Shown piece after piece: positions 1 to 64,000 of a stretch of 64,000 bases of DNA. The position numbers were made by a program, and so were the translations under genes. Below the pieces are notes generated by a model, which worked only from the letters and a program-made list of their open reading frames with translations, was not told the DNA's origin and made no database searches. How positions within the stretch are numbered: position 1 is the stretch's first letter; each line of letters starts with the position of its first letter. The DNA comes from an uncultured Methanosarcinales archaeon (GTDB taxonomy: Archaea > Nanobdellota > Nanobdellia > Woesearchaeales > UBA12501). The DNA is taken from positions 48,711-112,710 of the forward strand of contig CAYWPA010000002.1 of the NCBI GenBank assembly GCA_964459835.1, in the 5' to 3' direction.

Positions 1-296
1 ATATAGGGGAATCTGGCAATATGGCCGCACTCCCTGCACCTTATTATGACTCTCTGCTTGCCTGTCCTTACAGTTGCGTTTATGCCCGGCTTAAGGTATT
101 TGTAACACGATTTACAGACGCTTCTTTTGAGGCTTTTGGGAATAGGAGCCTGATACTTCATGCTGATCTTTCTTGCCAGGGTCACATATCTGTTTGCAAG
201 AGCCTTATCTTCATTAAACATAGAATCAGCCTGCTTAAACAGCTCTTTTATCCTCTCTTCTGCTATTTCAGCCTGTTTATGCTTTGTTTTTTTCAT
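1..296 (-). CDS. rnp4: RNase P protein component 4 (Rpp21/Rnp4), partial; runs off window start
   Basis: Minus-strand translation from ATG at 296: MKKTKHKQAEIAEERIKELFKQADSMFNEDKALANRYVTLARKISMKYQ...CKSCYKYL...RCRECGH, a zinc-ribbon Rpp21-like protein. No stop reached in window. The antisense ORF 21..317 is spurious. Confidence 0.6.
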   Translation of the reverse strand, partial: MKKTKHKQAEIAEERIKELFKQADSMFNEDKALANRYVTLARKISMKYQAPIPKSLKRSVCKSCYKYLKPGINATVRTGKQRVIIRCRECGHIARFPY

Positions 297-453
297 TTTG
301 TTTACTACTCTTTATAATCCTTATGATGTTTTTTAATAAAAATTTATCCCTTTTATCCATAGCCCAAGATGCCAAAATCTATATAAATAAGTGTGGAATT
401 AACAGATAAATGAAATTGGCGAAACCAAGCAAAAGCGATAAAATGGTGATAAT

Positions 454-843
454 ATGAAAGCATATAGGTATGAAGTAAAAGTACGTCCTGATGAAAATGC
501 TGAACCTGAAGATGTGGTACCGCAAGAAAGATTGTATATCCCCGGAGAAGGTGTTTTTGGATATACAACATATTCAAGGAGCATTGGGAAAATTAATTTT
601 TTTCAGAACTACCCAAAAATCATAGAAGAAGCAGAACAAGTTATAAAAGGAAACAATGAAGTAGGAAGATATTTGGGTGAGATTGAATTGCCAGACAATA
701 TTGTATTGCATGCGATTCAAAATGGAAAATTTTTTCTAGAAGAACAAAAGATTTGCGAAAAAAGGGTTGAAGAAGCAAGAAAATCGTTTGAGGGCCCTGC
801 AGAAAGGCTGCTTAAATCAATCGATGATGCTGTAATACAATGA
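454..843 (+). CDS. hypothetical protein (129 aa)
   Basis: Complete ORF whose stop overlaps the start of the next gene by ATGA. No recognisable motif. Confidence 0.4.
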   Translation: MKAYRYEVKVRPDENAEPEDVVPQERLYIPGEGVFGYTTYSRSIGKINFFQNYPKIIEEAEQVIKGNNEVGRYLGEIELPDNIVLHAIQNGKFFLEEQKICEKRVEEARKSFEGPAERLLKSIDDAVIQ

Positions 844-2090
844 GCTGGCTTAAATCAATTTTCGGAAAAGAAGAGGATGAAGCATTGGATGTTTCTGTTT
901 CTTTAGATGATCTTCCGGACTGGTTTGCTGACAAAATCGCTCCTGAAACAAAGAAGATAAGGGAGGAAATAATAAAAAACTTTGAGCAGGTAAATGCTGA
1001 AAAGGAAGAGCTGAGAAAAAAGCTTAAGGATTTTGGAGCAGCAGAGCTTAGAAATCCAAATATCCCTGAAAGGGCAAAGCAGGTGATGCAGGGCGCAAGG
1101 GAAAATTACATAAACTTCATAACAATATTCCTGAACAACCTTGAATTCCCTCAAAAGATAAGCTATGAAACACTGTCAGAATTCCTGGCAAATTTTGAAG
1201 AGCAGCTGAGCAGCCTGAACAAAAGCACTGCAAAGAGCTTTATGGTTCTGCAGGAATTCTTTGCAAAAGAATCCTTTTATATTGCTGCAGGCATAATAAA
1301 CATTGACAAGACAATAAGGGAACTGACAAACAACAATTACAAAACCATAATTTCTGCAAGAGAATGCATTGAAAATATTGAAAAGATAATGGAGGCAAAA
1401 GACGCTGCGAGCCAGATGCTGAAAGACAACGAAACAGAGCTTGAGCAGATAAGCAAAAGCACTGCAAAAGAGGAAAAGCACCTTGAGGAGCTTAAGGAAA
1501 GGGAAGAGTTTAAGCTTTACGAGACTGTTGAAAGGGAAAAGTCAGCAATTGAAAAAAGGCTTAAGGAAAAAGAGCTTTTCCTGATAAGCTCATTCTCCCC
1601 AGTTGAAAGGGCTTTGAGAAAGTTTGAGAAAATGGCCATTGGTAAAGAGAAGCTTGTAAAAATCTATGCAGAGGATGCTCTTGCAGCCTTAAAGGATGAC
1701 AAGAGTTTGGAAATACTTGAGATACTGCAGGATATCGTAAAATATATAGGGCTTGGGCAGCTTGAGCTAAAAGACAGGAAAAAGGAAAAGACAGTAGAAA
1801 CAGCAAAGGCATTAAACAGGGAGTTTCTTGAGGCTTTTCTTAAGGATTACATTGATGCAGAAAAAGCCCTTGTAAATGTAAAGAGAAAATTGCATTCCAA
1901 TACAATACTCCAGCAGATTGACGAGATAAACTACAGGGTAAGCCACATGAATGAGAAAAAGGCAAAAGTGGAAGAGAATATTAAAAAGCTGCAAAGCTAC
2001 AATAAGGACAAGGAGCTTAATGAAAACATAACTGTTATTAAGAAAGCCGTAAAAGAAATTATGAACATTAACCTTAGTGTTTCTACATGA
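840..2090 (+). CDS. coiled-coil protein (416 aa), K/E-rich
   Basis: Long ORF with heptad-like K/E/L composition; translationally coupled to the upstream ORF. Confidence 0.5.
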   Translation: MSWLKSIFGKEEDEALDVSVSLDDLPDWFADKIAPETKKIREEIIKNFEQVNAEKEELRKKLKDFGAAELRNPNIPERAKQVMQGARENYINFITIFLNNLEFPQKISYETLSEFLANFEEQLSSLNKSTAKSFMVLQEFFAKESFYIAAGIINIDKTIRELTNNNYKTIISARECIENIEKIMEAKDAASQMLKDNETELEQISKSTAKEEKHLEELKEREEFKLYETVEREKSAIEKRLKEKELFLISSFSPVERALRKFEKMAIGKEKLVKIYAEDALAALKDDKSLEILEILQDIVKYIGLGQLELKDRKKEKTVETAKALNREFLEAFLKDYIDAEKALVNVKRKLHSNTILQQIDEINYRVSHMNEKKAKVEENIKKLQSYNKDKELNENITVIKKAVKEIMNINLSVST

Positions 2091-2115
2091 ATATTTATAT
2101 CTGCATAAATAATAG

Positions 2116-2385
2116 TTATATAAAGCTGAACAGCGCTTTCTGCAGCAGGAATATAAACACTAACACTGTTATTACCGTGCTTCCGATGCCGAAGGCAACC
2201 AGCAGCAAATAGACTCCTGCAATAACATCAAGCCAGCTGACAAAATTTCCTGCCAGAGCAAACAAGCCGCCTTTGGATATAAGATATCCTGAGCCGTAAA
2301 GCATTGCGCCCATAGGCATAATAGGTGAAAAAAGAAGCACTAAAATAGCCATTGCATCAAATAATCCCATCACCTTCAGTAACAA
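2116..2385 (-). CDS. small hydrophobic membrane protein
   Basis: 89-aa ORF with 2-3 predicted TM helices; TAA stop. Confidence 0.35.
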   Translation of the reverse strand: MLLKVMGLFDAMAILVLLFSPIMPMGAMLYGSGYLISKGGLFALAGNFVSWLDVIAGVYLLLVAFGIGSTVITVLVFIFLLQKALFSFI

Positions 2386-2410
2386 TCTAACACCCCATCA
2401 AATTTATTAA

Positions 2411-2755
2411 TCAAAAGCTTAATGCAAATGTTGCAGAGAGCAAAATCAAAGCCGACAAAGCAATAGCAGCAAATCCTTTTGCCTTTATGTTTCTGTTCAT
2501 TAATCTTAAAGCGTAATAAATCCCAAATACAACAACATAAGCTGCAGCTAAAGGCAGCAAAATATTCGTAAGCACTATATTTGGCTCAGGGTTAAAGGCT
2601 TCCTTTGCTATCAGCAGGACAAACAGCAAAAAAACTACCTTAAGCACAAAGCTGTTTCTTGTTCCTTCCAGAAACTCGCTTTTCTTAAGAATGAAGAATT
2701 CCATAAATTCCTCATGAATTTCCTTTGACTGCAGCCTGTCCATTCCCATTTTCAA
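2411..2755 (-). CDS. membrane protein (114 aa)
   Basis: Hydrophobic ORF in series with the downstream membrane ORFs. Confidence 0.4.
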   Translation of the reverse strand: MKMGMDRLQSKEIHEEFMEFFILKKSEFLEGTRNSFVLKVVFLLFVLLIAKEAFNPEPNIVLTNILLPLAAAYVVVFGIYYALRLMNRNIKAKGFAAIALSALILLSATFALSF

Positions 2756-2851
2756 CCCTTATTCAATTGGATATAATATCCAACTATCTTTGGGATATAT
2801 AAATATTGCGGTCTAGTTAATTTTATAAATAAAAGAAAGAGATAAGCAGGT

Positions 2852-3322
2852 ATGGAGCTATTACAGTACATACTTGTGGCTTTGGCTGTATATGCAGCAG
2901 TGTATTTGGGCATGCTGCTTGCCTTTAACTCCCCCGAGGAGCTTAAGCCAGGGAGGAGGTATTTTGACGCTGCTGAGAAGCTAGTGTACATTGCAGTTAT
3001 TGTCTTGTTCATGTATGCCTTTGACACAGAAAACATTATTCTTTCCATTGGCCTGCTTGCAATTGCATTGTTTTTCATAAAGTATCTTAATACAAATTAT
3101 GCATATATCTTGCTTGCAGTAATATTTTACCTTTCTTCAACAGTTGCATGGCTGTTTACAATTCAGGCATGCCTGATATTTTTATTCTCGCTTATTCATG
3201 GAACGATTTTTGTTGATGAGCATAAAGGGATGCTAAAGCGCTTTATGGTTAAGAAGATAATTCTGCAAAGGACAATTTTTCCAATAATAGCAATATTACT
3301 GTTTCTTCTTAAGCTAGTATAG
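2852..3322 (+). CDS. multi-pass membrane protein (156 aa)
   Basis: Four predicted TM segments. Preferred over the conflicting antisense ORF 2752..3078. Confidence 0.4.
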   Translation: MELLQYILVALAVYAAVYLGMLLAFNSPEELKPGRRYFDAAEKLVYIAVIVLFMYAFDTENIILSIGLLAIALFFIKYLNTNYAYILLAVIFYLSSTVAWLFTIQACLIFLFSLIHGTIFVDEHKGMLKRFMVKKIILQRTIFPIIAILLFLLKLV

Positions 3323-3904
3323 CCTTATCAAGAATATCATTATTGCTGCGGCAACAGGAATAAGAATATTATCATCCATGAACCAAATGTCATGGCCAAT
3401 ATCTTTTTCAACCGACTCCACAGACATTGCAAGCAAAGCAGCTGCAAAAGCTTCTGTTGGGTTTACAAAAAACATAGCAGCCACAGCAGAGACAATTGTC
3501 GCGAATGCAATGCCTAAAAGGCGGCTGTTTTTTGAGGCATGATACCTTGTCATGTTGGCCACAGGATCGCCAACTGACAGTATTGCCACTGAGGCAAGTG
3601 CAATATCCTTGCTAAACAAGGAATACGCTATAAAACAGCCTGAAATGAAGTATAAAAAGCCCTTTCCTGGCATGCTTTTCTTTGCTTTCTCCCTTTCAAA
3701 ATTATCAATAATCCAGCTGATGAAAGGCATGTTAAAGTCTCTTGACAAAAAGCAAAGGGCAGCTCCTGCAGCAATTACGGCTATGAACCTTGAAACATTA
3801 AGAAAATCATTGTAAATAAGATAAATGATCAGCAGCCCTCCAAACAAATGGAACGCTTTTCTTTTTAATTCAACACCTAATTTTACTACTTTTAATTTTA
3901 CCAC
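3314..3904 (-). CDS. polyprenol/dolichol kinase-like (CTP-dependent) membrane protein
   Basis: Multi-TM ORF with a GDPVAN..G motif resembling the dolichol/phytol kinase family. Lies in the lipid cluster. Confidence 0.4.
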   Translation of the reverse strand: MVKLKVVKLGVELKRKAFHLFGGLLIIYLIYNDFLNVSRFIAVIAAGAALCFLSRDFNMPFISWIIDNFEREKAKKSMPGKGFLYFISGCFIAYSLFSKDIALASVAILSVGDPVANMTRYHASKNSRLLGIAFATIVSAVAAMFFVNPTEAFAAALLAMSVESVEKDIGHDIWFMDDNILIPVAAAIMIFLIRLY

Positions 3905-3923
3905 TTTTTATCACTTCTACTTT

Positions 3924-4484
3924 TTACCATTTCTTTTTATTTATTCCAAGGTAAAATCCAAGATGATTCATTATTATGTGTGATGCAAAGCTTGTTATGA
4001 ATATTGCAGCCACTATCATAACAGAAGGCTTGTGTATAAATGAGGAAAAAAACAAAGCTCCGACAACATAATCTATCTGGTCAAACGGAATCCATCTTTC
4101 TCCTGGCTTTATGCCAATTCTTCTTTTGAAAAAGCTTTTTACCAAGTCTCCGAAAATTGCTCCAGCACCCATCAAAAGCCCGAACATTATCGGTGTTGCC
4201 GAATAATCAATTATGCTTATGCTCTTGAAAAAATCAACAGTGTCAATATTATACAGAAGAGCCTGGATGTAGAAAAAAACAACGCCAAAAATAACAGCTG
4301 CAAACAGGCCCCTGAAGGTTTTATGCGAGCCAAACAGCGACTTTCCCATAAAAACAGCATTAAAGTCGATCGGCTTTGCGAGCTTTTTGAAAGTTCCCCT
4401 GGCAAAAACAGGCGCCATGTTGGCAAAATGCGCCGGCATCATATAATACAATGCCTGTACCAATAGCAATATTGTTTCGTTCAT
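3924..4484 (-). CDS. carS: CDP-archaeol synthase
   Basis: GKTWRG-like 'KTFRGL' motif, GDLVKSFFKRRIGIKPGE and DQIDYVVGALFF match the CarS (DUF46) signature. Confidence 0.7.
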   Translation of the reverse strand: MNETILLLVQALYYMMPAHFANMAPVFARGTFKKLAKPIDFNAVFMGKSLFGSHKTFRGLFAAVIFGVVFFYIQALLYNIDTVDFFKSISIIDYSATPIMFGLLMGAGAIFGDLVKSFFKRRIGIKPGERWIPFDQIDYVVGALFFSSFIHKPSVMIVAAIFITSFASHIIMNHLGFYLGINKKKW

Positions 4485-4497
4485 TTTTCTGCCTTTA

Positions 4498-4941
4498 TTA
4501 CCTTATTCCGTGCACAGCGAGGGTAATGATAATGCCAATGGCAAAGCCTGCCAGCACCTCTAAAAGAGTATGCCCTGTCAAATGCTTCCATTCTGCCACT
4601 ATGGGCTCCCTGTGAACAAGCTTCTTAAACATTGAATTGATTATGCTTTCCTGCTTTCCTGCAAAAATCTTATCTCCTATAACATCCCTTATTATGATAA
4701 GGGAAAATCCTGTTGCAGCAAGAAACAGCAGGCTCATCCCCTCAATCAGATAAATGCTTAGTGCAATTGAAACAACAAAAGCAGTATGCGTTGATGGCAT
4801 TCCTGCTTCTATAAACAAATACCTCCAATGGTACTTGCCGTTCCTTTTTGATTCAATAATGGATTTTATTATTTGTGGTATTATGGCTACAAAAAAAGCG
4901 CTTTGCACAAGTTTGCTGGCAATAAATTCCTGAAGCATCAT
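4498..4941 (-). CDS. divergent PAP2/DUF212 family membrane protein
   Basis: GMPSTHTAFV motif (GMPSSHSA consensus) with TM helices. Confidence 0.55.
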   Translation of the reverse strand: MMLQEFIASKLVQSAFFVAIIPQIIKSIIESKRNGKYHWRYLFIEAGMPSTHTAFVVSIALSIYLIEGMSLLFLAATGFSLIIIRDVIGDKIFAGKQESIINSMFKKLVHREPIVAEWKHLTGHTLLEVLAGFAIGIIITLAVHGIR

Positions 4942-4947
4942 ATCACC

Positions 4948-5445
4948 TTAAATCAATTTTTTTATTTTAATATTGCTTATCATCAGCAGCGAAGATATTA
5001 AATAAATTATCGGGTAGATCGTTACAGGAGTGCGCAAAAAATAAACAAGAGGGATTATTATCCCGTTAAAAGTAATTGGCATTCCTATGTATTCTTTTAT
5101 GTTTAGTGTATTGAACCTTGCCAGCCTTAATACTCCGCATGCAATAAAAAATATCCATACAGGTATGAACATGATTGTTTCGGAGCTTATAATAAAGGCA
5201 AAAACTGCCGGGGAAATGCCAAATGAAACCAAGTCAGCCAGAGAGTCAAGCTGCTTTCCGAACAAATGAGTTGTGCCTTTTCTTGCAACCTTTCCGTCAA
5301 GGTAGTCAAACAGTACAGACAAAAGCATAAATCCTGCTGCAAGGTTAAGCAGATGAAGGACTGAAAAAAATATTGAAAAGCTTCCTGAAATAACATTAAG
5401 CAGTGTTACATAATCCTGTTTTTTTAGCAGTTTTTTGAAGTTCAT
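4948..5445 (-). CDS. pssA: CDP-alcohol phosphatidyltransferase, archaetidylserine synthase-like
   Basis: DYLDGKVARKG...G..LDSLADLVSFG equals the D-x2-DG-x2-AR...G-x3-D-x3-D motif. Its start overlaps psd (ATGA). Confidence 0.65.
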   Translation of the reverse strand: MNFKKLLKKQDYVTLLNVISGSFSIFFSVLHLLNLAAGFMLLSVLFDYLDGKVARKGTTHLFGKQLDSLADLVSFGISPAVFAFIISSETIMFIPVWIFFIACGVLRLARFNTLNIKEYIGMPITFNGIIIPLVYFLRTPVTIYPIIYLISSLLMISNIKIKKLI

Positions 5446-6077
5446 TCCGCAATCACAGTTTCGCCATCCACCACGTAATCCCCTTCTTTTACTTTTATTC
5501 CGAAACTGTCAGGAAGTATTACGCTTACCTGGCTTCCCAGCTTTATTATGCCTATAGTCTGCCCCTTTTTAATGTTTTGGTTTTTTCTGGCAAAGCATTC
5601 TATCCTGTTTGCCACAAGACCTGCTATCTGAATTATCTTTATTCTGCCTTTTTTTGTTTCCAGGAGTATCTCATTGTTCTCATTTTCAAGAGCTGCTCTC
5701 ATATTTCTTGCGCCAAGAACAGCATTGTGCAGCTTTCCTTTATTGTATTTGATATTCAGCACTTTTCCATCCGCCGGAGATCTCTGGTAATGCACATTCA
5801 GCGGGTTCATTACTATGTTTATCAGGTAGCCTTTTTTTATAGTATCTTTTGTCTGTAAATTTATCTTTCCAAGCATGCCTTTCTTTATTTCAACATTGCT
5901 ATCACCAACCGTTAGGACCCTTGCAACCTTTCCGTTTGCAGGAGAGACAATGCCTTTTATTGGCGTGTTTCTTTTTGGATTTCTTAAGAAAACTATTCTG
6001 TAAAACACTGCAAACAAGATTATTATTGTTGCTATTGCAGACAGCGTTATCTGAATTATTTGTGCTATTTGAACCAT
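5442..6077 (-). CDS. psd: phosphatidylserine (archaetidylserine) decarboxylase proenzyme
   Basis: PSD-like fold with an LGSQVSV self-cleavage-type (G-S) motif near the C-terminus. Operonic with pssA. Confidence 0.65.
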   Translation of the reverse strand: MVQIAQIIQITLSAIATIIILFAVFYRIVFLRNPKRNTPIKGIVSPANGKVARVLTVGDSNVEIKKGMLGKINLQTKDTIKKGYLINIVMNPLNVHYQRSPADGKVLNIKYNKGKLHNAVLGARNMRAALENENNEILLETKKGRIKIIQIAGLVANRIECFARKNQNIKKGQTIGIIKLGSQVSVILPDSFGIKVKEGDYVVDGETVIAE

Positions 6078-6162
6078 GATATGCTAAAAAAGAAATCATT
6101 TTATAAAGTTAACTAATGGTTAAGCGGCAAAATATATAAATCTTTGATATTTTAGCTTTTGC

Positions 6163-6756
6163 ATGACTGAATTTTATATAGTAAGGCACGGGAAAACAGA
6201 GTTCAATAAAGAAAAAAAGCTGCAGGGGCATCTTGATTCTCCGTTGCTGGAAAGAAGTGTTGAAGATATTAAAAAAATTGCTGAAAAACTGTCTGATGTT
6301 GGTTTTGATGTTATAATCAGCAGCGACTTGGGAAGGGCTGTGGAAACTGCCAAGATAGTAAAAAAAGAATTGGCAAAAAAGGAAATAAACAAAAACATAA
6401 AGCTAAAGGCTGCAAAAGAGCTTAGGGAAATTGATTTTGGGGATTTAGACGGCAAAAAGATACCTCATGTTCTAAAAGAGTATTTAAAATTAAAAACAAA
6501 TATACACCATAAAGCTCCGAACGGGGAAAGCTACAAGCAGCTTTATGACAGGGTTATTAAGCATATTAAAAGGCTTGAGGGAAAATATGAAAAAGTGCTT
6601 ATTGTCACGCATTCAGGCTGTATAAGGGCTTTATACTCTTTTTTCAGCAATAAAAGCTATAAAGCAAAAGTTATGATGCCTATGAGCAACAACATAATAA
6701 TGTACGCAAAGCTTGGGAAAGGCAGGCCAAAAGGCTTTGAATTGATACAGAAATAG
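6163..6756 (+). CDS. histidine phosphatase family protein (phosphoglycerate mutase-like)
   Basis: N-terminal RHGKTEFN (RHG catalytic motif) and a downstream THSG motif. Confidence 0.65.
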   Translation: MTEFYIVRHGKTEFNKEKKLQGHLDSPLLERSVEDIKKIAEKLSDVGFDVIISSDLGRAVETAKIVKKELAKKEINKNIKLKAAKELREIDFGDLDGKKIPHVLKEYLKLKTNIHHKAPNGESYKQLYDRVIKHIKRLEGKYEKVLIVTHSGCIRALYSFFSNKSYKAKVMMPMSNNIIMYAKLGKGRPKGFELIQK

Positions 6757-6770
6757 TTAAACAAAAATAT

Positions 6771-6974
6771 TTACTTCATCCTGACAAGCATTTCAATAAC
6801 AGAATCTCCAAACTCCTGCTTGATTGACTTTATCTTTGGCTCTGCAAGCACATGCTGTTTGTGCTGCGAGCATTCTTTCTTGTCTTCCCAATAGAAAAAG
6901 CACTTTTCCTTAAAATTCTCCCAGTTTGAACAATCCTTGCAAAGCTCGTTTCCTGCCATAATACCATTGAGCAA
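6771..6974 (-). CDS. small Cys-rich hypothetical protein (67 aa)
   Basis: ORF with CxxC/CxxxC residues and no known family. Confidence 0.3.
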   Translation of the reverse strand: MLNGIMAGNELCKDCSNWENFKEKCFFYWEDKKECSQHKQHVLAEPKIKSIKQEFGDSVIEMLVRMK

Positions 6975-7008
6975 GAAATCTATTTAAATCTTTCTGCTTT
7001 ACGATACT

Positions 7009-7146
7009 GTCAAGTTAAGTGCCAATGCTGCCAAGCAACGGTTTCGTCCATTGACACCGAGATTAGTGCAGGATTTCACTGCGTTCAATCCTGCTCCATA
7101 AGCGAACAGAGCGCGGCATTGGCATGAGACACGCTACTTGACTTAA
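7009..7146 (-). repeat. hairpin repeat element copy A (inverted orientation, 12-bp internal insertion)
   Basis: Termini GTCAAGTTAAGTGCCAATGCTGCC ... GCGCGGCATTGGCA..CTTGAC match copies B-D in reverse complement. Confidence 0.7.
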
Positions 7147-7196
7147 CCCTACCTTACGAAAACTATATAAATAAATTAGAAGCTTTTCTCCTTAAT

Positions 7197-7269
7197 GCCT
7201 CCGTAGCTTAGCAGGTAGAGCATTCGGCTGTTAACCGAAAGGTCGCCAGTTCGAGTCTGGCCGGAGGCG
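7197..7269 (+). tRNA. tRNA-Asn (GTT)
   Basis: Cloverleaf: acceptor GCCTCCG/CGGAGGC, D arm GCTT..GAGC, anticodon loop CTGTTAA, T loop TTCGAGT. Confidence 0.85.
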
Positions 7270-7282
7270 TTTTAGCTATAAC

Positions 7283-7434
7283 GGGCCCGTAGCTTAGCCT
7301 GGTGGAGCACACGACTGATAAACATTAAGCCGGGATTCTCTACGGAGGATGACGGCATTGAGAACCAAAATTCTCAATCCAAGGCTTGAAGTTCATAGAT
7401 CGTGAGGTCGGGAGTTCAAATCTCCTCGGGCCCA
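7283..7434 (+). tRNA. tRNA-Ile (GAT) with ~78-nt intron at position 37/38
   Basis: Acceptor GGGCCCG/CGGGCCC+A. Anticodon stem CACGA/TCGTG is separated by 7321..7398. Anticodon loop CTGATAA, T loop TTCAAAT. Confidence 0.75.
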
Positions 7435-7458
7435 TTCCTATTTCCACTATTCTTAAAA

Positions 7459-9015
7459 ATGGCAAAAAAACAAATAGAGCAAAAGTTTAGCAATGATGTT
7501 GTTAATCTTGCTTTTGATACAATAAGCCTTGGGAAGCAGGCCTTGGTTTTTCTAAATACAAAGCGCTCTGCAGAAAAAGCTGCTGAAGACATAAGCTTAA
7601 AGATAAAAGAAGGCAGCGCTGAAACAGAGGAGCTTTCAAATAAAATTCTAAAAGCATTATCAAGGCCGACATCGCAATGCGAAAGACTTGCAAGGTGTGT
7701 GAAGAAAGGCATAGCATTCCATCATGCTGGATTGGTGCAGAAGCAGAAAGAGATGATTGAAGATGCATTCAAGCAAAATAAGATTAAGATTATCTGCTGC
7801 ACCCCTACCCTTGCAGCCGGCGTTGATTTGCCTGCATTCAGGTCAATAATAAGAGACCTTAAAAGATACGGGCACAGGGGATTAGACTGGATTCCTGTTC
7901 TGGAGTACGAGCAGATGTCTGGAAGGGCCGGAAGGCCGAAGTATGATACATTCGGAGAGGCAATATGCATAGCAGGCCAGGAAAACGAGAAGGAAAGGAT
8001 AGTTGAAAGGTATATTGAAGGAGAGCCTGAAGAGATTTACTCTAAGCTGGCAGTAGAGCCAGTATTGAGAATGTATATCTTATCTTTAGTTGCAAGTGAG
8101 TTTGTAACGACAAAAAAGCAGCTTCTTGATTTCTTTAAAAAGACCTTCTGGGCGTACCAGTATGAAGATATTGAAAAATTGGAAGGAATAATAGATAAGA
8201 TGATAAATCTGCTTTCTGGATACAAATTTATTGAAGCAGATGAGAAAGAGTTTGCTTCTGCAAATGAAATAGGAAAAGAAAGCCTAAAAGCCACGCTGCT
8301 CGGGCAGAGGATTGCGCAGCTTTACATTGACCCATTGACAGCACACAATATTTTAAATGCATTGAAAAGGTCTTCTTCAAAGCAGGTAAATGAATTTTCT
8401 TTTTTGCAGATGGTCTCATATACTTTGGAATTGCGTCCGTTGCTGAGAATAAAAGTAAGGGAATACGACACTATTGAAAACGAGTTTACAAAGTTTGAGA
8501 GCAATTTAATAACACTTGAGCCTTCTTTGTACGATCCTGAGCATGACGAGTTTTTTGATTCTGTGAAGACTGCCTTGTTTTTCCATGACTGGATAGATGA
8601 AAATGATGAAGAGTTTCTTCTGAAGAAATATGATGTAAGGCCAGGTGAGATAAGGGTGAAGCTTGAAAGGGCTGAATGGCTGCTGTATGCTGCCGAGGAG
8701 ATGGCAAAGCTGCAGAAGATGCACAGCATAGTAAAAGAAATAATGAAAACAAGATTCAGGCTAAGGTATGGTGTAAGGGAAGAGCTGCTTACTCTGCTAA
8801 GGCTGGAAGGCATTGGAAGGGTAAGGGCAAGAAAGCTTTACAATCACAAGATAAAAGATATTGGAGATGTAAAAAAGGCAGATGTTTCTGTTTTGGCGCA
8901 GCTTCTTGGAAAGAACGTCGCAATAAAGGTAAAAAAGCAGGTTGGAGAGGATATAGAAAAGCTGAAAGTCCCTGAAAGAAAAAGAAAAGGGCAGCTCAGC
9001 CTGGGTGGCTACTGA
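7459..9015 (+). CDS. hel308: Hel308/Ski2-like DNA helicase, C-terminal portion only (RecA2-WH-ratchet-HhH); RecA1/Walker half absent
   Basis: Begins ~25 aa before motif IV (LVFLNTKRS). Motif V TPTLAAGVDLPA, motif VI MSGRAGRP, and a C-terminal HhH (GIGRVRARKLY) follow. No Walker A/DExH upstream, where the tRNA genes abut. Start set at the first ATG after tRNA-Ile. Confidence 0.8.
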   Translation: MAKKQIEQKFSNDVVNLAFDTISLGKQALVFLNTKRSAEKAAEDISLKIKEGSAETEELSNKILKALSRPTSQCERLARCVKKGIAFHHAGLVQKQKEMIEDAFKQNKIKIICCTPTLAAGVDLPAFRSIIRDLKRYGHRGLDWIPVLEYEQMSGRAGRPKYDTFGEAICIAGQENEKERIVERYIEGEPEEIYSKLAVEPVLRMYILSLVASEFVTTKKQLLDFFKKTFWAYQYEDIEKLEGIIDKMINLLSGYKFIEADEKEFASANEIGKESLKATLLGQRIAQLYIDPLTAHNILNALKRSSSKQVNEFSFLQMVSYTLELRPLLRIKVREYDTIENEFTKFESNLITLEPSLYDPEHDEFFDSVKTALFFHDWIDENDEEFLLKKYDVRPGEIRVKLERAEWLLYAAEEMAKLQKMHSIVKEIMKTRFRLRYGVREELLTLLRLEGIGRVRARKLYNHKIKDIGDVKKADVSVLAQLLGKNVAIKVKKQVGEDIEKLKVPERKRKGQLSLGGY

Positions 9016-9659
9016 TGCAGGAGATAATAACAAAAGACAATTCTCCAACAATAATGTCTTTGGAGTATTCTGAACCATACCGTTCCATTTCCGGAGCAAT
9101 GGAGGAATCTTTCAAGAAGTTTATAGGCCCGTGCAGGATAAAAGAATTTAAGGATGAAGTAAGTATTTTAGACATTGGCTTTGGCTTAGGCTATAATGTA
9201 TGCGCAGCTGTAGATGCTGTTTTGGAAGCAAATCCAAAATGCAATTTAGTTGTTTTTTCATTGGAAAAAGATAAAGAAATATTAAAAAAACTACAAAACC
9301 TAAATCCAGCTTTTAAAAATTACAATATGATAAAAGGGCTGGCAAAAAATCTTGAGTATAGAAAAGGCAATATAAATTTAAAGATTATTCTTGGCAATGC
9401 AACAGAAACAATAAAAAAAATAAATACAGATTTTGATGCAGTGTTTCTTGACCCTTTCTCCCCTCCGAAAAACCCTGAGTTATGGACAGAGGAATTTCTT
9501 AACGAGGTTGCCAAAAGAATGAAGAAAAGCGGGATTTTGGCGACCTACAGCTGCGCCAGGATAGTGAGGGAGAACATGAAAAAAGCAGGCCTTATGCCAG
9601 AGGACGGTCCATCCGTCGGAAGAAGGGCCCCTTCTACAATAGCAAGAAAAGCTTTATAA
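9015..9659 (+). CDS. MnmC/MnmD-like SAM-dependent tRNA methyltransferase (DUF752)
   Basis: DIGFGLGYN (SAM site) and FLDPFSPPKNPELWT...ILATYSCARIV..G closely parallel E. coli MnmC, DGFAPAKNPDMWT...LATFTSAGFVRRGL. Confidence 0.65.
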   Translation: MQEIITKDNSPTIMSLEYSEPYRSISGAMEESFKKFIGPCRIKEFKDEVSILDIGFGLGYNVCAAVDAVLEANPKCNLVVFSLEKDKEILKKLQNLNPAFKNYNMIKGLAKNLEYRKGNINLKIILGNATETIKKINTDFDAVFLDPFSPPKNPELWTEEFLNEVAKRMKKSGILATYSCARIVRENMKKAGLMPEDGPSVGRRAPSTIARKAL

Positions 9660-9660
9660 A
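9639..9660 (+). repeat. 22-bp direct repeat, left copy (ATAGCAAGAAAAGCTTTATAAA), includes the stop codon of the mnmC-like gene
   Basis: Perfect 22/22 match with 10651..10672. Confidence 0.85.
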
Positions 9661-9683
9661 ATATCAGAATATTAATAGTTAGT

Positions 9684-10550
9684 ATGAAGTTGAATTATAT
9701 TTCCCTATTGGCAATTTTGTTAATTGGTATGGTTTTTCTAAGCAGTTGTATGTCACAAGAATCACCAACAAAAGCTCCGACTACCACTCAACCATCTGAC
9801 ACTCCAGAAACAACACAACAAGAAACAACATCACAACAGCCAGATAAAGTTATTGACAAAGGAGACTTTAAAGTTGTATACGATTCGGTAGAAAACCCAG
9901 ATTTTATTGAATTAGAAAAAGTGCTTAAAGAATCAAAATTATTTGAAGAGGTAACAAACGAACTTAATAATAATTTTGCTTTACCTTATGATATTCTTGT
10001 TGTTTTTGAAGAATGCGGAGAAGAAAATGCGTTTTACGATTCGAATACTAAACAAATAACAATGTGTTATGAACTGATGGGTTACTTTGCCAAAGTATTT
10101 TATGATTATTCTGAAGATGATAATGACTTGGGAACGGCAATGCTAAATAGCATGTTTTTTGCATTCTATCATGAAGTTGGTCACATGATGGTTGATATAT
10201 ATGATTTACCTGCTACAGGCAATTCTGAAGATAATGCTGATCAAGTATCTACATTAATTCTTTTGAGTGACGAGGCTGATGGAGTAAGTACACTTTTGAA
10301 TGGGGCCAATTGGTTCTTTATAAAATCTGAAGAATCGGATATTGAAGAATCTATATTTTCAGACATTCACTCTCCCGATAAAAGGAGGTATTATAATCTC
10401 TTATGTTGGATTTATGGTAGTGACCCTGAAAACGGAGAATACATAATTACAGAATGGGAACTTCCAGAAGAAAGGGCTATTGGATGTGAAGAAGAATATA
10501 ATCAAATGTCTAATAGCTGGGATCGTTTGCTTTCTCCTTATTTCAAATGA
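9684..10550 (+). CDS. secreted/lipoprotein putative zinc metallopeptidase (HEVGH; DUF4344-like)
   Basis: Signal peptide with an LSSC lipobox, a T/Q/P-rich linker and an HEVGHMM HExxH motif. More AT-rich than its flanks and bracketed by the 22-bp direct repeats. Confidence 0.55.
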   Translation: MKLNYISLLAILLIGMVFLSSCMSQESPTKAPTTTQPSDTPETTQQETTSQQPDKVIDKGDFKVVYDSVENPDFIELEKVLKESKLFEEVTNELNNNFALPYDILVVFEECGEENAFYDSNTKQITMCYELMGYFAKVFYDYSEDDNDLGTAMLNSMFFAFYHEVGHMMVDIYDLPATGNSEDNADQVSTLILLSDEADGVSTLLNGANWFFIKSEESDIEESIFSDIHSPDKRRYYNLLCWIYGSDPENGEYIITEWELPEERAIGCEEEYNQMSNSWDRLLSPYFK

Positions 10551-10650
10551 ACCTATTCTTAAATTTGGCGGCAGCTCTCCATTATCAGCTTTATATGCAG
10601 TTATAGAGCCTCGCAAAACTGATGCTAACCTTTATTCTGGACAGAGCCTT

Positions 10651-10672
10651 ATAGCAAGAAAAGCTTTATAAA
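10651..10672 (+). repeat. 22-bp direct repeat, right copy
   Basis: Perfect repeat of 9639..9660. It creates a short ORF tail ...IARKAL* that duplicates the mnmC-like C-terminus. Confidence 0.85.
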
Positions 10673-10694
10673 CCTAGGGCAAGAGATATATACT

Positions 10695-11606
10695 ATGCAA
10701 GACAGGATCTTTTTTGAAAAGCCGGACTTGAACCTTCTCACAAAGCACTTTTCATGCGTGGATATGCACTTTCATACCAAGTATTCTGACACTTATACAA
10801 AAGTCCCCAATATAATAAAAAAAGCAGCAAAGAAAGGAGTAGGGGTTGCCATAACAGATCACAACGGAATAAATGGAAGCATAGAGGCATACAATAATAA
10901 GAAAGGCGTTATGGTTGTTCCTGCAATAGAGATTTCTGCAAAACAGGGCCCGCATATATTATTTTATTTTTACAGCATGAAAGAGCTGCAGGAGTTCTAT
11001 GAAAAAAAGATAAAGGATTTCAAGTCAAGAGCTCCCTACATGGCCACAAAGCTGACTGCAGAAGAAATTCTTGAAAGGGCTGAAGGATATAACTGCATAA
11101 GCTCTGCAGCACACCCTTCTTCAATAGGGCATTGGGACTTAAGGGCAAAGGTGGAAAAGGGAGAGATAAGCAGGGATGTTCTGAAAAAACTTGACTGCTT
11201 TGAGATGTTTAATGGCATGATGTCCAGGAAGATGAATGAGGAGTCCACAAGATGGGGTGTTGATCTTGGGAAGGGAATGACAGCAGGAAGCGACGGTCAC
11301 ACTCTGTTCTGCCTTGGAAGGACTGTATGCTACTCTGAAAGTGAAGGGGTAGACGGGTTCTTAGATGCCATAAGTAAGAAAAAGAACTATGCTATTGGAA
11401 AGGTTGCAAAGATAGGAAGCAGGGCATTGACTTACTCAAAGAACTTCGGAAAGCACTCTGTTTACGCAGGGCCTGCAATAGTCATACATTACAATCTTTA
11501 TATGAAAAACAACGTCGACAGGATGAAAGGAAAAATAAAAGAGAAAAGGGATGTTGTAGCGAACAATATAAAAGAAAATTTCTCCAGGATGAAAGGCAAG
11601 GTATGA
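10695..11606 (+). CDS. PHP-domain metal-dependent phosphoesterase
   Basis: DMHFHTKYSD...ITDHN His/Asp motifs of the PHP family. Stop overlaps the next gene start. Confidence 0.65.
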   Translation: MQDRIFFEKPDLNLLTKHFSCVDMHFHTKYSDTYTKVPNIIKKAAKKGVGVAITDHNGINGSIEAYNNKKGVMVVPAIEISAKQGPHILFYFYSMKELQEFYEKKIKDFKSRAPYMATKLTAEEILERAEGYNCISSAAHPSSIGHWDLRAKVEKGEISRDVLKKLDCFEMFNGMMSRKMNEESTRWGVDLGKGMTAGSDGHTLFCLGRTVCYSESEGVDGFLDAISKKKNYAIGKVAKIGSRALTYSKNFGKHSVYAGPAIVIHYNLYMKNNVDRMKGKIKEKRDVVANNIKENFSRMKGKV

Positions 11607-12115
11607 GAAAGGCAGATATTTTAACAACTGTAAGGCTTTTGCTTGCGCCTGTTTTTGCTTATTCTATCTACAAGCTAAACATTATTATTTCTTTACTTGT
11701 TCTTGTTTTTGCAGGCATAACTGATATTTTAGATGGCTATTTTGCAAGAAGAGAAAAGCCAACTCATTTTGGAATGTTGTATGACAGCGCTGTTGATAAA
11801 ATATTCATGCTGTTTGTTGTTGCTTCTATTGTTATGAAAAATTCACTTCCTCTTTATTTTATTCTTATGATTATGGTTAAGGACTTTTACCTTGGTATAA
11901 TGTATGGGATAAAGCATTTTATCGGCAGCAAAAAGAAAGTCATTCCGCCTACAGTGTATGGAAAATCCCTACTTTTCATCCAGTTTGTTGTTGTAATCAT
12001 GATGGTGCTCAAAATGCCTTATATTGTTCCTGCTGTGTGGTTTGTGTTTGTCTATGGGATATGCGTAGCTGCTGATTATACTGTAAAATTCTTCGGGCAG
12101 AAGGTTAAGATTTAG
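11603..12115 (+). CDS. CDP-alcohol phosphatidyltransferase (second copy; head-group synthase)
   Basis: DILDGYFARR...G..YDSAVDK motif with TM helices. Confidence 0.6.
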   Translation: MRKADILTTVRLLLAPVFAYSIYKLNIIISLLVLVFAGITDILDGYFARREKPTHFGMLYDSAVDKIFMLFVVASIVMKNSLPLYFILMIMVKDFYLGIMYGIKHFIGSKKKVIPPTVYGKSLLFIQFVVVIMMVLKMPYIVPAVWFVFVYGICVAADYTVKFFGQKVKI

Positions 12116-12118
12116 AAA

Positions 12119-13222
12119 TTATTTCCTTTGCTTTTTTGCTGTTTTATTCTTTTTCTTTCTGCTTGGCTTATTTTCTTCCTTTAAAATAATGCTTCCAGTA
12201 TCTATGAATCTTTTTACTTCTATCGCTCTTGCTCTTATTTTTTCATCTGGATGCCCAGCAAACAAACGATGCCAAGATATTCTGTCGCCGTAAGCCACTA
12301 CATAAGGAATTTTAAATTCATTTGGCATCAGCATTTCCCTTGCAGTTCCAGAAGCGCTGGCTGCTGCGCAAGCTTGATGAAGAAGGTTTAATCCATACAA
12401 TGCCATTCTTGCATGCTCTTGCTCACTATTTTTATTTCCAACTTCTCTATAATATGTACTAAGTACAGCATCAACATAAGTTGTGTACAAAGCAGTTATC
12501 CCTATCATGTTTCTTTCAGACGTAACATCGCTTTTCATGCCATTTTCCCATAAAGCTTTGTTTGCTTCAGAGGCTTTGGCAGCATACTCATGTGAAAGTG
12601 CAGATAAGTCACCAGTTAATAGTTCAGCATAAGTCATTGCAATGCTTTTCTGTGCATTCCATATATGGGAAGCATTTTCTGACTGCAAAGCATCCTCCAA
12701 AGATGCATCTGCATGTTTACGTGCAACCACTATATCCTCAAAATTACAACTCGTGAAATGTATGCTCAATGCAGCCATATTTGCTGCATGCTCGAATCTT
12801 GATCTTTTGCCATGCATCTCTTTGTTAAGACCATGGCGTAAGTTTCCAATTGTTTCAAAAACTTTAATTGTTTCTTCAAATGTTTCTAGTGCGCTTTCAG
12901 GATCTGCATTGTTGTGCAGATGGAAGAATCCATACTCTCCTACCAATAAATCAAGTTCAGGATATTTTGGTGTTTCTATTGATCCTGCCTTTTCAAAACA
13001 CCTTTCTACTTCAACACTATCTCTTGGTTTTCCAAAATATCTCCAGAAATCTCCTCTATAAGCCTCAAGAACTTTAACTTCTTCCGGCCTTGACTTTTTA
13101 ACTATTCTGCTAAGCCCACCCAATGCCTCTAAAGCTACTACTGACTTAGATGTTCCTTGGGCACGCGCAGCATCATATCTAGCCATTTGCTCGTTTACTT
13201 CTGCGCTTAAGCCAGGTATCAT
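12119..13222 (-). CDS. hypothetical alpha-helical protein (367 aa), compositionally atypical (Ala-rich)
   Basis: Complete ORF with no recognised motif. Amino-acid composition differs from the K/E/I-rich neighbours. Confidence 0.45.
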   Translation of the reverse strand: MIPGLSAEVNEQMARYDAARAQGTSKSVVALEALGGLSRIVKKSRPEEVKVLEAYRGDFWRYFGKPRDSVEVERCFEKAGSIETPKYPELDLLVGEYGFFHLHNNADPESALETFEETIKVFETIGNLRHGLNKEMHGKRSRFEHAANMAALSIHFTSCNFEDIVVARKHADASLEDALQSENASHIWNAQKSIAMTYAELLTGDLSALSHEYAAKASEANKALWENGMKSDVTSERNMIGITALYTTYVDAVLSTYYREVGNKNSEQEHARMALYGLNLLHQACAAASASGTAREMLMPNEFKIPYVVAYGDRISWHRLFAGHPDEKIRARAIEVKRFIDTGSIILKEENKPSRKKKNKTAKKQRK

Positions 13223-13330
13223 AAGAGATGGGATAAAGAGTTGGTATTTAAACTTTACTATTTTTACTATCTAATAGAGATGAAACTTCAGCAGAAACCT
13301 TAAATACAGCCTTGGTTATATTCTCTTTAT

Positions 13331-13402
13331 GCCCCCATAGTCTAATGGATAGAATACCTGGTTGCGGTCCAGGAGGTCGGGGTTCGATTCCTCGTGGGGG
13401 CG
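13331..13402 (+). tRNA. tRNA-Arg (GCG)
   Basis: Acceptor GCCCCCA/TGGGGGC+G, anticodon stem CCTGG/CCAGG with loop TTGCGGT, T arm CGGGG-TTCGATT-CCTCG. Weak D stem. Confidence 0.7.
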
Positions 13403-13405
13403 TAT

Positions 13406-13996
13406 TCAATCCAATCTTGCTCTTCTTATATATTCCACTTCAGCATCAACTGTCAAATCAATTAAGCCTCTGAAAAACTTTCTTATGAACTCAGGCTTGT
13501 GCAGCTTATATCTTTCAGCAAGCCTTACAGCATCCTCTATGACTTGTTTTTCTCTTTCCGGAGAAACCAATGTTTTCCTTATTTCAGCATCGGATAGATT
13601 TATCATTTCTTGGTTTTGCTGTAATTTTGATTCTGCAATCAGTCTGCCAATTCCTATTACCCTTTCATTGTACAGCATTACATTGTTCACATCGCACTTT
13701 GCTGTTTTCCCGTATGCTTCTCGCTCTTCTCCTTTCTCACAAAATTCTGGAAGCATAGCCCTGTAAAACTGAATTATCCTCTCACCAATATCAATTCTCA
13801 TTTTTCTTCTTTTTTGTTCTGTAAACAGCCTGTAATCAAACCATGTTTTTCCATTTGTAACTTCTTCTGTAAAGACACCTTTATTTAGCTTGTACCTATA
13901 CCTGTCTTTAAGGCCGCTGATTATGTTTGCTGTCATTTGGTCTATTCTAACTCTTAAATCTGAAATATCTATTGCCATACAAAACACATATCTCAA
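13406..13996 (-). CDS. chorismate mutase (AroQ)-like protein with a long insertion
   Basis: N-terminal LRVRIDQM helix and C-terminal SPEREKQVIEDAVRL...FIRKFFRGLIDL resemble AroQ helices. Assignment tentative. Confidence 0.35.
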   Translation of the reverse strand: MRYVFCMAIDISDLRVRIDQMTANIISGLKDRYRYKLNKGVFTEEVTNGKTWFDYRLFTEQKRRKMRIDIGERIIQFYRAMLPEFCEKGEEREAYGKTAKCDVNNVMLYNERVIGIGRLIAESKLQQNQEMINLSDAEIRKTLVSPEREKQVIEDAVRLAERYKLHKPEFIRKFFRGLIDLTVDAEVEYIRRARLD

Positions 13997-14093
13997 ATTT
14001 GTTTATAAAACTTTTCATAAAATAACTACTAAAAGGTTTAAACATAGAGTGCTCCAATAAATTTAAAAACACTTAACAAATACCATCTCTAAA

Positions 14094-14621
14094 ATGAACA
14101 AAACAACTATCTTGGCAATGATATTTATTCTGTTAGCACTAGTTTCATGCGCAAAGCAGGAGACTACACAAGCTGAGACAATGCCTCAGCCAGTAAGGGA
14201 AGTTCCTGTACAAGAGCCAGAAGTTGTTGAAGAGGAGAAGGCTTTTATCCCGGAAGACGCTTATGAAATAAAAGGCGTTGAATCATCAGATGTAATAACA
14301 GTTTCTTACAAGACAAGGCAGACAACAGACAATACAGCAGAGCTGGAAAGCGTTGAGTTTGTAATAAGGAATTACGGAAAAGAAAACATAAAGCCAAGGG
14401 TTTTGCTTCAGGTTTTCGGAGACAGCATGGGTATAAAAGAATTTTATGAGTACGACCAATTGCCTCCTGGATATAAATTCATCAAAACTGAATCTTTAAA
14501 TGCAGAGATTGACGCTCCAAAGCTTAAGAAAGACATCAATGCGCAGGTTCTTGACATGAACAAAGGAATGCAGTTGCTTGGACAAGACTCAAAGCAGTTC
14601 ATTGCAATAAAGCCAAAGTAA
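14094..14621 (+). CDS. secreted lipoprotein-like hypothetical protein
   Basis: Signal peptide ending LVSCAK (lipobox-like). Confidence 0.45.
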   Translation: MNKTTILAMIFILLALVSCAKQETTQAETMPQPVREVPVQEPEVVEEEKAFIPEDAYEIKGVESSDVITVSYKTRQTTDNTAELESVEFVIRNYGKENIKPRVLLQVFGDSMGIKEFYEYDQLPPGYKFIKTESLNAEIDAPKLKKDINAQVLDMNKGMQLLGQDSKQFIAIKPK

Positions 14622-16376
14622 TCATTTCTTTTTCTGCGAATAATACAACTCTTCAACTTCAGCAAGAGTAGCAATCTCCTTGACTGGCTTATCAAGGCGT
14701 AAATTCTTTACACGCGGAAATCGCAAGGCAAAGCCTGAAGTATAGGTTGGCGATTTCTGTATCTCTTCATAATTGACTTCAATCACGATCTTTGGCTTAA
14801 CATCAACATGCTTTCCTTTTTCCTTAACAATCAATGGCTTTAACACTTCTGTCATCTCCTGAAAGCTCACTCCATACTCTTCCAGCTCTTTTAATCCAGT
14901 GGAAACCTTGCCAACTTCAACTAATTCTCCATTATCTTGATCAAAGCATGCGACAGTATATGAAGAAAGCCAGCCTTTTCTCTTTCCTTCTCCCCAGTCA
15001 GCGCTTATAATGACTAAATCCAATGTTTCCATAACAGGCTTTACCTTAACTCCGAAGCCAACCCTTGAGCCTGGCTTATAGATTCCTTCAAGATTCTTGA
15101 CCATAATGCCTTCTTCCCCTTCTGCAAGGCTTTCTTTGTAGAACTTTTCAGCTTTCTTTGCATCATCTGTGACAAGCTGCTTTGCGTACCTTAATTTCTT
15201 GTCCTTGTTTGTTATTATTTTCTCTATCAGCTTTCTTCTTTCCTTAAAAGGTTTGTTCACATAGCTTTCACCATTAAAAGCAATAACATCAAAAACATTC
15301 ACCTCTACAGGAAACTTCTCAGCCATTTTTTCAATATCATATTTTCTTTTTATTCTTTGGGAAATGCTCTGGAAAGGAAGATACTTCTTTGTCTTTGGAT
15401 TAAAGCCAACAGCCTCTGAGTCAAGAATAAACTCTTTTCCTTCGATGTATTTTTTAGCACTCTCAACAACATCAGGAAACTGGGTTGTAACATCTTCAAA
15501 CCTTCTTGTAAAAAGCTTTATCTTACTGTCTGTCTTATGAATTTGAATCCTAAATCCATCATACTTAAATTCCAGTGCAGCAGGCTTCCCTACTTTTTCA
15601 AAAGCATCTTTAATATCGTTAGCCTTCTGGTACAGCATGACTTTTATCGGCCGGCCTATCTTCATCTCAATCTTTCCCAGGGCTTTGGCACCTTCTTTTG
15701 CCTTTATTACAATCTCACCAAAGTCATTTGAAACATTAAACGCTTTCTGAACAAGCTCTGAATATTCATTGTATTTTTCCCTGTCAGGGTTTATTGATTT
15801 TTTCTCCTTATCATAATTTAGATTTACTTCCTTTTCAAAAAACGCCCACACTATAGCATCCCTTAAAGTGCCGTCAGCAACACCTATTCTCAAATCTTCC
15901 AGGATTGTGCGTACGATATACTTTGCCTCTTTGGCAGCAGCGCTGCCAAGCAGCTCAGCAATCAATTTTATTTTTGCATCAACAGATCCAGCCCCTTCAA
16001 GCTCTGCAAGCTTTCTTATATTGTCAAAAACTTTCTTTACTGTTAATTCTTTTGAAGCAAGCGTTCTTTGCGATTTGCCTTTTGTAAGATTTTCAGCAAC
16101 TTCTCCCAAATCCCCTGTTTTCTTCCACTCTGTTTCAATTTTATTTGCATTTAATCCTGTTGCAACATTTATTGCCTTTATCACTATCTTTGAAGCAACT
16201 CCAATTTTTCTTTCATCGCTTGCAGGAAAAATCCTACCCTGCAGCAGCAAAGTTATGTGCGGAAGGTCTTCTGTTGGGACTTTTTTTAAGAACTCTGAAA
16301 TGTAATGCGTTTTTTCCAGCCTTTTTGTAGTAGAGTCAAGCTTTTCATACACCTCTACAAGATCAGCATACTTCAT
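14622..16376 (-). CDS. lig: ATP-dependent DNA ligase
   Basis: KYDG adenylation motif (EFKYDGFRIQIH) and a conserved ligase domain order. Start chosen at MKYADLVEVYEKL. Confidence 0.85.
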   Translation of the reverse strand: MKYADLVEVYEKLDSTTKRLEKTHYISEFLKKVPTEDLPHITLLLQGRIFPASDERKIGVASKIVIKAINVATGLNANKIETEWKKTGDLGEVAENLTKGKSQRTLASKELTVKKVFDNIRKLAELEGAGSVDAKIKLIAELLGSAAAKEAKYIVRTILEDLRIGVADGTLRDAIVWAFFEKEVNLNYDKEKKSINPDREKYNEYSELVQKAFNVSNDFGEIVIKAKEGAKALGKIEMKIGRPIKVMLYQKANDIKDAFEKVGKPAALEFKYDGFRIQIHKTDSKIKLFTRRFEDVTTQFPDVVESAKKYIEGKEFILDSEAVGFNPKTKKYLPFQSISQRIKRKYDIEKMAEKFPVEVNVFDVIAFNGESYVNKPFKERRKLIEKIITNKDKKLRYAKQLVTDDAKKAEKFYKESLAEGEEGIMVKNLEGIYKPGSRVGFGVKVKPVMETLDLVIISADWGEGKRKGWLSSYTVACFDQDNGELVEVGKVSTGLKELEEYGVSFQEMTEVLKPLIVKEKGKHVDVKPKIVIEVNYEEIQKSPTYTSGFALRFPRVKNLRLDKPVKEIATLAEVEELYYSQKKK

Positions 16377-16428
16377 ACAGCTTTGGTAAGAAACATGCTT
16401 TAAAAATTTTGCCACAAAACAAAGCATG

Positions 16429-16553
16429 GTCAACCTAAGCGCCAATGCCGCGCTCTGTTCGTATTTGGTTTTTGCTCTCGTAACCTATTATGTTTCGCAA
16501 TCGCTTCCTTTGTTTTGGCACGGCGCTTGGCGGCATTGGCGTCTTTCTTATCT
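16429..16553 (+). repeat. hairpin repeat element copy B
   Basis: GTCAACCTAAGCGCCAATGCCGCGCTCTGTTCG ... GGCGCTTGGCGGCATTGGCG with inverted termini. Sits in the divergent lig/nitroreductase intergenic region. Confidence 0.7.
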
Positions 16554-16602
16554 TAATCGAACAATAGAAATCTATATAAACAAACTGTGCTCTTTACGCA
16601 AT

Positions 16603-17418
16603 ATGGATATAATGGATGCAATAAAAAAGAGGCGAAGCATAAGGAAATTTCTAGAGCTGCCTGTGGAATGGGACAAGGTAATCAGTATTCTTGAAGCCGG
16701 AAGATATGCCCCTACTGCAGGAAACCTGCAGGCATGGAAGTTTATCATAATCAATGACCAAGGTGCTAAAGACAAGGTTGCAGAAGCATGCCTTCAGCAG
16801 CTATGGATTGCAGCAGCCCCTATGATGATTGCAATTGTTTCTAATCCAGAAAAGCACGAGCAGCATTATGGGAAAGCAGGAGAAAAATATGTTGTGCAGG
16901 ACTGTGCAATGGCAGCAGAAAATATGATGCTTGCAGCAGCTGCGCAAGGATTGGCAAGCTGCTTTGTCGCTGCTTTTGACGAGAGAATGATGAGCAGTGC
17001 GCTTGGAATTCCTGAAAGAGGAAGGCCAGAAGGCATTGTTGTGATAGGATACCCGGATGAGGAAGTTCCTGTTCCCCCGAAAACTGTTCTTGAAAGCTTG
17101 GTGTTCCTGCAGAAGTATGCTAATAGGATAAAAGATATCAATATGGTTATGTGGGATGTAAGCTTAATGTTTGAAGAAAGGCTGAAGAAGGCAAAGGAAA
17201 CTGCGCAGAAGAAGGTAGGCAAGGTCCAGAAGCAGATAGAGAAATATGTCCAGGAAAAAAAGATGAGGCAGCAGGGAGAGAAAGAGTATAGGGAAGATAT
17301 TGCAAGAATGGAAGAAAAACTGTATGAACAGGAAGAGCCTTTGGGAATAAAGATAGGGAAAAAGTTCGGGGAAAAGGCAAGGAAGATTAAAGAGAAGCTG
17401 AAGAAGAAAAAAGGCTGA
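16603..17418 (+). CDS. nitroreductase-family FMN oxidoreductase with K/E-rich C-terminal tail
   Basis: RRSIRKF..., AGRYAPTAGNLQAW and a nitroreductase fold (~180 aa), followed by ~90 aa of charged coiled-coil tail. TGA stop. Confidence 0.7.
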   Translation: MDIMDAIKKRRSIRKFLELPVEWDKVISILEAGRYAPTAGNLQAWKFIIINDQGAKDKVAEACLQQLWIAAAPMMIAIVSNPEKHEQHYGKAGEKYVVQDCAMAAENMMLAAAAQGLASCFVAAFDERMMSSALGIPERGRPEGIVVIGYPDEEVPVPPKTVLESLVFLQKYANRIKDINMVMWDVSLMFEERLKKAKETAQKKVGKVQKQIEKYVQEKKMRQQGEKEYREDIARMEEKLYEQEEPLGIKIGKKFGEKARKIKEKLKKKKG

Positions 17419-17718
17419 TTCTGCCCAAAGAAGATTATCATTGCCGAAGGCGTAACAGCGTTATATCCTGAATTACGAGAACTTTATAACTTGTCATTTT
17501 TTCTTGATGCGCCGAATGAAACACAAATTAAAAGCAGAATTACAAGAGACGTGAATGAAAGAGGATACACACTTGAAGAAGCCCTTAAGCTTTTCCACAC
17601 AATACAGCCAGATTACAAAAGATTTGTAGAGCCAACAAAGGATTTTGCAGACATAGTTTATCATGTTGATATAGACTATATTATGACACCAATCCATATT
17701 GCAAAGCGTTTCCGATAA
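17419..17718 (+). pseudogene. uridine kinase/PRK-family C-terminal fragment, in frame immediately after the TGA of the upstream gene
   Basis: KKIIIAEGVTALYPELRELYNLSFFLDAPNETQIKSRITRDVNERG matches Udk's (IVEG...D..D.RL.RR..RD..ERG) C-terminal half. No P-loop N-terminus exists. Confidence 0.5.
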
Positions 17719-17749
17719 ATTTTTATTCTACATCATCTATTGGATTAAT

Positions 17750-18391
17750 ATGGGTATAAAAGCAGCCATACTGGACTTTGACGGAGTTATAGTCGATTCT
17801 GAAAAAGCCAAATTTGAAAGCCTTAAAACATTGCTAAAAGCAAAAGGCATAATTCTAAAGAGCAAGGATTTTCCAGATATGGTTGGCAAGAAAACAAAAT
17901 TATTTCTGAAAGAAAAGTTTGAAAAGGAATTATCAGACAAAGCAATAGAAGCCATAGAGAAAAAGAGAAGAGACTATCAGATGAAGCATCTCAAAAAATA
18001 CTGCAAACCAATTCCGGGCGCAAAAGAATGCATTAAGTTCCTAAAAAGAAATAATTTAAAATTATGTCTGGCAACAGGAACAAAGCGAATGGTTGTGAAC
18101 AAAGTCATTAAAATGCTGGGCTTGAAAAGCTATTTTGATGCGTTTGTTACGGGCGAGGAATTCAAAAGCTCAAAGCCAAATCCCGGAGTCTATAGAATAG
18201 CAATCAAGAAGCTAAAAATTCCAAAAAAGCATATAATTGTGATAGAAGACTCTGCTGCAGGAGTAATGTCAGCAAAGAAAGCCGGTTTGAAATGCATAGC
18301 AATAACAACAACTCAAAGAAAAAAGCAGCTTAAAAGAGCAGACATAATTGTAAGCTCTTTTAAAAATATGAAAAAACACTTAACATTTTAA
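17750..18391 (+). CDS. HAD-superfamily hydrolase (beta-phosphoglucomutase-like)
   Basis: AILDFDGVIVDSE (DxDG motif I) and IEDSAAGV..AKKAG motifs. Confidence 0.7.
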   Translation: MGIKAAILDFDGVIVDSEKAKFESLKTLLKAKGIILKSKDFPDMVGKKTKLFLKEKFEKELSDKAIEAIEKKRRDYQMKHLKKYCKPIPGAKECIKFLKRNNLKLCLATGTKRMVVNKVIKMLGLKSYFDAFVTGEEFKSSKPNPGVYRIAIKKLKIPKKHIIVIEDSAAGVMSAKKAGLKCIAITTTQRKKQLKRADIIVSSFKNMKKHLTF

Positions 18392-18434
18392 AGCTTCAAA
18401 AAGTGTGCCATAAAAACAAGAAATATATCTCTTA

Positions 18435-18475
18435 TTTATTTTCTATATAGAAAATAATTAAAATCATAAAAACCG
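18435..18475. promoter_or_regulatory. conserved palindromic upstream motif, copy 1 (TTTATTTTCTATATAGAAAATAATTAAAA)
   Basis: Near-identical to 40018-40052, 44463-44498 and 59067-59100. A TATA-like TTTATATA lies ~20 bp downstream of the motif. Confidence 0.55.
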
Positions 18476-18533
18476 AAACATTTATATATAGGAATACTCA
18501 CTAGAGAGTAATAACATTTAAAGGGTGGTCATA

Positions 18534-18641
18534 ATGATAAGCATAAGAAGGAATGATGAAAGGGAGATGGACGAAGAGTTCAGGATTCTGCAGGAAGAAA
18601 TTCTTGAAACGATTCAGCTTTACATAAATAATAAAAGGTGA
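18534..18641 (+). CDS. small acidic ORF (35 aa)
   Basis: ATG preceded by AAGGGTGG. First of three tightly spaced small ORFs, all below the ORF-track cutoff. Confidence 0.3.
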   Translation: MISIRRNDEREMDEEFRILQEEILETIQLYINNKR

Positions 18642-18646
18642 GAAGA

Positions 18647-18745
18647 ATGGATGAATTTGATATGCTGGAAGAATTGTACAACAAAAGGGATATTTTCGAA
18701 ACATTAATGAATAGCGAGGAATTCAGAGAATTGGAGGATATGTAA
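18647..18745 (+). CDS. small acidic ORF (32 aa)
   Basis: ATG preceded by AAAGGTGAG, 5 nt after the previous stop. Confidence 0.3.
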   Translation: MDEFDMLEELYNKRDIFETLMNSEEFRELEDM

Positions 18746-18746
18746 G

Positions 18747-19112
18747 ATGGAGGAGACGGAAGGCATGGGAAAGTTACAATTTATATCTGTTGATGATATC
18801 GCAGGAAGAGATCAATTGATACTTCCTAAAGAGACTTTGGATGATGCTTTTGCCGGTATGATCCCAGAGGAACAAAAACCAACTTTAGATATTGGATCAA
18901 TCAAGTCATATGTGTTTAGCCTTTTGAATGGAAATACAATATGGCCTATTGAAGTTTATAGAAAAAATGGGAAATTTGTTGTAAGAGGAGATTATGAAAT
19001 AGTTAATGCATGTGCTTATATCGGTTGCTCACTATGGGTTGAAGTGATGCCTCCAGACGATTTAAGAATTCCACCACGAGACAGGCAAGGAAGCAAACAT
19101 CAATCACAATAA
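18747..19112 (+). CDS. hypothetical protein (121 aa)
   Basis: Starts 1 nt after the previous stop (GGAGGA upstream). No known motif. Confidence 0.4.
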   Translation: MEETEGMGKLQFISVDDIAGRDQLILPKETLDDAFAGMIPEEQKPTLDIGSIKSYVFSLLNGNTIWPIEVYRKNGKFVVRGDYEIVNACAYIGCSLWVEVMPPDDLRIPPRDRQGSKHQSQ

Positions 19113-19150
19113 CCACAACCCTTAAAAACACCTTAATTTTCCTTCTTAAA

Positions 19151-19435
19151 ATGAGGTTCAACTTAGAGCTAGATAAAGCTGTTGAGGAAATAAGGAAAGC
19201 AGATGCAAAGAAAGTCTGCATTCAGCTGCCTGACGGCTTGAAGCCTGAGGCAAAGAAAATAGCTGATGCTATAGAAGAAAAAACAAAGGCAAAAGTCATA
19301 ATATGGGCCGGGTCATGCTTTGGGGCATGTGATTTGCCATTAGAGGTTGAAAGGATGGGCGTTGATCTGCTTATCCAATGGGGCCATTCTAAGTGGAAAT
19401 ACGGGAATATCAAAGAAATCAATTACCTAGATTAA
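19151..19435 (+). pseudogene. dph2: diphthamide synthase Dph2, N-terminal fragment only (94 of ~340 aa)
   Basis: KKVCIQLPDGLKPEAKKIADAIEEK...GSCFGACDLPLEVERMGVDLLIQWGHS parallels Dph2 residues ~5-85 (VLIQSPEGL...GACD...GHS). ORF stops right after; no continuation in any frame. Confidence 0.7.
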
Positions 19436-19853
19436 AAGAAAATCTTATTAACATTAATTTATTCCACCATGACAATTTCTTAGGTGGCTGTGAAACGACT
19501 TGAGGAGATTCTCTCATAGGCTCAACTTGTGAAACTTCTTCTGCCTTTTCTTTAGGCATGCATGCTCCATCAAAGCAGCCGTTCTCACAGGCAATCCTGT
19601 TGGAAGCCTTTACTTTTCCAAAGCATCCATATTCTAATAGCTCATCGCTGCTTGCGCATTTATCAGCAAAGCTAAAGCTTTCTCCGTGCTCATCTGTTCC
19701 TGCAATAAACCCTTTTTTTTCATAAGTCATTCCGGAATCAGTATCTGTGCATGTCCTGTCAGCAAGCATATCTTTGCATACGCCATTTGAGCATTCTCCC
19801 TTGCATCTTTTTACATCCTTCCATGTTCCTGCAACACATTTTCTCAGATACAT
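19419..19853 (-). CDS. Cys-rich secreted-protein segment (downstream half of an ORF interrupted by one in-frame TGA)
   Basis: Same frame as 19917..20288. The 21 codons between them (ECKRPVDCTEEDFSCYPSYGA) are also Cys-rich. Confidence 0.4.
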   Translation of the reverse strand: MYLRKCVAGTWKDVKRCKGECSNGVCKDMLADRTCTDTDSGMTYEKKGFIAGTDEHGESFSFADKCASSDELLEYGCFGKVKASNRIACENGCFDGACMPKEKAEEVSQVEPMRESPQVVSQPPKKLSWWNKLMLIRFSFNLGN

Positions 19854-19916
19854 TGCTCCATATGAAGGGTAGCAGCTGAAATCCTCTTCTGTGCAGTCAA
19901 CAGGCCTTTTGCATTC

Positions 19917-20288
19917 TCATTCAAAACATCCATTTGCACATCTCTGTGTTGTAACCCATAATCCACCCTGGCAGTATTCCTGCACCACTCCATTGCACCT
20001 GAAGTCTCCTGCGCTGCACGGCTTTTCACAGCTTGCTGTCCCATATTTTGCTTCTGTAGGGCACTTCACTCCATCAACATAAAGATCGTTTCTCTTGCTG
20101 TCGTATCTTACATCTTGTTCAGGAATGGACTCAACATAGTTAAGCTGTCCTGTAGAATACATTGCTGATCCTCTTGTGCCTGTTGATGTATAGATATAGT
20201 TTCCTGTGATCATTGGCGGAATCAGAAAAATAAGAAGCATTGCAATTACAAAGCATAAAACAGCAATAATGGCATTTTTAGCTTCCAT
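19917..20288 (-). CDS. Cys-rich secreted/TM-anchored protein (upstream half; ends at in-frame TGA)
   Basis: N-terminal hydrophobic anchor followed by a C-x-C rich domain. Stop TGA at 19917-19919. Confidence 0.45.
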   Translation of the reverse strand: MEAKNAIIAVLCFVIAMLLIFLIPPMITGNYIYTSTGTRGSAMYSTGQLNYVESIPEQDVRYDSKRNDLYVDGVKCPTEAKYGTASCEKPCSAGDFRCNGVVQEYCQGGLWVTTQRCANGCFE

Positions 20289-20311
20289 AGCTTTTAATTG
20301 GCTTTATTAAT

Positions 20312-20490
20312 TTAAAAAGCTTTCGCAGTATTGTATTTAATGCATACAAAGTACTTTACTTTTATACCACCTAAACAAACAGGCTTAATATCAACCTCAG
20401 CACCATAGTCCAGGCCTTTTAAAAACTCATTGATAAACTCCTCTGCTTTCTTTAGACTATAAAACTCAGCAAGCCTTACTTTTTGAACCA
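20312..20490 (-). CDS. small hypothetical ORF (59 aa)
   Basis: Unannotated ORF MVQKVRLAEFYSLKKAEEFINEFLKGLDYGAEVDIKPVCLGG... lying in an otherwise empty 300-bp gap. Confidence 0.25.
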
Positions 20491-20524
20491 TGGCTAACTT
20501 TTGTTTTTGTAGTTTAAAAATTTT

Positions 20525-20562
20525 GTTATAGATTTATTATAGATTTGAAGTAATATTAATAT
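20525..20562 (+). promoter_or_regulatory. tandem 11-bp repeat (TTATAGATTTA/TTATAGATTTG) plus perfect 12-bp palindrome AATATTAATATT upstream of the wHTH gene
   Basis: Directly seen 25-60 bp upstream of the ATG at 20586. Candidate operator/TATA region. Confidence 0.4.
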
Positions 20563-20585
20563 TAGGACTATGTTAAGGTAAAAGC

Positions 20586-20858
20586 ATGGCTAAGAAAAAG
20601 AAAAGTGCTGATGTTTCTTTGCTAAGCTGGGTCAAGAGAGGGAAGCAAAGAAGGGAGATTCTTGTTCATATAGGAGACAAAGAAACACCAACTGAAATAG
20701 CAGAAAAATCAGGCTACTCTCTAAACCACACAAGCAAGGTATTAAATGATTTCAGAAGGCAGGGCCTTGTTGTCTGCCTTAATCCAAAACAAAAAACAGG
20801 AAGGCTTTACAAGCTGACGCTAAAAGCAAATGTAATAAAAGATACTTTAAAGAAATAA
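20586..20858 (+). CDS. winged-helix transcriptional regulator (90 aa)
   Basis: HTH-like segment TPTEIAEKSGYSLNHTSKVLNDFRRQGLV followed by a wing. Confidence 0.55.
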   Translation: MAKKKKSADVSLLSWVKRGKQRREILVHIGDKETPTEIAEKSGYSLNHTSKVLNDFRRQGLVVCLNPKQKTGRLYKLTLKANVIKDTLKK

Positions 20859-20865
20859 AAACCAG

Positions 20866-21537
20866 CTAGAGTATTCCTTTTTCCATCATGCTGAAATATT
20901 TTTTATCTGTAACGATAATGTGATCAAGAACTTCTATGCCCATTATTTTTCCAGCTTCAACAATCTGTTTTGTTGCTTCAATGTCCTCATCGCTAGGCTC
21001 AGGGTCATTCGAAGGATGATTATGTACAAGAATAACAGCAGCTGCATTTTCATTTATGGCAATATTAAATACTTCTCTTGGGTGTATGATATTTGAATCA
21101 AGGCTGCCGACAAAAATAATTTCTTTTTTAAGCATTCTTTTTCTTGCATCGATATATATGCCCAAAAGATGCTCCTTATTCAGGCAGGAAAGCTCATCCT
21201 GAACAATATCAACAACATCTTTTGCAGAACTTATTATCGGCAAATTTCTGCTGCTGCAATTTTTAAGCCTTCGTGCAAGCTCAAAACATGCTATGATCTG
21301 GCAGGCCTTTGCCTGCCCAATGCCTGTTTCTTTTTTTATAGCATTTACCCTTATTCTTGAAAGTTTTTTAAGGTCATATTTTTTAAGAATTTTTGAAGAA
21401 ATCTCAATAATGTTTTCTGTTTTGCTGCCAGTTCTTAGAATAATCGCAAGCAGCTCAGCATTACTTAATGCAGCTGCCCCATTTTTTTCAAGCCTTTCCC
21501 TGGGCCTATCATCTTTTGGCAAAGAAAGAATTTTCAT
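20866..21537 (-). CDS. radC: RadC-family JAMM protein
   Basis: HNHPSNDPEPSDEDIEATK (the HNHPSG...PS.D motif) and an N-terminal helix-hairpin-helix region. Confidence 0.8.
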   Translation of the reverse strand: MKILSLPKDDRPRERLEKNGAAALSNAELLAIILRTGSKTENIIEISSKILKKYDLKKLSRIRVNAIKKETGIGQAKACQIIACFELARRLKNCSSRNLPIISSAKDVVDIVQDELSCLNKEHLLGIYIDARKRMLKKEIIFVGSLDSNIIHPREVFNIAINENAAAVILVHNHPSNDPEPSDEDIEATKQIVEAGKIMGIEVLDHIIVTDKKYFSMMEKGIL

Positions 21538-21654
21538 TAAAGAATTTATCCTGCCCCTTTATTTAAATTTTGTTTTTGTGCAATAAAATTATGTAGTTTT
21601 TGATTAAACAATTTTGTTATTATTTTTTTATTTATATTATGAATAACTGTATTT

Positions 21655-22842
21655 CTAATTGAATTTCTTATAATTTTCCTCTAAAGCAGCAATAGCAGGA
21701 AGCTCTTCTCCTGAAAACATTGCCAAAGAAGCTCCTCCTCCTGTAGAAACATGTGTCATCTTTTCTTCCAGCCCTAAATCCCTTATAATATCAGCAGTAT
21801 CTCCTCCTCCTATAATCTTTACTGCATTTAGCTTTGCAATATATTCTGCTATCTGGCTGCTTCCTTCTGCAAACTTCTTTATTTCATACATTCCCAAAGG
21901 CCCGTTCCAGATTATTGTTTTTGCCTTGTCAAGCTCCTGCTGGAAGCTGAAAATAGTTCCAGGCCCGATATCCAATCCCATATCATCAGGCTTGATGTTT
22001 ATCATCGCTGTCATTTTTTCCTGTGCTTTTTCACTTGCTTCCTTGGCAACAATAATATCTTCTGGAAATACTATTTTATCCCCGCCTTTTTCAATTATTT
22101 CCTTTGCTTTTTTTATGTTTCCTTTGTCAACGATGCTTTTCCCAACCTCAAACCCCTGTGCCTTAAAAAAAGTAAAAATCATTCCTCCTCCTAGGAGTAT
22201 TTTGTCAACTTTGTCAAGCAGATGCTCAATCATGGGGATTTTTGTTTCCAGCTTTGCTCCCCCTACTATTGCAACAAAAGGATGTTTAGGGGATTCCATA
22301 GCTTCTTTTATTGTTGTAATCTCCTTGTCAAGCAAATATCCTGCGCAGCCTTCTATGAATCTTGTTATTGCATGAACTGATGCATGCTTCCTGTGGCATA
22401 CGCTGAATGCCTCATTGACATAAATATCTCCGTAGCTTGCAAGCTCCCTTGCAAAATATTCATCATTGGCTTCCTCTCTCTTATCAAACCTTAAGTTTTC
22501 AAGCATAACTATGTCTCCAAACTGCATTTTTTCAAGCTCTTCCCTTACATCAATGCCTATGATGCCTTCAATCTTCTTTACTTTCTTCCCAAGCAGCTCA
22601 GAAAGCCTTTCTGCAACATTGTCAAGCTTAATGTTCTCATCAATCCCCCCTTTGGGCCTGCCTAGATGGCTCATCAGAATTACTTTTGTTTTTTTTGAAA
22701 GAATATGTTTTATAGTAGGCAGCGTCTTCCTTATCCTGTAATCATCCTCTACTTTATTGTTGTCGTCGAGAGGAACATTAAAATCAACCCTTATTAGAAC
22801 TCGTTTTCCATCTAAATCCATATCCTCAAGCTTCCTGTACAT
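21655..22842 (-). CDS. pgk: phosphoglycerate kinase
   Basis: RVDFNVP, AHRAH-like CHRKHASV and C-terminal GGGAS/GGGDT motifs. Confidence 0.85.
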   Translation of the reverse strand: MYRKLEDMDLDGKRVLIRVDFNVPLDDNNKVEDDYRIRKTLPTIKHILSKKTKVILMSHLGRPKGGIDENIKLDNVAERLSELLGKKVKKIEGIIGIDVREELEKMQFGDIVMLENLRFDKREEANDEYFARELASYGDIYVNEAFSVCHRKHASVHAITRFIEGCAGYLLDKEITTIKEAMESPKHPFVAIVGGAKLETKIPMIEHLLDKVDKILLGGGMIFTFFKAQGFEVGKSIVDKGNIKKAKEIIEKGGDKIVFPEDIIVAKEASEKAQEKMTAMINIKPDDMGLDIGPGTIFSFQQELDKAKTIIWNGPLGMYEIKKFAEGSSQIAEYIAKLNAVKIIGGGDTADIIRDLGLEEKMTHVSTGGGASLAMFSGEELPAIAALEENYKKFN

Positions 22843-22865
22843 AAAGAAAAATGATAAACGGTTAT

Positions 22866-23870
22866 TTATATACTTTTTCCCATTATCTTTACAATATCAA
22901 TCATTCTGCACGAATACCCCCACTCATTGTCATACCATGCAAGAACTTTTATCAGATTGCCGTCAATCACATCTGTCATTGAGGCATCAAATATTGCAGA
23001 ATTCCTGTTTCCAATTATGTCTGTTGAAACAAGCTCTTCTTCTGAATACTCAAGAACACCTTTAAGATGATACTCTGCCACATTTTTGAACAAAGCATTT
23101 ATCTCTTCTATTGTGGTCTTCTTTTTAACCCTGCATACAAAATCGCTTATGCTTCCGTCAGGTGTAGGGACTCTAATTGCAATTCCATTAAGCTTTCCAT
23201 TTAATCCAGGGATTGTTTCTGTCACAGCCTTTGCAGCTCCTGTTGTTGTAGGAACTATGTTTGCAGCAGCGCTCCTTCCCCTTCTAAAATCCTTGTGCGG
23301 AGCATCTACTAAATTCTGGTCTGCTGTATAGCTGTGGACTGTTGTTAAAAATCCGTGCTCAATGCCAAAATTATCATTCAGAACTTTTACCACAGGCGCC
23401 AGGCAGTTTGTGGTGCATGATGCATTTGAAATTATCAAATCATTAGGCTTAATATCTTCCTCATTAACTCCTTTGACAATTGTTTTTACCTTGTCAGGGC
23501 CTTTGCAAGGCGCAGAAACCAAAACTTTTTTTGCTCCGGCCTTAATATGCTTTGAAGCCAGCTCTTTTGTAAGGAAAAATCCTGTGCTTTCAACAACAAT
23601 ATCTATCTTCAGTTTTTTCCATGGCAAATTTTCAGGGTCTCTTTCAGAGCAGACAATGATTTCTTTTCCGTCAACAATAAGCTTTCCTTTGTCTGCCTTG
23701 ACTTCTTTTTCATATCTTCCATGGACAGAGTCATGCTTTAATAAGTAAGCCAAAGAAGCAGTGTCTCCCAAGTCATTTACAGCGACAAACTCTATTTGAG
23801 GATCATCAACCCCAGCCTTGAAAACCATCCTTCCTATTCTTCCAAAGCCGTTTATAGCAACTCTAATCAT
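22866..23870 (-). CDS. gap: glyceraldehyde-3-phosphate dehydrogenase, class I (bacterial/eukaryotic type)
   Basis: INGFGRIGR NAD motif and catalytic ASCTTNCLAP. Class I signature rather than archaeal class II. Confidence 0.85.
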   Translation of the reverse strand: MIRVAINGFGRIGRMVFKAGVDDPQIEFVAVNDLGDTASLAYLLKHDSVHGRYEKEVKADKGKLIVDGKEIIVCSERDPENLPWKKLKIDIVVESTGFFLTKELASKHIKAGAKKVLVSAPCKGPDKVKTIVKGVNEEDIKPNDLIISNASCTTNCLAPVVKVLNDNFGIEHGFLTTVHSYTADQNLVDAPHKDFRRGRSAAANIVPTTTGAAKAVTETIPGLNGKLNGIAIRVPTPDGSISDFVCRVKKKTTIEEINALFKNVAEYHLKGVLEYSEEELVSTDIIGNRNSAIFDASMTDVIDGNLIKVLAWYDNEWGYSCRMIDIVKIMGKSI

Positions 23871-23935
23871 TTAGCACCTCTTTCTATAATAACCAGAAAT
23901 TATAATATATAAATATTTCCTTAGCTACATTTATT

Positions 23936-24214
23936 TTAGCTCTTTATTTCCTTCTGAAAAGACTTCAGAAACTTATCATTCTCTTTCTTAAGCCTCTTTA
24001 ATGCATCTGCCAATGCTTCCCTTGGGGATTTTTTTGATGTTTCAACAATGATTTTAGGTACTCCGATGAACGGATGGTTTACATTATATGTAGCTGTTTT
24101 TACACTCTCGTCATTGTAAAGCTCATTGGTAAGGGCATTGCAAAGTGTGGTGTCTTCCCCATGAAGCTCAAATACAAGCTTTGTTTTGCTTTCTTCCAGA
24201 ACCTTGACTTCCAT
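23936..24214 (-). CDS. rpoL: DNA-directed RNA polymerase subunit L (Rpo11)
   Basis: 92 aa. ELHGEDTTLCNAL matches the RpoL GEDHTLGN motif. Confidence 0.7.
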   Translation of the reverse strand: MEVKVLEESKTKLVFELHGEDTTLCNALTNELYNDESVKTATYNVNHPFIGVPKIIVETSKKSPREALADALKRLKKENDKFLKSFQKEIKS

Positions 24215-24343
24215 TTTAGCTGTTGTAGAAATGGCTGCTTTATAAAGCTTTGGGTTTGTTTAAGATATGAATTATTATACTATCTTAAAATAATAACATT
24301 TATATTAAAGGCTATTTTCACAAATTTAATCTGATGTGGTGAT

Positions 24344-25789
24344 ATGGCAACAGTAATACAAGAACCAGGAAGAACTTTTGGCGAATACAGCCTTCTTCCA
24401 AGCCTTACAACAAAAAAATGTAATATTCCTGATATTAACTTGGAAACAAGGCTTGCAGATTCTTTAACTCTTAAAATACCCATCTTAAGTGCGGCTATGA
24501 GGTCTGTTACAGGCTATGAAATGGCTTTGGCTCTTGGCAAGGAAGGAGGCATCGGCATTTTGCCGGCTGGCTTATCTATTGAAGAGCAGCAGAGCATTGT
24601 AAGAAAGATTAAAGAATATGAGATGGGTTTTGTTGAGGATCCGATAACAGTAAGAGAGACAAAAACAATAGAAGAAGTCTTAAGGGAAGTTAATACACAC
24701 GGGCATTCAAAAATACCAATTGTTGATAGAAACAATTACTTCCTTGGCTTATTTGATCACGGGCATTATCTAACTGTGAGCTCGAGCATAACAGACAATG
24801 TAACTTCTGTCATGATTACTTTTGAAAATGGTGAAATTCCTTATTGTGCTTTGCCTGATATCACAATAGAGCAGGCAAAAGAACTTCTTGCAGAGAAAAA
24901 AGCAAACTACTTGGTTGTTCTGGACAATCAAAAACGATTGGTTAAGCTGGCTTTCAAAAAAGATGTTAAAAAAATACCAGTTGGAGCTGCTATCTCTACA
25001 CATCCAGGCTGGCAGGAAAGGGTGAAGGGAAATGTTGCTGCTGGAGTGGATCTAATTGTTATTGACACTTCTGATGCTTATAGTGAATGGGTAGGGGATG
25101 TTATTAGTGAATATAAAAAAATGAAAATAGGTGTGCCATTATGTGCAGGAAATATAGTAACCTATGAAGGAGCATTATACTTGATGCAAAAAGGAGCAGA
25201 TATTGTTAAAGTAGGAATGTCTTCCGGCTCAATCTGCACAACACAAAGGGAGAAAGCAACAGGACGAGCCCCAATGACAGCTTTGATGGAAGCTGCAAAA
25301 GCAAGGGAGTATTATGAAAAAGAAAAGCAAAGATATGTTCCTTTGATTTCTGATGGTGGGATTACTGGAGCCAGAGACATGATTATTGCCTTAACACATG
25401 CAGATGCTGTTATGTTGGGCGGTTATTTAAACAGGTTTTACGAAGCTGCCGGAGAGAAATTAGACGAAGACGGAACAATAACAACTGATGAAACTAAAAT
25501 GAAAAGAGTGGTTACTTTTGGGGAAGGTTCAGCGAGAGCTCAAAACTTAGACAGATACGGACATACAAGCAAAAAAACTTTTTTCACAGAAGGCGCAGAG
25601 GGAACTGTTCTTTATGAGGGAAGGCTAAAGCCAACACTTAAGGCTGATTTGATAAGAATAAAAGCTGCGTTTGTAAATGAGGGCGGTATGGATTTGCCAG
25701 AATTTAGGGAAAAAGCAGTAATTGAGCTGAATTCACCCAACACAAGCCAGGTAGTAAGCACAACACATAGCATAGAGGAAAAAAAATAA
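24344..25789 (+). CDS. guaB: IMP dehydrogenase
   Basis: LSAAMRSVT, GGIGILP, CBS insertion and catalytic GSICTT loop. Confidence 0.8.
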   Translation: MATVIQEPGRTFGEYSLLPSLTTKKCNIPDINLETRLADSLTLKIPILSAAMRSVTGYEMALALGKEGGIGILPAGLSIEEQQSIVRKIKEYEMGFVEDPITVRETKTIEEVLREVNTHGHSKIPIVDRNNYFLGLFDHGHYLTVSSSITDNVTSVMITFENGEIPYCALPDITIEQAKELLAEKKANYLVVLDNQKRLVKLAFKKDVKKIPVGAAISTHPGWQERVKGNVAAGVDLIVIDTSDAYSEWVGDVISEYKKMKIGVPLCAGNIVTYEGALYLMQKGADIVKVGMSSGSICTTQREKATGRAPMTALMEAAKAREYYEKEKQRYVPLISDGGITGARDMIIALTHADAVMLGGYLNRFYEAAGEKLDEDGTITTDETKMKRVVTFGEGSARAQNLDRYGHTSKKTFFTEGAEGTVLYEGRLKPTLKADLIRIKAAFVNEGGMDLPEFREKAVIELNSPNTSQVVSTTHSIEEKK

Positions 25790-25798
25790 AAAAATAAA

Positions 25799-27076
25799 AT
25801 GTACATAGCAATTATAGGCGGGCAAAACGGGGATGAAGGCAAGGGAAAGATAATCCATTGGCTGGTGAAGCATGCTGCCGAGAAAGTAAAAAGAAGTTAT
25901 GACAATAAGCCAATTCTAGTGCAGCGCTGGCAGGGAGGAGCTAATGCTGGCCATACTATTGTCGAGGACAATGGAGAGATGTATAAGCTGCATCTAGTCC
26001 CAAGCGGAATCACGACACAAGAAGCATTTAACCTTATTGGGGATGGTGTTTACCTTGATCCAAGAAAATTGATGAAAGAAATCCAAGAGTTAAGGGGAAG
26101 AGGAGTGAATGTTTCCAGCCAAAATTTAGGCATAGCTTCAAAAGCGCATATCACTTTTGATTACCATACTGCTGAAGACCAAGCTGATTTTAATAAAGCA
26201 AGGCATACATCAACAGGAAGCGGAATTAAACAGACAGCTGTTGATAAATTTGGAAGAGTTGGCATTAGGTTTGTGGAATTTTTAGATGCAGAAGCATTGG
26301 CAGCTGTGCTAAGGGAAAAAAGATTTCCAAATGGGATGCCCGGCACAAATATAGATAATTTTGTAGCAAGTTATGACACTGAAAGGGAATTTCTGAAAGA
26401 ATTTATTATACTTGAGCAAGATGCCATAAAAAAATATGGAAAAGCTTATAGAATTGGAGAAGGCGCGCAAGGAACCTTATTGGATGTTGATGTAGGAATG
26501 TATCCAGGAATAACCTCTTCAAACCCTGCAAAAGCTCCTGGAAGGCCAGATTATGTCTTAGGCGTTTTCAAATTGTATGTAAGCAGCGTTGGAACAGGCG
26601 ACAGGCCATTTGTTTCCCGCATGGATAAGAATTTAGAAACAGAATTAAGAGAGCTATGGCAGGAAAGAGGCACAACAACAGGAAAAGACAGGGAACTTGG
26701 TTGGTTTGATGCTGTTGCTGCAAAGGAAGCAATAAGAAATGCAAACATTGATTATTTGGTCGGCACTTGTGGAGACAGGTTAAATGAATTAGGAAAAAGA
26801 AACGAAAAAGTCAGGATAGTTACTGCATATAAAATTAATGGAAAAGTTTATTCTGAATGGGATGTTAGCTTTGACAATAGGTTTACTCTGCAAAGAGCAG
26901 AGCCGGTGTTGGAAGAATTAGAGTCTTGGACTGAATTTAGTATTGATGGACAATTAACCAAAAATGCACAAAGGTATCTTGATAGGCTTCAAGATTTATT
27001 AAGAAGGGAATTTATCATGTTCGGCACAGGGCCTAAGCAAAATGACATGCTTGTTTATAAAGATCTTTTAGCTTAG
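25799..27076 (+). CDS. purA: adenylosuccinate synthetase
   Basis: GGQNGDEGKGKI P-loop, GANAGHT and a TTGKDRELGWFD-type motif. Confidence 0.85.
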   Translation: MYIAIIGGQNGDEGKGKIIHWLVKHAAEKVKRSYDNKPILVQRWQGGANAGHTIVEDNGEMYKLHLVPSGITTQEAFNLIGDGVYLDPRKLMKEIQELRGRGVNVSSQNLGIASKAHITFDYHTAEDQADFNKARHTSTGSGIKQTAVDKFGRVGIRFVEFLDAEALAAVLREKRFPNGMPGTNIDNFVASYDTEREFLKEFIILEQDAIKKYGKAYRIGEGAQGTLLDVDVGMYPGITSSNPAKAPGRPDYVLGVFKLYVSSVGTGDRPFVSRMDKNLETELRELWQERGTTTGKDRELGWFDAVAAKEAIRNANIDYLVGTCGDRLNELGKRNEKVRIVTAYKINGKVYSEWDVSFDNRFTLQRAEPVLEELESWTEFSIDGQLTKNAQRYLDRLQDLLRREFIMFGTGPKQNDMLVYKDLLA

Positions 27077-27595
27077 TAAGCTCCTAAGCCAGTTTATTAT
27101 TTTTTCAAAGAAACTTTCTGGCTTTTGTTGTTCTTGGATTTCAGCAGATATGTTCTCTACAGGTTCTGGCTGCGCAGTTATATTTTCTTGTTTTTCCGGC
27201 TCTGATCTATCATTAACAATCTCTTTCTCTATTTCATTTAAATTAAGGTTTTTCCCTTCATATCCATAGAAATAATACTCAACATAATCAGCACCATTCT
27301 CATCAATTATTATTGTAGTAGGGATTATCTCGCTTCCGTCTGAAAACCTGAAGCTTTCATCTTCTTTCAGGGCTTTTGAATGCTCCCCGTTAACACTAAA
27401 AACAACCTCTCTGGTCGGGTCAGAAACCACTACAATCTTTACTAAATACCCTTTATTTTCCCCTGTAAGGTAAAGCTTAGGCATGTTTTCATAAACCCTG
27501 TCTTTTTTTGTAAACTTTGCACTTGCCAAGCTTATGCAAAGCAGTCCAATGACAAAAAACAAAATTATTCTTTTGATTTTTCCATCCTCCAGCAC
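27068..27595 (-). CDS. secreted/TM-anchored hypothetical protein
   Basis: N-terminal hydrophobic segment, then an acidic C-terminal region. Confidence 0.4.
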   Translation of the reverse strand: MLEDGKIKRIILFFVIGLLCISLASAKFTKKDRVYENMPKLYLTGENKGYLVKIVVVSDPTREVVFSVNGEHSKALKEDESFRFSDGSEIIPTTIIIDENGADYVEYYFYGYEGKNLNLNEIEKEIVNDRSEPEKQENITAQPEPVENISAEIQEQQKPESFFEKIINWLRSLLS

Positions 27596-28197
27596 CCAAC
27601 TTTTATCCTGTGTATTTTTCTTTTATGAAACAGCTGCGAAGCCTTTATCGGCAGATCATGCTCTGTGTAATGCGTTACTTCAAACTTATTGTCTTTGCCT
27701 ATCTTTTCAATGAAGCTTTGGCTTGTTGCCTTGTGCATTGTATAAATAACTTTGCTGATATTAAAAGCTTTCTCCAGAAAAGCCCTGTCTGCATGCCTTT
27801 GTTTTGTTCCAAATGGTGGATTTTCAACAACAACATCTACATTTTCATCAAAGTCTTTAATGTCTTTTTCAACAAACACAGCTTTTTTCTTGTCTGCTCC
27901 TGCATTTTCTAAATTCTCCTTTGCAATCTCCATTGCCTTTTCATCTTTTTCAACAAAATAAACCAATTCCGCTCCAAGCAGCAGACATCCAATCCCCAAA
28001 ATCCCTGTTCCGCTGCCTAAATCAGCAATCACCTTTCCCTCAATGTCATCATTCATGTAGGCATTCCACAAAACTTCTGCAGCTATCTCTGAATCAGTAG
28101 GATATTGCTCTTCCTTTATGTTTGGATCTTCAAATACCTTTAATTTTGAGAGCTCGATTGCCAGCCTTGACTTGGAACCTATCATTATAAGCAACAT
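27565..28197 (-). CDS. METTL5-like N6-adenine rRNA methyltransferase (NPPF motif)
   Basis: DLGSGTGILGI SAM motif and catalytic NPPFG. Confidence 0.65.
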   Translation of the reverse strand: MLLIMIGSKSRLAIELSKLKVFEDPNIKEEQYPTDSEIAAEVLWNAYMNDDIEGKVIADLGSGTGILGIGCLLLGAELVYFVEKDEKAMEIAKENLENAGADKKKAVFVEKDIKDFDENVDVVVENPPFGTKQRHADRAFLEKAFNISKVIYTMHKATSQSFIEKIGKDNKFEVTHYTEHDLPIKASQLFHKRKIHRIKVGCWRMEKSKE

Positions 28198-28285
28198 TCC
28201 AGTATTATTTTTATATTTTTGCTAATATTCTGCAGAAATTATATTTTCAAACACATATTTTTGCAACACAACAATCTTTATAAAT

Positions 28286-28870
28286 ATGGGGCTTTCTATT
28301 TTAGCCGGGGGTGTAAGATTGAAGAGTGTTTTAAAGAGGGATAGAGATTTTTCTCAGCAAGTAACATTACTTGACAAAAGCCTAAAGCTTTCCTTTGCAG
28401 CTGTAAAGGAAGAATTTGATGAGCATCTTCTTGCCATAAACGAAAGCACAACAGAACTTCAGGTCCACGATGCAAAGCTTGAGGAGATTGATAACAAAAT
28501 AGAGAAGGTTGCCTCCAGGCTTGATGAACTTTCCATGATGATTAAGCAGTTTGCCATGCAGAGCAGGTATAATATTGACCTTGGCTATTTTGAGCAGAAG
28601 GTATTTATGGCTTTGTACATGTTTGAAAACGGATTTTTAAGTTTGGAGGATATATCCAAAAAGTCTTCTGTTCCTTTGTTCCAGATAAGGGAAATAATAA
28701 CATCAATGCTTGACAAGGGAGTAAGAATGACAAGAGATGTTGTTGAAGGCAAAGTTCTTTTTAAGCTTGAAGACAGCTTCAGGCAGAAGCAGGCAGTTGA
28801 GCAGGTTGTGAAAATATCCTCTCATATTTCATTGCAGCTTGAGAACAAGCCATTGGAGATGTTCTTTTAG
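28286..28870 (+). CDS. hypothetical protein (194 aa)
   Basis: Complete ORF with coiled-coil centre; unknown family. Confidence 0.4.
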   Translation: MGLSILAGGVRLKSVLKRDRDFSQQVTLLDKSLKLSFAAVKEEFDEHLLAINESTTELQVHDAKLEEIDNKIEKVASRLDELSMMIKQFAMQSRYNIDLGYFEQKVFMALYMFENGFLSLEDISKKSSVPLFQIREIITSMLDKGVRMTRDVVEGKVLFKLEDSFRQKQAVEQVVKISSHISLQLENKPLEMFF

Positions 28871-28939
28871 TCACTAATATAGGACATTGCTTCTAAATAA
28901 GATGGAAATATTTTTATAATTAAATAGAATTCCAAAAAC

Positions 28940-30445
28940 ATGATTGAAATAGTTGATTGCGGAAGCCAGCTAACGCAAAATATTGCAAGAAGAGTTAGAG
29001 AATTAGGCGTTTATGCAGCCATTGTTCCTTTTGATAAATTAAGTCCAGCAAGAAGTGATCTAGAAGGAAGAATAATCTCTGGAGGGCCGTTTAGTGTTTA
29101 TGATAAAGGGGCCCCGCTTTATCCAAAAAGAATTTTAGAGTCAAATATCCCAACGCTTGGAATTTGCTATGGCCAGCAGTCAATAGCCTTCCTTTTAGGA
29201 GGCACTGTTGTGCCAACAAATGAAAGGGAATATGGAGATACAAAAGTTATGTTGGGAAAGGAAAGCCTTTTGTTCAAAGGAGTGCCAACGGAGTCAACAG
29301 TAAGGATGAGCCACGGCGATATAGTTGAAGAGGCCCCGCAAGGTTTTGATGTCATTGCAGTTTCCAGCGGCGGCCATATTGCAGCAATGCAAAGAGGCAA
29401 TATTTATGCTGTTCAGTTTCATCCTGAGGTAGACCATACAGAATATGGAAGACAGATATTAGATAATTTTTTGAAGATATGCAATGCAGGAAGAACATGG
29501 GACCCAGAGAAGTATATTGATGCAATTATAGAAAAAACAAGAGAGCAAGTAAAAGGAAAAGTTGGCGTTGGCGGGATAAGCGGAGGAGTTGATTCTACAA
29601 CGGCAGCTGTGTTGCTTTCGCAAATAACAGAAAACTTCTACCCTATTTTTGTTGACAATGGGCTGTTAAGAAAAGATGAAGCAGAAGAAGTTAGAAGAAG
29701 TTTAGATGGCTTTAACATCAATGTGTTGTTTGTTGATGCAAGCGAGAGATTTCTTGCAAAATTAAGAGGCGTTACAGATCCGGATGAAAAAAGAAGGATA
29801 ATAGGCCATGAGTTCATCGCTGTTTTTGATGAAGAGGCAAAACAATTTGGAGCAGAATATCTTTTGCAGGGCACGCTTTATCCAGATGTTATTGAAAGTG
29901 TTCCAGTCTACGGCTCGTCTTCAAAGATAAAAAGGCACCATAATGTAGGGGGATTGCCAGAGAAAATGGATTTAGAGATTGTTGAGCCTTTTAGGGAATT
30001 GTTTAAAGATGAGGTTAGGAAGATTGCAGAGCATAGGCTTGGCTTGCCAAAGGAAATCGTCTGGAGACACCCTTTTCCAGGCCCAGGTTTGGCTGTAAGG
30101 ATTTTAGGAGAGGTATCCCCTGAAAAGCTTAGACTTTTAAGAGAAGCAGACACTATATTTATTGAAGAATTAAAGGCAAGAGGGCTTTATTATGACATCA
30201 GCCAGGCATTTGCTGTTCTGCCAAATGCTCAGTCTGTCGGTGTTATGGGTGATGCTGGCACTTATGAAGGCATTATTGGCTTGAGGGCTGTGACAACAAA
30301 TGATTTTATGACTTCTGATTGGTTTGAGTTTAAGAAAGAAGACTTAACAGCAATTGCAAACAGGATAATAAATGAAGTCAAAGGCATAAATCGCGTTGTT
30401 TATGATGTCAGCCAGAAGCCTCCGTCCACAATTGAGTGGGAATGA
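28940..30445 (+). CDS. guaA: GMP synthase (fused GATase + ATP-pyrophosphatase)
   Basis: GICYGQQ (catalytic Cys), SGGVDSTTAA PP-loop and a C-terminal dimerisation domain. Confidence 0.9.
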   Translation: MIEIVDCGSQLTQNIARRVRELGVYAAIVPFDKLSPARSDLEGRIISGGPFSVYDKGAPLYPKRILESNIPTLGICYGQQSIAFLLGGTVVPTNEREYGDTKVMLGKESLLFKGVPTESTVRMSHGDIVEEAPQGFDVIAVSSGGHIAAMQRGNIYAVQFHPEVDHTEYGRQILDNFLKICNAGRTWDPEKYIDAIIEKTREQVKGKVGVGGISGGVDSTTAAVLLSQITENFYPIFVDNGLLRKDEAEEVRRSLDGFNINVLFVDASERFLAKLRGVTDPDEKRRIIGHEFIAVFDEEAKQFGAEYLLQGTLYPDVIESVPVYGSSSKIKRHHNVGGLPEKMDLEIVEPFRELFKDEVRKIAEHRLGLPKEIVWRHPFPGPGLAVRILGEVSPEKLRLLREADTIFIEELKARGLYYDISQAFAVLPNAQSVGVMGDAGTYEGIIGLRAVTTNDFMTSDWFEFKKEDLTAIANRIINEVKGINRVVYDVSQKPPSTIEWE

Positions 30446-30741
30446 ACCACTCACTTTTTGCTGCTTTTTTTCCTGTTTTTATATATTTTACATATGCTTT
30501 CTGCTGACCACTCACTTTTTTGCCTTAATTTTGGCATTTTACCTACTCATTTCTGAATGTTTTCGTTTCATTATCTTTCCTATTTGCTTTTTATTATTTT
30601 ATCTATTTGTTGTCGGGATTATATATACATTACATAAAAAATAATATCGACAGTATAATTGAATTTTACAGAATCAAAAAAGAAAAAATACTTACAGCTA
30701 TCAGGCAAAATAAGAAAATAAAAGAATAAAAACAAAAAACT

Positions 30742-31353
30742 TTAAGCTTCTACTATATTTTCTTGCTTTTCCTGCTGGTTCTGCTGCTGGGTTTCTGCAA
30801 TCTTCTCGTTTTTAATGGTTCTCTGCAACTCCCTGATCAGCTTCTGTGTTTCATCCATGTTGTTTTTAATGGCTAGAATAGCCTTCTCAAAGGCCATTTC
30901 CAATGTGTTTCCACTCAGCTTATACCCGATAACAACCTTTCCTTCGCTGATATAGCTTGTTTTTACGATCAGGCTGATATCTGTCCATCGCTTTAAGTAG
31001 TCATACATTGTCTGCCTTGTAATCCCAGCATAATATCCCATCTGCTCAACTGTCATTACAGCCAATTCCGGCTTTTTCTGTCTGTAAGCCTGCTTGCTTC
31101 TCTCGTACATCTCTACCATAACCCGGTACATCTTATCGGTAGAGCCTTTTTTTCTTGGCATTAAGCCGATTCTTGACAGAACAACATTTGCCAATTCGTC
31201 AGTACTTGGATTTAAGCTAGGCTGCACATCCGTCAATATGATTTTTGCGGTTTTGAATTTAATCACCTCCACAAACACATATATGGTATATACTTCTTCT
31301 GGGATTTTATTTAAAAGCTTTTGGTATTCTGCCGACAAGGAAAAAAGTTTCAA
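30742..31353 (-). CDS. winged-helix DNA-binding protein (203 aa)
   Basis: Central HTH VEQMGYYAGITRQTMYDYLKRW plus a wing; Q/E-rich tail. Confidence 0.45.
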   Translation of the reverse strand: MKLFSLSAEYQKLLNKIPEEVYTIYVFVEVIKFKTAKIILTDVQPSLNPSTDELANVVLSRIGLMPRKKGSTDKMYRVMVEMYERSKQAYRQKKPELAVMTVEQMGYYAGITRQTMYDYLKRWTDISLIVKTSYISEGKVVIGYKLSGNTLEMAFEKAILAIKNNMDETQKLIRELQRTIKNEKIAETQQQNQQEKQENIVEA

Positions 31354-31793
31354 AAGTAGTTTTTTGTTTTTGCTTAAAGATTTTAGTTCAGTTATTTTAT
31401 TGTTTTTTTCTCTGTTTGATAAAAATAAAAAAACAATAAAAAATAAACAAAATACTTTGCACTCTGCTTAAAGGTTTTTGTTATTTTTATATATACTGCT
31501 TATAATGCATTAAAAACAAAAATCAACACTAAACCATGGCCTTTTGGCTCATTTTCTGACAAAAAACTTTAGTTTTTTTATTATTCGGAATTATTCCGAA
31601 TTTTCCTTTTTCAAAAAACTGGCTTATTTTGGCATTATCCCAAAATCAGAATTTTATTCTGGCATTATGCACTAAAAAAAGGAATTATGCCGACAAATTT
31701 CGCAAAACAAGTTCGAGGGGTCAAAACCCTAGAACCCAGGTTCTACAGCAAAACTCTGCAAAAGATGCAGAAATAGGGTAGATTGCAGGAGCA

Positions 31794-32153
31794 TTACTGT
31801 GTTTTTCCGACACCGTTCCTTAACTCAAGTATTTTGGACACCAAACTATCTACAACAGTTTTTTGATGTTCAATCAGTTCTGCTACTTTTATATTGTATC
31901 TTTCTGCCTCTTTTTCTGGAAGAACATATATATTTCCATTATCCAAATAAAAAACCCTTCCTCTAAGGCCGAATTCTTCTTCAATTCCATCAAAGTCAAA
32001 AATATCGGCAAGCTCCTGCCTTTCCGTATGTTTCCTTATTCTTTTTTCTTCTTCAGGTGTCATAGCATAGCCAAGAAATTCTCCATGCTCAGCCCTTAAA
32101 AATAACAAGTAATCATATTCAGGGGGAAGAAAATAACACGTTTTATTGCTCAT
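31794..32153 (-). CDS. hypothetical protein (119 aa)
   Basis: Complete ORF of unknown family, flanked by AT-rich repeats. Confidence 0.4.
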   Translation of the reverse strand: MSNKTCYFLPPEYDYLLFLRAEHGEFLGYAMTPEEEKRIRKHTERQELADIFDFDGIEEEFGLRGRVFYLDNGNIYVLPEKEAERYNIKVAELIEHQKTVVDSLVSKILELRNGVGKTQ

Positions 32154-32215
32154 TTCATATCACTGTAATTATATACTGTTATTTCAACTATAACAATGTT
32201 TCTATCCAAGGGTGC

Positions 32216-32344
32216 TGCCAACTTAAGTGCCAATGCTGCGCTCTGTTCGCTTCTTCATTTCTTTTTCGCATTCGAGGAACTCTCGCAATTGCTTCACCAT
32301 TTGAGCACGCCGCTTGGCAGCATTGGCACCTTGCTTGGCTTGAC
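32216..32344 (+). repeat. hairpin repeat element copy C
   Basis: TGCCAACTTAAGTGCCAATGCTGCGCTCTGTTCG ... CCGCTTGGCAGCATTGGCACCTTGCTTGGCTTGAC. Abuts the stop codon of 32346..34370. Confidence 0.7.
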
Positions 32345-32345
32345 C

Positions 32346-34370
32346 CTATCCAAGAATGTTAACAACAGGCTGCCTTTGCTTGTGGGGATACTCAATGATT
32401 AAGTCATTGTTGTTGCCGGCATCCTCTTTAATAAACAAAGCTCCATACTCTGTCAAGCCCATGTCTGTGCTGGAGTCAGCCTTTCCAAGCTTTATTGCAG
32501 ACTGGGAAGGAATATCAACATCAAGGACAGCATTTGAGGTAAACACAATGCTAACAGATTCATCACTGCTTCTCTCTCTTATATTTTTCTTTAAAGTTGT
32601 CAGAGTAATTGTCAAAGGAGAAGCTGGAGTCAATGAAGAGCCTAAATCCAGGATTCCTCCTCCTCTTGTAACTATATTTGCCTCATCTCCAAAGCTGTTG
32701 TCTCCTGTAAGGTCAACAGCTATTGGATTTCCAGAAGCATCTGAAATGAAAAAATTAAAAGAATCTCCGCTTATAGAAAAGCTTCCTTCTCCCAATACTC
32801 CTGCAGTTGAAGAAGGCAAATAAGCAGCTGTTATTGTTGATCCAGACTCATCATCAAACAGTATGGTGCTGCTTCCTGTATCGATTCCATCATACTTCAT
32901 AATGTTTGTTCTTCCATCATCTGTATTAGAGCTTGAAGCAGCAAAGAAGTCATTTTCTTCAATTACAAAGTCGGTATTTGAAGCCCCTTCTATGTAAATC
33001 AAATCCTGGTCTTCATCTCCATATTTAAATGTTACACTATTGTCCAGCAGAGGAATATCATATTCTTTTCCTGATGTGCTCTCAAACTGCAGCTTGTAAG
33101 CATCATCACCTGAAGAATCAAGCTTTATTATTGAAGTAGGGACATCTTCAAGACCTTCATACATAATATCCCATCCCCCTAGCATAGCACTGCCAATGTA
33201 ATCAGAAAGCTTTTCTCCGTCTTTCAGATAATATTCATCGCCTGCTTCAAACCTGTAAGTTATTGTGTTTAATGTATAAATATCTCCAGACCTGCTTCCT
33301 TTGATCCTTACTTTTCCTCCCTCAATTGTTTTCTGCCTTAATTTAACGCTTCTTTCAAATTCATTGTCAGCTGTGTTGCTGTCTTTGAAATTTATTTTTG
33401 ATGCTCCTACATACATCTCAATCAAATCCCTTCCATTTTCTCCTGCTTCTGTTGTTATTATCTCTCTAATTCCAACTTCGCTTCCGTCTGATAAAACATC
33501 AACCTCGCCTTCTTTTAGCTCAGATGTTGATTTTTCGTTTACTGTCAATTTTACGCTCTGTGCTGCATCGCTGACAATAGAAGCCCTTATGTTATATGTT
33601 GTTCCTCCTATTTTGTAAACTTTTGTCTCTCCTTCTCCTAAAATATCATGTATCTCTCCTGATATCAAGTCCAGCTCTACTCCATTATTGCTGTCTATCT
33701 TTGCCATTATAACAGCATAAGGCCTTCCAAGAATGTTTATTGTCTCGTCTTCCAGATCCACTAATCTTCCGTTGTCTATTTTGCTCTGCAACCCAGCTGC
33801 AAACTCTATTTCGTACTCAAAAATATCCTTGTCGTCAAAGAAAAGATAGTCTCTTGTCTCTCCGCCGTCTTTTTTAAAAACAGGTTTTCCTGACGATATT
33901 CCGTCGCTGTCAAACTTTAAGAATTGGGAATAAGGCGTTGCCTTTGTTTTTGTTGTTATTACTCCTCCCTGCAAAGCAGCCAAATTCGCCTGTGTCAAAA
34001 TCCTTACTTCTTCTCCTATTGATTCATTCAGCTGCAGGTTTTTAACCCTAAATACTCCCTGCTTGTTTACAGGCTCAATCGGAACTCCGCATTTTCCATC
34101 CTGGCAGCCGTAATGGCACGTTAATGCAACTTTTGTCCCCAACACACATCTCTGCAGAATATCTCCCTCGCAAATATCTTCTGTGCATTCAGCTTTTCTT
34201 TCTTCTGCTTCTTTTTTCGGCTCTTCTTCAGGCTTTTCTATTGTCTCGGGCCCTTTTTCTTCTTCAGCAGCCAGTGTTTCATTTATTTTATACTCCATAT
34301 CTTTTATTTTGCACCCAGAACTAAATATAATCAAAACAAAAACCATTAATATAAAAATTATTTTTTTCAT
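32346..34370 (-). CDS. large secreted Cys-rich/Gly-Asp-Ser-rich surface protein (674 aa)
   Basis: Signal peptide MKKIIFILMVFVLIIFSSGC, an N-terminal Cys cluster and a long beta-rich G/D/S/T region. Confidence 0.5.
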   Translation of the reverse strand: MKKIIFILMVFVLIIFSSGCKIKDMEYKINETLAAEEEKGPETIEKPEEEPKKEAEERKAECTEDICEGDILQRCVLGTKVALTCHYGCQDGKCGVPIEPVNKQGVFRVKNLQLNESIGEEVRILTQANLAALQGGVITTKTKATPYSQFLKFDSDGISSGKPVFKKDGGETRDYLFFDDKDIFEYEIEFAAGLQSKIDNGRLVDLEDETINILGRPYAVIMAKIDSNNGVELDLISGEIHDILGEGETKVYKIGGTTYNIRASIVSDAAQSVKLTVNEKSTSELKEGEVDVLSDGSEVGIREIITTEAGENGRDLIEMYVGASKINFKDSNTADNEFERSVKLRQKTIEGGKVRIKGSRSGDIYTLNTITYRFEAGDEYYLKDGEKLSDYIGSAMLGGWDIMYEGLEDVPTSIIKLDSSGDDAYKLQFESTSGKEYDIPLLDNSVTFKYGDEDQDLIYIEGASNTDFVIEENDFFAASSSNTDDGRTNIMKYDGIDTGSSTILFDDESGSTITAAYLPSSTAGVLGEGSFSISGDSFNFFISDASGNPIAVDLTGDNSFGDEANIVTRGGGILDLGSSLTPASPLTITLTTLKKNIRERSSDESVSIVFTSNAVLDVDIPSQSAIKLGKADSSTDMGLTEYGALFIKEDAGNNNDLIIEYPHKQRQPVVNILG

Positions 34371-35083
34371 CCTACATAGCTTAATCTTTTCTTTTTCTGC
34401 TCTTCTGTTGTAGCCTTTGCCTGCTCCATCAATCCCTTTAATTTGCTTTCAAACTTCTCTGCCTGCTCAAGCAAAGGAGCCGGATCAAGCTTTAATCCAA
34501 GGTACTTGTCCAGAACCTCTATGATCTTTGCGGCAGCCTTGCTGTCAGGCATCTGGCTTTCAGTCTCTGCAAATACGCATGAAAGCGCTGCTTTATCAGC
34601 CTCTGCAAGCAAAGCCCCTGTTACACCAACGATAATCCCTTCTTTTAATTCCTCTACGCCGATGTTCTTGAATTTTTTCTTGTTTTCCTCTTTGTTTGAA
34701 TAGAAAAAGCACTGCATCATGTCCTGCTCTATTGCTCCAGGAGAAGCAACTCCTTCCAGGCTTATTAACTCCTTTGCATCCAGCTGCTTTGCAATATCAA
34801 TTATAGCATCGGCTATCGCCCACTCAAAGCCTTGTACATTTGTAACTACATGGAATATCATTATGTTTGTCTTTTCATCATGGAATATCTCAATCGGCTT
34901 GACAATCTTTCCGTTATGGATTGCAATCATTGCAGGAAGGTCATCTATTTTAACTATTCCGATAGGCTTTGCCTTCAAGGCTTCTATTAAAAATTCTGTT
35001 GTGATTGTCCCTATTAATCCAAATCCTGGAAATCCCTCTATTATCGTAGGCTTCATGGGCTTTTTAGTTAGGGTTATTTTCAT
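34367..35083 (-). CDS. PAC2-family (proteasome assembly chaperone-like) protein
   Basis: IEGFPGFGLIG (GFPG.GL.G signature). Confidence 0.65.
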   Translation of the reverse strand: MKITLTKKPMKPTIIEGFPGFGLIGTITTEFLIEALKAKPIGIVKIDDLPAMIAIHNGKIVKPIEIFHDEKTNIMIFHVVTNVQGFEWAIADAIIDIAKQLDAKELISLEGVASPGAIEQDMMQCFFYSNKEENKKKFKNIGVEELKEGIIVGVTGALLAEADKAALSCVFAETESQMPDSKAAAKIIEVLDKYLGLKLDPAPLLEQAEKFESKLKGLMEQAKATTEEQKKKRLSYVG

Positions 35084-36040
35084 CTAAATGTTCACCTCTT
35101 CTAAAATCTTGTGCAGGTTTCTGCAAACATTTACAGAAAGCTCTATTTCTTTGCTTAATTCATCCTCTTTAACTTCTAATTTGTTTATCGTGAAAAGAAT
35201 GTTAGTTGTTTTTTCTTTGCATTCAGCAATTTTATCTTCAATGCTTTTTGTTGCAGTTCTTCCAATTGCTTTTTTTAAAGCATCAACAGACTTTTCCAAT
35301 GCCTTGAATTTTTCTTTTCCTGATTCAATATAATCAGCAACTTCAAACTCTTCAGCATCTTCCCGTTGTAACACGGCCCTAAGGGCATTCATCTGATTTC
35401 CAAGCTTCTCATTTAAATCATTAGCTTGTTTTGCGTTAATACGTGCAATATTTTGCAATAAAATCATGAAATTAGTACTTAACAAACGCTCAGTTTTTCT
35501 GGTGATCCTGCTTCTTGCCTTCATTCTCCTGTCGATTCTTCTTATCTTTTTTATCAGCTTTTCTTCCTCATTTACTTTTGATTTTAACTCGTCTGCCAGT
35601 CTTTTAGCGTTCTTTCTATTTGCAGGAAATTCGATTTTTATGCCATCCATAAGCATGAATGTGCTTTGAAGGTCGTTTTTCATTTCTTTTGTATTGACCT
35701 CAAGGCCTTGCATTAGCATCGCATTAAGCCTTTTTTCTTCATTTAGTGTATCGTTAATATTATTTTTTATATCTTCAACAATTTTTTTTGTATTTTGCAT
35801 ACCTTCTCTTGAAACTGCTGGCGCCTGTGCTGGTGCAGCTACTTCAGGCAGTGGAGATATATTTAACTTACTAGTAACCTTTCTCAGCTTCATAGCTAGG
35901 TCGTGGTTTGCTACACTTGCTCTCAATGCTATTTTGAATTTATCCCTATTATTCTTTGCAACTGCTTTTCCCCGAGCTATGATTTCTCCTATGCTTGCCA
36001 TTTTACATTGAATCCTCTCCTGCAGTGAATGCAGCTTCAA
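35084..36040 (-). CDS. coiled-coil protein (318 aa)
   Basis: Heptad-rich K/E/L sequence in an operon with the membrane paralogs. Confidence 0.45.
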   Translation of the reverse strand: MKLHSLQERIQCKMASIGEIIARGKAVAKNNRDKFKIALRASVANHDLAMKLRKVTSKLNISPLPEVAAPAQAPAVSREGMQNTKKIVEDIKNNINDTLNEEKRLNAMLMQGLEVNTKEMKNDLQSTFMLMDGIKIEFPANRKNAKRLADELKSKVNEEEKLIKKIRRIDRRMKARSRITRKTERLLSTNFMILLQNIARINAKQANDLNEKLGNQMNALRAVLQREDAEEFEVADYIESGKEKFKALEKSVDALKKAIGRTATKSIEDKIAECKEKTTNILFTINKLEVKEDELSKEIELSVNVCRNLHKILEEVNI

Positions 36041-37136
36041 AATTATCCATTAAATCTACATGTTGTCCTGTTAATCCTTCCCATTCCAATGCTTTATCTA
36101 CAAACTCATCTATTACATGCTCTTCAAGATGGGCTGTGTTTGGATCTGTTAAAAACCAATGGAATCTTGAATTTATATCATTTCCAAGATTGTGAAGATG
36201 TATTGTTAATTCATTAAGCTGATTCCATAAATCTGCATCAACAGGCGGCGCTCCTGCTGTAATATGCGCATGGTTTGCTGCAAGTATGTTATTTAACAAA
36301 TGTTCTAAATCTTCAAGCGTGCTTTCAAAATCATGCATAAATCCTTCAATTTCATGCAAATACTCGTGTAAATGTGCGACATGCGGCGCTCCTCCTCCGC
36401 CAGGTCCTCCATGACCGCCCCCGCCTCCTGGTCCAGCTCCTCCACCACCAGGGCCTCCTGCAGGCGGTGCTCCGCCGGCTGGCGGGTGTCCTCCACCACC
36501 AAATAAGCCTCCAAACCAGCCTCCAATAGCTCCTCCTGCTCCGCCAGTTAAAGCAAGGAAAGCATACACTATTGTCATTATTATTGCAATGCCTATTATG
36601 AATTGCGCAATGTTTCTTAAAGTAGGTATAAAAGTTACCTGTGTTCCTGAAACGTTTAAGAAATTACTTACAATTACTGCCAGCAGATAATAAGCCAAAG
36701 CTTTCATTCCATAATGAAATCTTGTAGGCTGCGGGAATGCTTTGTGTATACCATAAACCAGGCCAACAGTTGGAAGGCCGATAATAAATACAGTTGCAAC
36801 AATGCCATAAGACTGGAAGATTGCAGTCAAAATGCTTGCAGGCATAAAGGTTGTTGAAATCAAAGCAATGATAAAAGCAACTGTTGTCCTTATGTTCTTA
36901 TGCTCTTTATCAGCAAGGAATGGAATCATCCCTGAAACAGCATAAAGCACTGCAAAGAGCAGAATCCATATCATAAATTTTGCCCAGAACGTGAACTCAA
37001 GCCCAGACAATGTTCCCATGAACAAAATAGGCCTTAGCGCATTCATTATTGAGCCAGCAACATTGCCTATCTGCGCATAGGCAGAAGTAGCCAAAACAGC
37101 GAATACAAACAAATATGCTAATATCTTTTTGCTCAT
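36003..37136 (-). CDS. signal-peptide multi-TM protein with Gly/Pro-rich linker and His-rich C-terminal domain (paralog 1)
   Basis: SP ...SAYA|Q. TM core TTVAFIIALISTTFMPASILTAIFQSYGIVA is paralogous to 37133..39052. Low-complexity GGGGHPPAGGAPPAGGPGGGG, then an HxxH-rich tail. Confidence 0.5.
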   Translation of the reverse strand: MSKKILAYLFVFAVLATSAYAQIGNVAGSIMNALRPILFMGTLSGLEFTFWAKFMIWILLFAVLYAVSGMIPFLADKEHKNIRTTVAFIIALISTTFMPASILTAIFQSYGIVATVFIIGLPTVGLVYGIHKAFPQPTRFHYGMKALAYYLLAVIVSNFLNVSGTQVTFIPTLRNIAQFIIGIAIIMTIVYAFLALTGGAGGAIGGWFGGLFGGGGHPPAGGAPPAGGPGGGGAGPGGGGGHGGPGGGGAPHVAHLHEYLHEIEGFMHDFESTLEDLEHLLNNILAANHAHITAGAPPVDADLWNQLNELTIHLHNLGNDINSRFHWFLTDPNTAHLEEHVIDEFVDKALEWEGLTGQHVDLMDNFEAAFTAGEDSM

Positions 37137-39052
37137 TTTCCTTTTTTAATAAACGCTCCCAGCAGCCTTAAAAGGCCATTTGCTTCCCCAACAATTAGGT
37201 CGTATTCTTTTTCTATATCTTTTTTCATTCCTATGAATATTGTAAACGTAAAGCCAGGAGACCTTATCTGCTCAAGGAAACCTTTAAGCCTGTTGCAGTT
37301 TTCTTGTATCCTGTATGCAAACTGTTCCTCCTGCTTGACAATTTCATCTTTTTTCTCACCCAATATCTCTTTGTCCTGCAATAGCCTTCTTAGAAGCCTT
37401 TGGACAAAATTCAGCTCTCTTAATATATTATCTGTGCTTGTTTCAATAATGTAAGGAAGGTCTTTTCTTCTCCTGTTATAAGCTTTCTCTCTCTTTATAT
37501 TATGGATGTTCTTTTTTGATTCATCTGCAAACTTCCTTATTCTTCTTAGTTCAACTAACTCTTTCCTTTCAAGCCTTAGCTCTCTCTTTATTTCTACTTT
37601 TTCTGCCTCTTCCACTTCTATGATTTTTTCTGCTACTTTTTCTTCGTACTCAAGAAGCTGCCTTATCCTTTCTTCATGATGCTGTATCATATTCCTTAAC
37701 TGCATCAGCCTATCCATATCAACTATCATGTTCTTCTCATTCTGCTCAAGCTCAACAAGCATCCTGTCTGCATTTATCAAAAGGCTTAGTGCCTCCTGCA
37801 TCCTGTCTTCCTTAAGTGCATTTTGCATTGCAATTATGGTTTCAAGGATCTGGACTACAGCCTTTTCCTCTATATCAGCCCTTCTCTGCTTTTCAAGGAT
37901 TTCTGCATTTGCCTCGTTTACTTCCTGCAGCTCTTTTTCCATATCTATTTTTTCAGCCTCAGCAACCTTCAGCTGGTCTTCCAGACCCCCTTTCTCAGTT
38001 TCATCTTCTGTTTTTGCAAGCATCTCTTTGATAGTTTCCATTTCTTGTGCTTTTCTCTTTGCAAACTTGTTCAGAGCTTCCACTTTTTTCCTGACATCAT
38101 CAATCAGCGGCTTTATCACCACTACATTCCAACCTCTGACCTCCTGCCTTATCCTTCTCAGCTCTTCATTGACTCCTGCGATTTTCTGATTAATCTCCTC
38201 CTTTGTCATTGTATGGTTCTGTAGCCCTTCTAGCATTGCCTTTACTTCGTTTATCATCCTTTCAACAGCACTTATGTTTGTCTTATTTTCATTTACAAAC
38301 TTGCCGAGCTTTTCATCAATAACCTTGCTGACATCTTTTCCCATAGTCTTTCTCATCTTTTCGGTTTCTTTCTCAAAATCTTTCTCCTGCCTTTCCCTTC
38401 TTGAAGGGCCTGTTCCGCCCAAATGCATTCCGCCTAAGTTAAGGCCTCTGCCGAATAAAGACATCAATGCTGCGCCGCCATGCCAAATCATAAATCCCAT
38501 TGGAATCCATATCAAAGAATTAAACCAGTCTCCAGCTCCATAACCTCTTCCCAATTCTTCATTAAGCCAGGAGATAAACCTGTATGCAATCCATGTTGAA
38601 AATGCAGCAAGAATAAATCCAATTGCATGCGCTAAAAAAGGATGGTCAGCGCCTATTCCATCTTTTAATCTTTTTGAAAGATAAATCATTGCAAAAATCA
38701 AGCCGCCTAATAAAATAAGAACAGCGACTATGCTGTAAGTCTGGAAAATAAGCTGAACCATCTTTGCAGGAATAAAAGTAACAGACATCAATGCGATGAT
38801 TCCTGCAACTACTGTTCCAATCCTGTTGTCATCTCCAAACACTTTTCTTCCAGCAGCAGTAAGGACTGAAAACAGCAAAAGCCAGATCAAGAATTTGGCT
38901 GCGAGTGTTTCTTTTGTTATAAAATCAAATACACCAAGAAGTGTCAGAAAAGCCTTCTTTAAAGGCTCACCAAACTCCTGTGCATGGGCAATAGGGAATA
39001 CAGAAAGGGTCATTAATATATTAAAAAATATCAAAAACCTCTGTTTTTTCAT
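37133..39052 (-). CDS. signal-peptide multi-TM protein with ~400-aa coiled-coil tail (paralog 2)
   Basis: SP ...PIAHA|Q. TM core TVVAGIIALMSVTFIPAKMVQLIFQTYSIVA. Long K/E coiled coil. Confidence 0.5.
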   Translation of the reverse strand: MKKQRFLIFFNILMTLSVFPIAHAQEFGEPLKKAFLTLLGVFDFITKETLAAKFLIWLLLFSVLTAAGRKVFGDDNRIGTVVAGIIALMSVTFIPAKMVQLIFQTYSIVAVLILLGGLIFAMIYLSKRLKDGIGADHPFLAHAIGFILAAFSTWIAYRFISWLNEELGRGYGAGDWFNSLIWIPMGFMIWHGGAALMSLFGRGLNLGGMHLGGTGPSRRERQEKDFEKETEKMRKTMGKDVSKVIDEKLGKFVNENKTNISAVERMINEVKAMLEGLQNHTMTKEEINQKIAGVNEELRRIRQEVRGWNVVVIKPLIDDVRKKVEALNKFAKRKAQEMETIKEMLAKTEDETEKGGLEDQLKVAEAEKIDMEKELQEVNEANAEILEKQRRADIEEKAVVQILETIIAMQNALKEDRMQEALSLLINADRMLVELEQNEKNMIVDMDRLMQLRNMIQHHEERIRQLLEYEEKVAEKIIEVEEAEKVEIKRELRLERKELVELRRIRKFADESKKNIHNIKREKAYNRRRKDLPYIIETSTDNILRELNFVQRLLRRLLQDKEILGEKKDEIVKQEEQFAYRIQENCNRLKGFLEQIRSPGFTFTIFIGMKKDIEKEYDLIVGEANGLLRLLGAFIKKGK

Positions 39053-39194
39053 CCATACACCTCGGTATGGCTAATTTTAGGGAATTTTCTTTATAAATAT
39101 TTCCAATGGTTAGTGATAAGGAAAACTTTAAATAACCATAATGCAAATAAAAGGAAAAGGTGATATTTTGAGCATATTAAAAGGAAAAAGAGGC

Positions 39195-39314
39195 ATGATG
39201 ACAAGCTGGGAGGATTTCTTTAAAGGCCTGCTTTTTGGCATCATTACAGGAGCTGTTTTATTATACCTTATAATAAAAGGAATCATTCCGCTGCCCTTTG
39301 GGATAGGTTTGTAA
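39195..39314 (+). CDS. tiny single-TM ORF (39 aa)
   Basis: MMTSWEDFFKGLLFGIITGAVLLYLIIKGIIPLPFGIGL. Unannotated, below the track cutoff. Confidence 0.2.
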   Translation: MMTSWEDFFKGLLFGIITGAVLLYLIIKGIIPLPFGIGL

Positions 39315-39315
39315 A

Positions 39316-39678
39316 ATGAAAGTAATGATAACAATATTCGGACTAATGACTGTGCTTGCAGGAGTTCTTCCGTTTGCAGGAAATTTTAACATTCTGCCAG
39401 CTTACATTCCAACAACAGGAATGTGGTACTATGGGATAATTATTGGAATCGGAGTTTTGGGATTTATCTATGGTGTTACAAATCCAGGAATGCTGTTATA
39501 CGGAACTGACAGGTTTATTCCAGTTTTCCTCGGTATTTTGACTCTTTTTGGAGGAGTTCTTCCATTTGTGCAGAATTTTGGATTTTTGAAAATGGTTCCA
39601 GCAACAGGACTTATTTATTCTGGAATAATTTCTTTGATAGGGATTATTGGAATTATTTACGGAGCAACACAGATTTAA
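39316..39678 (+). CDS. membrane protein with internal duplication (120 aa)
   Basis: Two ~55-aa halves, each containing GVLPF..NF. Confidence 0.45.
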   Translation: MKVMITIFGLMTVLAGVLPFAGNFNILPAYIPTTGMWYYGIIIGIGVLGFIYGVTNPGMLLYGTDRFIPVFLGILTLFGGVLPFVQNFGFLKMVPATGLIYSGIISLIGIIGIIYGATQI

Positions 39679-39932
39679 ATAATTTCTACTTTGCTTCCTA
39701 CTGCCTGTCCTGGCATTCCTTTCTCAAACAGAACTCTTACTGCTCCTGAATTTCCATGAGCAGCTCTTATCTCTCCTTTAATTTCTTTGCTTGCAGGGCT
39801 TTTCCATACTACTTTTTTTCCAACAAGGCCTTTTGCCTTATCTTTGTTGTCTACTCCCTTGACTACAACAACCATGTAAGTATCTCTTTGCGTATGCACT
39901 CCCTGCCTGTAATTTTTGATTACTGCTTCCAT
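39675..39932 (-). CDS. rpl35ae: 50S ribosomal protein L35Ae
   Basis: LVGKKVVWKSP...HGNSGAVRVLFEKGMPGQAVGSKV matches the L35Ae signature. Confidence 0.8.
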   Translation of the reverse strand: MEAVIKNYRQGVHTQRDTYMVVVVKGVDNKDKAKGLVGKKVVWKSPASKEIKGEIRAAHGNSGAVRVLFEKGMPGQAVGSKVEII

Positions 39933-40017
39933 AACAGTTTGGATTTTGAGATGGTTTATAAAGCTTATTGCCTTGGTTAAGTCTAACGACTGTTGCTAAA
40001 AGTCTAACGACGGCCAC

Positions 40018-40052
40018 TAATTATTTTCCATATAGAAAAAAATTAAAACGGC
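40018..40052. promoter_or_regulatory. conserved palindromic upstream motif, copy 2 (TTATTTTCCATATAGAAAAAAATTAAAA)
   Basis: Upstream of rpl35ae (minus strand). TATA-like TTTATAAA at 39946-39956. Two 12-bp direct repeats AAGTCTAACGAC lie at 39979-40011. Confidence 0.5.
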
Positions 40053-41242
40053 AAGAAATATAGTATTACAGGCAGCATAAGGCAGCCCATTGCGTGGGTT
40101 CTTGAAGTCTTGGCTATAGCCGGAATAATGCCAATGGCAGTGCTGACTATCAATACAAAAATACCAATAAATCCGGATAAAAACAAAGCCATGATAAAAA
40201 TAAACAAAATAATGAAAAGAACCAGTTTTTTATAGTTTATTTTTGATATTGTCTTTGCGAAAAAATTTCCAAGGCTTAATGCAGCAATAACGCTTAGCCC
40301 TGCAACAATCAATGTAACTGCCAAAAAAATCAAAACATACTCAAAAGATGCATCAATCAATTTTGTTATTGCAACAACGCTTCCGTTTCTTGCCTTGCCT
40401 ATAGTCAGCCAGGAAATTAAGCTTAGGACAAAATTGACAGTATTGATAGAGCCGATCAAAATCATAAATCCATGGTCTCCTAATTTTCTTGTAATCTGCA
40501 TTGAGATTACTGCTGCCTGCGCGGCTCCTAATCCAGGAAGAAACGAAGTCAAGAATCCTGAAAACTCACCTGAAAACAGGGCAGCAAAAGTTTTCTTCCA
40601 GTTTAGCTTTATTTTCTGGATTTTATTTTGCACTGGTATGGAATTGCTTTCATTTAAGCTGATCAGTAATGTGCTTACCCCAAATAATCCAGACAGCATC
40701 GGGAAGAGCGGCTCTTTTATTTGTAAGTTTAAGACGATTAACCCAAAAACGCCAGAAAGCAGAAAAATAAGCAGCGCCCATAGCTTTTTTCTGTCCCTCA
40801 GAATCATAAAAACAATTACTGCCAATAATAAATAGCCGATGTAGTTTGATATTATTGGGTAAGCATATTTGACAATAGGCATAAAAAGAAAAAACAGCAG
40901 CAAGCTCAAAATCACAGCTCCAAAGCTTCCTATCAAAGTAAGCTTTACAGCCATCATGCCATTTCCTCTCATCAGATACCTATGCCCCGGCAGCACACCA
41001 AGTGCCATGTCTGCTTCAGGGGCTCCAAGGAATATCGAAGGCAAAGAATCAATAAAGGTATTTGCAACTGAAACTGTTATTATGAACACAGCCAATGCCA
41101 ATGGAGATATGAACTTCAGCAGAAAAGGGGAAATGCTGACAAGAAAGGCAGCAACAAGATTTGTATGTATACCTGGAGTAACCCCGCAGATTATTCCAAA
41201 TACCATGCCAAGCAAAATAGCTATTAATATCTCGAAAAACAT
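40043..41242 (-). CDS. TctA-like (DUF112) multi-pass membrane transporter
   Basis: ~11 TM helices with GVTPGIH near the N-terminus, resembling the tripartite tricarboxylate transporter large subunit family. Confidence 0.5.
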   Translation of the reverse strand: MFFEILIAILLGMVFGIICGVTPGIHTNLVAAFLVSISPFLLKFISPLALAVFIITVSVANTFIDSLPSIFLGAPEADMALGVLPGHRYLMRGNGMMAVKLTLIGSFGAVILSLLLFFLFMPIVKYAYPIISNYIGYLLLAVIVFMILRDRKKLWALLIFLLSGVFGLIVLNLQIKEPLFPMLSGLFGVSTLLISLNESNSIPVQNKIQKIKLNWKKTFAALFSGEFSGFLTSFLPGLGAAQAAVISMQITRKLGDHGFMILIGSINTVNFVLSLISWLTIGKARNGSVVAITKLIDASFEYVLIFLAVTLIVAGLSVIAALSLGNFFAKTISKINYKKLVLFIILFIFIMALFLSGFIGIFVLIVSTAIGIIPAIAKTSRTHAMGCLMLPVILYFLPF

Positions 41243-41340
41243 ATAGCTGTTATTTTTTGGTATTTAATAAAAACAAAGGAAAAAAATCCGGAAAATCTGC
41301 ATTTCTATTGAAAAGTTTTCATACTCTGTCTTAAAAGCCT

Positions 41341-41685
41341 CTAGCCTAAATATCTGATTTCATCAGCAATGACCTCATAGTCATTATTATACTTTTCAAC
41401 TTTGCCTACAACTTCAACTTTGTCACCTTTTTCCAGATTTAAAAAATCATCAAAAATCATCACATTGATTTTTTCTTTTGTATCTATTTTGATTAATTTG
41501 GAATTCTCAAAATTAACAATATCAATTACATTGCCTTTAACCAAAACCTTATCTCCAAGGCTTTCATCATTCAGCAAGGAAACACTTGCTTCTTCAACAT
41601 CGGAAAACTCCAGAATATAATAAAGCATCAGCACTCCTAGGATGCTTGCAATCAAAGCAGCCTTAAGCAGGGTCTTGTCTTCCAT
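41341..41685 (-). CDS. TM-anchored OB-fold (tRNA_anti-like) protein
   Basis: N-terminal TM helix, then a KVLVKGNVIDIV...KGDKVEVVGKV OB-like fold. Confidence 0.45.
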   Translation of the reverse strand: MEDKTLLKAALIASILGVLMLYYILEFSDVEEASVSLLNDESLGDKVLVKGNVIDIVNFENSKLIKIDTKEKINVMIFDDFLNLEKGDKVEVVGKVEKYNNDYEVIADEIRYLG

Positions 41686-41811
41686 AATACTTATTCATCT
41701 GCTGTTTTTATAATTTCTTTCAATGTTTTATTGAAATTCTTTCATCTTTTTTGGAACTTTTGCGGAATTTTATCAATAAGCAATAATAAAAGCCATTGCT
41801 TAAGACATGAT

Positions 41812-42150
41812 ATGAAAGCTTTAGCAAGGATACACGAAACCTTTATATATCAATTGATATATAAAAGGGATATGGCAGCCCAAGTGCTGAAAAATCCTTT
41901 TGAAAGGTCCCCAACACTTGATACTGTATTGATGGTAGAGAAAGCTATTGAAAACCACAGCGGGGAATTCAACAGGACAGAAGTATGGAAGAAACTGCCT
42001 AGAAAAGTAATGTGGCAGACTTATCTTGTTATTCTGGATTATCTTGAAAGCATTAACAAGATTGCTTTCGATAGAAAAGGCAAGGTTGCATATATCTGGA
42101 ATCCTAAACTAGCAAATAAATTAAGAATGAGAAAGGAGATCCAGGTATGA
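41812..42150 (+). CDS. putative antitoxin partner (start uncertain)
   Basis: Overlaps the downstream YoeB-like toxin by ATGA. No recognisable antitoxin family motif. Confidence 0.3.
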   Translation: MKALARIHETFIYQLIYKRDMAAQVLKNPFERSPTLDTVLMVEKAIENHSGEFNRTEVWKKLPRKVMWQTYLVILDYLESINKIAFDRKGKVAYIWNPKLANKLRMRKEIQV

Positions 42151-42473
42151 TAAAGCCGTCAAAAGTTGTTTTTATAGATGAAAATCTGGAAAAATGCTTT
42201 GCTTCTTTAAATGAAAATGATTTTATTAAGAAAGCAATTATCAGGGCAATACATGATCTGCGGCAAAATGCTTTTTCCGGCATCCAGGTTCCCAAAAAAT
42301 TAATACCAAAAGAATATGTTCAGAAATATGGTATAAATAATCTTTGGAAGTATGATTTGCCAAAAGGCTGGAGATTATTATATACAGTAACTGCTGATAA
42401 TGAAGTTGAGCTAATCTCTGCAATCCTAGAGTGGTTTAACCATAAAGAATACGAAAGAAAATTCAAATACTGA
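42147..42473 (+). CDS. YoeB/RelE-superfamily toxin
   Basis: [12 protein letters not shown]...[15 protein letters not shown]...[33 protein letters not shown] parallels YoeB (LIWSEES...INELIKDTRRTPFEG...WSRRI..HRLVYAV). Confidence 0.65.
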
Positions 42474-42531
42474 TCCAAAAACAAAGGTAAAAACCAACAA
42501 GCTTATAAATCCTTATTGTCTCCCACTAATA

Positions 42532-44418
42532 ATGATTAAAAAGTTCAAATCTACTAAAGATGTTGATGTTTCTGATAGGATGATTGACCAGGTTGTAGGC
42601 CAGGAAGAAGCTGTCAATATAGTAAAAAAAGCCTCTGCCCAGAGAAGGCACGTTCTGCTTATAGGAGAGCCTGGAACAGGTAAGAGCATGCTTGGAATGG
42701 CGCTTGCAGAGCTGTTGTCAAAGGAAAAATTAGTTGATATTCTTGCATTCTTCAACCCAAACGATGAAAACCAGCCATTGATAAGAGTGGTGCCTGCGAG
42801 CCAGGGAAGGAACATGGTTTCAGGAGCAAGGATGCAGAGCATGGATATGTTCAAGAACCAAAATATAATTATGTTTATTCTTGTGATACTTGCAATGATT
42901 GCCCCATGGTGGGCTTTGAAATATTACTCAAGACCAGACCAATTAGGCGTAACAGGTGGAGCAATTATCTTTGCAGCCTTCTTTTTGGGAGCAATGGTCT
43001 TCCTTGCTTCATTCATAATATTCATCAATGTGGGGAAGAAAACAGGGCAGAAAGTCCAAGTACCTAAATTAGTTGTTGATAATTACAAAAGAAAGCAGGC
43101 ACCTTTTTTTGATGCTACAGGGGCGCATGCAGGAGCTTTGTTAGGAGACGTGCTTCACGATCCGTTTCAGTCAGGAGGCTTAGGGACCCCATCGCATGAA
43201 AGGGTTGTCGCAGGAATGATACACAAGGCAAACATGGGTGTTTTATTTATAGACGAGCTTGCAACATTGCAGCCGCATACACAGCAGGAATTGCTTACAG
43301 CTTTGCAGGAAGGAAAATATGCAATCACAGGGCAGAGCGAAAGAAGCGCAGGAGCTATGGTAAGGACAGAGCCTGTGCCATGCAATTTTATTTTAGTTGC
43401 TGCAGGAAATATGGAAACAATAACCAATATGCACCCTGCATTGAGGAGCAGGGTAAGGGGATATGGCTATGAAGTTTATATGCAGGACACCATGCCTGAC
43501 ACAGAGGAAAACAGATATAAGATTGCGCAATTCGTTGCGCAGGAAGTTAAGAAGGACAAGAAAATCCCTCACTTCTCAAAAGACGCAGTTGACGCTATAA
43601 TTGAGGAGGCAAAAAGAAGGGCAAACAGAAAGTACCATCTGACTTTAAGGCTAAGGGAGTTGGGAGGGATTGTAAGGGCAGCAGGAGATTTGGCAACAGA
43701 GGAAAAATCAGATTTTGTGCAGAGGAAGCATGTTCTGGATGCGAAAAAAATTGCAAGGACTTTGGAAACGCAGATTGCTGACAAGATAATAACAAGGAAA
43801 AAAGAATATGAAGTTATTGTAACAACAGGAAAGAAGATTGGAAGGGTAAACGGCTTGGCAGTCATGGGAGGAGAGACAGGAATTTACTCCGGAATAATTT
43901 TGCCGATTGAAAGCCAGGTCACTCCTGGAGGAAAAGAGGCGCAGATAATTGCAACAGGAAAATTAGGAGAGATTGCAAAGGAAGCAGTAATTAATGTTTC
44001 TGCAATCATAAAAAGATTTTTTGGAGAAGACATCAAAGAGAAGCATGATATTTATGTGCAGTTTTTGCAGACATATGAAGGCATTGAAGGAGATTCAGCT
44101 TCAATAGCAGTTGCGACTTCTATCATTTCTGCATTAAAGCAGGTTCCTGTAAGGCAGGATGTTGCAATGACAGGCAGTTTATCAGTTCGCGGAGAAGTAC
44201 TTCCGATAGGCGGGGTTTCTGCCAAAGTAGAGGCAGCTGCAGAAGCAGGAATAAAGACAATTATTGTTCCAAAGTCAAACATCAATGACATTGTTGTTGA
44301 CAAAAAGAAGCTTAAAGGAGTAAAGATTGTTCCTGTTGACAATATTTCAGAAGTCCTTGAAGAAGCATTGGACTGGAAAGGAAAAGAAGATATTCTGAAG
44401 AAGATAAAGAAAGGATGA
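42532..44418 (+). CDS. lon: archaeal membrane-bound Lon protease (LonB)
   Basis: Walker A GEPGTGKS, two-helix TM insertion in the AAA+ module, and a catalytic Ser in [13 protein letters not shown] (Lon S-K dyad domain). Confidence 0.9.
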
Positions 44419-44462
44419 TCTCTATTTCTCATAATTGATTGGCTGTTTGTTATTTTTTATAT

Positions 44463-44498
44463 TTATCTTCCATATAGAAAATAATTAAATAAAAAATC
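44463..44498. promoter_or_regulatory. conserved palindromic upstream motif, copy 3 (TTTATCTTCCATATAGAAAATAATTAAATAAAA)
   Basis: Lies between the lon stop and the gyrB start. TATA-like TTTATATA ~60 bp upstream of the gyrB ATG. Confidence 0.5.
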
Positions 44499-44566
44499 TA
44501 TAAAACCTTTAAATTATGGTATTATGGCCTCTATAAAGCCATTCCAGCAGCAAAAGATTTATATAG

Positions 44567-47803
<3,237 letters not shown>

Positions 47804-47825
47804 TCATCATGTATAAAATTACTCT

Positions 47826-49418
47826 TTATATCTGCTTAAAAAGCTCTTTTGCCCTTTCTTCTGCTTCAAGAATAAATGCAGCAAGCTTAGGGCCATTATC
47901 TTTGTTTATCAGAACGTTATATGCAGCCTTGAAGAACTCGTCTGTTTTTAGCCCAAACCTTTCCATGATTATATAAAATTCCTCATGCAAATCCTTGTCA
48001 TTCCAGCTTTTCTTTCCAAGAACAGCAGCAATTGCCTTCAATGCATCTTTCTGCTCTTTTGTCAGTGATTTTTTGACTTTTTCTGAAACATTTGTCTGCA
48101 GTGTCCATGTAAAATCTTCAGGCGCATGCTTTTGTATCCAGTTCTTTGCGCACTCCGCCCTTTTTCTCAGCCTTTCTTTGTCAAAATCATCTTTTAGCTG
48201 TTTTTCATAAAATCCAATTGCCTTGTCTACATCCAGATTGTTAAACTGCAGCACTGTTGTAAGGTGCCTGAATGAAGGCTGATAAGGGATTTTTTTAGGA
48301 ACTTTGTCTACACAAGAAAGCTCGTAGATCCTTTTCTGCTGCGCAAGCTTTTTCTCATTTTCAACCTTTTCTTCTCCAAAATATATCCTCTCGCACTTGT
48401 CAAAATCCTCGTATATTTTTATCGCATCAAGATCAAATGAAATCGCAAACTCAGCAGTAGGCCTTGAACCAGCAAAAAGCCACCTAACTATTTCAGGCTC
48501 ATAAACCTCAAGGACGTCTTTTAATGTTACAACTTCTCCTGCAGAAGACGATATTTTTCCACCTCTTCCTTTTATAAATATAAATTCATACCCTTGATAA
48601 ATCGGAGGGTCTCTTTTCCATACTGCCTTGATAATAACCTTTCCTGTATCAAAACTTCCTCCTACTGTAGAATGGTCTTTTCCAGCAGGCTCAAAGTCCA
48701 CTTTCTCATAATTCCATCTCATAGGCCAGTCAACCCTCCAAAGTAGCTTGGAAATCCCCTTTTTCCTCAAATCAAAAGTATCTTTATGCTTACATTTGCA
48801 TTCATAGCTTACCAAATACTCTTCGTCATAAGCAGTAACCCATGTTGTGTCATTATCGCATTTTTCGCAGAATATTGTTATTGGGTACCAGTTCTCCTTT
48901 AAAGGCTCTTCCCTGTACTTATCAAGCACTGCTTTTATTTCATTTCTCCTTTGCATTGCTGTTTTCATTTCTTTTGCATAAATGCATTTTCTGTATTGTT
49001 TGCTTTGATAAATGAACTCAACATTAATGCCGACTATAGGAAGGATTTCTTCAATCATAGCTTCATGATGCCTGGCGTAGCTTTCATGTTTGCAGCCAAA
49101 CGGATCAGGAACATTTACAATCGGTTTTCTAAGATACTTTTCAAGATCCTTTGACATGTCTTTAGGTACCTTCCTAAAAGCATCATAATCATCCCATGAA
49201 AAAATAAATCTTACTTTCTTTCCAAGCTTTTCCAAAGCCCTTTTGACTAGTTCAACGGTAATCAATTCCCTGAAATTCCCAATATGGACAACACCTGAAG
49301 GAGTAATGCCAGAGGCAACTGTGTAGAGCTTTTTGCCTTTCTCCTGCTTTTCCCAGAACTCCACTACTTTTTTTGCAGTCTGGTCCGCCCAATGCAATGA
49401 TTCCTGTTCTTCTGCCAT
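47826..49418 (-). CDS. lysK: class I lysyl-tRNA synthetase
   Basis: HIGN (HIGH-type) motif and GGKISSSAG (KMSKS-type) motif with LysRS-I architecture. Confidence 0.8.
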   Translation of the reverse strand: MAEEQESLHWADQTAKKVVEFWEKQEKGKKLYTVASGITPSGVVHIGNFRELITVELVKRALEKLGKKVRFIFSWDDYDAFRKVPKDMSKDLEKYLRKPIVNVPDPFGCKHESYARHHEAMIEEILPIVGINVEFIYQSKQYRKCIYAKEMKTAMQRRNEIKAVLDKYREEPLKENWYPITIFCEKCDNDTTWVTAYDEEYLVSYECKCKHKDTFDLRKKGISKLLWRVDWPMRWNYEKVDFEPAGKDHSTVGGSFDTGKVIIKAVWKRDPPIYQGYEFIFIKGRGGKISSSAGEVVTLKDVLEVYEPEIVRWLFAGSRPTAEFAISFDLDAIKIYEDFDKCERIYFGEEKVENEKKLAQQKRIYELSCVDKVPKKIPYQPSFRHLTTVLQFNNLDVDKAIGFYEKQLKDDFDKERLRKRAECAKNWIQKHAPEDFTWTLQTNVSEKVKKSLTKEQKDALKAIAAVLGKKSWNDKDLHEEFYIIMERFGLKTDEFFKAAYNVLINKDNGPKLAAFILEAEERAKELFKQI

Positions 49419-49449
49419 TTTAGTGTATTTTTATTTTAAATATTTTATT

Positions 49450-49839
49450 TTAATATATCTTCAAATCTCCTGTTACTTTGTCTATCTCAGTTTCCTTTGC
49501 AGGGCCAATAGCAAAGCATGTTTTAGTGCCTGGAGCAACAACTGTTTTGCCTGCATCCTCTATGACAGCAGTTACAAGGCCGCTGTCTTTTGCAGATTGA
49601 AGGTACCTGAACATCTCTTTCTCATCCGCCACGCGCAGCACAATCTTCTTCATCCCTTCCTTTCTCCATTTCTGCACAACATCTTTGTCTGATTTCAAAA
49701 CAGCATCGACTGATGCATGCGCTACTTGAGCTGCAAGCTTTCCCTTTGGCAAGTCAAGGTCTTTTCTTACTACGATAACCTGCTTATATTCTGTGTCAGC
49801 ATCCCTTATAGCGCTTATGGCCTTTTTTATTATCCCCAT
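49450..49839 (-). CDS. pth2: peptidyl-tRNA hydrolase, archaeal PTH2
   Basis: KQVIVVRKDL.LPKGKLAAQVAHAS, the PTH2 family signature. Confidence 0.8.
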   Translation of the reverse strand: MGIIKKAISAIRDADTEYKQVIVVRKDLDLPKGKLAAQVAHASVDAVLKSDKDVVQKWRKEGMKKIVLRVADEKEMFRYLQSAKDSGLVTAVIEDAGKTVVAPGTKTCFAIGPAKETEIDKVTGDLKIY

Positions 49840-49911
49840 TCCTGCATCTAACCAACAGCCTTTTTTAAATTTAATGAAAACTTTTATAAATAAACAGGCT
49901 TATCCCAAAGT

Positions 49912-50853
49912 ATGCTTAAGGTTTATGTAAAAAGGGGTGTCAAGGTAGAAGAAGGCTCTATTTCTGCAATTAAATCAAAAGGCGTTGTCTGGATAGACGC
50001 TTTAAACCCAACAGCAGAAGAGCTTGACAAGCTAAAAAACGAAACAAACATCCCTTTAAATCTTCTTAAAATTTACACAGATGAATCTGTTCGCGCACAT
50101 GTAATCAAGTATGAAAAGTTTGCAAATATCATATTTGCCGCTCCTTATGAGGGCATTGCGAAAAAAACAACACCTATCATAATTTTTACATTTGGAAACA
50201 ATAATATTTTAACATTAAGAACAAAAGATGTTGATTCTATAGCTTCATTCAAAAAAAGAATAAAAGAAGAAGGCACTATTTCTTTTGACTCTCCATCAAC
50301 ATTCCTTCATACTTTTTTGGATGAGATTGTTTCAAACTATTTTAAAGTGTTTGATGATATCGAAGAGAAGATCGAGGATGTTGAGCATATAGTTTTAAAA
50401 AAGCCGACAAAAAGCAACCTTGAAAAAATATTTGAAGTTAAAAAATCGCTGATTTTCCTGCATAAGGCTTTAAGTGCAAACAGGGAGGCAATAACAAGCA
50501 TTGAAAAAGGATTTGTAAAAAAACTATCCCTGGCAGATTCGCGGTATTTTAGGGATTTATACCAGGATATTGTGCAGCTTATTGATATAGAGGAAACTTA
50601 CAGGGATATATTGACCGGTGTTATAGACATACACCTATCTTCAATTTCAAACAACATAAACGACGTCATGAGAAAGCTTACTGTTTATGGTTCTTTTGTC
50701 CTGGTCCCGACTCTAATATCCAGCATATACGGCATGAACTTTCATTTCATGCCTGAAATACCATGGAAGTACGGCTATACATTTGCGCTTTCTATCATGG
50801 TTATTTCTATAACTCTGCTTTATATTTACTTTAAGAATAAAGAATGGATATAA
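49912..50853 (+). CDS. corA: CorA-family Mg2+/Co2+ transporter
   Basis: C-terminal two TM helices with a YGMNF (GMN) motif. Confidence 0.75.
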   Translation: MLKVYVKRGVKVEEGSISAIKSKGVVWIDALNPTAEELDKLKNETNIPLNLLKIYTDESVRAHVIKYEKFANIIFAAPYEGIAKKTTPIIIFTFGNNNILTLRTKDVDSIASFKKRIKEEGTISFDSPSTFLHTFLDEIVSNYFKVFDDIEEKIEDVEHIVLKKPTKSNLEKIFEVKKSLIFLHKALSANREAITSIEKGFVKKLSLADSRYFRDLYQDIVQLIDIEETYRDILTGVIDIHLSSISNNINDVMRKLTVYGSFVLVPTLISSIYGMNFHFMPEIPWKYGYTFALSIMVISITLLYIYFKNKEWI

Positions 50854-50920
50854 TTTAATGATACAAGAATAATAAAATAAATGTAAAATAATATAAACAT
50901 ATGGCAATAATCTCATTCTT

Positions 50921-52015
50921 ATGGCAGAATACCAAGATAAGATTAAGGACCTTGAAGACGAGCTGAAGAAGACAAAATACAACAAGAGAACGCAGCATCA
51001 TGTAGGCTTGGTAAAGGCCAAGCTGGCTATTCTCAAGGAAAAGGAGATAAAAAGAAGCGCAGGCAAGAAAGGAGAAGGGTTTTCTGTAAGGAAGTCAGGG
51101 GATGCAACCGTTGTTTTGGTTGGATTTCCGTCTGTTGGAAAATCATCTTTGCTAAATGCACTAACAAAGGCAAACTCTCCTGTAGGGGCATATGCTTTCA
51201 CAACTTTAGATGTAATTCCCGGCCTATTGGAGTACAAGCATGCTAAAATACAGGTTCTTGATGTTCCTGGAATTGTCTACGGAGCTGCAACAGGAAGAGG
51301 GAGGGGAAGGGAAGTTCTTGCAGTCATGAGAAGCGCTGACATGGTTTTAATATTAATAGACGTGCATCATCCAGAGCATCTGGAGGCTCTGAAAAAAGAG
51401 ATCTTTGATTCTGGACTAAGAATCAACCAGCAGCTTCCTGACATGAAAATTGCAAAGAAGAGCAAGGGAGGATTAAGCATTGCAACGACAACAAAGCTTA
51501 CCAATACTGACAAAGAGACTATCGCAGACATAATAAAGGAATTCCGAACTTTTAATGCGGATGTTGTCATCAGGCAGGATATAACGCAGGACCAGGTCAT
51601 TGATGTTATCGAGGGAAACAAAGTTTATCTTCCTGCTTTGGTTCTTTTGAATAAGATAGATATGGTTGGCAATGATGAATTAGAGAGGATCAAGAAAAAA
51701 GTAAGGCCTGACTTGTGCGTCTCTGCGCAAGACAAAACAAACATTGAAGAGCTGAAAGACATGATTTTTAATACATTGGATTTAATGAGGGTTTACTGCA
51801 AGGAATCCGGAAAAAAGGCAGATTTGGATGTTCCGCTTATAATGAAATCAGGCTCTACACTAAAAGACATGTGCGAGAAGCTGCACAAGGACTTTATTAC
51901 AAAGTTCAAGTTTGCTAGAATTTGGGGGCCATCAGCAAAGTTCGGAGGCCAAAAGCTGCTGAAGCTGGGCCATGTGCTGAAGGATAAAGATACGGTAGAG
52001 ATGCATTTAAGGTGA
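50921..52015 (+). CDS. drg: DRG-family GTPase (Obg-like, C-terminal TGS domain)
   Basis: G1 GFPSVGKSSLLN, G3 DVPG, G4 NKID, and a C-terminal TGS-like region. Confidence 0.8.
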   Translation: MAEYQDKIKDLEDELKKTKYNKRTQHHVGLVKAKLAILKEKEIKRSAGKKGEGFSVRKSGDATVVLVGFPSVGKSSLLNALTKANSPVGAYAFTTLDVIPGLLEYKHAKIQVLDVPGIVYGAATGRGRGREVLAVMRSADMVLILIDVHHPEHLEALKKEIFDSGLRINQQLPDMKIAKKSKGGLSIATTTKLTNTDKETIADIIKEFRTFNADVVIRQDITQDQVIDVIEGNKVYLPALVLLNKIDMVGNDELERIKKKVRPDLCVSAQDKTNIEELKDMIFNTLDLMRVYCKESGKKADLDVPLIMKSGSTLKDMCEKLHKDFITKFKFARIWGPSAKFGGQKLLKLGHVLKDKDTVEMHLR

Positions 52016-54646
52016 TTACCTTGCCTTTTCTAATTCCATCTTCTCTCTTATAAACTTGAATATTTCGCCGAAGATAAAGACGCTTGATGCAACTGCTACT
52101 GTAATCAGCCAGTCAAATCTTGTCATTGGGATTGTCTTGAAGTAGACATTCAATGGAGTGTGGATTACTATAATCTGCAGCAAAATTGAAGTTCCTATTG
52201 CCCCTATCAAATGAAGGTTTGAGAAAACTCCAAGCTTGAACAGGCTTTTTCTTTCGCTCCTGCAGTTCAATACGTTGAACATCTGGAACATCATCAAAGT
52301 TGTAAAGGCAACTGTCTGCGCATACCTTAGGTTTTCCTCAGGTCCGTACATCTTGAAAACAAACAATGTTCCAAGCATCATAATAATGCCTGTGATAAAA
52401 ATATAAAACTCCCCGAATGTGTCAATTATTTTGGCCTTAGGCTTTCTTGGGGGCCTTTCCATTATGCCTTTCTCTTCAGGCTCTACTCCCAAAGCAAGTG
52501 CAGGCAGGCCGTCTGTAACCAAATTAATCCACAGAATCTGGATAGGTATAAGCGGAAGCATTGTTCCTCCATTTCTTCCTGTAAAGATTAGTATTGCCAT
52601 AAAAATAGTGAGGATTTCTCCTATATTGCTTGAGATAAGATACTCAACAAACTTCCTTATATTGTCAAATATGCTTCTTCCCTCTTCAACAGCATTAACA
52701 ATGGATGTAAAGTTATCATCAGTTAATATCATATCAGATGCTTCTTTTGCAACATCTGTTCCTGTAATGCCCATTGAAATCCCTATGTCTGCCTTTTTCA
52801 AAGCAGGAGCATCATTTACGCCGTCTCCTGTCATTGCAACAATATGGCCTTTTTTCTTCAAAGCGGCTATTATCTTCAGCTTATCTTCTGGATTTACTCT
52901 CGCATAGATTGCAATGTCATTTACTTCCTTGTCCAAATCTATCCCATGCAGCTCTTCTCCTGTTATTGCCTTTCCTTCAATTCCAAGCGCTCTTGCAACA
53001 GCCATCGCAGTTGTTTTATGGTCTCCTGTAATCATAACTACTTTAATTCCTGCAGTTTCACATTTTTGTATTGCCAGCTTTACTTCTTCTCTTGGCGGGT
53101 CAATCATGCCCTGCAGTCCGACAAAAATCAAATCTTTTTCTGTAAAATTCCCTTTAACATCTTTGTAGGCAAAACCCATGACCCTTAATGCATTGTCTGC
53201 AAACTCCTCATTTATTTTCAGAATCTCCTTTTTCTTTTGCGGTGTTAATTCCTTAACTTTTCCATTTACAATAATTTTTGAGCATAATTTAAGTATAACA
53301 TCAGGAGCGCCTTTCATATATGCAGCTTTATTCCCATTAATTTTATGTATAGTAGCCATCCTTTTTCTTTCAGAGCTAAAAGGTATCTCTTCCAATCTTC
53401 TGTGCTTGATATCAAGATTTTCCTTGTACAGCCCATTCTTTGCTGCGCTTACAATCAACGCGCCTTCAGTAGGGTCTCCGACTACCTCATATCCTTTGTC
53501 TTCTTTCAGCGTGGCATTATTGTTCAAAGCCCCTATCTGAAGCAATAATCCAAGGTCTTTTGGTTTGCTTGAGAAATCCCCTTTAGACTCATAGCCAGAG
53601 CCAGAAACATCGATAATTTCATCGTCAACATAAACTTTGGTAACAGTCATTTGGTTATGCGTAAGGGTACCTGTCTTATCGCTGCATATTACTGTTGTGC
53701 AGCCAAGGGTTTCTACAGAAGGCAGCTTTCTGACAAGGGCATGCCTTTTGATCATCCTTTGCACTCCTAGTGCCATGCATATTGTTACCACAATGGGCAG
53801 CCCTTCTGGGATTGCAGCTACTGCCAAGCTTACAGCAGCAAGGAACATGTCAAGCAGCGGATTTCCTTTTAATACTCCAACGCCAAAAACAACTATACAG
53901 ATAATTATAGTTAAAGCACCAAGCCGTCTTGCCAATGCCTTTAATTTTTTCTGTAGCGGAGTCAATTCTTCTTTTGTTATTTGAATAAGGTGCGCAATGC
54001 TTCCTATCTGCGTCTGCATTCCTGTTCCTACTACTAATGCTTTTCCTACTCCGTCTGTGATTACAGTGCCTGAGAAAATCATGTTATGCCTGTCAGCAAC
54101 AGGTGTTTTTTCTGCCAATATTGCAATTTCTTTTTTTACAGGCGTTGACTCTCCTGTTAATGCAGCCTCCTGTGTATAAAGAGACGAAATCTCTATAAGC
54201 CTTGCATCAGCAGGAATCTTTTCCCCTGCTTCCAGGATCAAGATATCGCCGGTAACAACTTCTTTTGAATCAATCTGGACTTTTTTTCCGTTCCTCAGCA
54301 CAACTGTCTTAAGGGAGGCCATTTTTTTTAGGGCATCTATTGCTTTTTCAGCCTTGTATTCCTGTACAAAGCCAAGGACAGCATTAAGCACAAGTATAAT
54401 GCCGATTACAATAGCATCAAGGTCTTCTCCTACAAACAATGAAATAGCCACTGCTGCAAGAAGTATCCATACAATTGGGCTGGCAAACTGCGAGATGAAT
54501 ATTTTCAGAGGGCTTATCTTTTCCTTTTCTTCCAGCTGGTTTAGCCCGTATTTTTCCAGCCTTTTCTTTGCCTCAAACTCTGACAGTCCGTTAGGGCCTG
54601 TAGCAAATTCTTTATACAGCTCCTCTGATTTTTTAGTATGATACAT
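52016..54646 (-). CDS. P-type cation-transporting ATPase (Ca2+/Na+-K+ subtype-like)
   Basis: DKTGTLT phosphorylation site, TGDHKTTA, GDGVNDAPALKKADIG hinge, and ~10 TM helices. Confidence 0.9.
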   Translation of the reverse strand: MYHTKKSEELYKEFATGPNGLSEFEAKKRLEKYGLNQLEEKEKISPLKIFISQFASPIVWILLAAVAISLFVGEDLDAIVIGIILVLNAVLGFVQEYKAEKAIDALKKMASLKTVVLRNGKKVQIDSKEVVTGDILILEAGEKIPADARLIEISSLYTQEAALTGESTPVKKEIAILAEKTPVADRHNMIFSGTVITDGVGKALVVGTGMQTQIGSIAHLIQITKEELTPLQKKLKALARRLGALTIIICIVVFGVGVLKGNPLLDMFLAAVSLAVAAIPEGLPIVVTICMALGVQRMIKRHALVRKLPSVETLGCTTVICSDKTGTLTHNQMTVTKVYVDDEIIDVSGSGYESKGDFSSKPKDLGLLLQIGALNNNATLKEDKGYEVVGDPTEGALIVSAAKNGLYKENLDIKHRRLEEIPFSSERKRMATIHKINGNKAAYMKGAPDVILKLCSKIIVNGKVKELTPQKKKEILKINEEFADNALRVMGFAYKDVKGNFTEKDLIFVGLQGMIDPPREEVKLAIQKCETAGIKVVMITGDHKTTAMAVARALGIEGKAITGEELHGIDLDKEVNDIAIYARVNPEDKLKIIAALKKKGHIVAMTGDGVNDAPALKKADIGISMGITGTDVAKEASDMILTDDNFTSIVNAVEEGRSIFDNIRKFVEYLISSNIGEILTIFMAILIFTGRNGGTMLPLIPIQILWINLVTDGLPALALGVEPEEKGIMERPPRKPKAKIIDTFGEFYIFITGIIMMLGTLFVFKMYGPEENLRYAQTVAFTTLMMFQMFNVLNCRSERKSLFKLGVFSNLHLIGAIGTSILLQIIVIHTPLNVYFKTIPMTRFDWLITVAVASSVFIFGEIFKFIREKMELEKAR

Positions 54647-54714
54647 TGTTTAGCTTCTTTTTACAAGTATCCTGAACGTCAGCCTTTCAATAAAGTCAAC
54701 ATGTATGCTTCTTT

Positions 54715-55035
54715 TCATTCCAATTGCCTCCTGGTTCCTATCTTCAGGTCTTTCAGGTTAGAAAGGAAGTACTCAAGGCAGTCTGTTGCACAGAAGGTTG
54801 CCTTCTTTTTCAGGTCTTCAGGCCCAAACATCAATGTAAAGTTGTTCATGCTGTATCTGTCAATCCTGCTGTTGCATGTTGTGCAGTATATGTTGTGCTT
54901 CTTAAGCTCATCCTTTATTTTAGTCTCTACTACCTTCTTTATCTCTAAAGCACCGTTGTGCTCTATATCCCTTACCATGTTTGTAAGCTCATTGAAGTCA
55001 ATAAGCTCCACTACCTCATCGAATCTCCTTTTCAC
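54715..55035 (-). CDS. zinc-ribbon hypothetical protein (106 aa)
   Basis: CTTC...C...C spacing; unknown family. Confidence 0.35.
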   Translation of the reverse strand: MKRRFDEVVELIDFNELTNMVRDIEHNGALEIKKVVETKIKDELKKHNIYCTTCNSRIDRYSMNNFTLMFGPEDLKKKATFCATDCLEYFLSNLKDLKIGTRRQLE

Positions 55036-55039
55036 TTTT

Positions 55040-56317
55040 TCACCTCTCTATTTTTACTTTGTCCATTAATTTTGGAACATAAACATTGTAGTCAAGCATC
55101 CTTGCCCATTCAGCCAAGCAGTCTTCTGCTTTGGGGTCGCCATGCAGCAATACAAGATGCTCGGGATTTGCTTTTTTGATCAGGCTTTTTGTTTCCTTTA
55201 ATCCGGAATGCGCAGAAAAGTCAAAATTTTCCACAAAACAGAGGGCTTTCTTTTTGTAGCCGTCAATAAAAACTGATTTTTCATCCATCAGCAGCCTTCC
55301 GTTTGTGTGCTCTCCCTGGTAGCCTGTCAGCAATACTGAATTTTTTTGGTCAAAGTACATATGCTTCAGATAGTCCATTACAGGCCCTCCTGTCAGCATT
55401 CCTGATGTAGTTATGAAAACTCCCTGCTTCTTTACAATGTTCTCTCTTTGCTTTCCTCCCTTCACCAGCCTTACCTTGCTGTATGCCTTTCTCAGCATTT
55501 TTGCGTCCTTTATTGACTGCGGCTCTTTAAGAATAATATCTGTAGCTTCCTTTGCCATTCCGTCAAGATAAACAGGAGCATCTAATTTTAACTGAGAGAG
55601 AAGCAGCATAATTTCCTGTGCTCTTCCAACGGCAAAGCATGGGATTAATACACTTCCGCCATTGTTTACTGTCTCTGCAACCTTATCAAGGAACTCCTTC
55701 TCAACCTTTTTTCTTGGAGGATGATCTCTGTCTCCGTAAGTTGATTCTGTTATCAATACATCTACCTCACCAAAGCTTGTGTCTGCTTCTTTCATCAATT
55801 GAGTTTCCTGCAGGTTAATATCTCCTGTATAAAGCAGAGATTTATTGTCTGCATTTACAAGAATTGTTGAGCTTCCAGGAATATGGCCTGCAGGGTAGAA
55901 CGTGAAGTTTACATCCAGAACTTTTCCTGACTCTTTCTGCCTTATTCTTTTTACGCAATTCAGTATCTTCTGTATGTCTTCCTCAAAATATCCCAATTCC
56001 TCGTGCTTAAATCTTCCAATCTTGAACGCGTCTTCCAGCAGGACTTTTGTCAATTTTTTTGTCATTGAGGTTGCATAAATCGGGCAGTACAATCCCTGAT
56101 GATCAAACAAAGGCAGGGCTCCTGTATGGTCCAAATGCGCATGGCTTATCAGCACTGCATCAATCTCTGAAAGATTCTGCATTCCGACAGGAAACTCGCT
56201 TAGGCTTTCTGTCAATTTTAAGCCTGCATCAAGAAGAATTCTTGTTGATTTTTTTGTTTCTAATTCAATGCAGCTCCTTCCTATTTCCATTGCAGCGCCA
56301 TGGAAAGTCAATTTCAT
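55040..56317 (-). CDS. beta-CASP/metallo-beta-lactamase ribonuclease (aCPSF2-like, no KH domains)
   Basis: ISHAHLDHTGALP (HxHxDH) and beta-CASP motifs. Confidence 0.8.
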   Translation of the reverse strand: MKLTFHGAAMEIGRSCIELETKKSTRILLDAGLKLTESLSEFPVGMQNLSEIDAVLISHAHLDHTGALPLFDHQGLYCPIYATSMTKKLTKVLLEDAFKIGRFKHEELGYFEEDIQKILNCVKRIRQKESGKVLDVNFTFYPAGHIPGSSTILVNADNKSLLYTGDINLQETQLMKEADTSFGEVDVLITESTYGDRDHPPRKKVEKEFLDKVAETVNNGGSVLIPCFAVGRAQEIMLLLSQLKLDAPVYLDGMAKEATDIILKEPQSIKDAKMLRKAYSKVRLVKGGKQRENIVKKQGVFITTSGMLTGGPVMDYLKHMYFDQKNSVLLTGYQGEHTNGRLLMDEKSVFIDGYKKKALCFVENFDFSAHSGLKETKSLIKKANPEHLVLLHGDPKAEDCLAEWARMLDYNVYVPKLMDKVKIER

Positions 56318-56496
56318 TTCTTTCCACCTCTTTTTCCCCTTTCCTCAAACTCTACGTACCATCTTTGCGTTGCCTTGTCATACTTGAACACCACATCGTG
56401 CTTTTTGGAGGGATCCAGCGCAAAGAGGAGCGGCATAGGTATGGTTGTCTCAAAACTGCTTCCTCTCTTGTAAAGCCGCCTTCTTATCTCGGTCAT
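56314..56496 (-). CDS. AbrB/MazE-like swapped-hairpin small DNA-binding protein (60 aa)
   Basis: RLYKRGSSFETTIPMPL resembles the AbrB/SpoVT fold signature. Overlaps the beta-CASP start by ATGA. Confidence 0.4.
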   Translation of the reverse strand: MTEIRRRLYKRGSSFETTIPMPLLFALDPSKKHDVVFKYDKATQRWYVEFEERGKRGGKK

Positions 56497-56654
56497 TTTC
56501 TGGATACTTATATTTATCTTTATTTTTATACTATTCTATTTATAAATATTTCTATTCTTTTATATACTTAAGAAAATACTTATATATTAAGGATTATTTG
56601 GGAGTAGTATATTAAAGAAAGCTTTATTAACTAGGCTTTATTCCCCACATTAGC

Positions 56655-57338
56655 ATGACTTTAGAAGCAACTCTTGGAGTAATGAATGCGGTTGAAGGCA
56701 ATAAGAACTTACAACTAGGATTTTTCAACGTGCTTTCTGAATTAACTGGCCTTCAAGTAGGTGTAGGAAATATGTCTTATAAATCAAACGGTGTTCAAGC
56801 GGGGTTGTTAAATCAGTCTTATAAATCAAACGGTGTTCAAGTAGGATTTGCAAACATGACTTCTGATGCGACTTCTGATTCTAAAAAAACTACAAAAGAA
56901 CAAATTAATGGATATTCTAATGGAATGCAAGCCGGGTTATTCAATTTTGCTGGTGTATCAAAAGGGCTCCAAATTGGCGTAGCTAATATAGCTAAATGCA
57001 CTTATGGTGTTCAGCTAGGTTTATTTAATGAATCTTATACTTATCATCCTGAAGAAATAGAAGAAACAAAAGGTGTTCAGATTGGTCCTTTTAATTCTAT
57101 TAAAAAAGGAAAGGGATTTCAGTTTGGAGTTATCGATTTTGCTAAAAGACTTAAAGGTGTTCAGCTTGGTTTAGTTGATGTTGTTAAAAGAGAATTTGAT
57201 GGATTGCAAGTTGGCGGAATCTGTTACGCAGCTGAAGGTACATATTTGCAATTAGGTGTATTGACTTTAAGAACAGAAGGACGATGGTATTCAAGGATAA
57301 CTCCTTTAGTTGGTTATCATTCAAGGCCTAAAAAATAA
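56655..57338 (+). CDS. repeat protein with ~10 copies of a G-[VLM]-Q-x-G-[LFV]-x-N motif
   Basis: Repeats GLQVGVGN, GVQAGLLN, GVQVGFAN, GMQAGLFN, GLQIGVAN, GVQLGLFN, GVQIGPFN, GFQFGVID, GVQLGLVD, GLQVGGIC. AT-rich codon usage; no SP called. Confidence 0.5.
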   Translation: MTLEATLGVMNAVEGNKNLQLGFFNVLSELTGLQVGVGNMSYKSNGVQAGLLNQSYKSNGVQVGFANMTSDATSDSKKTTKEQINGYSNGMQAGLFNFAGVSKGLQIGVANIAKCTYGVQLGLFNESYTYHPEEIEETKGVQIGPFNSIKKGKGFQFGVIDFAKRLKGVQLGLVDVVKREFDGLQVGGICYAAEGTYLQLGVLTLRTEGRWYSRITPLVGYHSRPKK

Positions 57339-57380
57339 TTTTCAGAAACTATATAAACAAATCTTTTTTTCTTTTACTTT

Positions 57381-58193
57381 ATGAAACTAGCCATTATCGT
57401 TTCTACTAAAGACCCTGCAGGAATGAACATAAAGGAACGGCTTTTAGAGACAGGAAAATTCAAGGAAACAGCAGAGTGGAAAGGCCACAAAATCTACGAG
57501 TACAACAAAGACTGCCATCTTTACACAACAGATACTGATTCAATAAGGAATGAAGACATTGACAAGGAAATAAAAGCAGACTTTTTTCTTTTTGCAACAA
57601 AGCACAGCTCTTCTGCAGGCGTAAGATCATTAAGCGTGCATTCGATCGGAAACTGGGGCAAGGCAGAATATGGAGGAAAAGATAAATCATTGGTTTTTTC
57701 AGATGGAAATTTGTTAAGATATTCTTTATTTCTACTTGAAGAATTAAATAATTTAGAAATAGAAACAATCCAAGAAGTCACTCATCACGGCCCTTATTTA
57801 GAAAAGCCAACAATGTTCATTGAAATAGGAAGTGAAGAAAAAGGGTGGAAAGACAAGAAAGCAGCAGAAATTCTGGCAAAAGCAATAATCAATGTTGTTG
57901 AAACTTTGCAGCAAAATAAATTGCCGAAATTTACAATTGCTTTTGGCATTGGAGGCCTGCATCACTCCCCTATCTTTACTTCTATAATGCATAAAACTGA
58001 TTTAGCCTTCTCCCATATCTGCCCAAAATACAATCTTGAAAACTTGAGTATAGAACTAATAAAGGAGGCAATGGAAAAGGGAAAGGCAGAGTTAGTTGTT
58101 CTGGACTGGAAAGGCTTAGGGAAGGAAAAGCAGCGCATAGTGGAAATGTTAGATAAAAACAATATTACTTACAAAAGAAGCAAAGACCTTTAG
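57381..58193 (+). CDS. dtdA: archaeal D-aminoacyl-tRNA deacylase (DtdA)
   Basis: End-to-end similarity to the Pyrococcus DtdA pattern (KDPAGMNI..., HSIGNWGKAEYGGKD, THHGP, IAFGIGGLHHSP, VLDWKG). Confidence 0.7.
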   Translation: MKLAIIVSTKDPAGMNIKERLLETGKFKETAEWKGHKIYEYNKDCHLYTTDTDSIRNEDIDKEIKADFFLFATKHSSSAGVRSLSVHSIGNWGKAEYGGKDKSLVFSDGNLLRYSLFLLEELNNLEIETIQEVTHHGPYLEKPTMFIEIGSEEKGWKDKKAAEILAKAIINVVETLQQNKLPKFTIAFGIGGLHHSPIFTSIMHKTDLAFSHICPKYNLENLSIELIKEAMEKGKAELVVLDWKGLGKEKQRIVEMLDKNNITYKRSKDL

Positions 58194-58238
58194 ATTTTTG
58201 CGAGGCTTAATATTTAAAATTAATGTATTTTAAGAAAT

Positions 58239-58997
58239 TCAGGCTTTTTTCTCAGGGCTTGCAGCAGGCTTTCCTTCAACAGGTTTTCCCTCAACAGGCT
58301 TTGCTTCTACAGGCATTAATTCCTTGATGATCTGCATTGGCACTCCGGCTTCTAACATCTTTGCTTTGATAGCTGAAGCAGTCTTTCCTTCCATCTCCTT
58401 CAATATTGCTTTTCCTTTTGCCTCGTACTCAACTCTCTTTGCCTTTATGTCTTCCTCAAGCCTCTTCCTTTCTTCTTCCAATGCTTTAAGCTCTTCTGTT
58501 GAAAGTTCTGTCTTTCCTTTTTCTATCTTTTCCTTAAAAGCTCCCTTGTTGATATCAGCGATAGTTTCTCTTGCAGGCTTTCCCTCAACTAATATTCCCA
58601 TTGAGTCGCATGTCCCTATAATTTCCTTTACTTTTGAAAATTTGTCTTTTCCAAGCAAAGAATCAGCTTTCATTTTTGAAACTTTTATTATCTGCTCAAT
58701 TTTCAAATCAGCAACCTTTTCAAGCTTAGGGTTTGCAGCGCCTTTCTGTACATTTGCCTCTTTTTTTATCAAAGCTGATGTAGGCGGAGTTCCAACTGAT
58801 ATTGTGAAGCTTTTTGTTTCCTTGTCTATTGTTACTTTAACAGGCACCTGCATTCCCTTGAATTCCTGGGTTTTTTTGTTTATTTCTGTAACTACCTGCC
58901 CTATGTTTACTCCTAACGGCCCTAAAGCAGGCCCTAACGGAGGTGCTGCAGTAGCTTTTCCCCCTTCAATCAATGCATCTACGGTTTGAGTTGCCAT
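58239..58997 (-). CDS. rpl11: 50S ribosomal protein L11 with ~90-aa K/E/PVEGK-repeat C-terminal extension
   Basis: GGKATAAPPLGPALGPLGVNI and a conserved C-domain, then KAKRVEYEAKGK...PVEGKPVEGKPAASPEKKA. Confidence 0.8.
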   Translation of the reverse strand: MATQTVDALIEGGKATAAPPLGPALGPLGVNIGQVVTEINKKTQEFKGMQVPVKVTIDKETKSFTISVGTPPTSALIKKEANVQKGAANPKLEKVADLKIEQIIKVSKMKADSLLGKDKFSKVKEIIGTCDSMGILVEGKPARETIADINKGAFKEKIEKGKTELSTEELKALEEERKRLEEDIKAKRVEYEAKGKAILKEMEGKTASAIKAKMLEAGVPMQIIKELMPVEAKPVEGKPVEGKPAASPEKKA

Positions 58998-59066
58998 GTT
59001 TTGCAGGATTTAGAAGTAGTATTTAAAGGTTATTGCCATAGGGCATTGAAAATATTAAATTAATCT

Positions 59067-59100
59067 TAATTATTTTCTATATGGAAAATAAATAGTAAAA
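59067..59100. promoter_or_regulatory. conserved palindromic upstream motif, copy 4 (TAATTATTTTCTATATGGAAAATAAATAG)
   Basis: Lies 70-100 bp upstream of the rpl11 ATG. A separate TATA (RC of AGTAGTATTTAAAGG at 59013-59030) sits at about -25. Confidence 0.5.
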
Positions 59101-59128
59101 CTTCTTTGTCCTAATCGCCTATGGAAGC

Positions 59129-59356
59129 CTAACAGTGCTTCAGAAACTCTTCTCTGCTAATTCCTAAGTTTCTCTTTATAATTTTATTTAGGAGCCCGGG
59201 GCCAATTTCTTCGCCAGAATGGGAAGGGATAGTTGTTCTCCTCCCATCGGTATGTTTGTAAATCATATGGCTTCCTGTTGTATGGCTGTAAGTAAATCCA
59301 AATTTTTCCACTATTTTTGCTAGCTCCTTGCCTGTTAGCTTAGGCAATTTTGCCAA
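59129..59356 (-). CDS. hicA: HicA mRNA-interferase toxin
   Basis: KLTGKELAKIVEKFGF...GSHMIYKHTDGRRTTIPSHSGEEIGPGLLNKIIKRNLGI, HicA (YcfA) family. Confidence 0.75.
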   Translation of the reverse strand: MAKLPKLTGKELAKIVEKFGFTYSHTTGSHMIYKHTDGRRTTIPSHSGEEIGPGLLNKIIKRNLGISREEFLKHC

Positions 59357-59359
59357 GAA

Positions 59360-59569
59360 CTACACCTCTATTTGCTGTACACCGACAAACTGTTCAGATA
59401 TTTCAGGCTCTTCATTGCTTTCTAGATATGCTTTTATCGCCTCTTTTGTTCTTTCGATTAGTTTATCCATATTTTTAGCTTGAGTATGGCAGCCTGGCAA
59501 CCCGACTACCTCAGAAACAAAAAACCCTTCTTCATCTTTTTCAATGATGATAGTGTATTTTTTTGCCAT
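59360..59569 (-). CDS. hicB: HicB antitoxin (UPF0150)
   Basis: MAKKYTIIIEKDEEGFFVSEVVGLPGCHTQAKNMDKLIERTKEAIKAYLE. Start set at MAKKY (the ORF extends to 59611). Confidence 0.7.
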   Translation of the reverse strand: MAKKYTIIIEKDEEGFFVSEVVGLPGCHTQAKNMDKLIERTKEAIKAYLESNEEPEISEQFVGVQQIEV

Positions 59570-59614
59570 AGCAGCTAAATGCAAAGAATAGTATTTAAAT
59601 GTTGTTATCAAGAG

Positions 59615-60235
59615 TTAATCTTCTGCAGACTCTCCCCCTTCTCTCCTGATAACCCTGATGGCATCCATCTTCAGCGTTATAGGGATAGGAACTGCTGCTT
59701 CAAGAAGCTCAACAATGACTTCTTCCTTGCCCTTGTCAACTCTTGTAATCTTGCACTTCTCTCTCTTGAAAGGCCCTGAAATTATTTCAGCAATATCATT
59801 TTTCATTATGTTAACTTCCTGCTTGATAACCTCAAGCATATGGGCCATTTCCTTATATTCAACAGGCGCAGATAATATTCCGCGTGCATAAGGAATTCCA
59901 TGTGCAGCAATCTCTGCGTCCTCTTTTGTAGGTGTTTCCAAAAATATATATCCTCTCATTCCGTGAGGCCTTATTACAGAATAAACATTAAGCTTTTTCT
60001 TTGCTGCATTTGAGCTTATAAAATCCATAACCTGGTCTTCCCTGTTTGCAGTTGTTCTCAGTGCAAAAATCTTTGTTTCCTTCAAGCCTTCTTCTTCAGG
60101 CTTTTCTTCTTTCTTCTCAATCAAAGGCCCGATTTCTTCAAGCTCCTGGACTTCCATAGGCTTTATCTTGGGCAACTCAGCCTTTGGCTTTTCTTCCATC
60201 TTGAATTTGATTTCTTCTTTCTTTTGTTCTGCCAT
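59615..60235 (-). CDS. spt5: transcription elongation factor Spt5 (NusG homolog) with acidic N-terminal extension
   Basis: NGN domain (IFALRTTANREDQV), then KOW (GPFKREKCKITRVDKGKEEVIVEL). Confidence 0.8.
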   Translation of the reverse strand: MAEQKKEEIKFKMEEKPKAELPKIKPMEVQELEEIGPLIEKKEEKPEEEGLKETKIFALRTTANREDQVMDFISSNAAKKKLNVYSVIRPHGMRGYIFLETPTKEDAEIAAHGIPYARGILSAPVEYKEMAHMLEVIKQEVNIMKNDIAEIISGPFKREKCKITRVDKGKEEVIVELLEAAVPIPITLKMDAIRVIRREGGESAED

Positions 60236-60236
60236 C

Positions 60237-60425
60237 TTAAAATACCAGCTCCTTTATGAAAAATATCAAAAACCCGACAATCCCTATGATTGTCATTCCC
60301 AAGCCTGACACCTTGACAATTGTCTTGAACTCAAGCATTGAGGGCTTTTTTGTGACTTTCAGTACTCTAATGCACCCATCTACATACCTTTTGATCCTGT
60401 ATTGCCAAGAAATATTCCCTTCCAT
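60237..60425 (-). CDS. secE: preprotein translocase subunit SecE (Sec61 gamma)
   Basis: 62 aa with a single C-terminal TM helix and the conserved secE-nusG/spt5 gene order. Confidence 0.7.
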   Translation of the reverse strand: MEGNISWQYRIKRYVDGCIRVLKVTKKPSMLEFKTIVKVSGLGMTIIGIVGFLIFFIKELVF

Positions 60426-60426
60426 T

Positions 60427-61599
60427 TTAATCTAAAAATTCAATCCCCAACTCGTTCTGAATGCTTTCCTTTTTTTTCCCTAATCTTTTTGTATCTGGCC
60501 CAAAGATCTGGGTTGATTTTACCCCTGTGATTATCAAAAGCACCCTTATTATATTTGAAAGGTCCTCTGAAATCTGAGCTCCCCATATAACTCTCGCGTC
60601 TTCATCAAGCTTTTCTGTTATTGTTTCAACAATTTTTCTTGCTTCATCTAATGTCATGTCTGTTCCGCCTGTAATGTTGATCAATGCCCCATTAGCGCCT
60701 GAGACATCCACACTTAGCAATGGGTTTGATATTGCTTTTTCAACAGCTTCCACAGACCTGTTCTCTGTGTCGCTTTCTCCTACCCCTATCAAAGCAACTC
60801 CTCCATTGCCCATGACAGTCCTTATGTCAGCAAAGTCAAGGTTTACAAGGCCTGCTTTTGTTACAAGCTCTGCTATTCCCTTTACTGCATTTGTAAGTAT
60901 TTCATCTGCAATCTTAAAGGCGGTATGCAACGGAAGGTCAGGGGCAAGCTCAAGCAGCTTGTCGTTAGGGATAACTATCAAAGTATCCACAGCACTTTCC
61001 ATTTTTTCCAACCCAATAATTGCGTTTTCATATCTTCTTTTTCCTTCCATTGAGAAAGGCAAAGTTACAATTCCAACTGTCAATGCGCCCATTTTTTTTG
61101 AAAGCTCTGCAACAATGGGAGCTGAGCCTGTACCTGTTCCGCCTCCCAATCCACATGTTACAAAAACAATATCAGCGCCTTTCAAGGACTCTTTTATTTC
61201 TGCTTCCTGCTCTTTTGCAGCCTCTTCCCCTATTTTTGGTATGCTTCCTGCGCCCAATCCTTTTGTGGTTTCCTTTCCGATCAGTATTTTTTTGTCTGCG
61301 CTTGTATATAGCAAATCCTGGGCATCTGTATTGATGGCAATCGATTCAGCTCCTTTAATGCCGACTTCTGTTATCCTGTTGATCGTATTGTTTCCTCCTC
61401 CACCACATCCTACTACTTTTATCGTAGCCCTTTGCCTTGAAAGCAGCATCTCAAGCTCTGTATCGATATTGCTTGTTTTGCTGGCTTCCTCAACAACAGG
61501 CCTTCCGCCTACAGTAGGCCCTCTAGGAACCTGGTGATATGTTTCCTTATTTGGAGCTTCTTCAGAATGATTCTGCTGGTTTTGGTTCATGAAATCCAT
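60427..61599 (-). CDS. ftsZ: cell division GTPase FtsZ
   Basis: GCGGGGNN..., tubulin signature GGGTGTG, and T7 loop NLDFAD. Confidence 0.9.
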   Translation of the reverse strand: MDFMNQNQQNHSEEAPNKETYHQVPRGPTVGGRPVVEEASKTSNIDTELEMLLSRQRATIKVVGCGGGGNNTINRITEVGIKGAESIAINTDAQDLLYTSADKKILIGKETTKGLGAGSIPKIGEEAAKEQEAEIKESLKGADIVFVTCGLGGGTGTGSAPIVAELSKKMGALTVGIVTLPFSMEGKRRYENAIIGLEKMESAVDTLIVIPNDKLLELAPDLPLHTAFKIADEILTNAVKGIAELVTKAGLVNLDFADIRTVMGNGGVALIGVGESDTENRSVEAVEKAISNPLLSVDVSGANGALINITGGTDMTLDEARKIVETITEKLDEDARVIWGAQISEDLSNIIRVLLIITGVKSTQIFGPDTKRLGKKKESIQNELGIEFLD

Positions 61600-61642
61600 T
61601 TTCTCCTCGACAGTGATTTAATGATTATACCTCTATATAAAT

Positions 61643-62299
61643 TTATTGATTGAATTTAACAGCCTTTACAGACGGTATAATTTTTCTTACATAATCGCTA
61701 ATCTGCTCAACAATGGGATCTGGGATTTTTATTTTTTGCTTTAGCTTTAGTTCTGCAACCCCTTCTTTTATGATGACTTCAATGTCTTTTACCTGAAGCT
61801 TCAGCCTTAGCAAAGCCCTTACCTTTTCCTCATCGCTTGTGACTATCTTATTGGCCTTTACTTTATATACAATATCCAGTCCAGCTAACGGATGGTTGAA
61901 GTCAACTAATGTTCTTCCACCGCTCACATTTTTTACAACCCCAAGTATTCCATCAATATTGACCTGCAATCCAGGAACAGGCCTTATGTTTTCTTTTGTA
62001 AACTTGCCCGTTGAAATAAGCTGCACAAGCTTTGGGTTTTTCTTTCCAAATGCATTTTCCGGCTTAAGCTCTATTTCATAGCTTTTTCCTGTTTCCTTTC
62101 CCTCAAGCTCTATGTCCAGGCCCTTGACAAGCTGCTTCTCGCCTATGCAAACAACTACAGGCCCATATTCTGTGTTTTGCATTGACAGCTCTGCATCTTT
62201 TGCAACAGCCTTGTCTGTTGTATCAAATATAAACTTGTTGTCCTTTACAATGCCTGTATACTCAAGCTCTACAAAATCGCCTTTCTTTATTGCCGCCAT
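61643..62299 (-). CDS. FKBP-type peptidyl-prolyl cis-trans isomerase (long archaeal SlyD-like form)
   Basis: GDFVELEYTGIVKDNKFIFDTT... FKBP domain plus insert-in-flap and C-terminal domains. Confidence 0.8.
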   Translation of the reverse strand: MAAIKKGDFVELEYTGIVKDNKFIFDTTDKAVAKDAELSMQNTEYGPVVVCIGEKQLVKGLDIELEGKETGKSYEIELKPENAFGKKNPKLVQLISTGKFTKENIRPVPGLQVNIDGILGVVKNVSGGRTLVDFNHPLAGLDIVYKVKANKIVTSDEEKVRALLRLKLQVKDIEVIIKEGVAELKLKQKIKIPDPIVEQISDYVRKIIPSVKAVKFNQ

Positions 62300-62405
62300 C
62301 GGATTGTTGTTCTTGTTTTACCTTCAACTAGCTCATGATTTTAAGCATAGAAGAATATATACAGGGTTTTGCAGTAGTATTTAAAGCTTTTGCTTCTTAT
62401 GCAAT

Positions 62406-62528
62406 GTCAACCTAAGTGCCAATGCTGCGCTTTGTACGCTTCTGTCTTTGTTCTCGCAATCAAGGCACTTTCGCAATCGCTTCCTGTTATAAGGCACGGC
62501 GCTTGGCAGCATTGGCACCTTTCTTGAC
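62406..62528 (+). repeat. hairpin repeat element copy D
   Basis: GTCAACCTAAGTGCCAATGCTGCGCTTTGTACG ... GGCGCTTGGCAGCATTGGCACCTTTCTTGAC. Ends exactly at the cmk stop codon. Confidence 0.7.
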
Positions 62529-63064
62529 TATATATGTTTCTTCACTGCTTTCAAAACCTCTTGTATTTCCTCTTCTATTGTTAGGTTTGTTGTGTCAATA
62601 ACATAATCATAATTTGACTTGTCGTAATGGTTAACATTATAGTATTCTTTATACCTTTTCATTTCTGACTTTATCCTTTCTGCAAGCTTGTTTACCATAT
62701 CCTGCCTTGTAAAAGCCTCTTCGTCATTTCTTCCCTGGTTTAATATTCTCTGCGCTCCTACTTCCAAATCAACATCCAGGAATATTTTTATTGATTTTGG
62801 AATAAAATGAAATCCCAGCCTGGAATCAATCACAAAATTATCCTCTCTTTCTCCAAGCCTTTTCTGCCGTTTGTCAACCTCAATGTCTATGCTTTTGTCC
62901 TGCTCCTCAAGCTCATTCAGCTCTGCCAGCGTGAGCCCTTTCTCCTCTGCAATCTCCCTTTGAAAATCACCCATAGAATAATGCTTCATGCCTAATCTAT
63001 TAGCCACTTCCTTTGCAACAGTGCTTTTTCCTGAGCCAGGCGCTCCGCCTATTGTTATTATCAT
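62528..63064 (-). CDS. cmk: cytidylate kinase, archaeal type (P-loop NMP kinase)
   Basis: MIITIGGAPGSGKSTVAKEVA, ~178 aa. Confidence 0.6.
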   Translation of the reverse strand: MIITIGGAPGSGKSTVAKEVANRLGMKHYSMGDFQREIAEEKGLTLAELNELEEQDKSIDIEVDKRQKRLGEREDNFVIDSRLGFHFIPKSIKIFLDVDLEVGAQRILNQGRNDEEAFTRQDMVNKLAERIKSEMKRYKEYYNVNHYDKSNYDYVIDTTNLTIEEEIQEVLKAVKKHI

Positions 63065-63082
63065 GGTTTAGGAAGGAGAAGT

Positions 63083-63493
63083 CTAGTTTAAAAAGTTTGT
63101 TTCAGGAAGCTCAACACTTGGAATATGACCAAATATATCAGGCTCTAGTAATATGCTAAGATCTAGTTTTACAGGGTTGTAAAAACCATACAAAGGCGAA
63201 TGAAATTCAATCGCATAATAAGGTATAGTTACTTCTATTGGTTCTGCTTCTTTTCTGGCAACAGGATTTGGTATTTTTGTTTCATACCCTGTGATTGATA
63301 TATCAAACATTTGCTGTGTTATTGATATTGGATGGTGGATTTCCTTTACACCATAAATTCTTATTATGTCAAGAGGAAAATATTTTAAACGCCAAAGAAC
63401 CTCAGCTTCTGGAAGCTGCTCCCATTCTTCTGGTATTTGCAGCTCTTTCAAAGCCCTTTTCAAAATTGTTCCTATATGCTGTGGTTCTCCCAT
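63083..63493 (-). CDS. hypothetical protein (136 aa)
   Basis: Complete ORF; unknown family. Confidence 0.4.
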   Translation of the reverse strand: MGEPQHIGTILKRALKELQIPEEWEQLPEAEVLWRLKYFPLDIIRIYGVKEIHHPISITQQMFDISITGYETKIPNPVARKEAEPIEVTIPYYAIEFHSPLYGFYNPVKLDLSILLEPDIFGHIPSVELPETNFLN

Positions 63494-63591
63494 TATTTTC
63501 CCCTAATCAAAACCAGTAAACAGGCATTTGCAGCCATATATAAACCTTTCCCATAATTTTAAATATAAACCATGCCTCCACCCCATGGAAA

Positions 63592-64000
63592 ATGTTAAGA
63601 CAAGGCTTAGCAGCGATACTGGCAGCAGGGGTTTTAACTACAGCAACGTTCAATAAAGCCCACGGCAGCATTCCTGAAGAGCATATTCCTTCTATTGAAG
63701 AAATAGCAAAAACAGATATTGATATTTCAAGGGAAAGGGTCAATGATACAGTAGGAAAAGTCCAAGGCATTACTCATCATGACATTGATGAAATTCTTGC
63801 AAAAATAGTTGTCAAGCAGATCAGAAGAATGTTTATTGTAAGGATGGTAAATGATGAAAATGATGATAGCAATTATTCTGATTCGCTTGTGTTTACAAAT
63901 CCCAAGCCGGAAGCAAATGAGCTCAATGAAATTTATGGAGAAATTAAGAATATAAGGCCTACAAATAATGCTGATATAAGTTATGATACTCTTATGGATT
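63592..64000 (+). CDS. secreted hypothetical protein, partial (runs off window end)
   Basis: Plus-strand ORF starting MLRQGLAAILAAGVLTTATF (signal peptide) with no stop before 64000. Preferred over the antisense ORF 63507..63770. Confidence 0.4.
   Translation, partial: MLRQGLAAILAAGVLTTATFNKAHGSIPEEHIPSIEEIAKTDIDISRERVNDTVGKVQGITHHDIDEILAKIVVKQIRRMFIVRMVNDENDDSNYSDSLVFTNPKPEANELNEIYGEIKNIRPTNNADISYDTLMD

What the first reader, a model, noticed from the sequence alone, without database searches (positions are those of the whole stretch)
56655..57338. Protein built from ~10 G-[VLM]-Q-x-G-[LFV]-x-N repeats, bacterial-lipoprotein-like, in an AT-rich island
The 227-aa ORF consists almost entirely of periodic GVQLGLFN-type units spaced 9-20 residues apart, consistent with a beta-solenoid-like repeat fold. 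This motif class is reminiscent of repeat lipoproteins of some bacteria and is not a known archaeal family. The gene is flanked by unusually AT-rich spacers and sits between a beta-CASP RNase operon and dtdA.
Basis: seen in the sequence. Interest (0 to 1): 0.6.

Follow-up and report, generated by a model that had tools for sequence, protein, structure and literature searches.

The report
Archaeal signal-less LA_2272-type beta-solenoid repeat protein
This is a real gene of a Woesearchaeota-like (DPANN) archaeon; its protein is a stack of twelve 14-residue repeats of a type so far catalogued only in bacterial surface proteins, but here it has no export signal, has its own conserved end-caps and has no known function.

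Summary
The 227-aa ORF (56655-57338, +) and its repeats are real. It has 12 Q-x-G units against a mean of 1.9 in shuffles, with a strict 14-residue period and two loop insertions.

It is not a lipoprotein: it has no signal peptide, lipobox or membrane helix. Its closest relatives form a separate subfamily of at least 56 clusters. These share an M-x-L-E..L-G start, a variable number of rungs and a conserved C-terminal module, CYA..G.YLQLGLLT.R..GPWY.R.SP..G, followed by a basic tail. Every named member is from Nanoarchaeia or Woesearchaeota, and all eleven gene neighbourhoods examined are archaeal housekeeping. One relative is fused to a Ser/Thr kinase.

AlphaFold2 (pLDDT 90) predicts a continuous parallel beta-solenoid. 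Neither PDB nor BFVD holds a significant match.

The "AT-rich island" and recent-transfer ideas are not supported. The spacers are ordinary, and only GC3 is low.

The function is unknown across the whole superfamily. My best inference is a cytoplasmic capped rod whose conserved C-terminal module docks a partner or the membrane. I class it as a new variant of a known kind, of moderate interest.

The parts
56623..56630 (+). TATA-like box TTTATTAA, centred about 28 nt before the ATG and preceded by a purine-rich stretch. It would give a leaderless or near-leaderless archaeal transcript.
   Evidence: Read directly from the sequence. This is inference only; the sigma-70 scan is irrelevant to archaea and was at shuffle level.
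56655..57338 (+). Complete ORF, 227 aa plus stop. It is a signal-less LA_2272-type repeat protein of the archaeal 'class B' subfamily.
   Evidence: The identical protein with the same DtdA and L11 neighbours is on an independent Logan contig from run ERR3478686.
56655..56705 (+). N-terminal cap, aa 1-17 (MTLEATLGVMNAVEGNK). The subfamily shares an M-x-L-E-x-x-L-G start.
   Evidence: Alignment A1 consensus 'MxLxxxxG' and the sequence lists. AF2 confidence is low here, pLDDT 53-69, with a short helix at aa 3-6.
56706..56861 (+). Rungs 1-4, aa 18-69, each 14 residues: G-phi-Q-phi-G-phi-phi-N-x-A-x-x-x-x.
   Evidence: Q-x-G at aa 20, 34, 48 and 62; strands 19-69 with pLDDT 93-97.
56862..56921 (+). 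Loop insertion 1, aa 70-89 (Ser/Thr/Lys-rich).
   Evidence: A 30-residue spacing between units; non-strand and pLDDT 63-75.
56922..57035 (+). Rungs 5-7, aa 90-127.
   Evidence: Q-x-G at aa 92, 106 and 120; one uninterrupted strand run at aa 88-127. This holds the best NF047436 stretch, aa 89-114.
57036..57071 (+). Loop insertion 2, aa 128-139 (YTYHPEEIEETK).
   Evidence: A 22-residue spacing; non-strand and pLDDT about 80.
57072..57200 (+). Rungs 8-10, aa 140-182.
   Evidence: Q-x-G at aa 142, 156 and 170; DNA copies at 42-nt spacing at 57069, 57111 and 57153; strands with pLDDT 97-98.
57201..57320 (+). Conserved subfamily C-terminal module, aa 183-222: two degenerate rungs (GLQVGGICYAAEGT, YLQLGVLTLRTEG) and the cap RWYSRITPLVGYH.
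   Evidence: This is the most conserved part of A1. Q199, G201, P217 and G220 are invariant; G183, Q185, C190, G195, T204, R206 and Y212 are at least 90% conserved. A2 has 70% mean column identity. AF2 gives a turn at aa 207-214 and a final strand at 215-222.
57321..57338 (+). Basic tail (SRPKK) and stop codon.
   Evidence: Class B tails are 25% K/R against 13% D/E. The whole protein has pI 9.2 and net charge +5.7.

Best explanation
Shown. The ORF is a genuine gene of a Woesearchaeota/Nanoarchaeota-type DPANN archaeon. Its product belongs to the LA_2272/VC2662 repeat superfamily, but to a distinct archaeal subfamily that I call class B. Class B has no signal peptide, lipobox or membrane helix. 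It has a conserved M-x-L-E..L-G start, a variable number of 14-residue rungs (G-phi-Q-phi-G-phi-phi-N-x-A-x-x-x-x), and a conserved C-terminal module (G.Q.G..CYA..G.YLQLGLLT.R..GPWY.R.SP..G) followed by a Lys/Arg-rich tail.

Predicted. The 12 rungs stack in register into a parallel beta-solenoid rod. At the standard rung spacing of about 4.8 A, 12 rungs give about 58 A. Two surface loops protrude and both ends are capped.

Inferred.
- The protein stays in the cytoplasm.
- The rung stack acts as a rigid spacer or scaffold of variable length. It carries no conserved surface site; the conserved rung positions are all G, Q, N, A or hydrophobic.
- The function lies in the conserved aromatic and basic C-terminal module, which docks the rod, or whatever is fused to it, onto a partner or onto the anionic membrane surface.
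- Because both ends are capped, I favour a discrete rod over an open-ended amyloid-like polymer.

The gene is a vertically maintained lineage family, not a recent bacterial import.

Approximate confidences: family, subfamily and lineage 0.9; beta-solenoid fold 0.75; cytoplasmic location 0.7; docking or scaffold role of the C-terminal module 0.3. The overall figure given below (0.55) is for the statement as a whole.
For: Family: NF047436 at 81.7 bits against a cutoff of 25; 37 of 47 class B members hit it.

Subfamily: 56 of the best 150 exhaustive phmmer hits carry the C-terminal module. Among these, 3 of 56 have signal-peptide-like N-termini by a crude rule and none has a TM-like segment. Among the other hits, 58 of 94 look signal-peptide-like and 65 of 94 end in an aromatic residue. 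The window protein's maximum 19-residue Kyte-Doolittle hydropathy is 1.08.

Caps are more conserved than rungs. Q/E-x-G unit counts range from 2 to 13 among class B members.

Lineage: the window FtsZ is 72-82% identical to Woesearchaeota, Nanoarchaeota and Nanoarchaeia FtsZ. The window carries the archaeal FtsZ-SecE-Spt5-L11 string, DtdA and an intron-containing tRNA. All named class B members are archaeal: P0018 and P0027 are 'Candidatus Nanoarchaeia archaeon' and P0039 is 'Candidatus Woesearchaeota archaeon'. The 11 distinct neighbourhoods hold SepF, archaeal-type PheRS alpha and beta, GGR, RpoE-Spt4-S24e-S27e-FtsZ, S6e/aIF2-gamma, GatD and TrmB.

Cytoplasmic location: L033 encodes a Pkinase domain (E 2.3e-16) fused to variant repeats and the same C-cap with no TM segment. 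L034 has the C-cap behind an unrelated N-domain.

Fold: AF2 pLDDT 90.3 and pTM 0.83, with strand runs at aa 88-127 and 160-206. A bacterial class A homologue gives the same pattern (pLDDT 91.6). The weak Foldseek hits are mostly beta-helix and other solenoid proteins.

Charge: pI 9.2 and basic tails.
Against: - No function is known for any member of the superfamily. LA_2272 is only a predicted outer-membrane protein (PMC5348505). VC2662 is uncharacterised and its deletion gave no phenotype (PMC10865864).
- No conserved gene neighbour gives a functional hint.
- Model coordinates could not be inspected, so handedness, the identity of core residues and the true state of the caps are unknown.
- AF2 is known to give confident solenoids for repeat sequences.
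- The N-cap is poorly predicted.
- The absence of a signal peptide was judged by simple rules, not by a trained predictor.
- GC3 is the lowest in the window, so some foreign history cannot be excluded.
- Only three class B members carry an organism name.
Confidence: 0.55

Rival explanations
1. It is a self-assembling cytoskeleton-like or amyloid-like polymer. The conserved N- and C-terminal modules would be complementary ends that join solenoid rods head to tail into filaments, as happens with bactofilin or curli subunits, possibly in connection with cell division.
For: The model is a cross-beta-like in-register stack with Gln and Asn at fixed rung positions, as in curli (PMC10192328). The ends are the most conserved parts. 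The rung number is free to vary. Class B genes lie 3.1-3.4 kb from ftsZ in the window and in L016, and about 4 kb from sepF in L005 and L012.
Against: AF2 closes the C-terminal end with a turn and an extra strand, and the last two rungs replace the ladder Asn with Cys and Thr. That is typical of capping, which prevents edge-to-edge stacking. The proximity to division genes holds in only 2 of about 11 independent contexts and may be chance in genomes of about 1 Mb. No polymerisation test was possible.
Confidence: 0.15
2. It works on the cell surface like its bacterial relatives, for example as an adhesin or envelope component of an episymbiotic DPANN cell, and is exported by a route that needs no classical signal peptide.
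For: The superfamily is named and predicted as surface or outer-membrane associated. Most bacterial hits have signal peptides and a C-terminal aromatic residue (PMC5348505). Some are fused to CsgG-like lipoprotein domains.
Against: Class B lacks a signal peptide family-wide (3 of 56 by a crude rule) and lacks TM segments. Archaea have no outer membrane or BAM machinery to read a C-terminal Phe signal, and class B lacks that signal anyway. The fusion to a Ser/Thr kinase domain without any TM segment points to the cytoplasm.
Confidence: 0.12
3. It is a recent horizontal acquisition of a bacterial lipoprotein gene sitting in an AT-rich island.
For: The repeat type is overwhelmingly bacterial in the databases. 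GC3 of 0.189 is the lowest of 57 ORFs.
Against: The best hits are archaeal class B proteins at 36-47% identity sharing unique caps. There is no lipobox or signal peptide. The NF047435 lipoprotein model is matched only over its repeat part (profile positions 33-58 of 59) at 30.9 bits against a cutoff of 30. The flanking spacers have ordinary intergenic GC. The only mobile-element-like genes nearby are the HicAB toxin-antitoxin pair about 1.8 kb downstream. No phage or defence family matched. An ancient inter-domain transfer of the repeat is possible but was not tested.
Confidence: 0.05
4. It is a spurious ORF or an assembly artefact.
For: The exact sequence is absent from the protein-cluster table although its neighbours from the same contig are present. 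Gene callers may therefore have skipped it or started it elsewhere in the source record.
Against: There are 1586 homologues at E<1e-3, including full-length matches that reach both termini. The identical protein with identical neighbours is on an independently assembled contig. The AF2 model is high-confidence.
Confidence: 0.01

Closest known systems
LA_2272 family surface repeat-containing proteins (NCBIfam NF047436; Leptospira LA_2272/LIC11665 and many Bacteroidota, Myxococcota, Kiritimatiellota and Leptospiraceae proteins)
   Same: The same 14/15-residue G-phi-Q-phi-G-phi-phi-N-x-A unit; the position-by-position logos of class B and the bacterial hits are nearly identical. The HMM score is far above the cutoff. 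AF2 gives the same strand pattern for a bacterial member. The function is unknown in both.
   Different: The bacterial proteins carry a signal peptide or lipoprotein signal, an N-terminal W.P.Q..L.PP.Q motif and a C-terminal P..N..F end, or a C-terminal barrel-like domain. The window protein has none of these. It has the class B N-cap, C-cap and basic tail instead, and it is archaeal.
VC2662 family (NCBIfam NF047437, Vibrio cholerae hypothetical protein)
   Same: It shares the repeat: a partial match at 51 bits over aa 82-176. 39 of 47 class B members give a sub-threshold hit.
   Different: The score is far below the equivalog cutoff of 140 bits. VC2662 is an uncharacterised protein whose level rises in an ompU mutant, and its deletion had no phenotype (PMC10865864).
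Curli subunit CsgA (curlin repeats; cryo-EM and AF2 beta-solenoid, PMC10192328)
   Same: A parallel in-register beta-solenoid of stacked short repeats, with Gln and Asn at fixed positions, Q-x-G at the strand end, and a repeat number that varies widely among homologues. Some bacterial class A proteins are fused to a CsgG-family domain.
   Different: A curlin repeat is 23 +/- 5 residues with the motif N-x-psi-x-psi-x-Q on each of two strands, its ends are open and it polymerises outside the cell. Here the rung is 14 residues, the residue order differs, the ends look capped, there is no export signal and there was no Pfam Curlin_rpt hit even at E<=10.
Left-handed parallel beta-roll of YadA-like heads of trimeric autotransporter adhesins (PDB 1P9H; BpaC, PMC9543794)
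   Same: This is the solved architecture I found whose layers are also 14 residues (some 15). It has an invariant Gly, Asn ladders, insertions located between layers, and layer numbers that expand and contract.
   Different: There was no Pfam YadA-head/Hep_Hag hit. Foldseek returned no YadA or BpaC head for either model; the only trimeric autotransporter listed was F. nucleatum CbpF, at E 3.9 and TM 0.20. The motif is different (NSVAIG type against G-phi-Q-phi-G-phi-phi-N). Those heads are obligate trimers of secreted autotransporters with stalk and anchor domains, which are absent here.
Bactofilins (beta-helical cytoskeletal proteins; from general knowledge, not tested beyond Pfam)
   Same: They are cytoplasmic beta-solenoid proteins with short terminal segments that mediate membrane binding and assembly. 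This makes them a functional analogy for the scaffold or polymer reading.
   Different: There was no Pfam bactofilin hit. Bactofilin windings are longer and triangular. Polymerisation of the present protein is untested.

Membership tests
LA_2272 repeat superfamily (NCBIfam NF047436, domain model) | HMM score at or above the curated cutoff (25 bits), with several repeat copies | tested here: met
   81.7 bits, E 2.3e-23, 7 stretches at E<=10 and 3 at E<=0.001.
LA_2272 repeat superfamily (NCBIfam NF047436, domain model) | Periodic G-phi-Q-phi-G-phi-phi-N unit of 14-15 residues | tested here: met
   12 units. Spacing is 14 in 8 of 11 intervals and 15 in one. The logo is the same as in bacterial members.
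LA_2272 repeat superfamily (NCBIfam NF047436, domain model) | Surface or outer-membrane targeting (signal peptide, C-terminal aromatic end), as the family name implies | tested here: not met
   No basic n-region, hydrophobic h-region or lipobox. Maximum KD19 is 1.08. The protein ends in SRPKK. This was judged by simple rules only.
LA_2272/LA_2273 family lipoprotein (NCBIfam NF047435, equivalog_domain) | Match to the whole model, including the lipoprotein N-terminal part, above the 30-bit cutoff | tested here: not met
   30.9 bits is nominally above the cutoff, but the best stretch covers only profile positions 33-58 of 59, which is the repeat part, and it aligns to aa 164-189. There is no lipobox Cys near the N-terminus.
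VC2662 family (NCBIfam NF047437, equivalog) | Score at or above 140 bits | tested here: not met
   51 bits.
Archaeal class B subfamily (defined here) | No signal peptide, with an M-x-L-E-x-x-L-G start | tested here: met
   MTLEATLG; A1 consensus.
Archaeal class B subfamily (defined here) | C-terminal module G.Q.G..CYA..G.Y.Q.G..T.R..G.WY.R.[ST]P..G followed by a basic tail | tested here: met
   GLQVGGICYAAEGTYLQLGVLTLRTEGRWYSRITPLVG at aa 183-220, followed by YHSRPKK.
Archaeal class B subfamily (defined here) | Encoded in DPANN (Nanoarchaeia/Woesearchaeota) genomes | tested here: met
   The window FtsZ has its nearest named relatives in Woesearchaeota and Nanoarchaeota. 3 of 3 named members are archaeal. 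All 11 contexts examined are archaeal.
Curli CsgA/CsgB (Pfam Curlin_rpt) | Curlin repeat HMM match; repeat of about 23 residues; secretion signal | tested here: not met
   No Pfam hit at E<=10 other than a chance FmdE match. The period is 14. There is no signal peptide.
YadA-like head / left-handed parallel beta-roll | 14-residue layers | tested here: met
   Period 14, compared with 14-residue LPBR layers (PMC9543794).
YadA-like head / left-handed parallel beta-roll | Sequence or structure similarity to solved heads; trimeric autotransporter architecture | tested here: not met
   No Pfam hit. Foldseek against PDB returned nothing at E<1 and TM was at most 0.25 for both models. There is no stalk or anchor. 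The handedness of the model could not be inspected.
Bactofilin | Bactofilin (DUF583) domain match; polymer formation | tested here: not met
   No Pfam hit. Polymerisation is not testable with these tools.

The most novel reading that the evidence does not exclude
Class B proteins would be a DPANN-specific cytoplasmic beta-solenoid scaffold built on a fold with no solved representative. Rods of variable length would assemble, or dock to the membrane or the division machinery, through their conserved aromatic and basic C-terminal module, and would recruit fused or bound effectors such as Ser/Thr kinases. That would make them a new archaeal cytoskeleton-like or scaffolding element, derived from or ancestral to a large family of bacterial outer-membrane repeat proteins.
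Probability: 0.12. Interest if true: 0.7.

Novelty: new variant of a known kind. Interest (0 to 1): 0.38.

Why it matters
The LA_2272/VC2662 repeat superfamily is large: 1586 clusters at 50% identity matched this one query. Yet it has no solved structure and no known function.

This window shows that the repeat also exists in a leaderless form in genome-reduced DPANN archaea, with its own conserved caps and occasional kinase fusions. The module therefore cannot be only an outer-membrane device. Small soluble members of 117-230 aa are convenient targets for solving the fold and testing self-assembly.

For DPANN biology, it adds one more conserved lineage-specific family to the large unannotated fraction of these genomes. 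Taken alone, the gene in this window is an ordinary member of that family and carries no functional clue from its neighbours.

Tried and rejected
- Pfam: only a chance FmdE hit at E 0.2.
- PDB sequence search with the class B profile: nothing at E<=1.
- Foldseek of the window model against PDB and BFVD, and of a bacterial homologue model against PDB: no match at E<0.3, and TM at most 0.36 normalised to the query.
- Genome-contig scan with the single protein: only two Bacteroidota class A loci, and the source genome was not found.
- The search for related loci with the full alignment A1 failed for lack of a conserved stretch. I repeated it with the C-cap alignment A2, which gave 15 metagenome loci and no viral contigs.
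- PHROGs and PADLOC: no hits, so I rejected viral or defence readings.
- Neighbourhood clustering over 33 loci: no conserved partner gene apart from local synteny between near-orthologues.
- Tandem Repeats Finder saw no DNA-level array inside the gene. The ungapped repeat finder did show 42-nt spacing at 63-75% identity, so the repeats are old, not recently amplified.
- The sigma-70 promoter and terminator scan was at shuffle level and is not applicable to archaea.
- Literature searches for LA_2272, LIC11665, VC2662 and NF047436 gave only list entries and one negative phenotype.
- I considered an antiparallel hairpin meander or barrel because N-G precedes many units. I rejected it because DSSP shows strand runs of 40-47 residues without turns.
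- I considered a DNA mimic like the pentapeptide-repeat proteins and rejected it because the protein is basic (pI 9.2).
Full report
**1. The observation**

The window holds an ORF at 56655-57338 on the plus strand, 227 aa. It begins at the first start codon after an upstream stop. The translation contains 12 Q-x-G-centred units at residues 20, 34, 48, 62, 92, 106, 120, 142, 156, 170, 185 and 199. The spacings are 14,14,14,30,14,14,22,14,14,15,14. In 20,000 shuffles of the same protein the mean count was 1.9 units and the maximum was 9.

A 42-nt spacing at 63-75% identity is also visible in the DNA. Tandem Repeats Finder reports nothing inside the gene, so the copies are old.

The neighbours are as described. 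A beta-CASP/RMMBL RNase lies on the minus strand upstream and DtdA (PF04414, E 1e-55) lies downstream. Beyond DtdA come ribosomal protein L11, a HicAB pair, Spt5, SecE and FtsZ.

**2. The 'AT-rich island'**

This part is not supported.
- The two spacers have GC 0.21 and 0.17. The 27 intergenic regions of the window average 0.28 (sd 0.09), and several lie at 0.16-0.23.
- The gene has GC 0.348 against 0.383 +/- 0.025 for 57 ORFs.
- Its codon-usage score is within one sd.
- Only GC3 is unusual: at 0.189 it is the lowest of the 57 ORFs.

**3. Which family**

Pfam has nothing. NCBIfam places the protein clearly in NF047436, 'LA_2272 family surface repeat-containing protein', with E 2.3e-23 and 81.7 bits against a cutoff of 25.

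Two related models are not met.
- The VC2662 equivalog scores 51 bits against a cutoff of 140.
- The LA_2272/LA_2273 lipoprotein model scores 30.9 bits against 30, but the match covers only the repeat part of the profile (positions 33-58 of 59).

The protein itself has no signal peptide, lipobox or hydrophobic segment. Its N-terminus is MTLEATLGVMNAVEGNK and its maximum 19-residue hydropathy is 1.08.

The literature offers no function. LA_2272/LIC11665 appears only in lists of predicted outer-membrane proteins (PMC5348505, PMC2387172). VC2662 is an uncharacterised protein that rises in an ompU mutant, and its deletion gave no phenotype (PMC10865864).

**4. Relatives fall into two architectures**

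An exhaustive phmmer search found 1586 cluster representatives at E<1e-3. The best had E 7e-26 at 36% identity.

The first architecture I call class A. It has a signal peptide, the repeats and a C-terminal P..N..F end or a barrel-like domain. Named members are bacterial: Kiritimatiellota, Myxococcota, Leptospiraceae and Flavobacteriia. Some are fused to a CsgG-family domain.

The second I call class B. It accounts for at least 56 of the best 150 hits and dominates the top ranks. Its features are:
- an M-x-L-E..L-G start;
- no signal peptide (3 of 56 by a crude rule, against 58 of 94 for the rest) and no TM-like segment;
- between 2 and 13 units;
- a conserved C-terminal module, G.Q.G..CYA..G.YLQLGLLT.R..GPWY.R.SP..G, followed by a K/R-rich tail.

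The window protein is class B: GLQVGGICYAAEGTYLQLGVLTLRTEGRWYSRITPLVG-YHSRPKK.

In the class B alignment the invariant and near-invariant columns are concentrated in the last 45 residues. An alignment of this module alone has 70% mean column identity. The 14-residue unit logos of class A and class B are almost the same: G1 phi2 Q3 phi4 G5 phi6 phi7 N8 Y/phi9 A10 charged11 charged12 L/G13 x14.

**5. Lineage**

- The window's FtsZ is 72-82% identical to FtsZ of 'Candidatus Woesearchaeota', 'Nanoarchaeota' and 'Candidatus Nanoarchaeia' MAGs.
- The window also has an intron-containing tRNA.
- The three class B members that carry organism names are two Candidatus Nanoarchaeia archaeon and one Candidatus Woesearchaeota archaeon.
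- I examined 11 distinct class B neighbourhoods, and all are archaeal housekeeping. They are: SepF/DnaG/T2SSE/TrmB; archaeal-type PheRS alpha and beta; geranylgeranyl reductase; RpoE-Spt4-S24e-S27e...FtsZ; S6e/aIF2-gamma; GatD; TrmB/TyrRS; and others.
- No neighbour is conserved beyond local synteny.
- The module was not found on viral contigs, and PHROGs and PADLOC gave nothing.
- The identical protein with the same DtdA and L11 neighbours is present on an independently assembled Logan contig.

Class B is therefore a conserved DPANN family. A recent import from bacteria is not supported. An ancient transfer of the repeat between domains remains possible and was not tested.

**6. Fold**

AlphaFold2 with the class B alignment gives pLDDT 90.3 and pTM 0.83. 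The model is all-beta, with strand runs at aa 33-44, 47-58, 61-69, 88-127, 146-157 and 160-206, and a final strand at 215-222. The two insertions (aa 70-87 and 128-137) and the first 20 residues are less confident.

Uninterrupted strand assignment over 40-47 residues cannot arise from hairpins. It requires each residue to be laddered to the residue 14 positions away. That is a parallel in-register beta-solenoid with 14 residues per rung. At the standard spacing of about 4.8 A, 12 rungs give about 58 A. A bacterial class A homologue gives the same picture (pLDDT 91.6).

Foldseek finds no significant match for either model in PDB or BFVD: every E is at least 0.3 and every query-normalised TM is at most 0.36. 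The weak hits are mostly beta-helices and other solenoids such as LpxA, OatWY, gamma-carbonic anhydrase, budworm antifreeze, TPS domains and LRRs. The profile also finds no PDB sequence.

I could not inspect coordinates. Handedness, core composition and the cap geometry therefore remain unknown, and the usual caution about confident AF2 solenoids for repeat sequences applies.

**7. How it probably works**

Shown: family, subfamily, lineage, the absence of recognisable export signals, and the conservation pattern. Predicted: the solenoid rod.

The rest is inferred.
- The conserved rung positions are all structural (Gly, Gln, Asn, Ala, hydrophobics), the exposed positions are variable and charged, and the number of rungs is free. 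The rung stack therefore looks like a rigid spacer of variable length and not a specific binding surface.
- The conserved part is the C-terminal module, with Cys190, Tyr191, Thr204, Arg206, Trp/Tyr211-212, Arg214, Pro217 and Gly220, plus the basic tail. The whole protein is basic (pI 9.2).
- The same module ends a 545-aa protein that has an N-terminal Ser/Thr kinase domain (Pkinase, E 2.3e-16), 16-residue variant repeats and no TM segment (L033). It also ends a 145-aa protein with an unrelated N-domain (L034).

I therefore favour a cytoplasmic capped rod whose C-terminal aromatic and basic module docks it, and anything fused to it, to a partner or to the anionic membrane surface. My confidence in this functional step is about 0.3.

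In the last two rungs the ladder Asn is replaced by Cys and Thr, and a closing strand follows. This looks like capping, which argues against open-ended amyloid-like growth. That is why I rank the polymer reading lower, at 0.15.

Surface function through unconventional export stays possible (0.12), because the bacterial relatives are envelope proteins. Recent transfer (0.05) and a spurious ORF (0.01) are essentially excluded.

**8. Comparison with known systems**

The protein is a member of the LA_2272 repeat superfamily by its defining HMM and unit. It fails the targeting features implied by that family's name, and it fails the two narrower NCBIfam models.

It resembles curli CsgA in principle: stacked in-register repeats, fixed Gln and Asn positions, Q-x-G, and a variable repeat number (PMC10192328). 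It differs in rung length (14 against 23 +/- 5), motif order, capped ends and location, and it has no Curlin_rpt match.

[quoted passage not shown] Neither Pfam nor Foldseek links the two, and the trimeric autotransporter context is absent.

Bactofilin is only a functional analogy.

**9. Verdict**

The gene is an ordinary member of a previously undescribed archaeal, signal-less subfamily of a known but uncharacterised repeat superfamily. That makes it a new variant of a known kind. Interest is moderate: the fold has no solved representative and the archaeal form shows the module is not purely an outer-membrane device, but nothing in this window points to a specific function.

Noticed in passing
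window 59129-59611 (-): A HicA toxin (PF07927, E 2e-18) and a HicB-like antitoxin (PF15919) are inserted between ribosomal protein L11 and Spt5/NusG. The surrounding FtsZ-SecE-Spt5-L11 string is otherwise conserved in archaea.
   Followed up: partly
window 58239-58997 (-): Ribosomal protein L11 is 252 aa. The two L11 domains end near aa 137 and are followed by a Lys/Glu-rich extension of about 115 aa ending in VEGKP repeats.
   Followed up: no
window 7283-7434 (+): A 152-nt tRNA hit from Rfam that ARAGORN does not report. It is presumably an intron-containing archaeal tRNA, directly after tRNA-Asn at 7196-7270.
   Followed up: no
window 56655-57338 and 60427-61599; L016 6001-6354 and 9735-10862; L005 1702-2103 and 6001-6714; L012 1272-1676 and 6001-6540: Class B repeat genes lie 3.1-3.4 kb from ftsZ (window, L016 group) and about 4 kb from sepF (L005, L012). 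This holds in only 2 of about 11 independent contexts, so it may be chance in small genomes.
   Followed up: partly
L033 4519-6153: A 545-aa protein with an N-terminal Ser/Thr kinase domain (Pkinase, E 2.3e-16), about ten 16-residue 'GDQVGFLAALNVAREV' variant repeats and the class B C-terminal cap, surrounded by nucleotidyltransferase-domain genes.
   Followed up: partly
L032 5477-6139 and L034 2271-2705: Two divergent class B forms. In L032 the unit is G-V-N-A-G-G, with Gln replaced by Asn. In L034 the C-cap stands almost alone behind an unrelated N-domain of about 100 aa. Both genes follow a TrmB-family regulator gene.
   Followed up: partly
window 56314-56496 (-): A 60-aa ORF overlaps the start of the beta-CASP RNase gene by 4 nt. 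By eye its N-terminus (RRLYKRGSSFETTIP) looks like an AbrB/SpoVT-type fold, but there is no Pfam hit at E<1e-3.
   Followed up: no
proteins P0012, P0208, P0209, P0210, P0214, P0231 (bacterial relatives): Bacterial class A repeat proteins are fused to a CsgG-family lipoprotein domain (PF03783, some with PF11684 or PF13036). This is an unexplained link between the repeat and curli-type secretion components.
   Followed up: no
window 56655-57338: The exact protein is absent from the protein-cluster table, yet its neighbours from the same 114,956-bp NCBI contig are present, and the protein itself is found on a Logan contig. The source record may lack this gene call or start it elsewhere.
   Followed up: no
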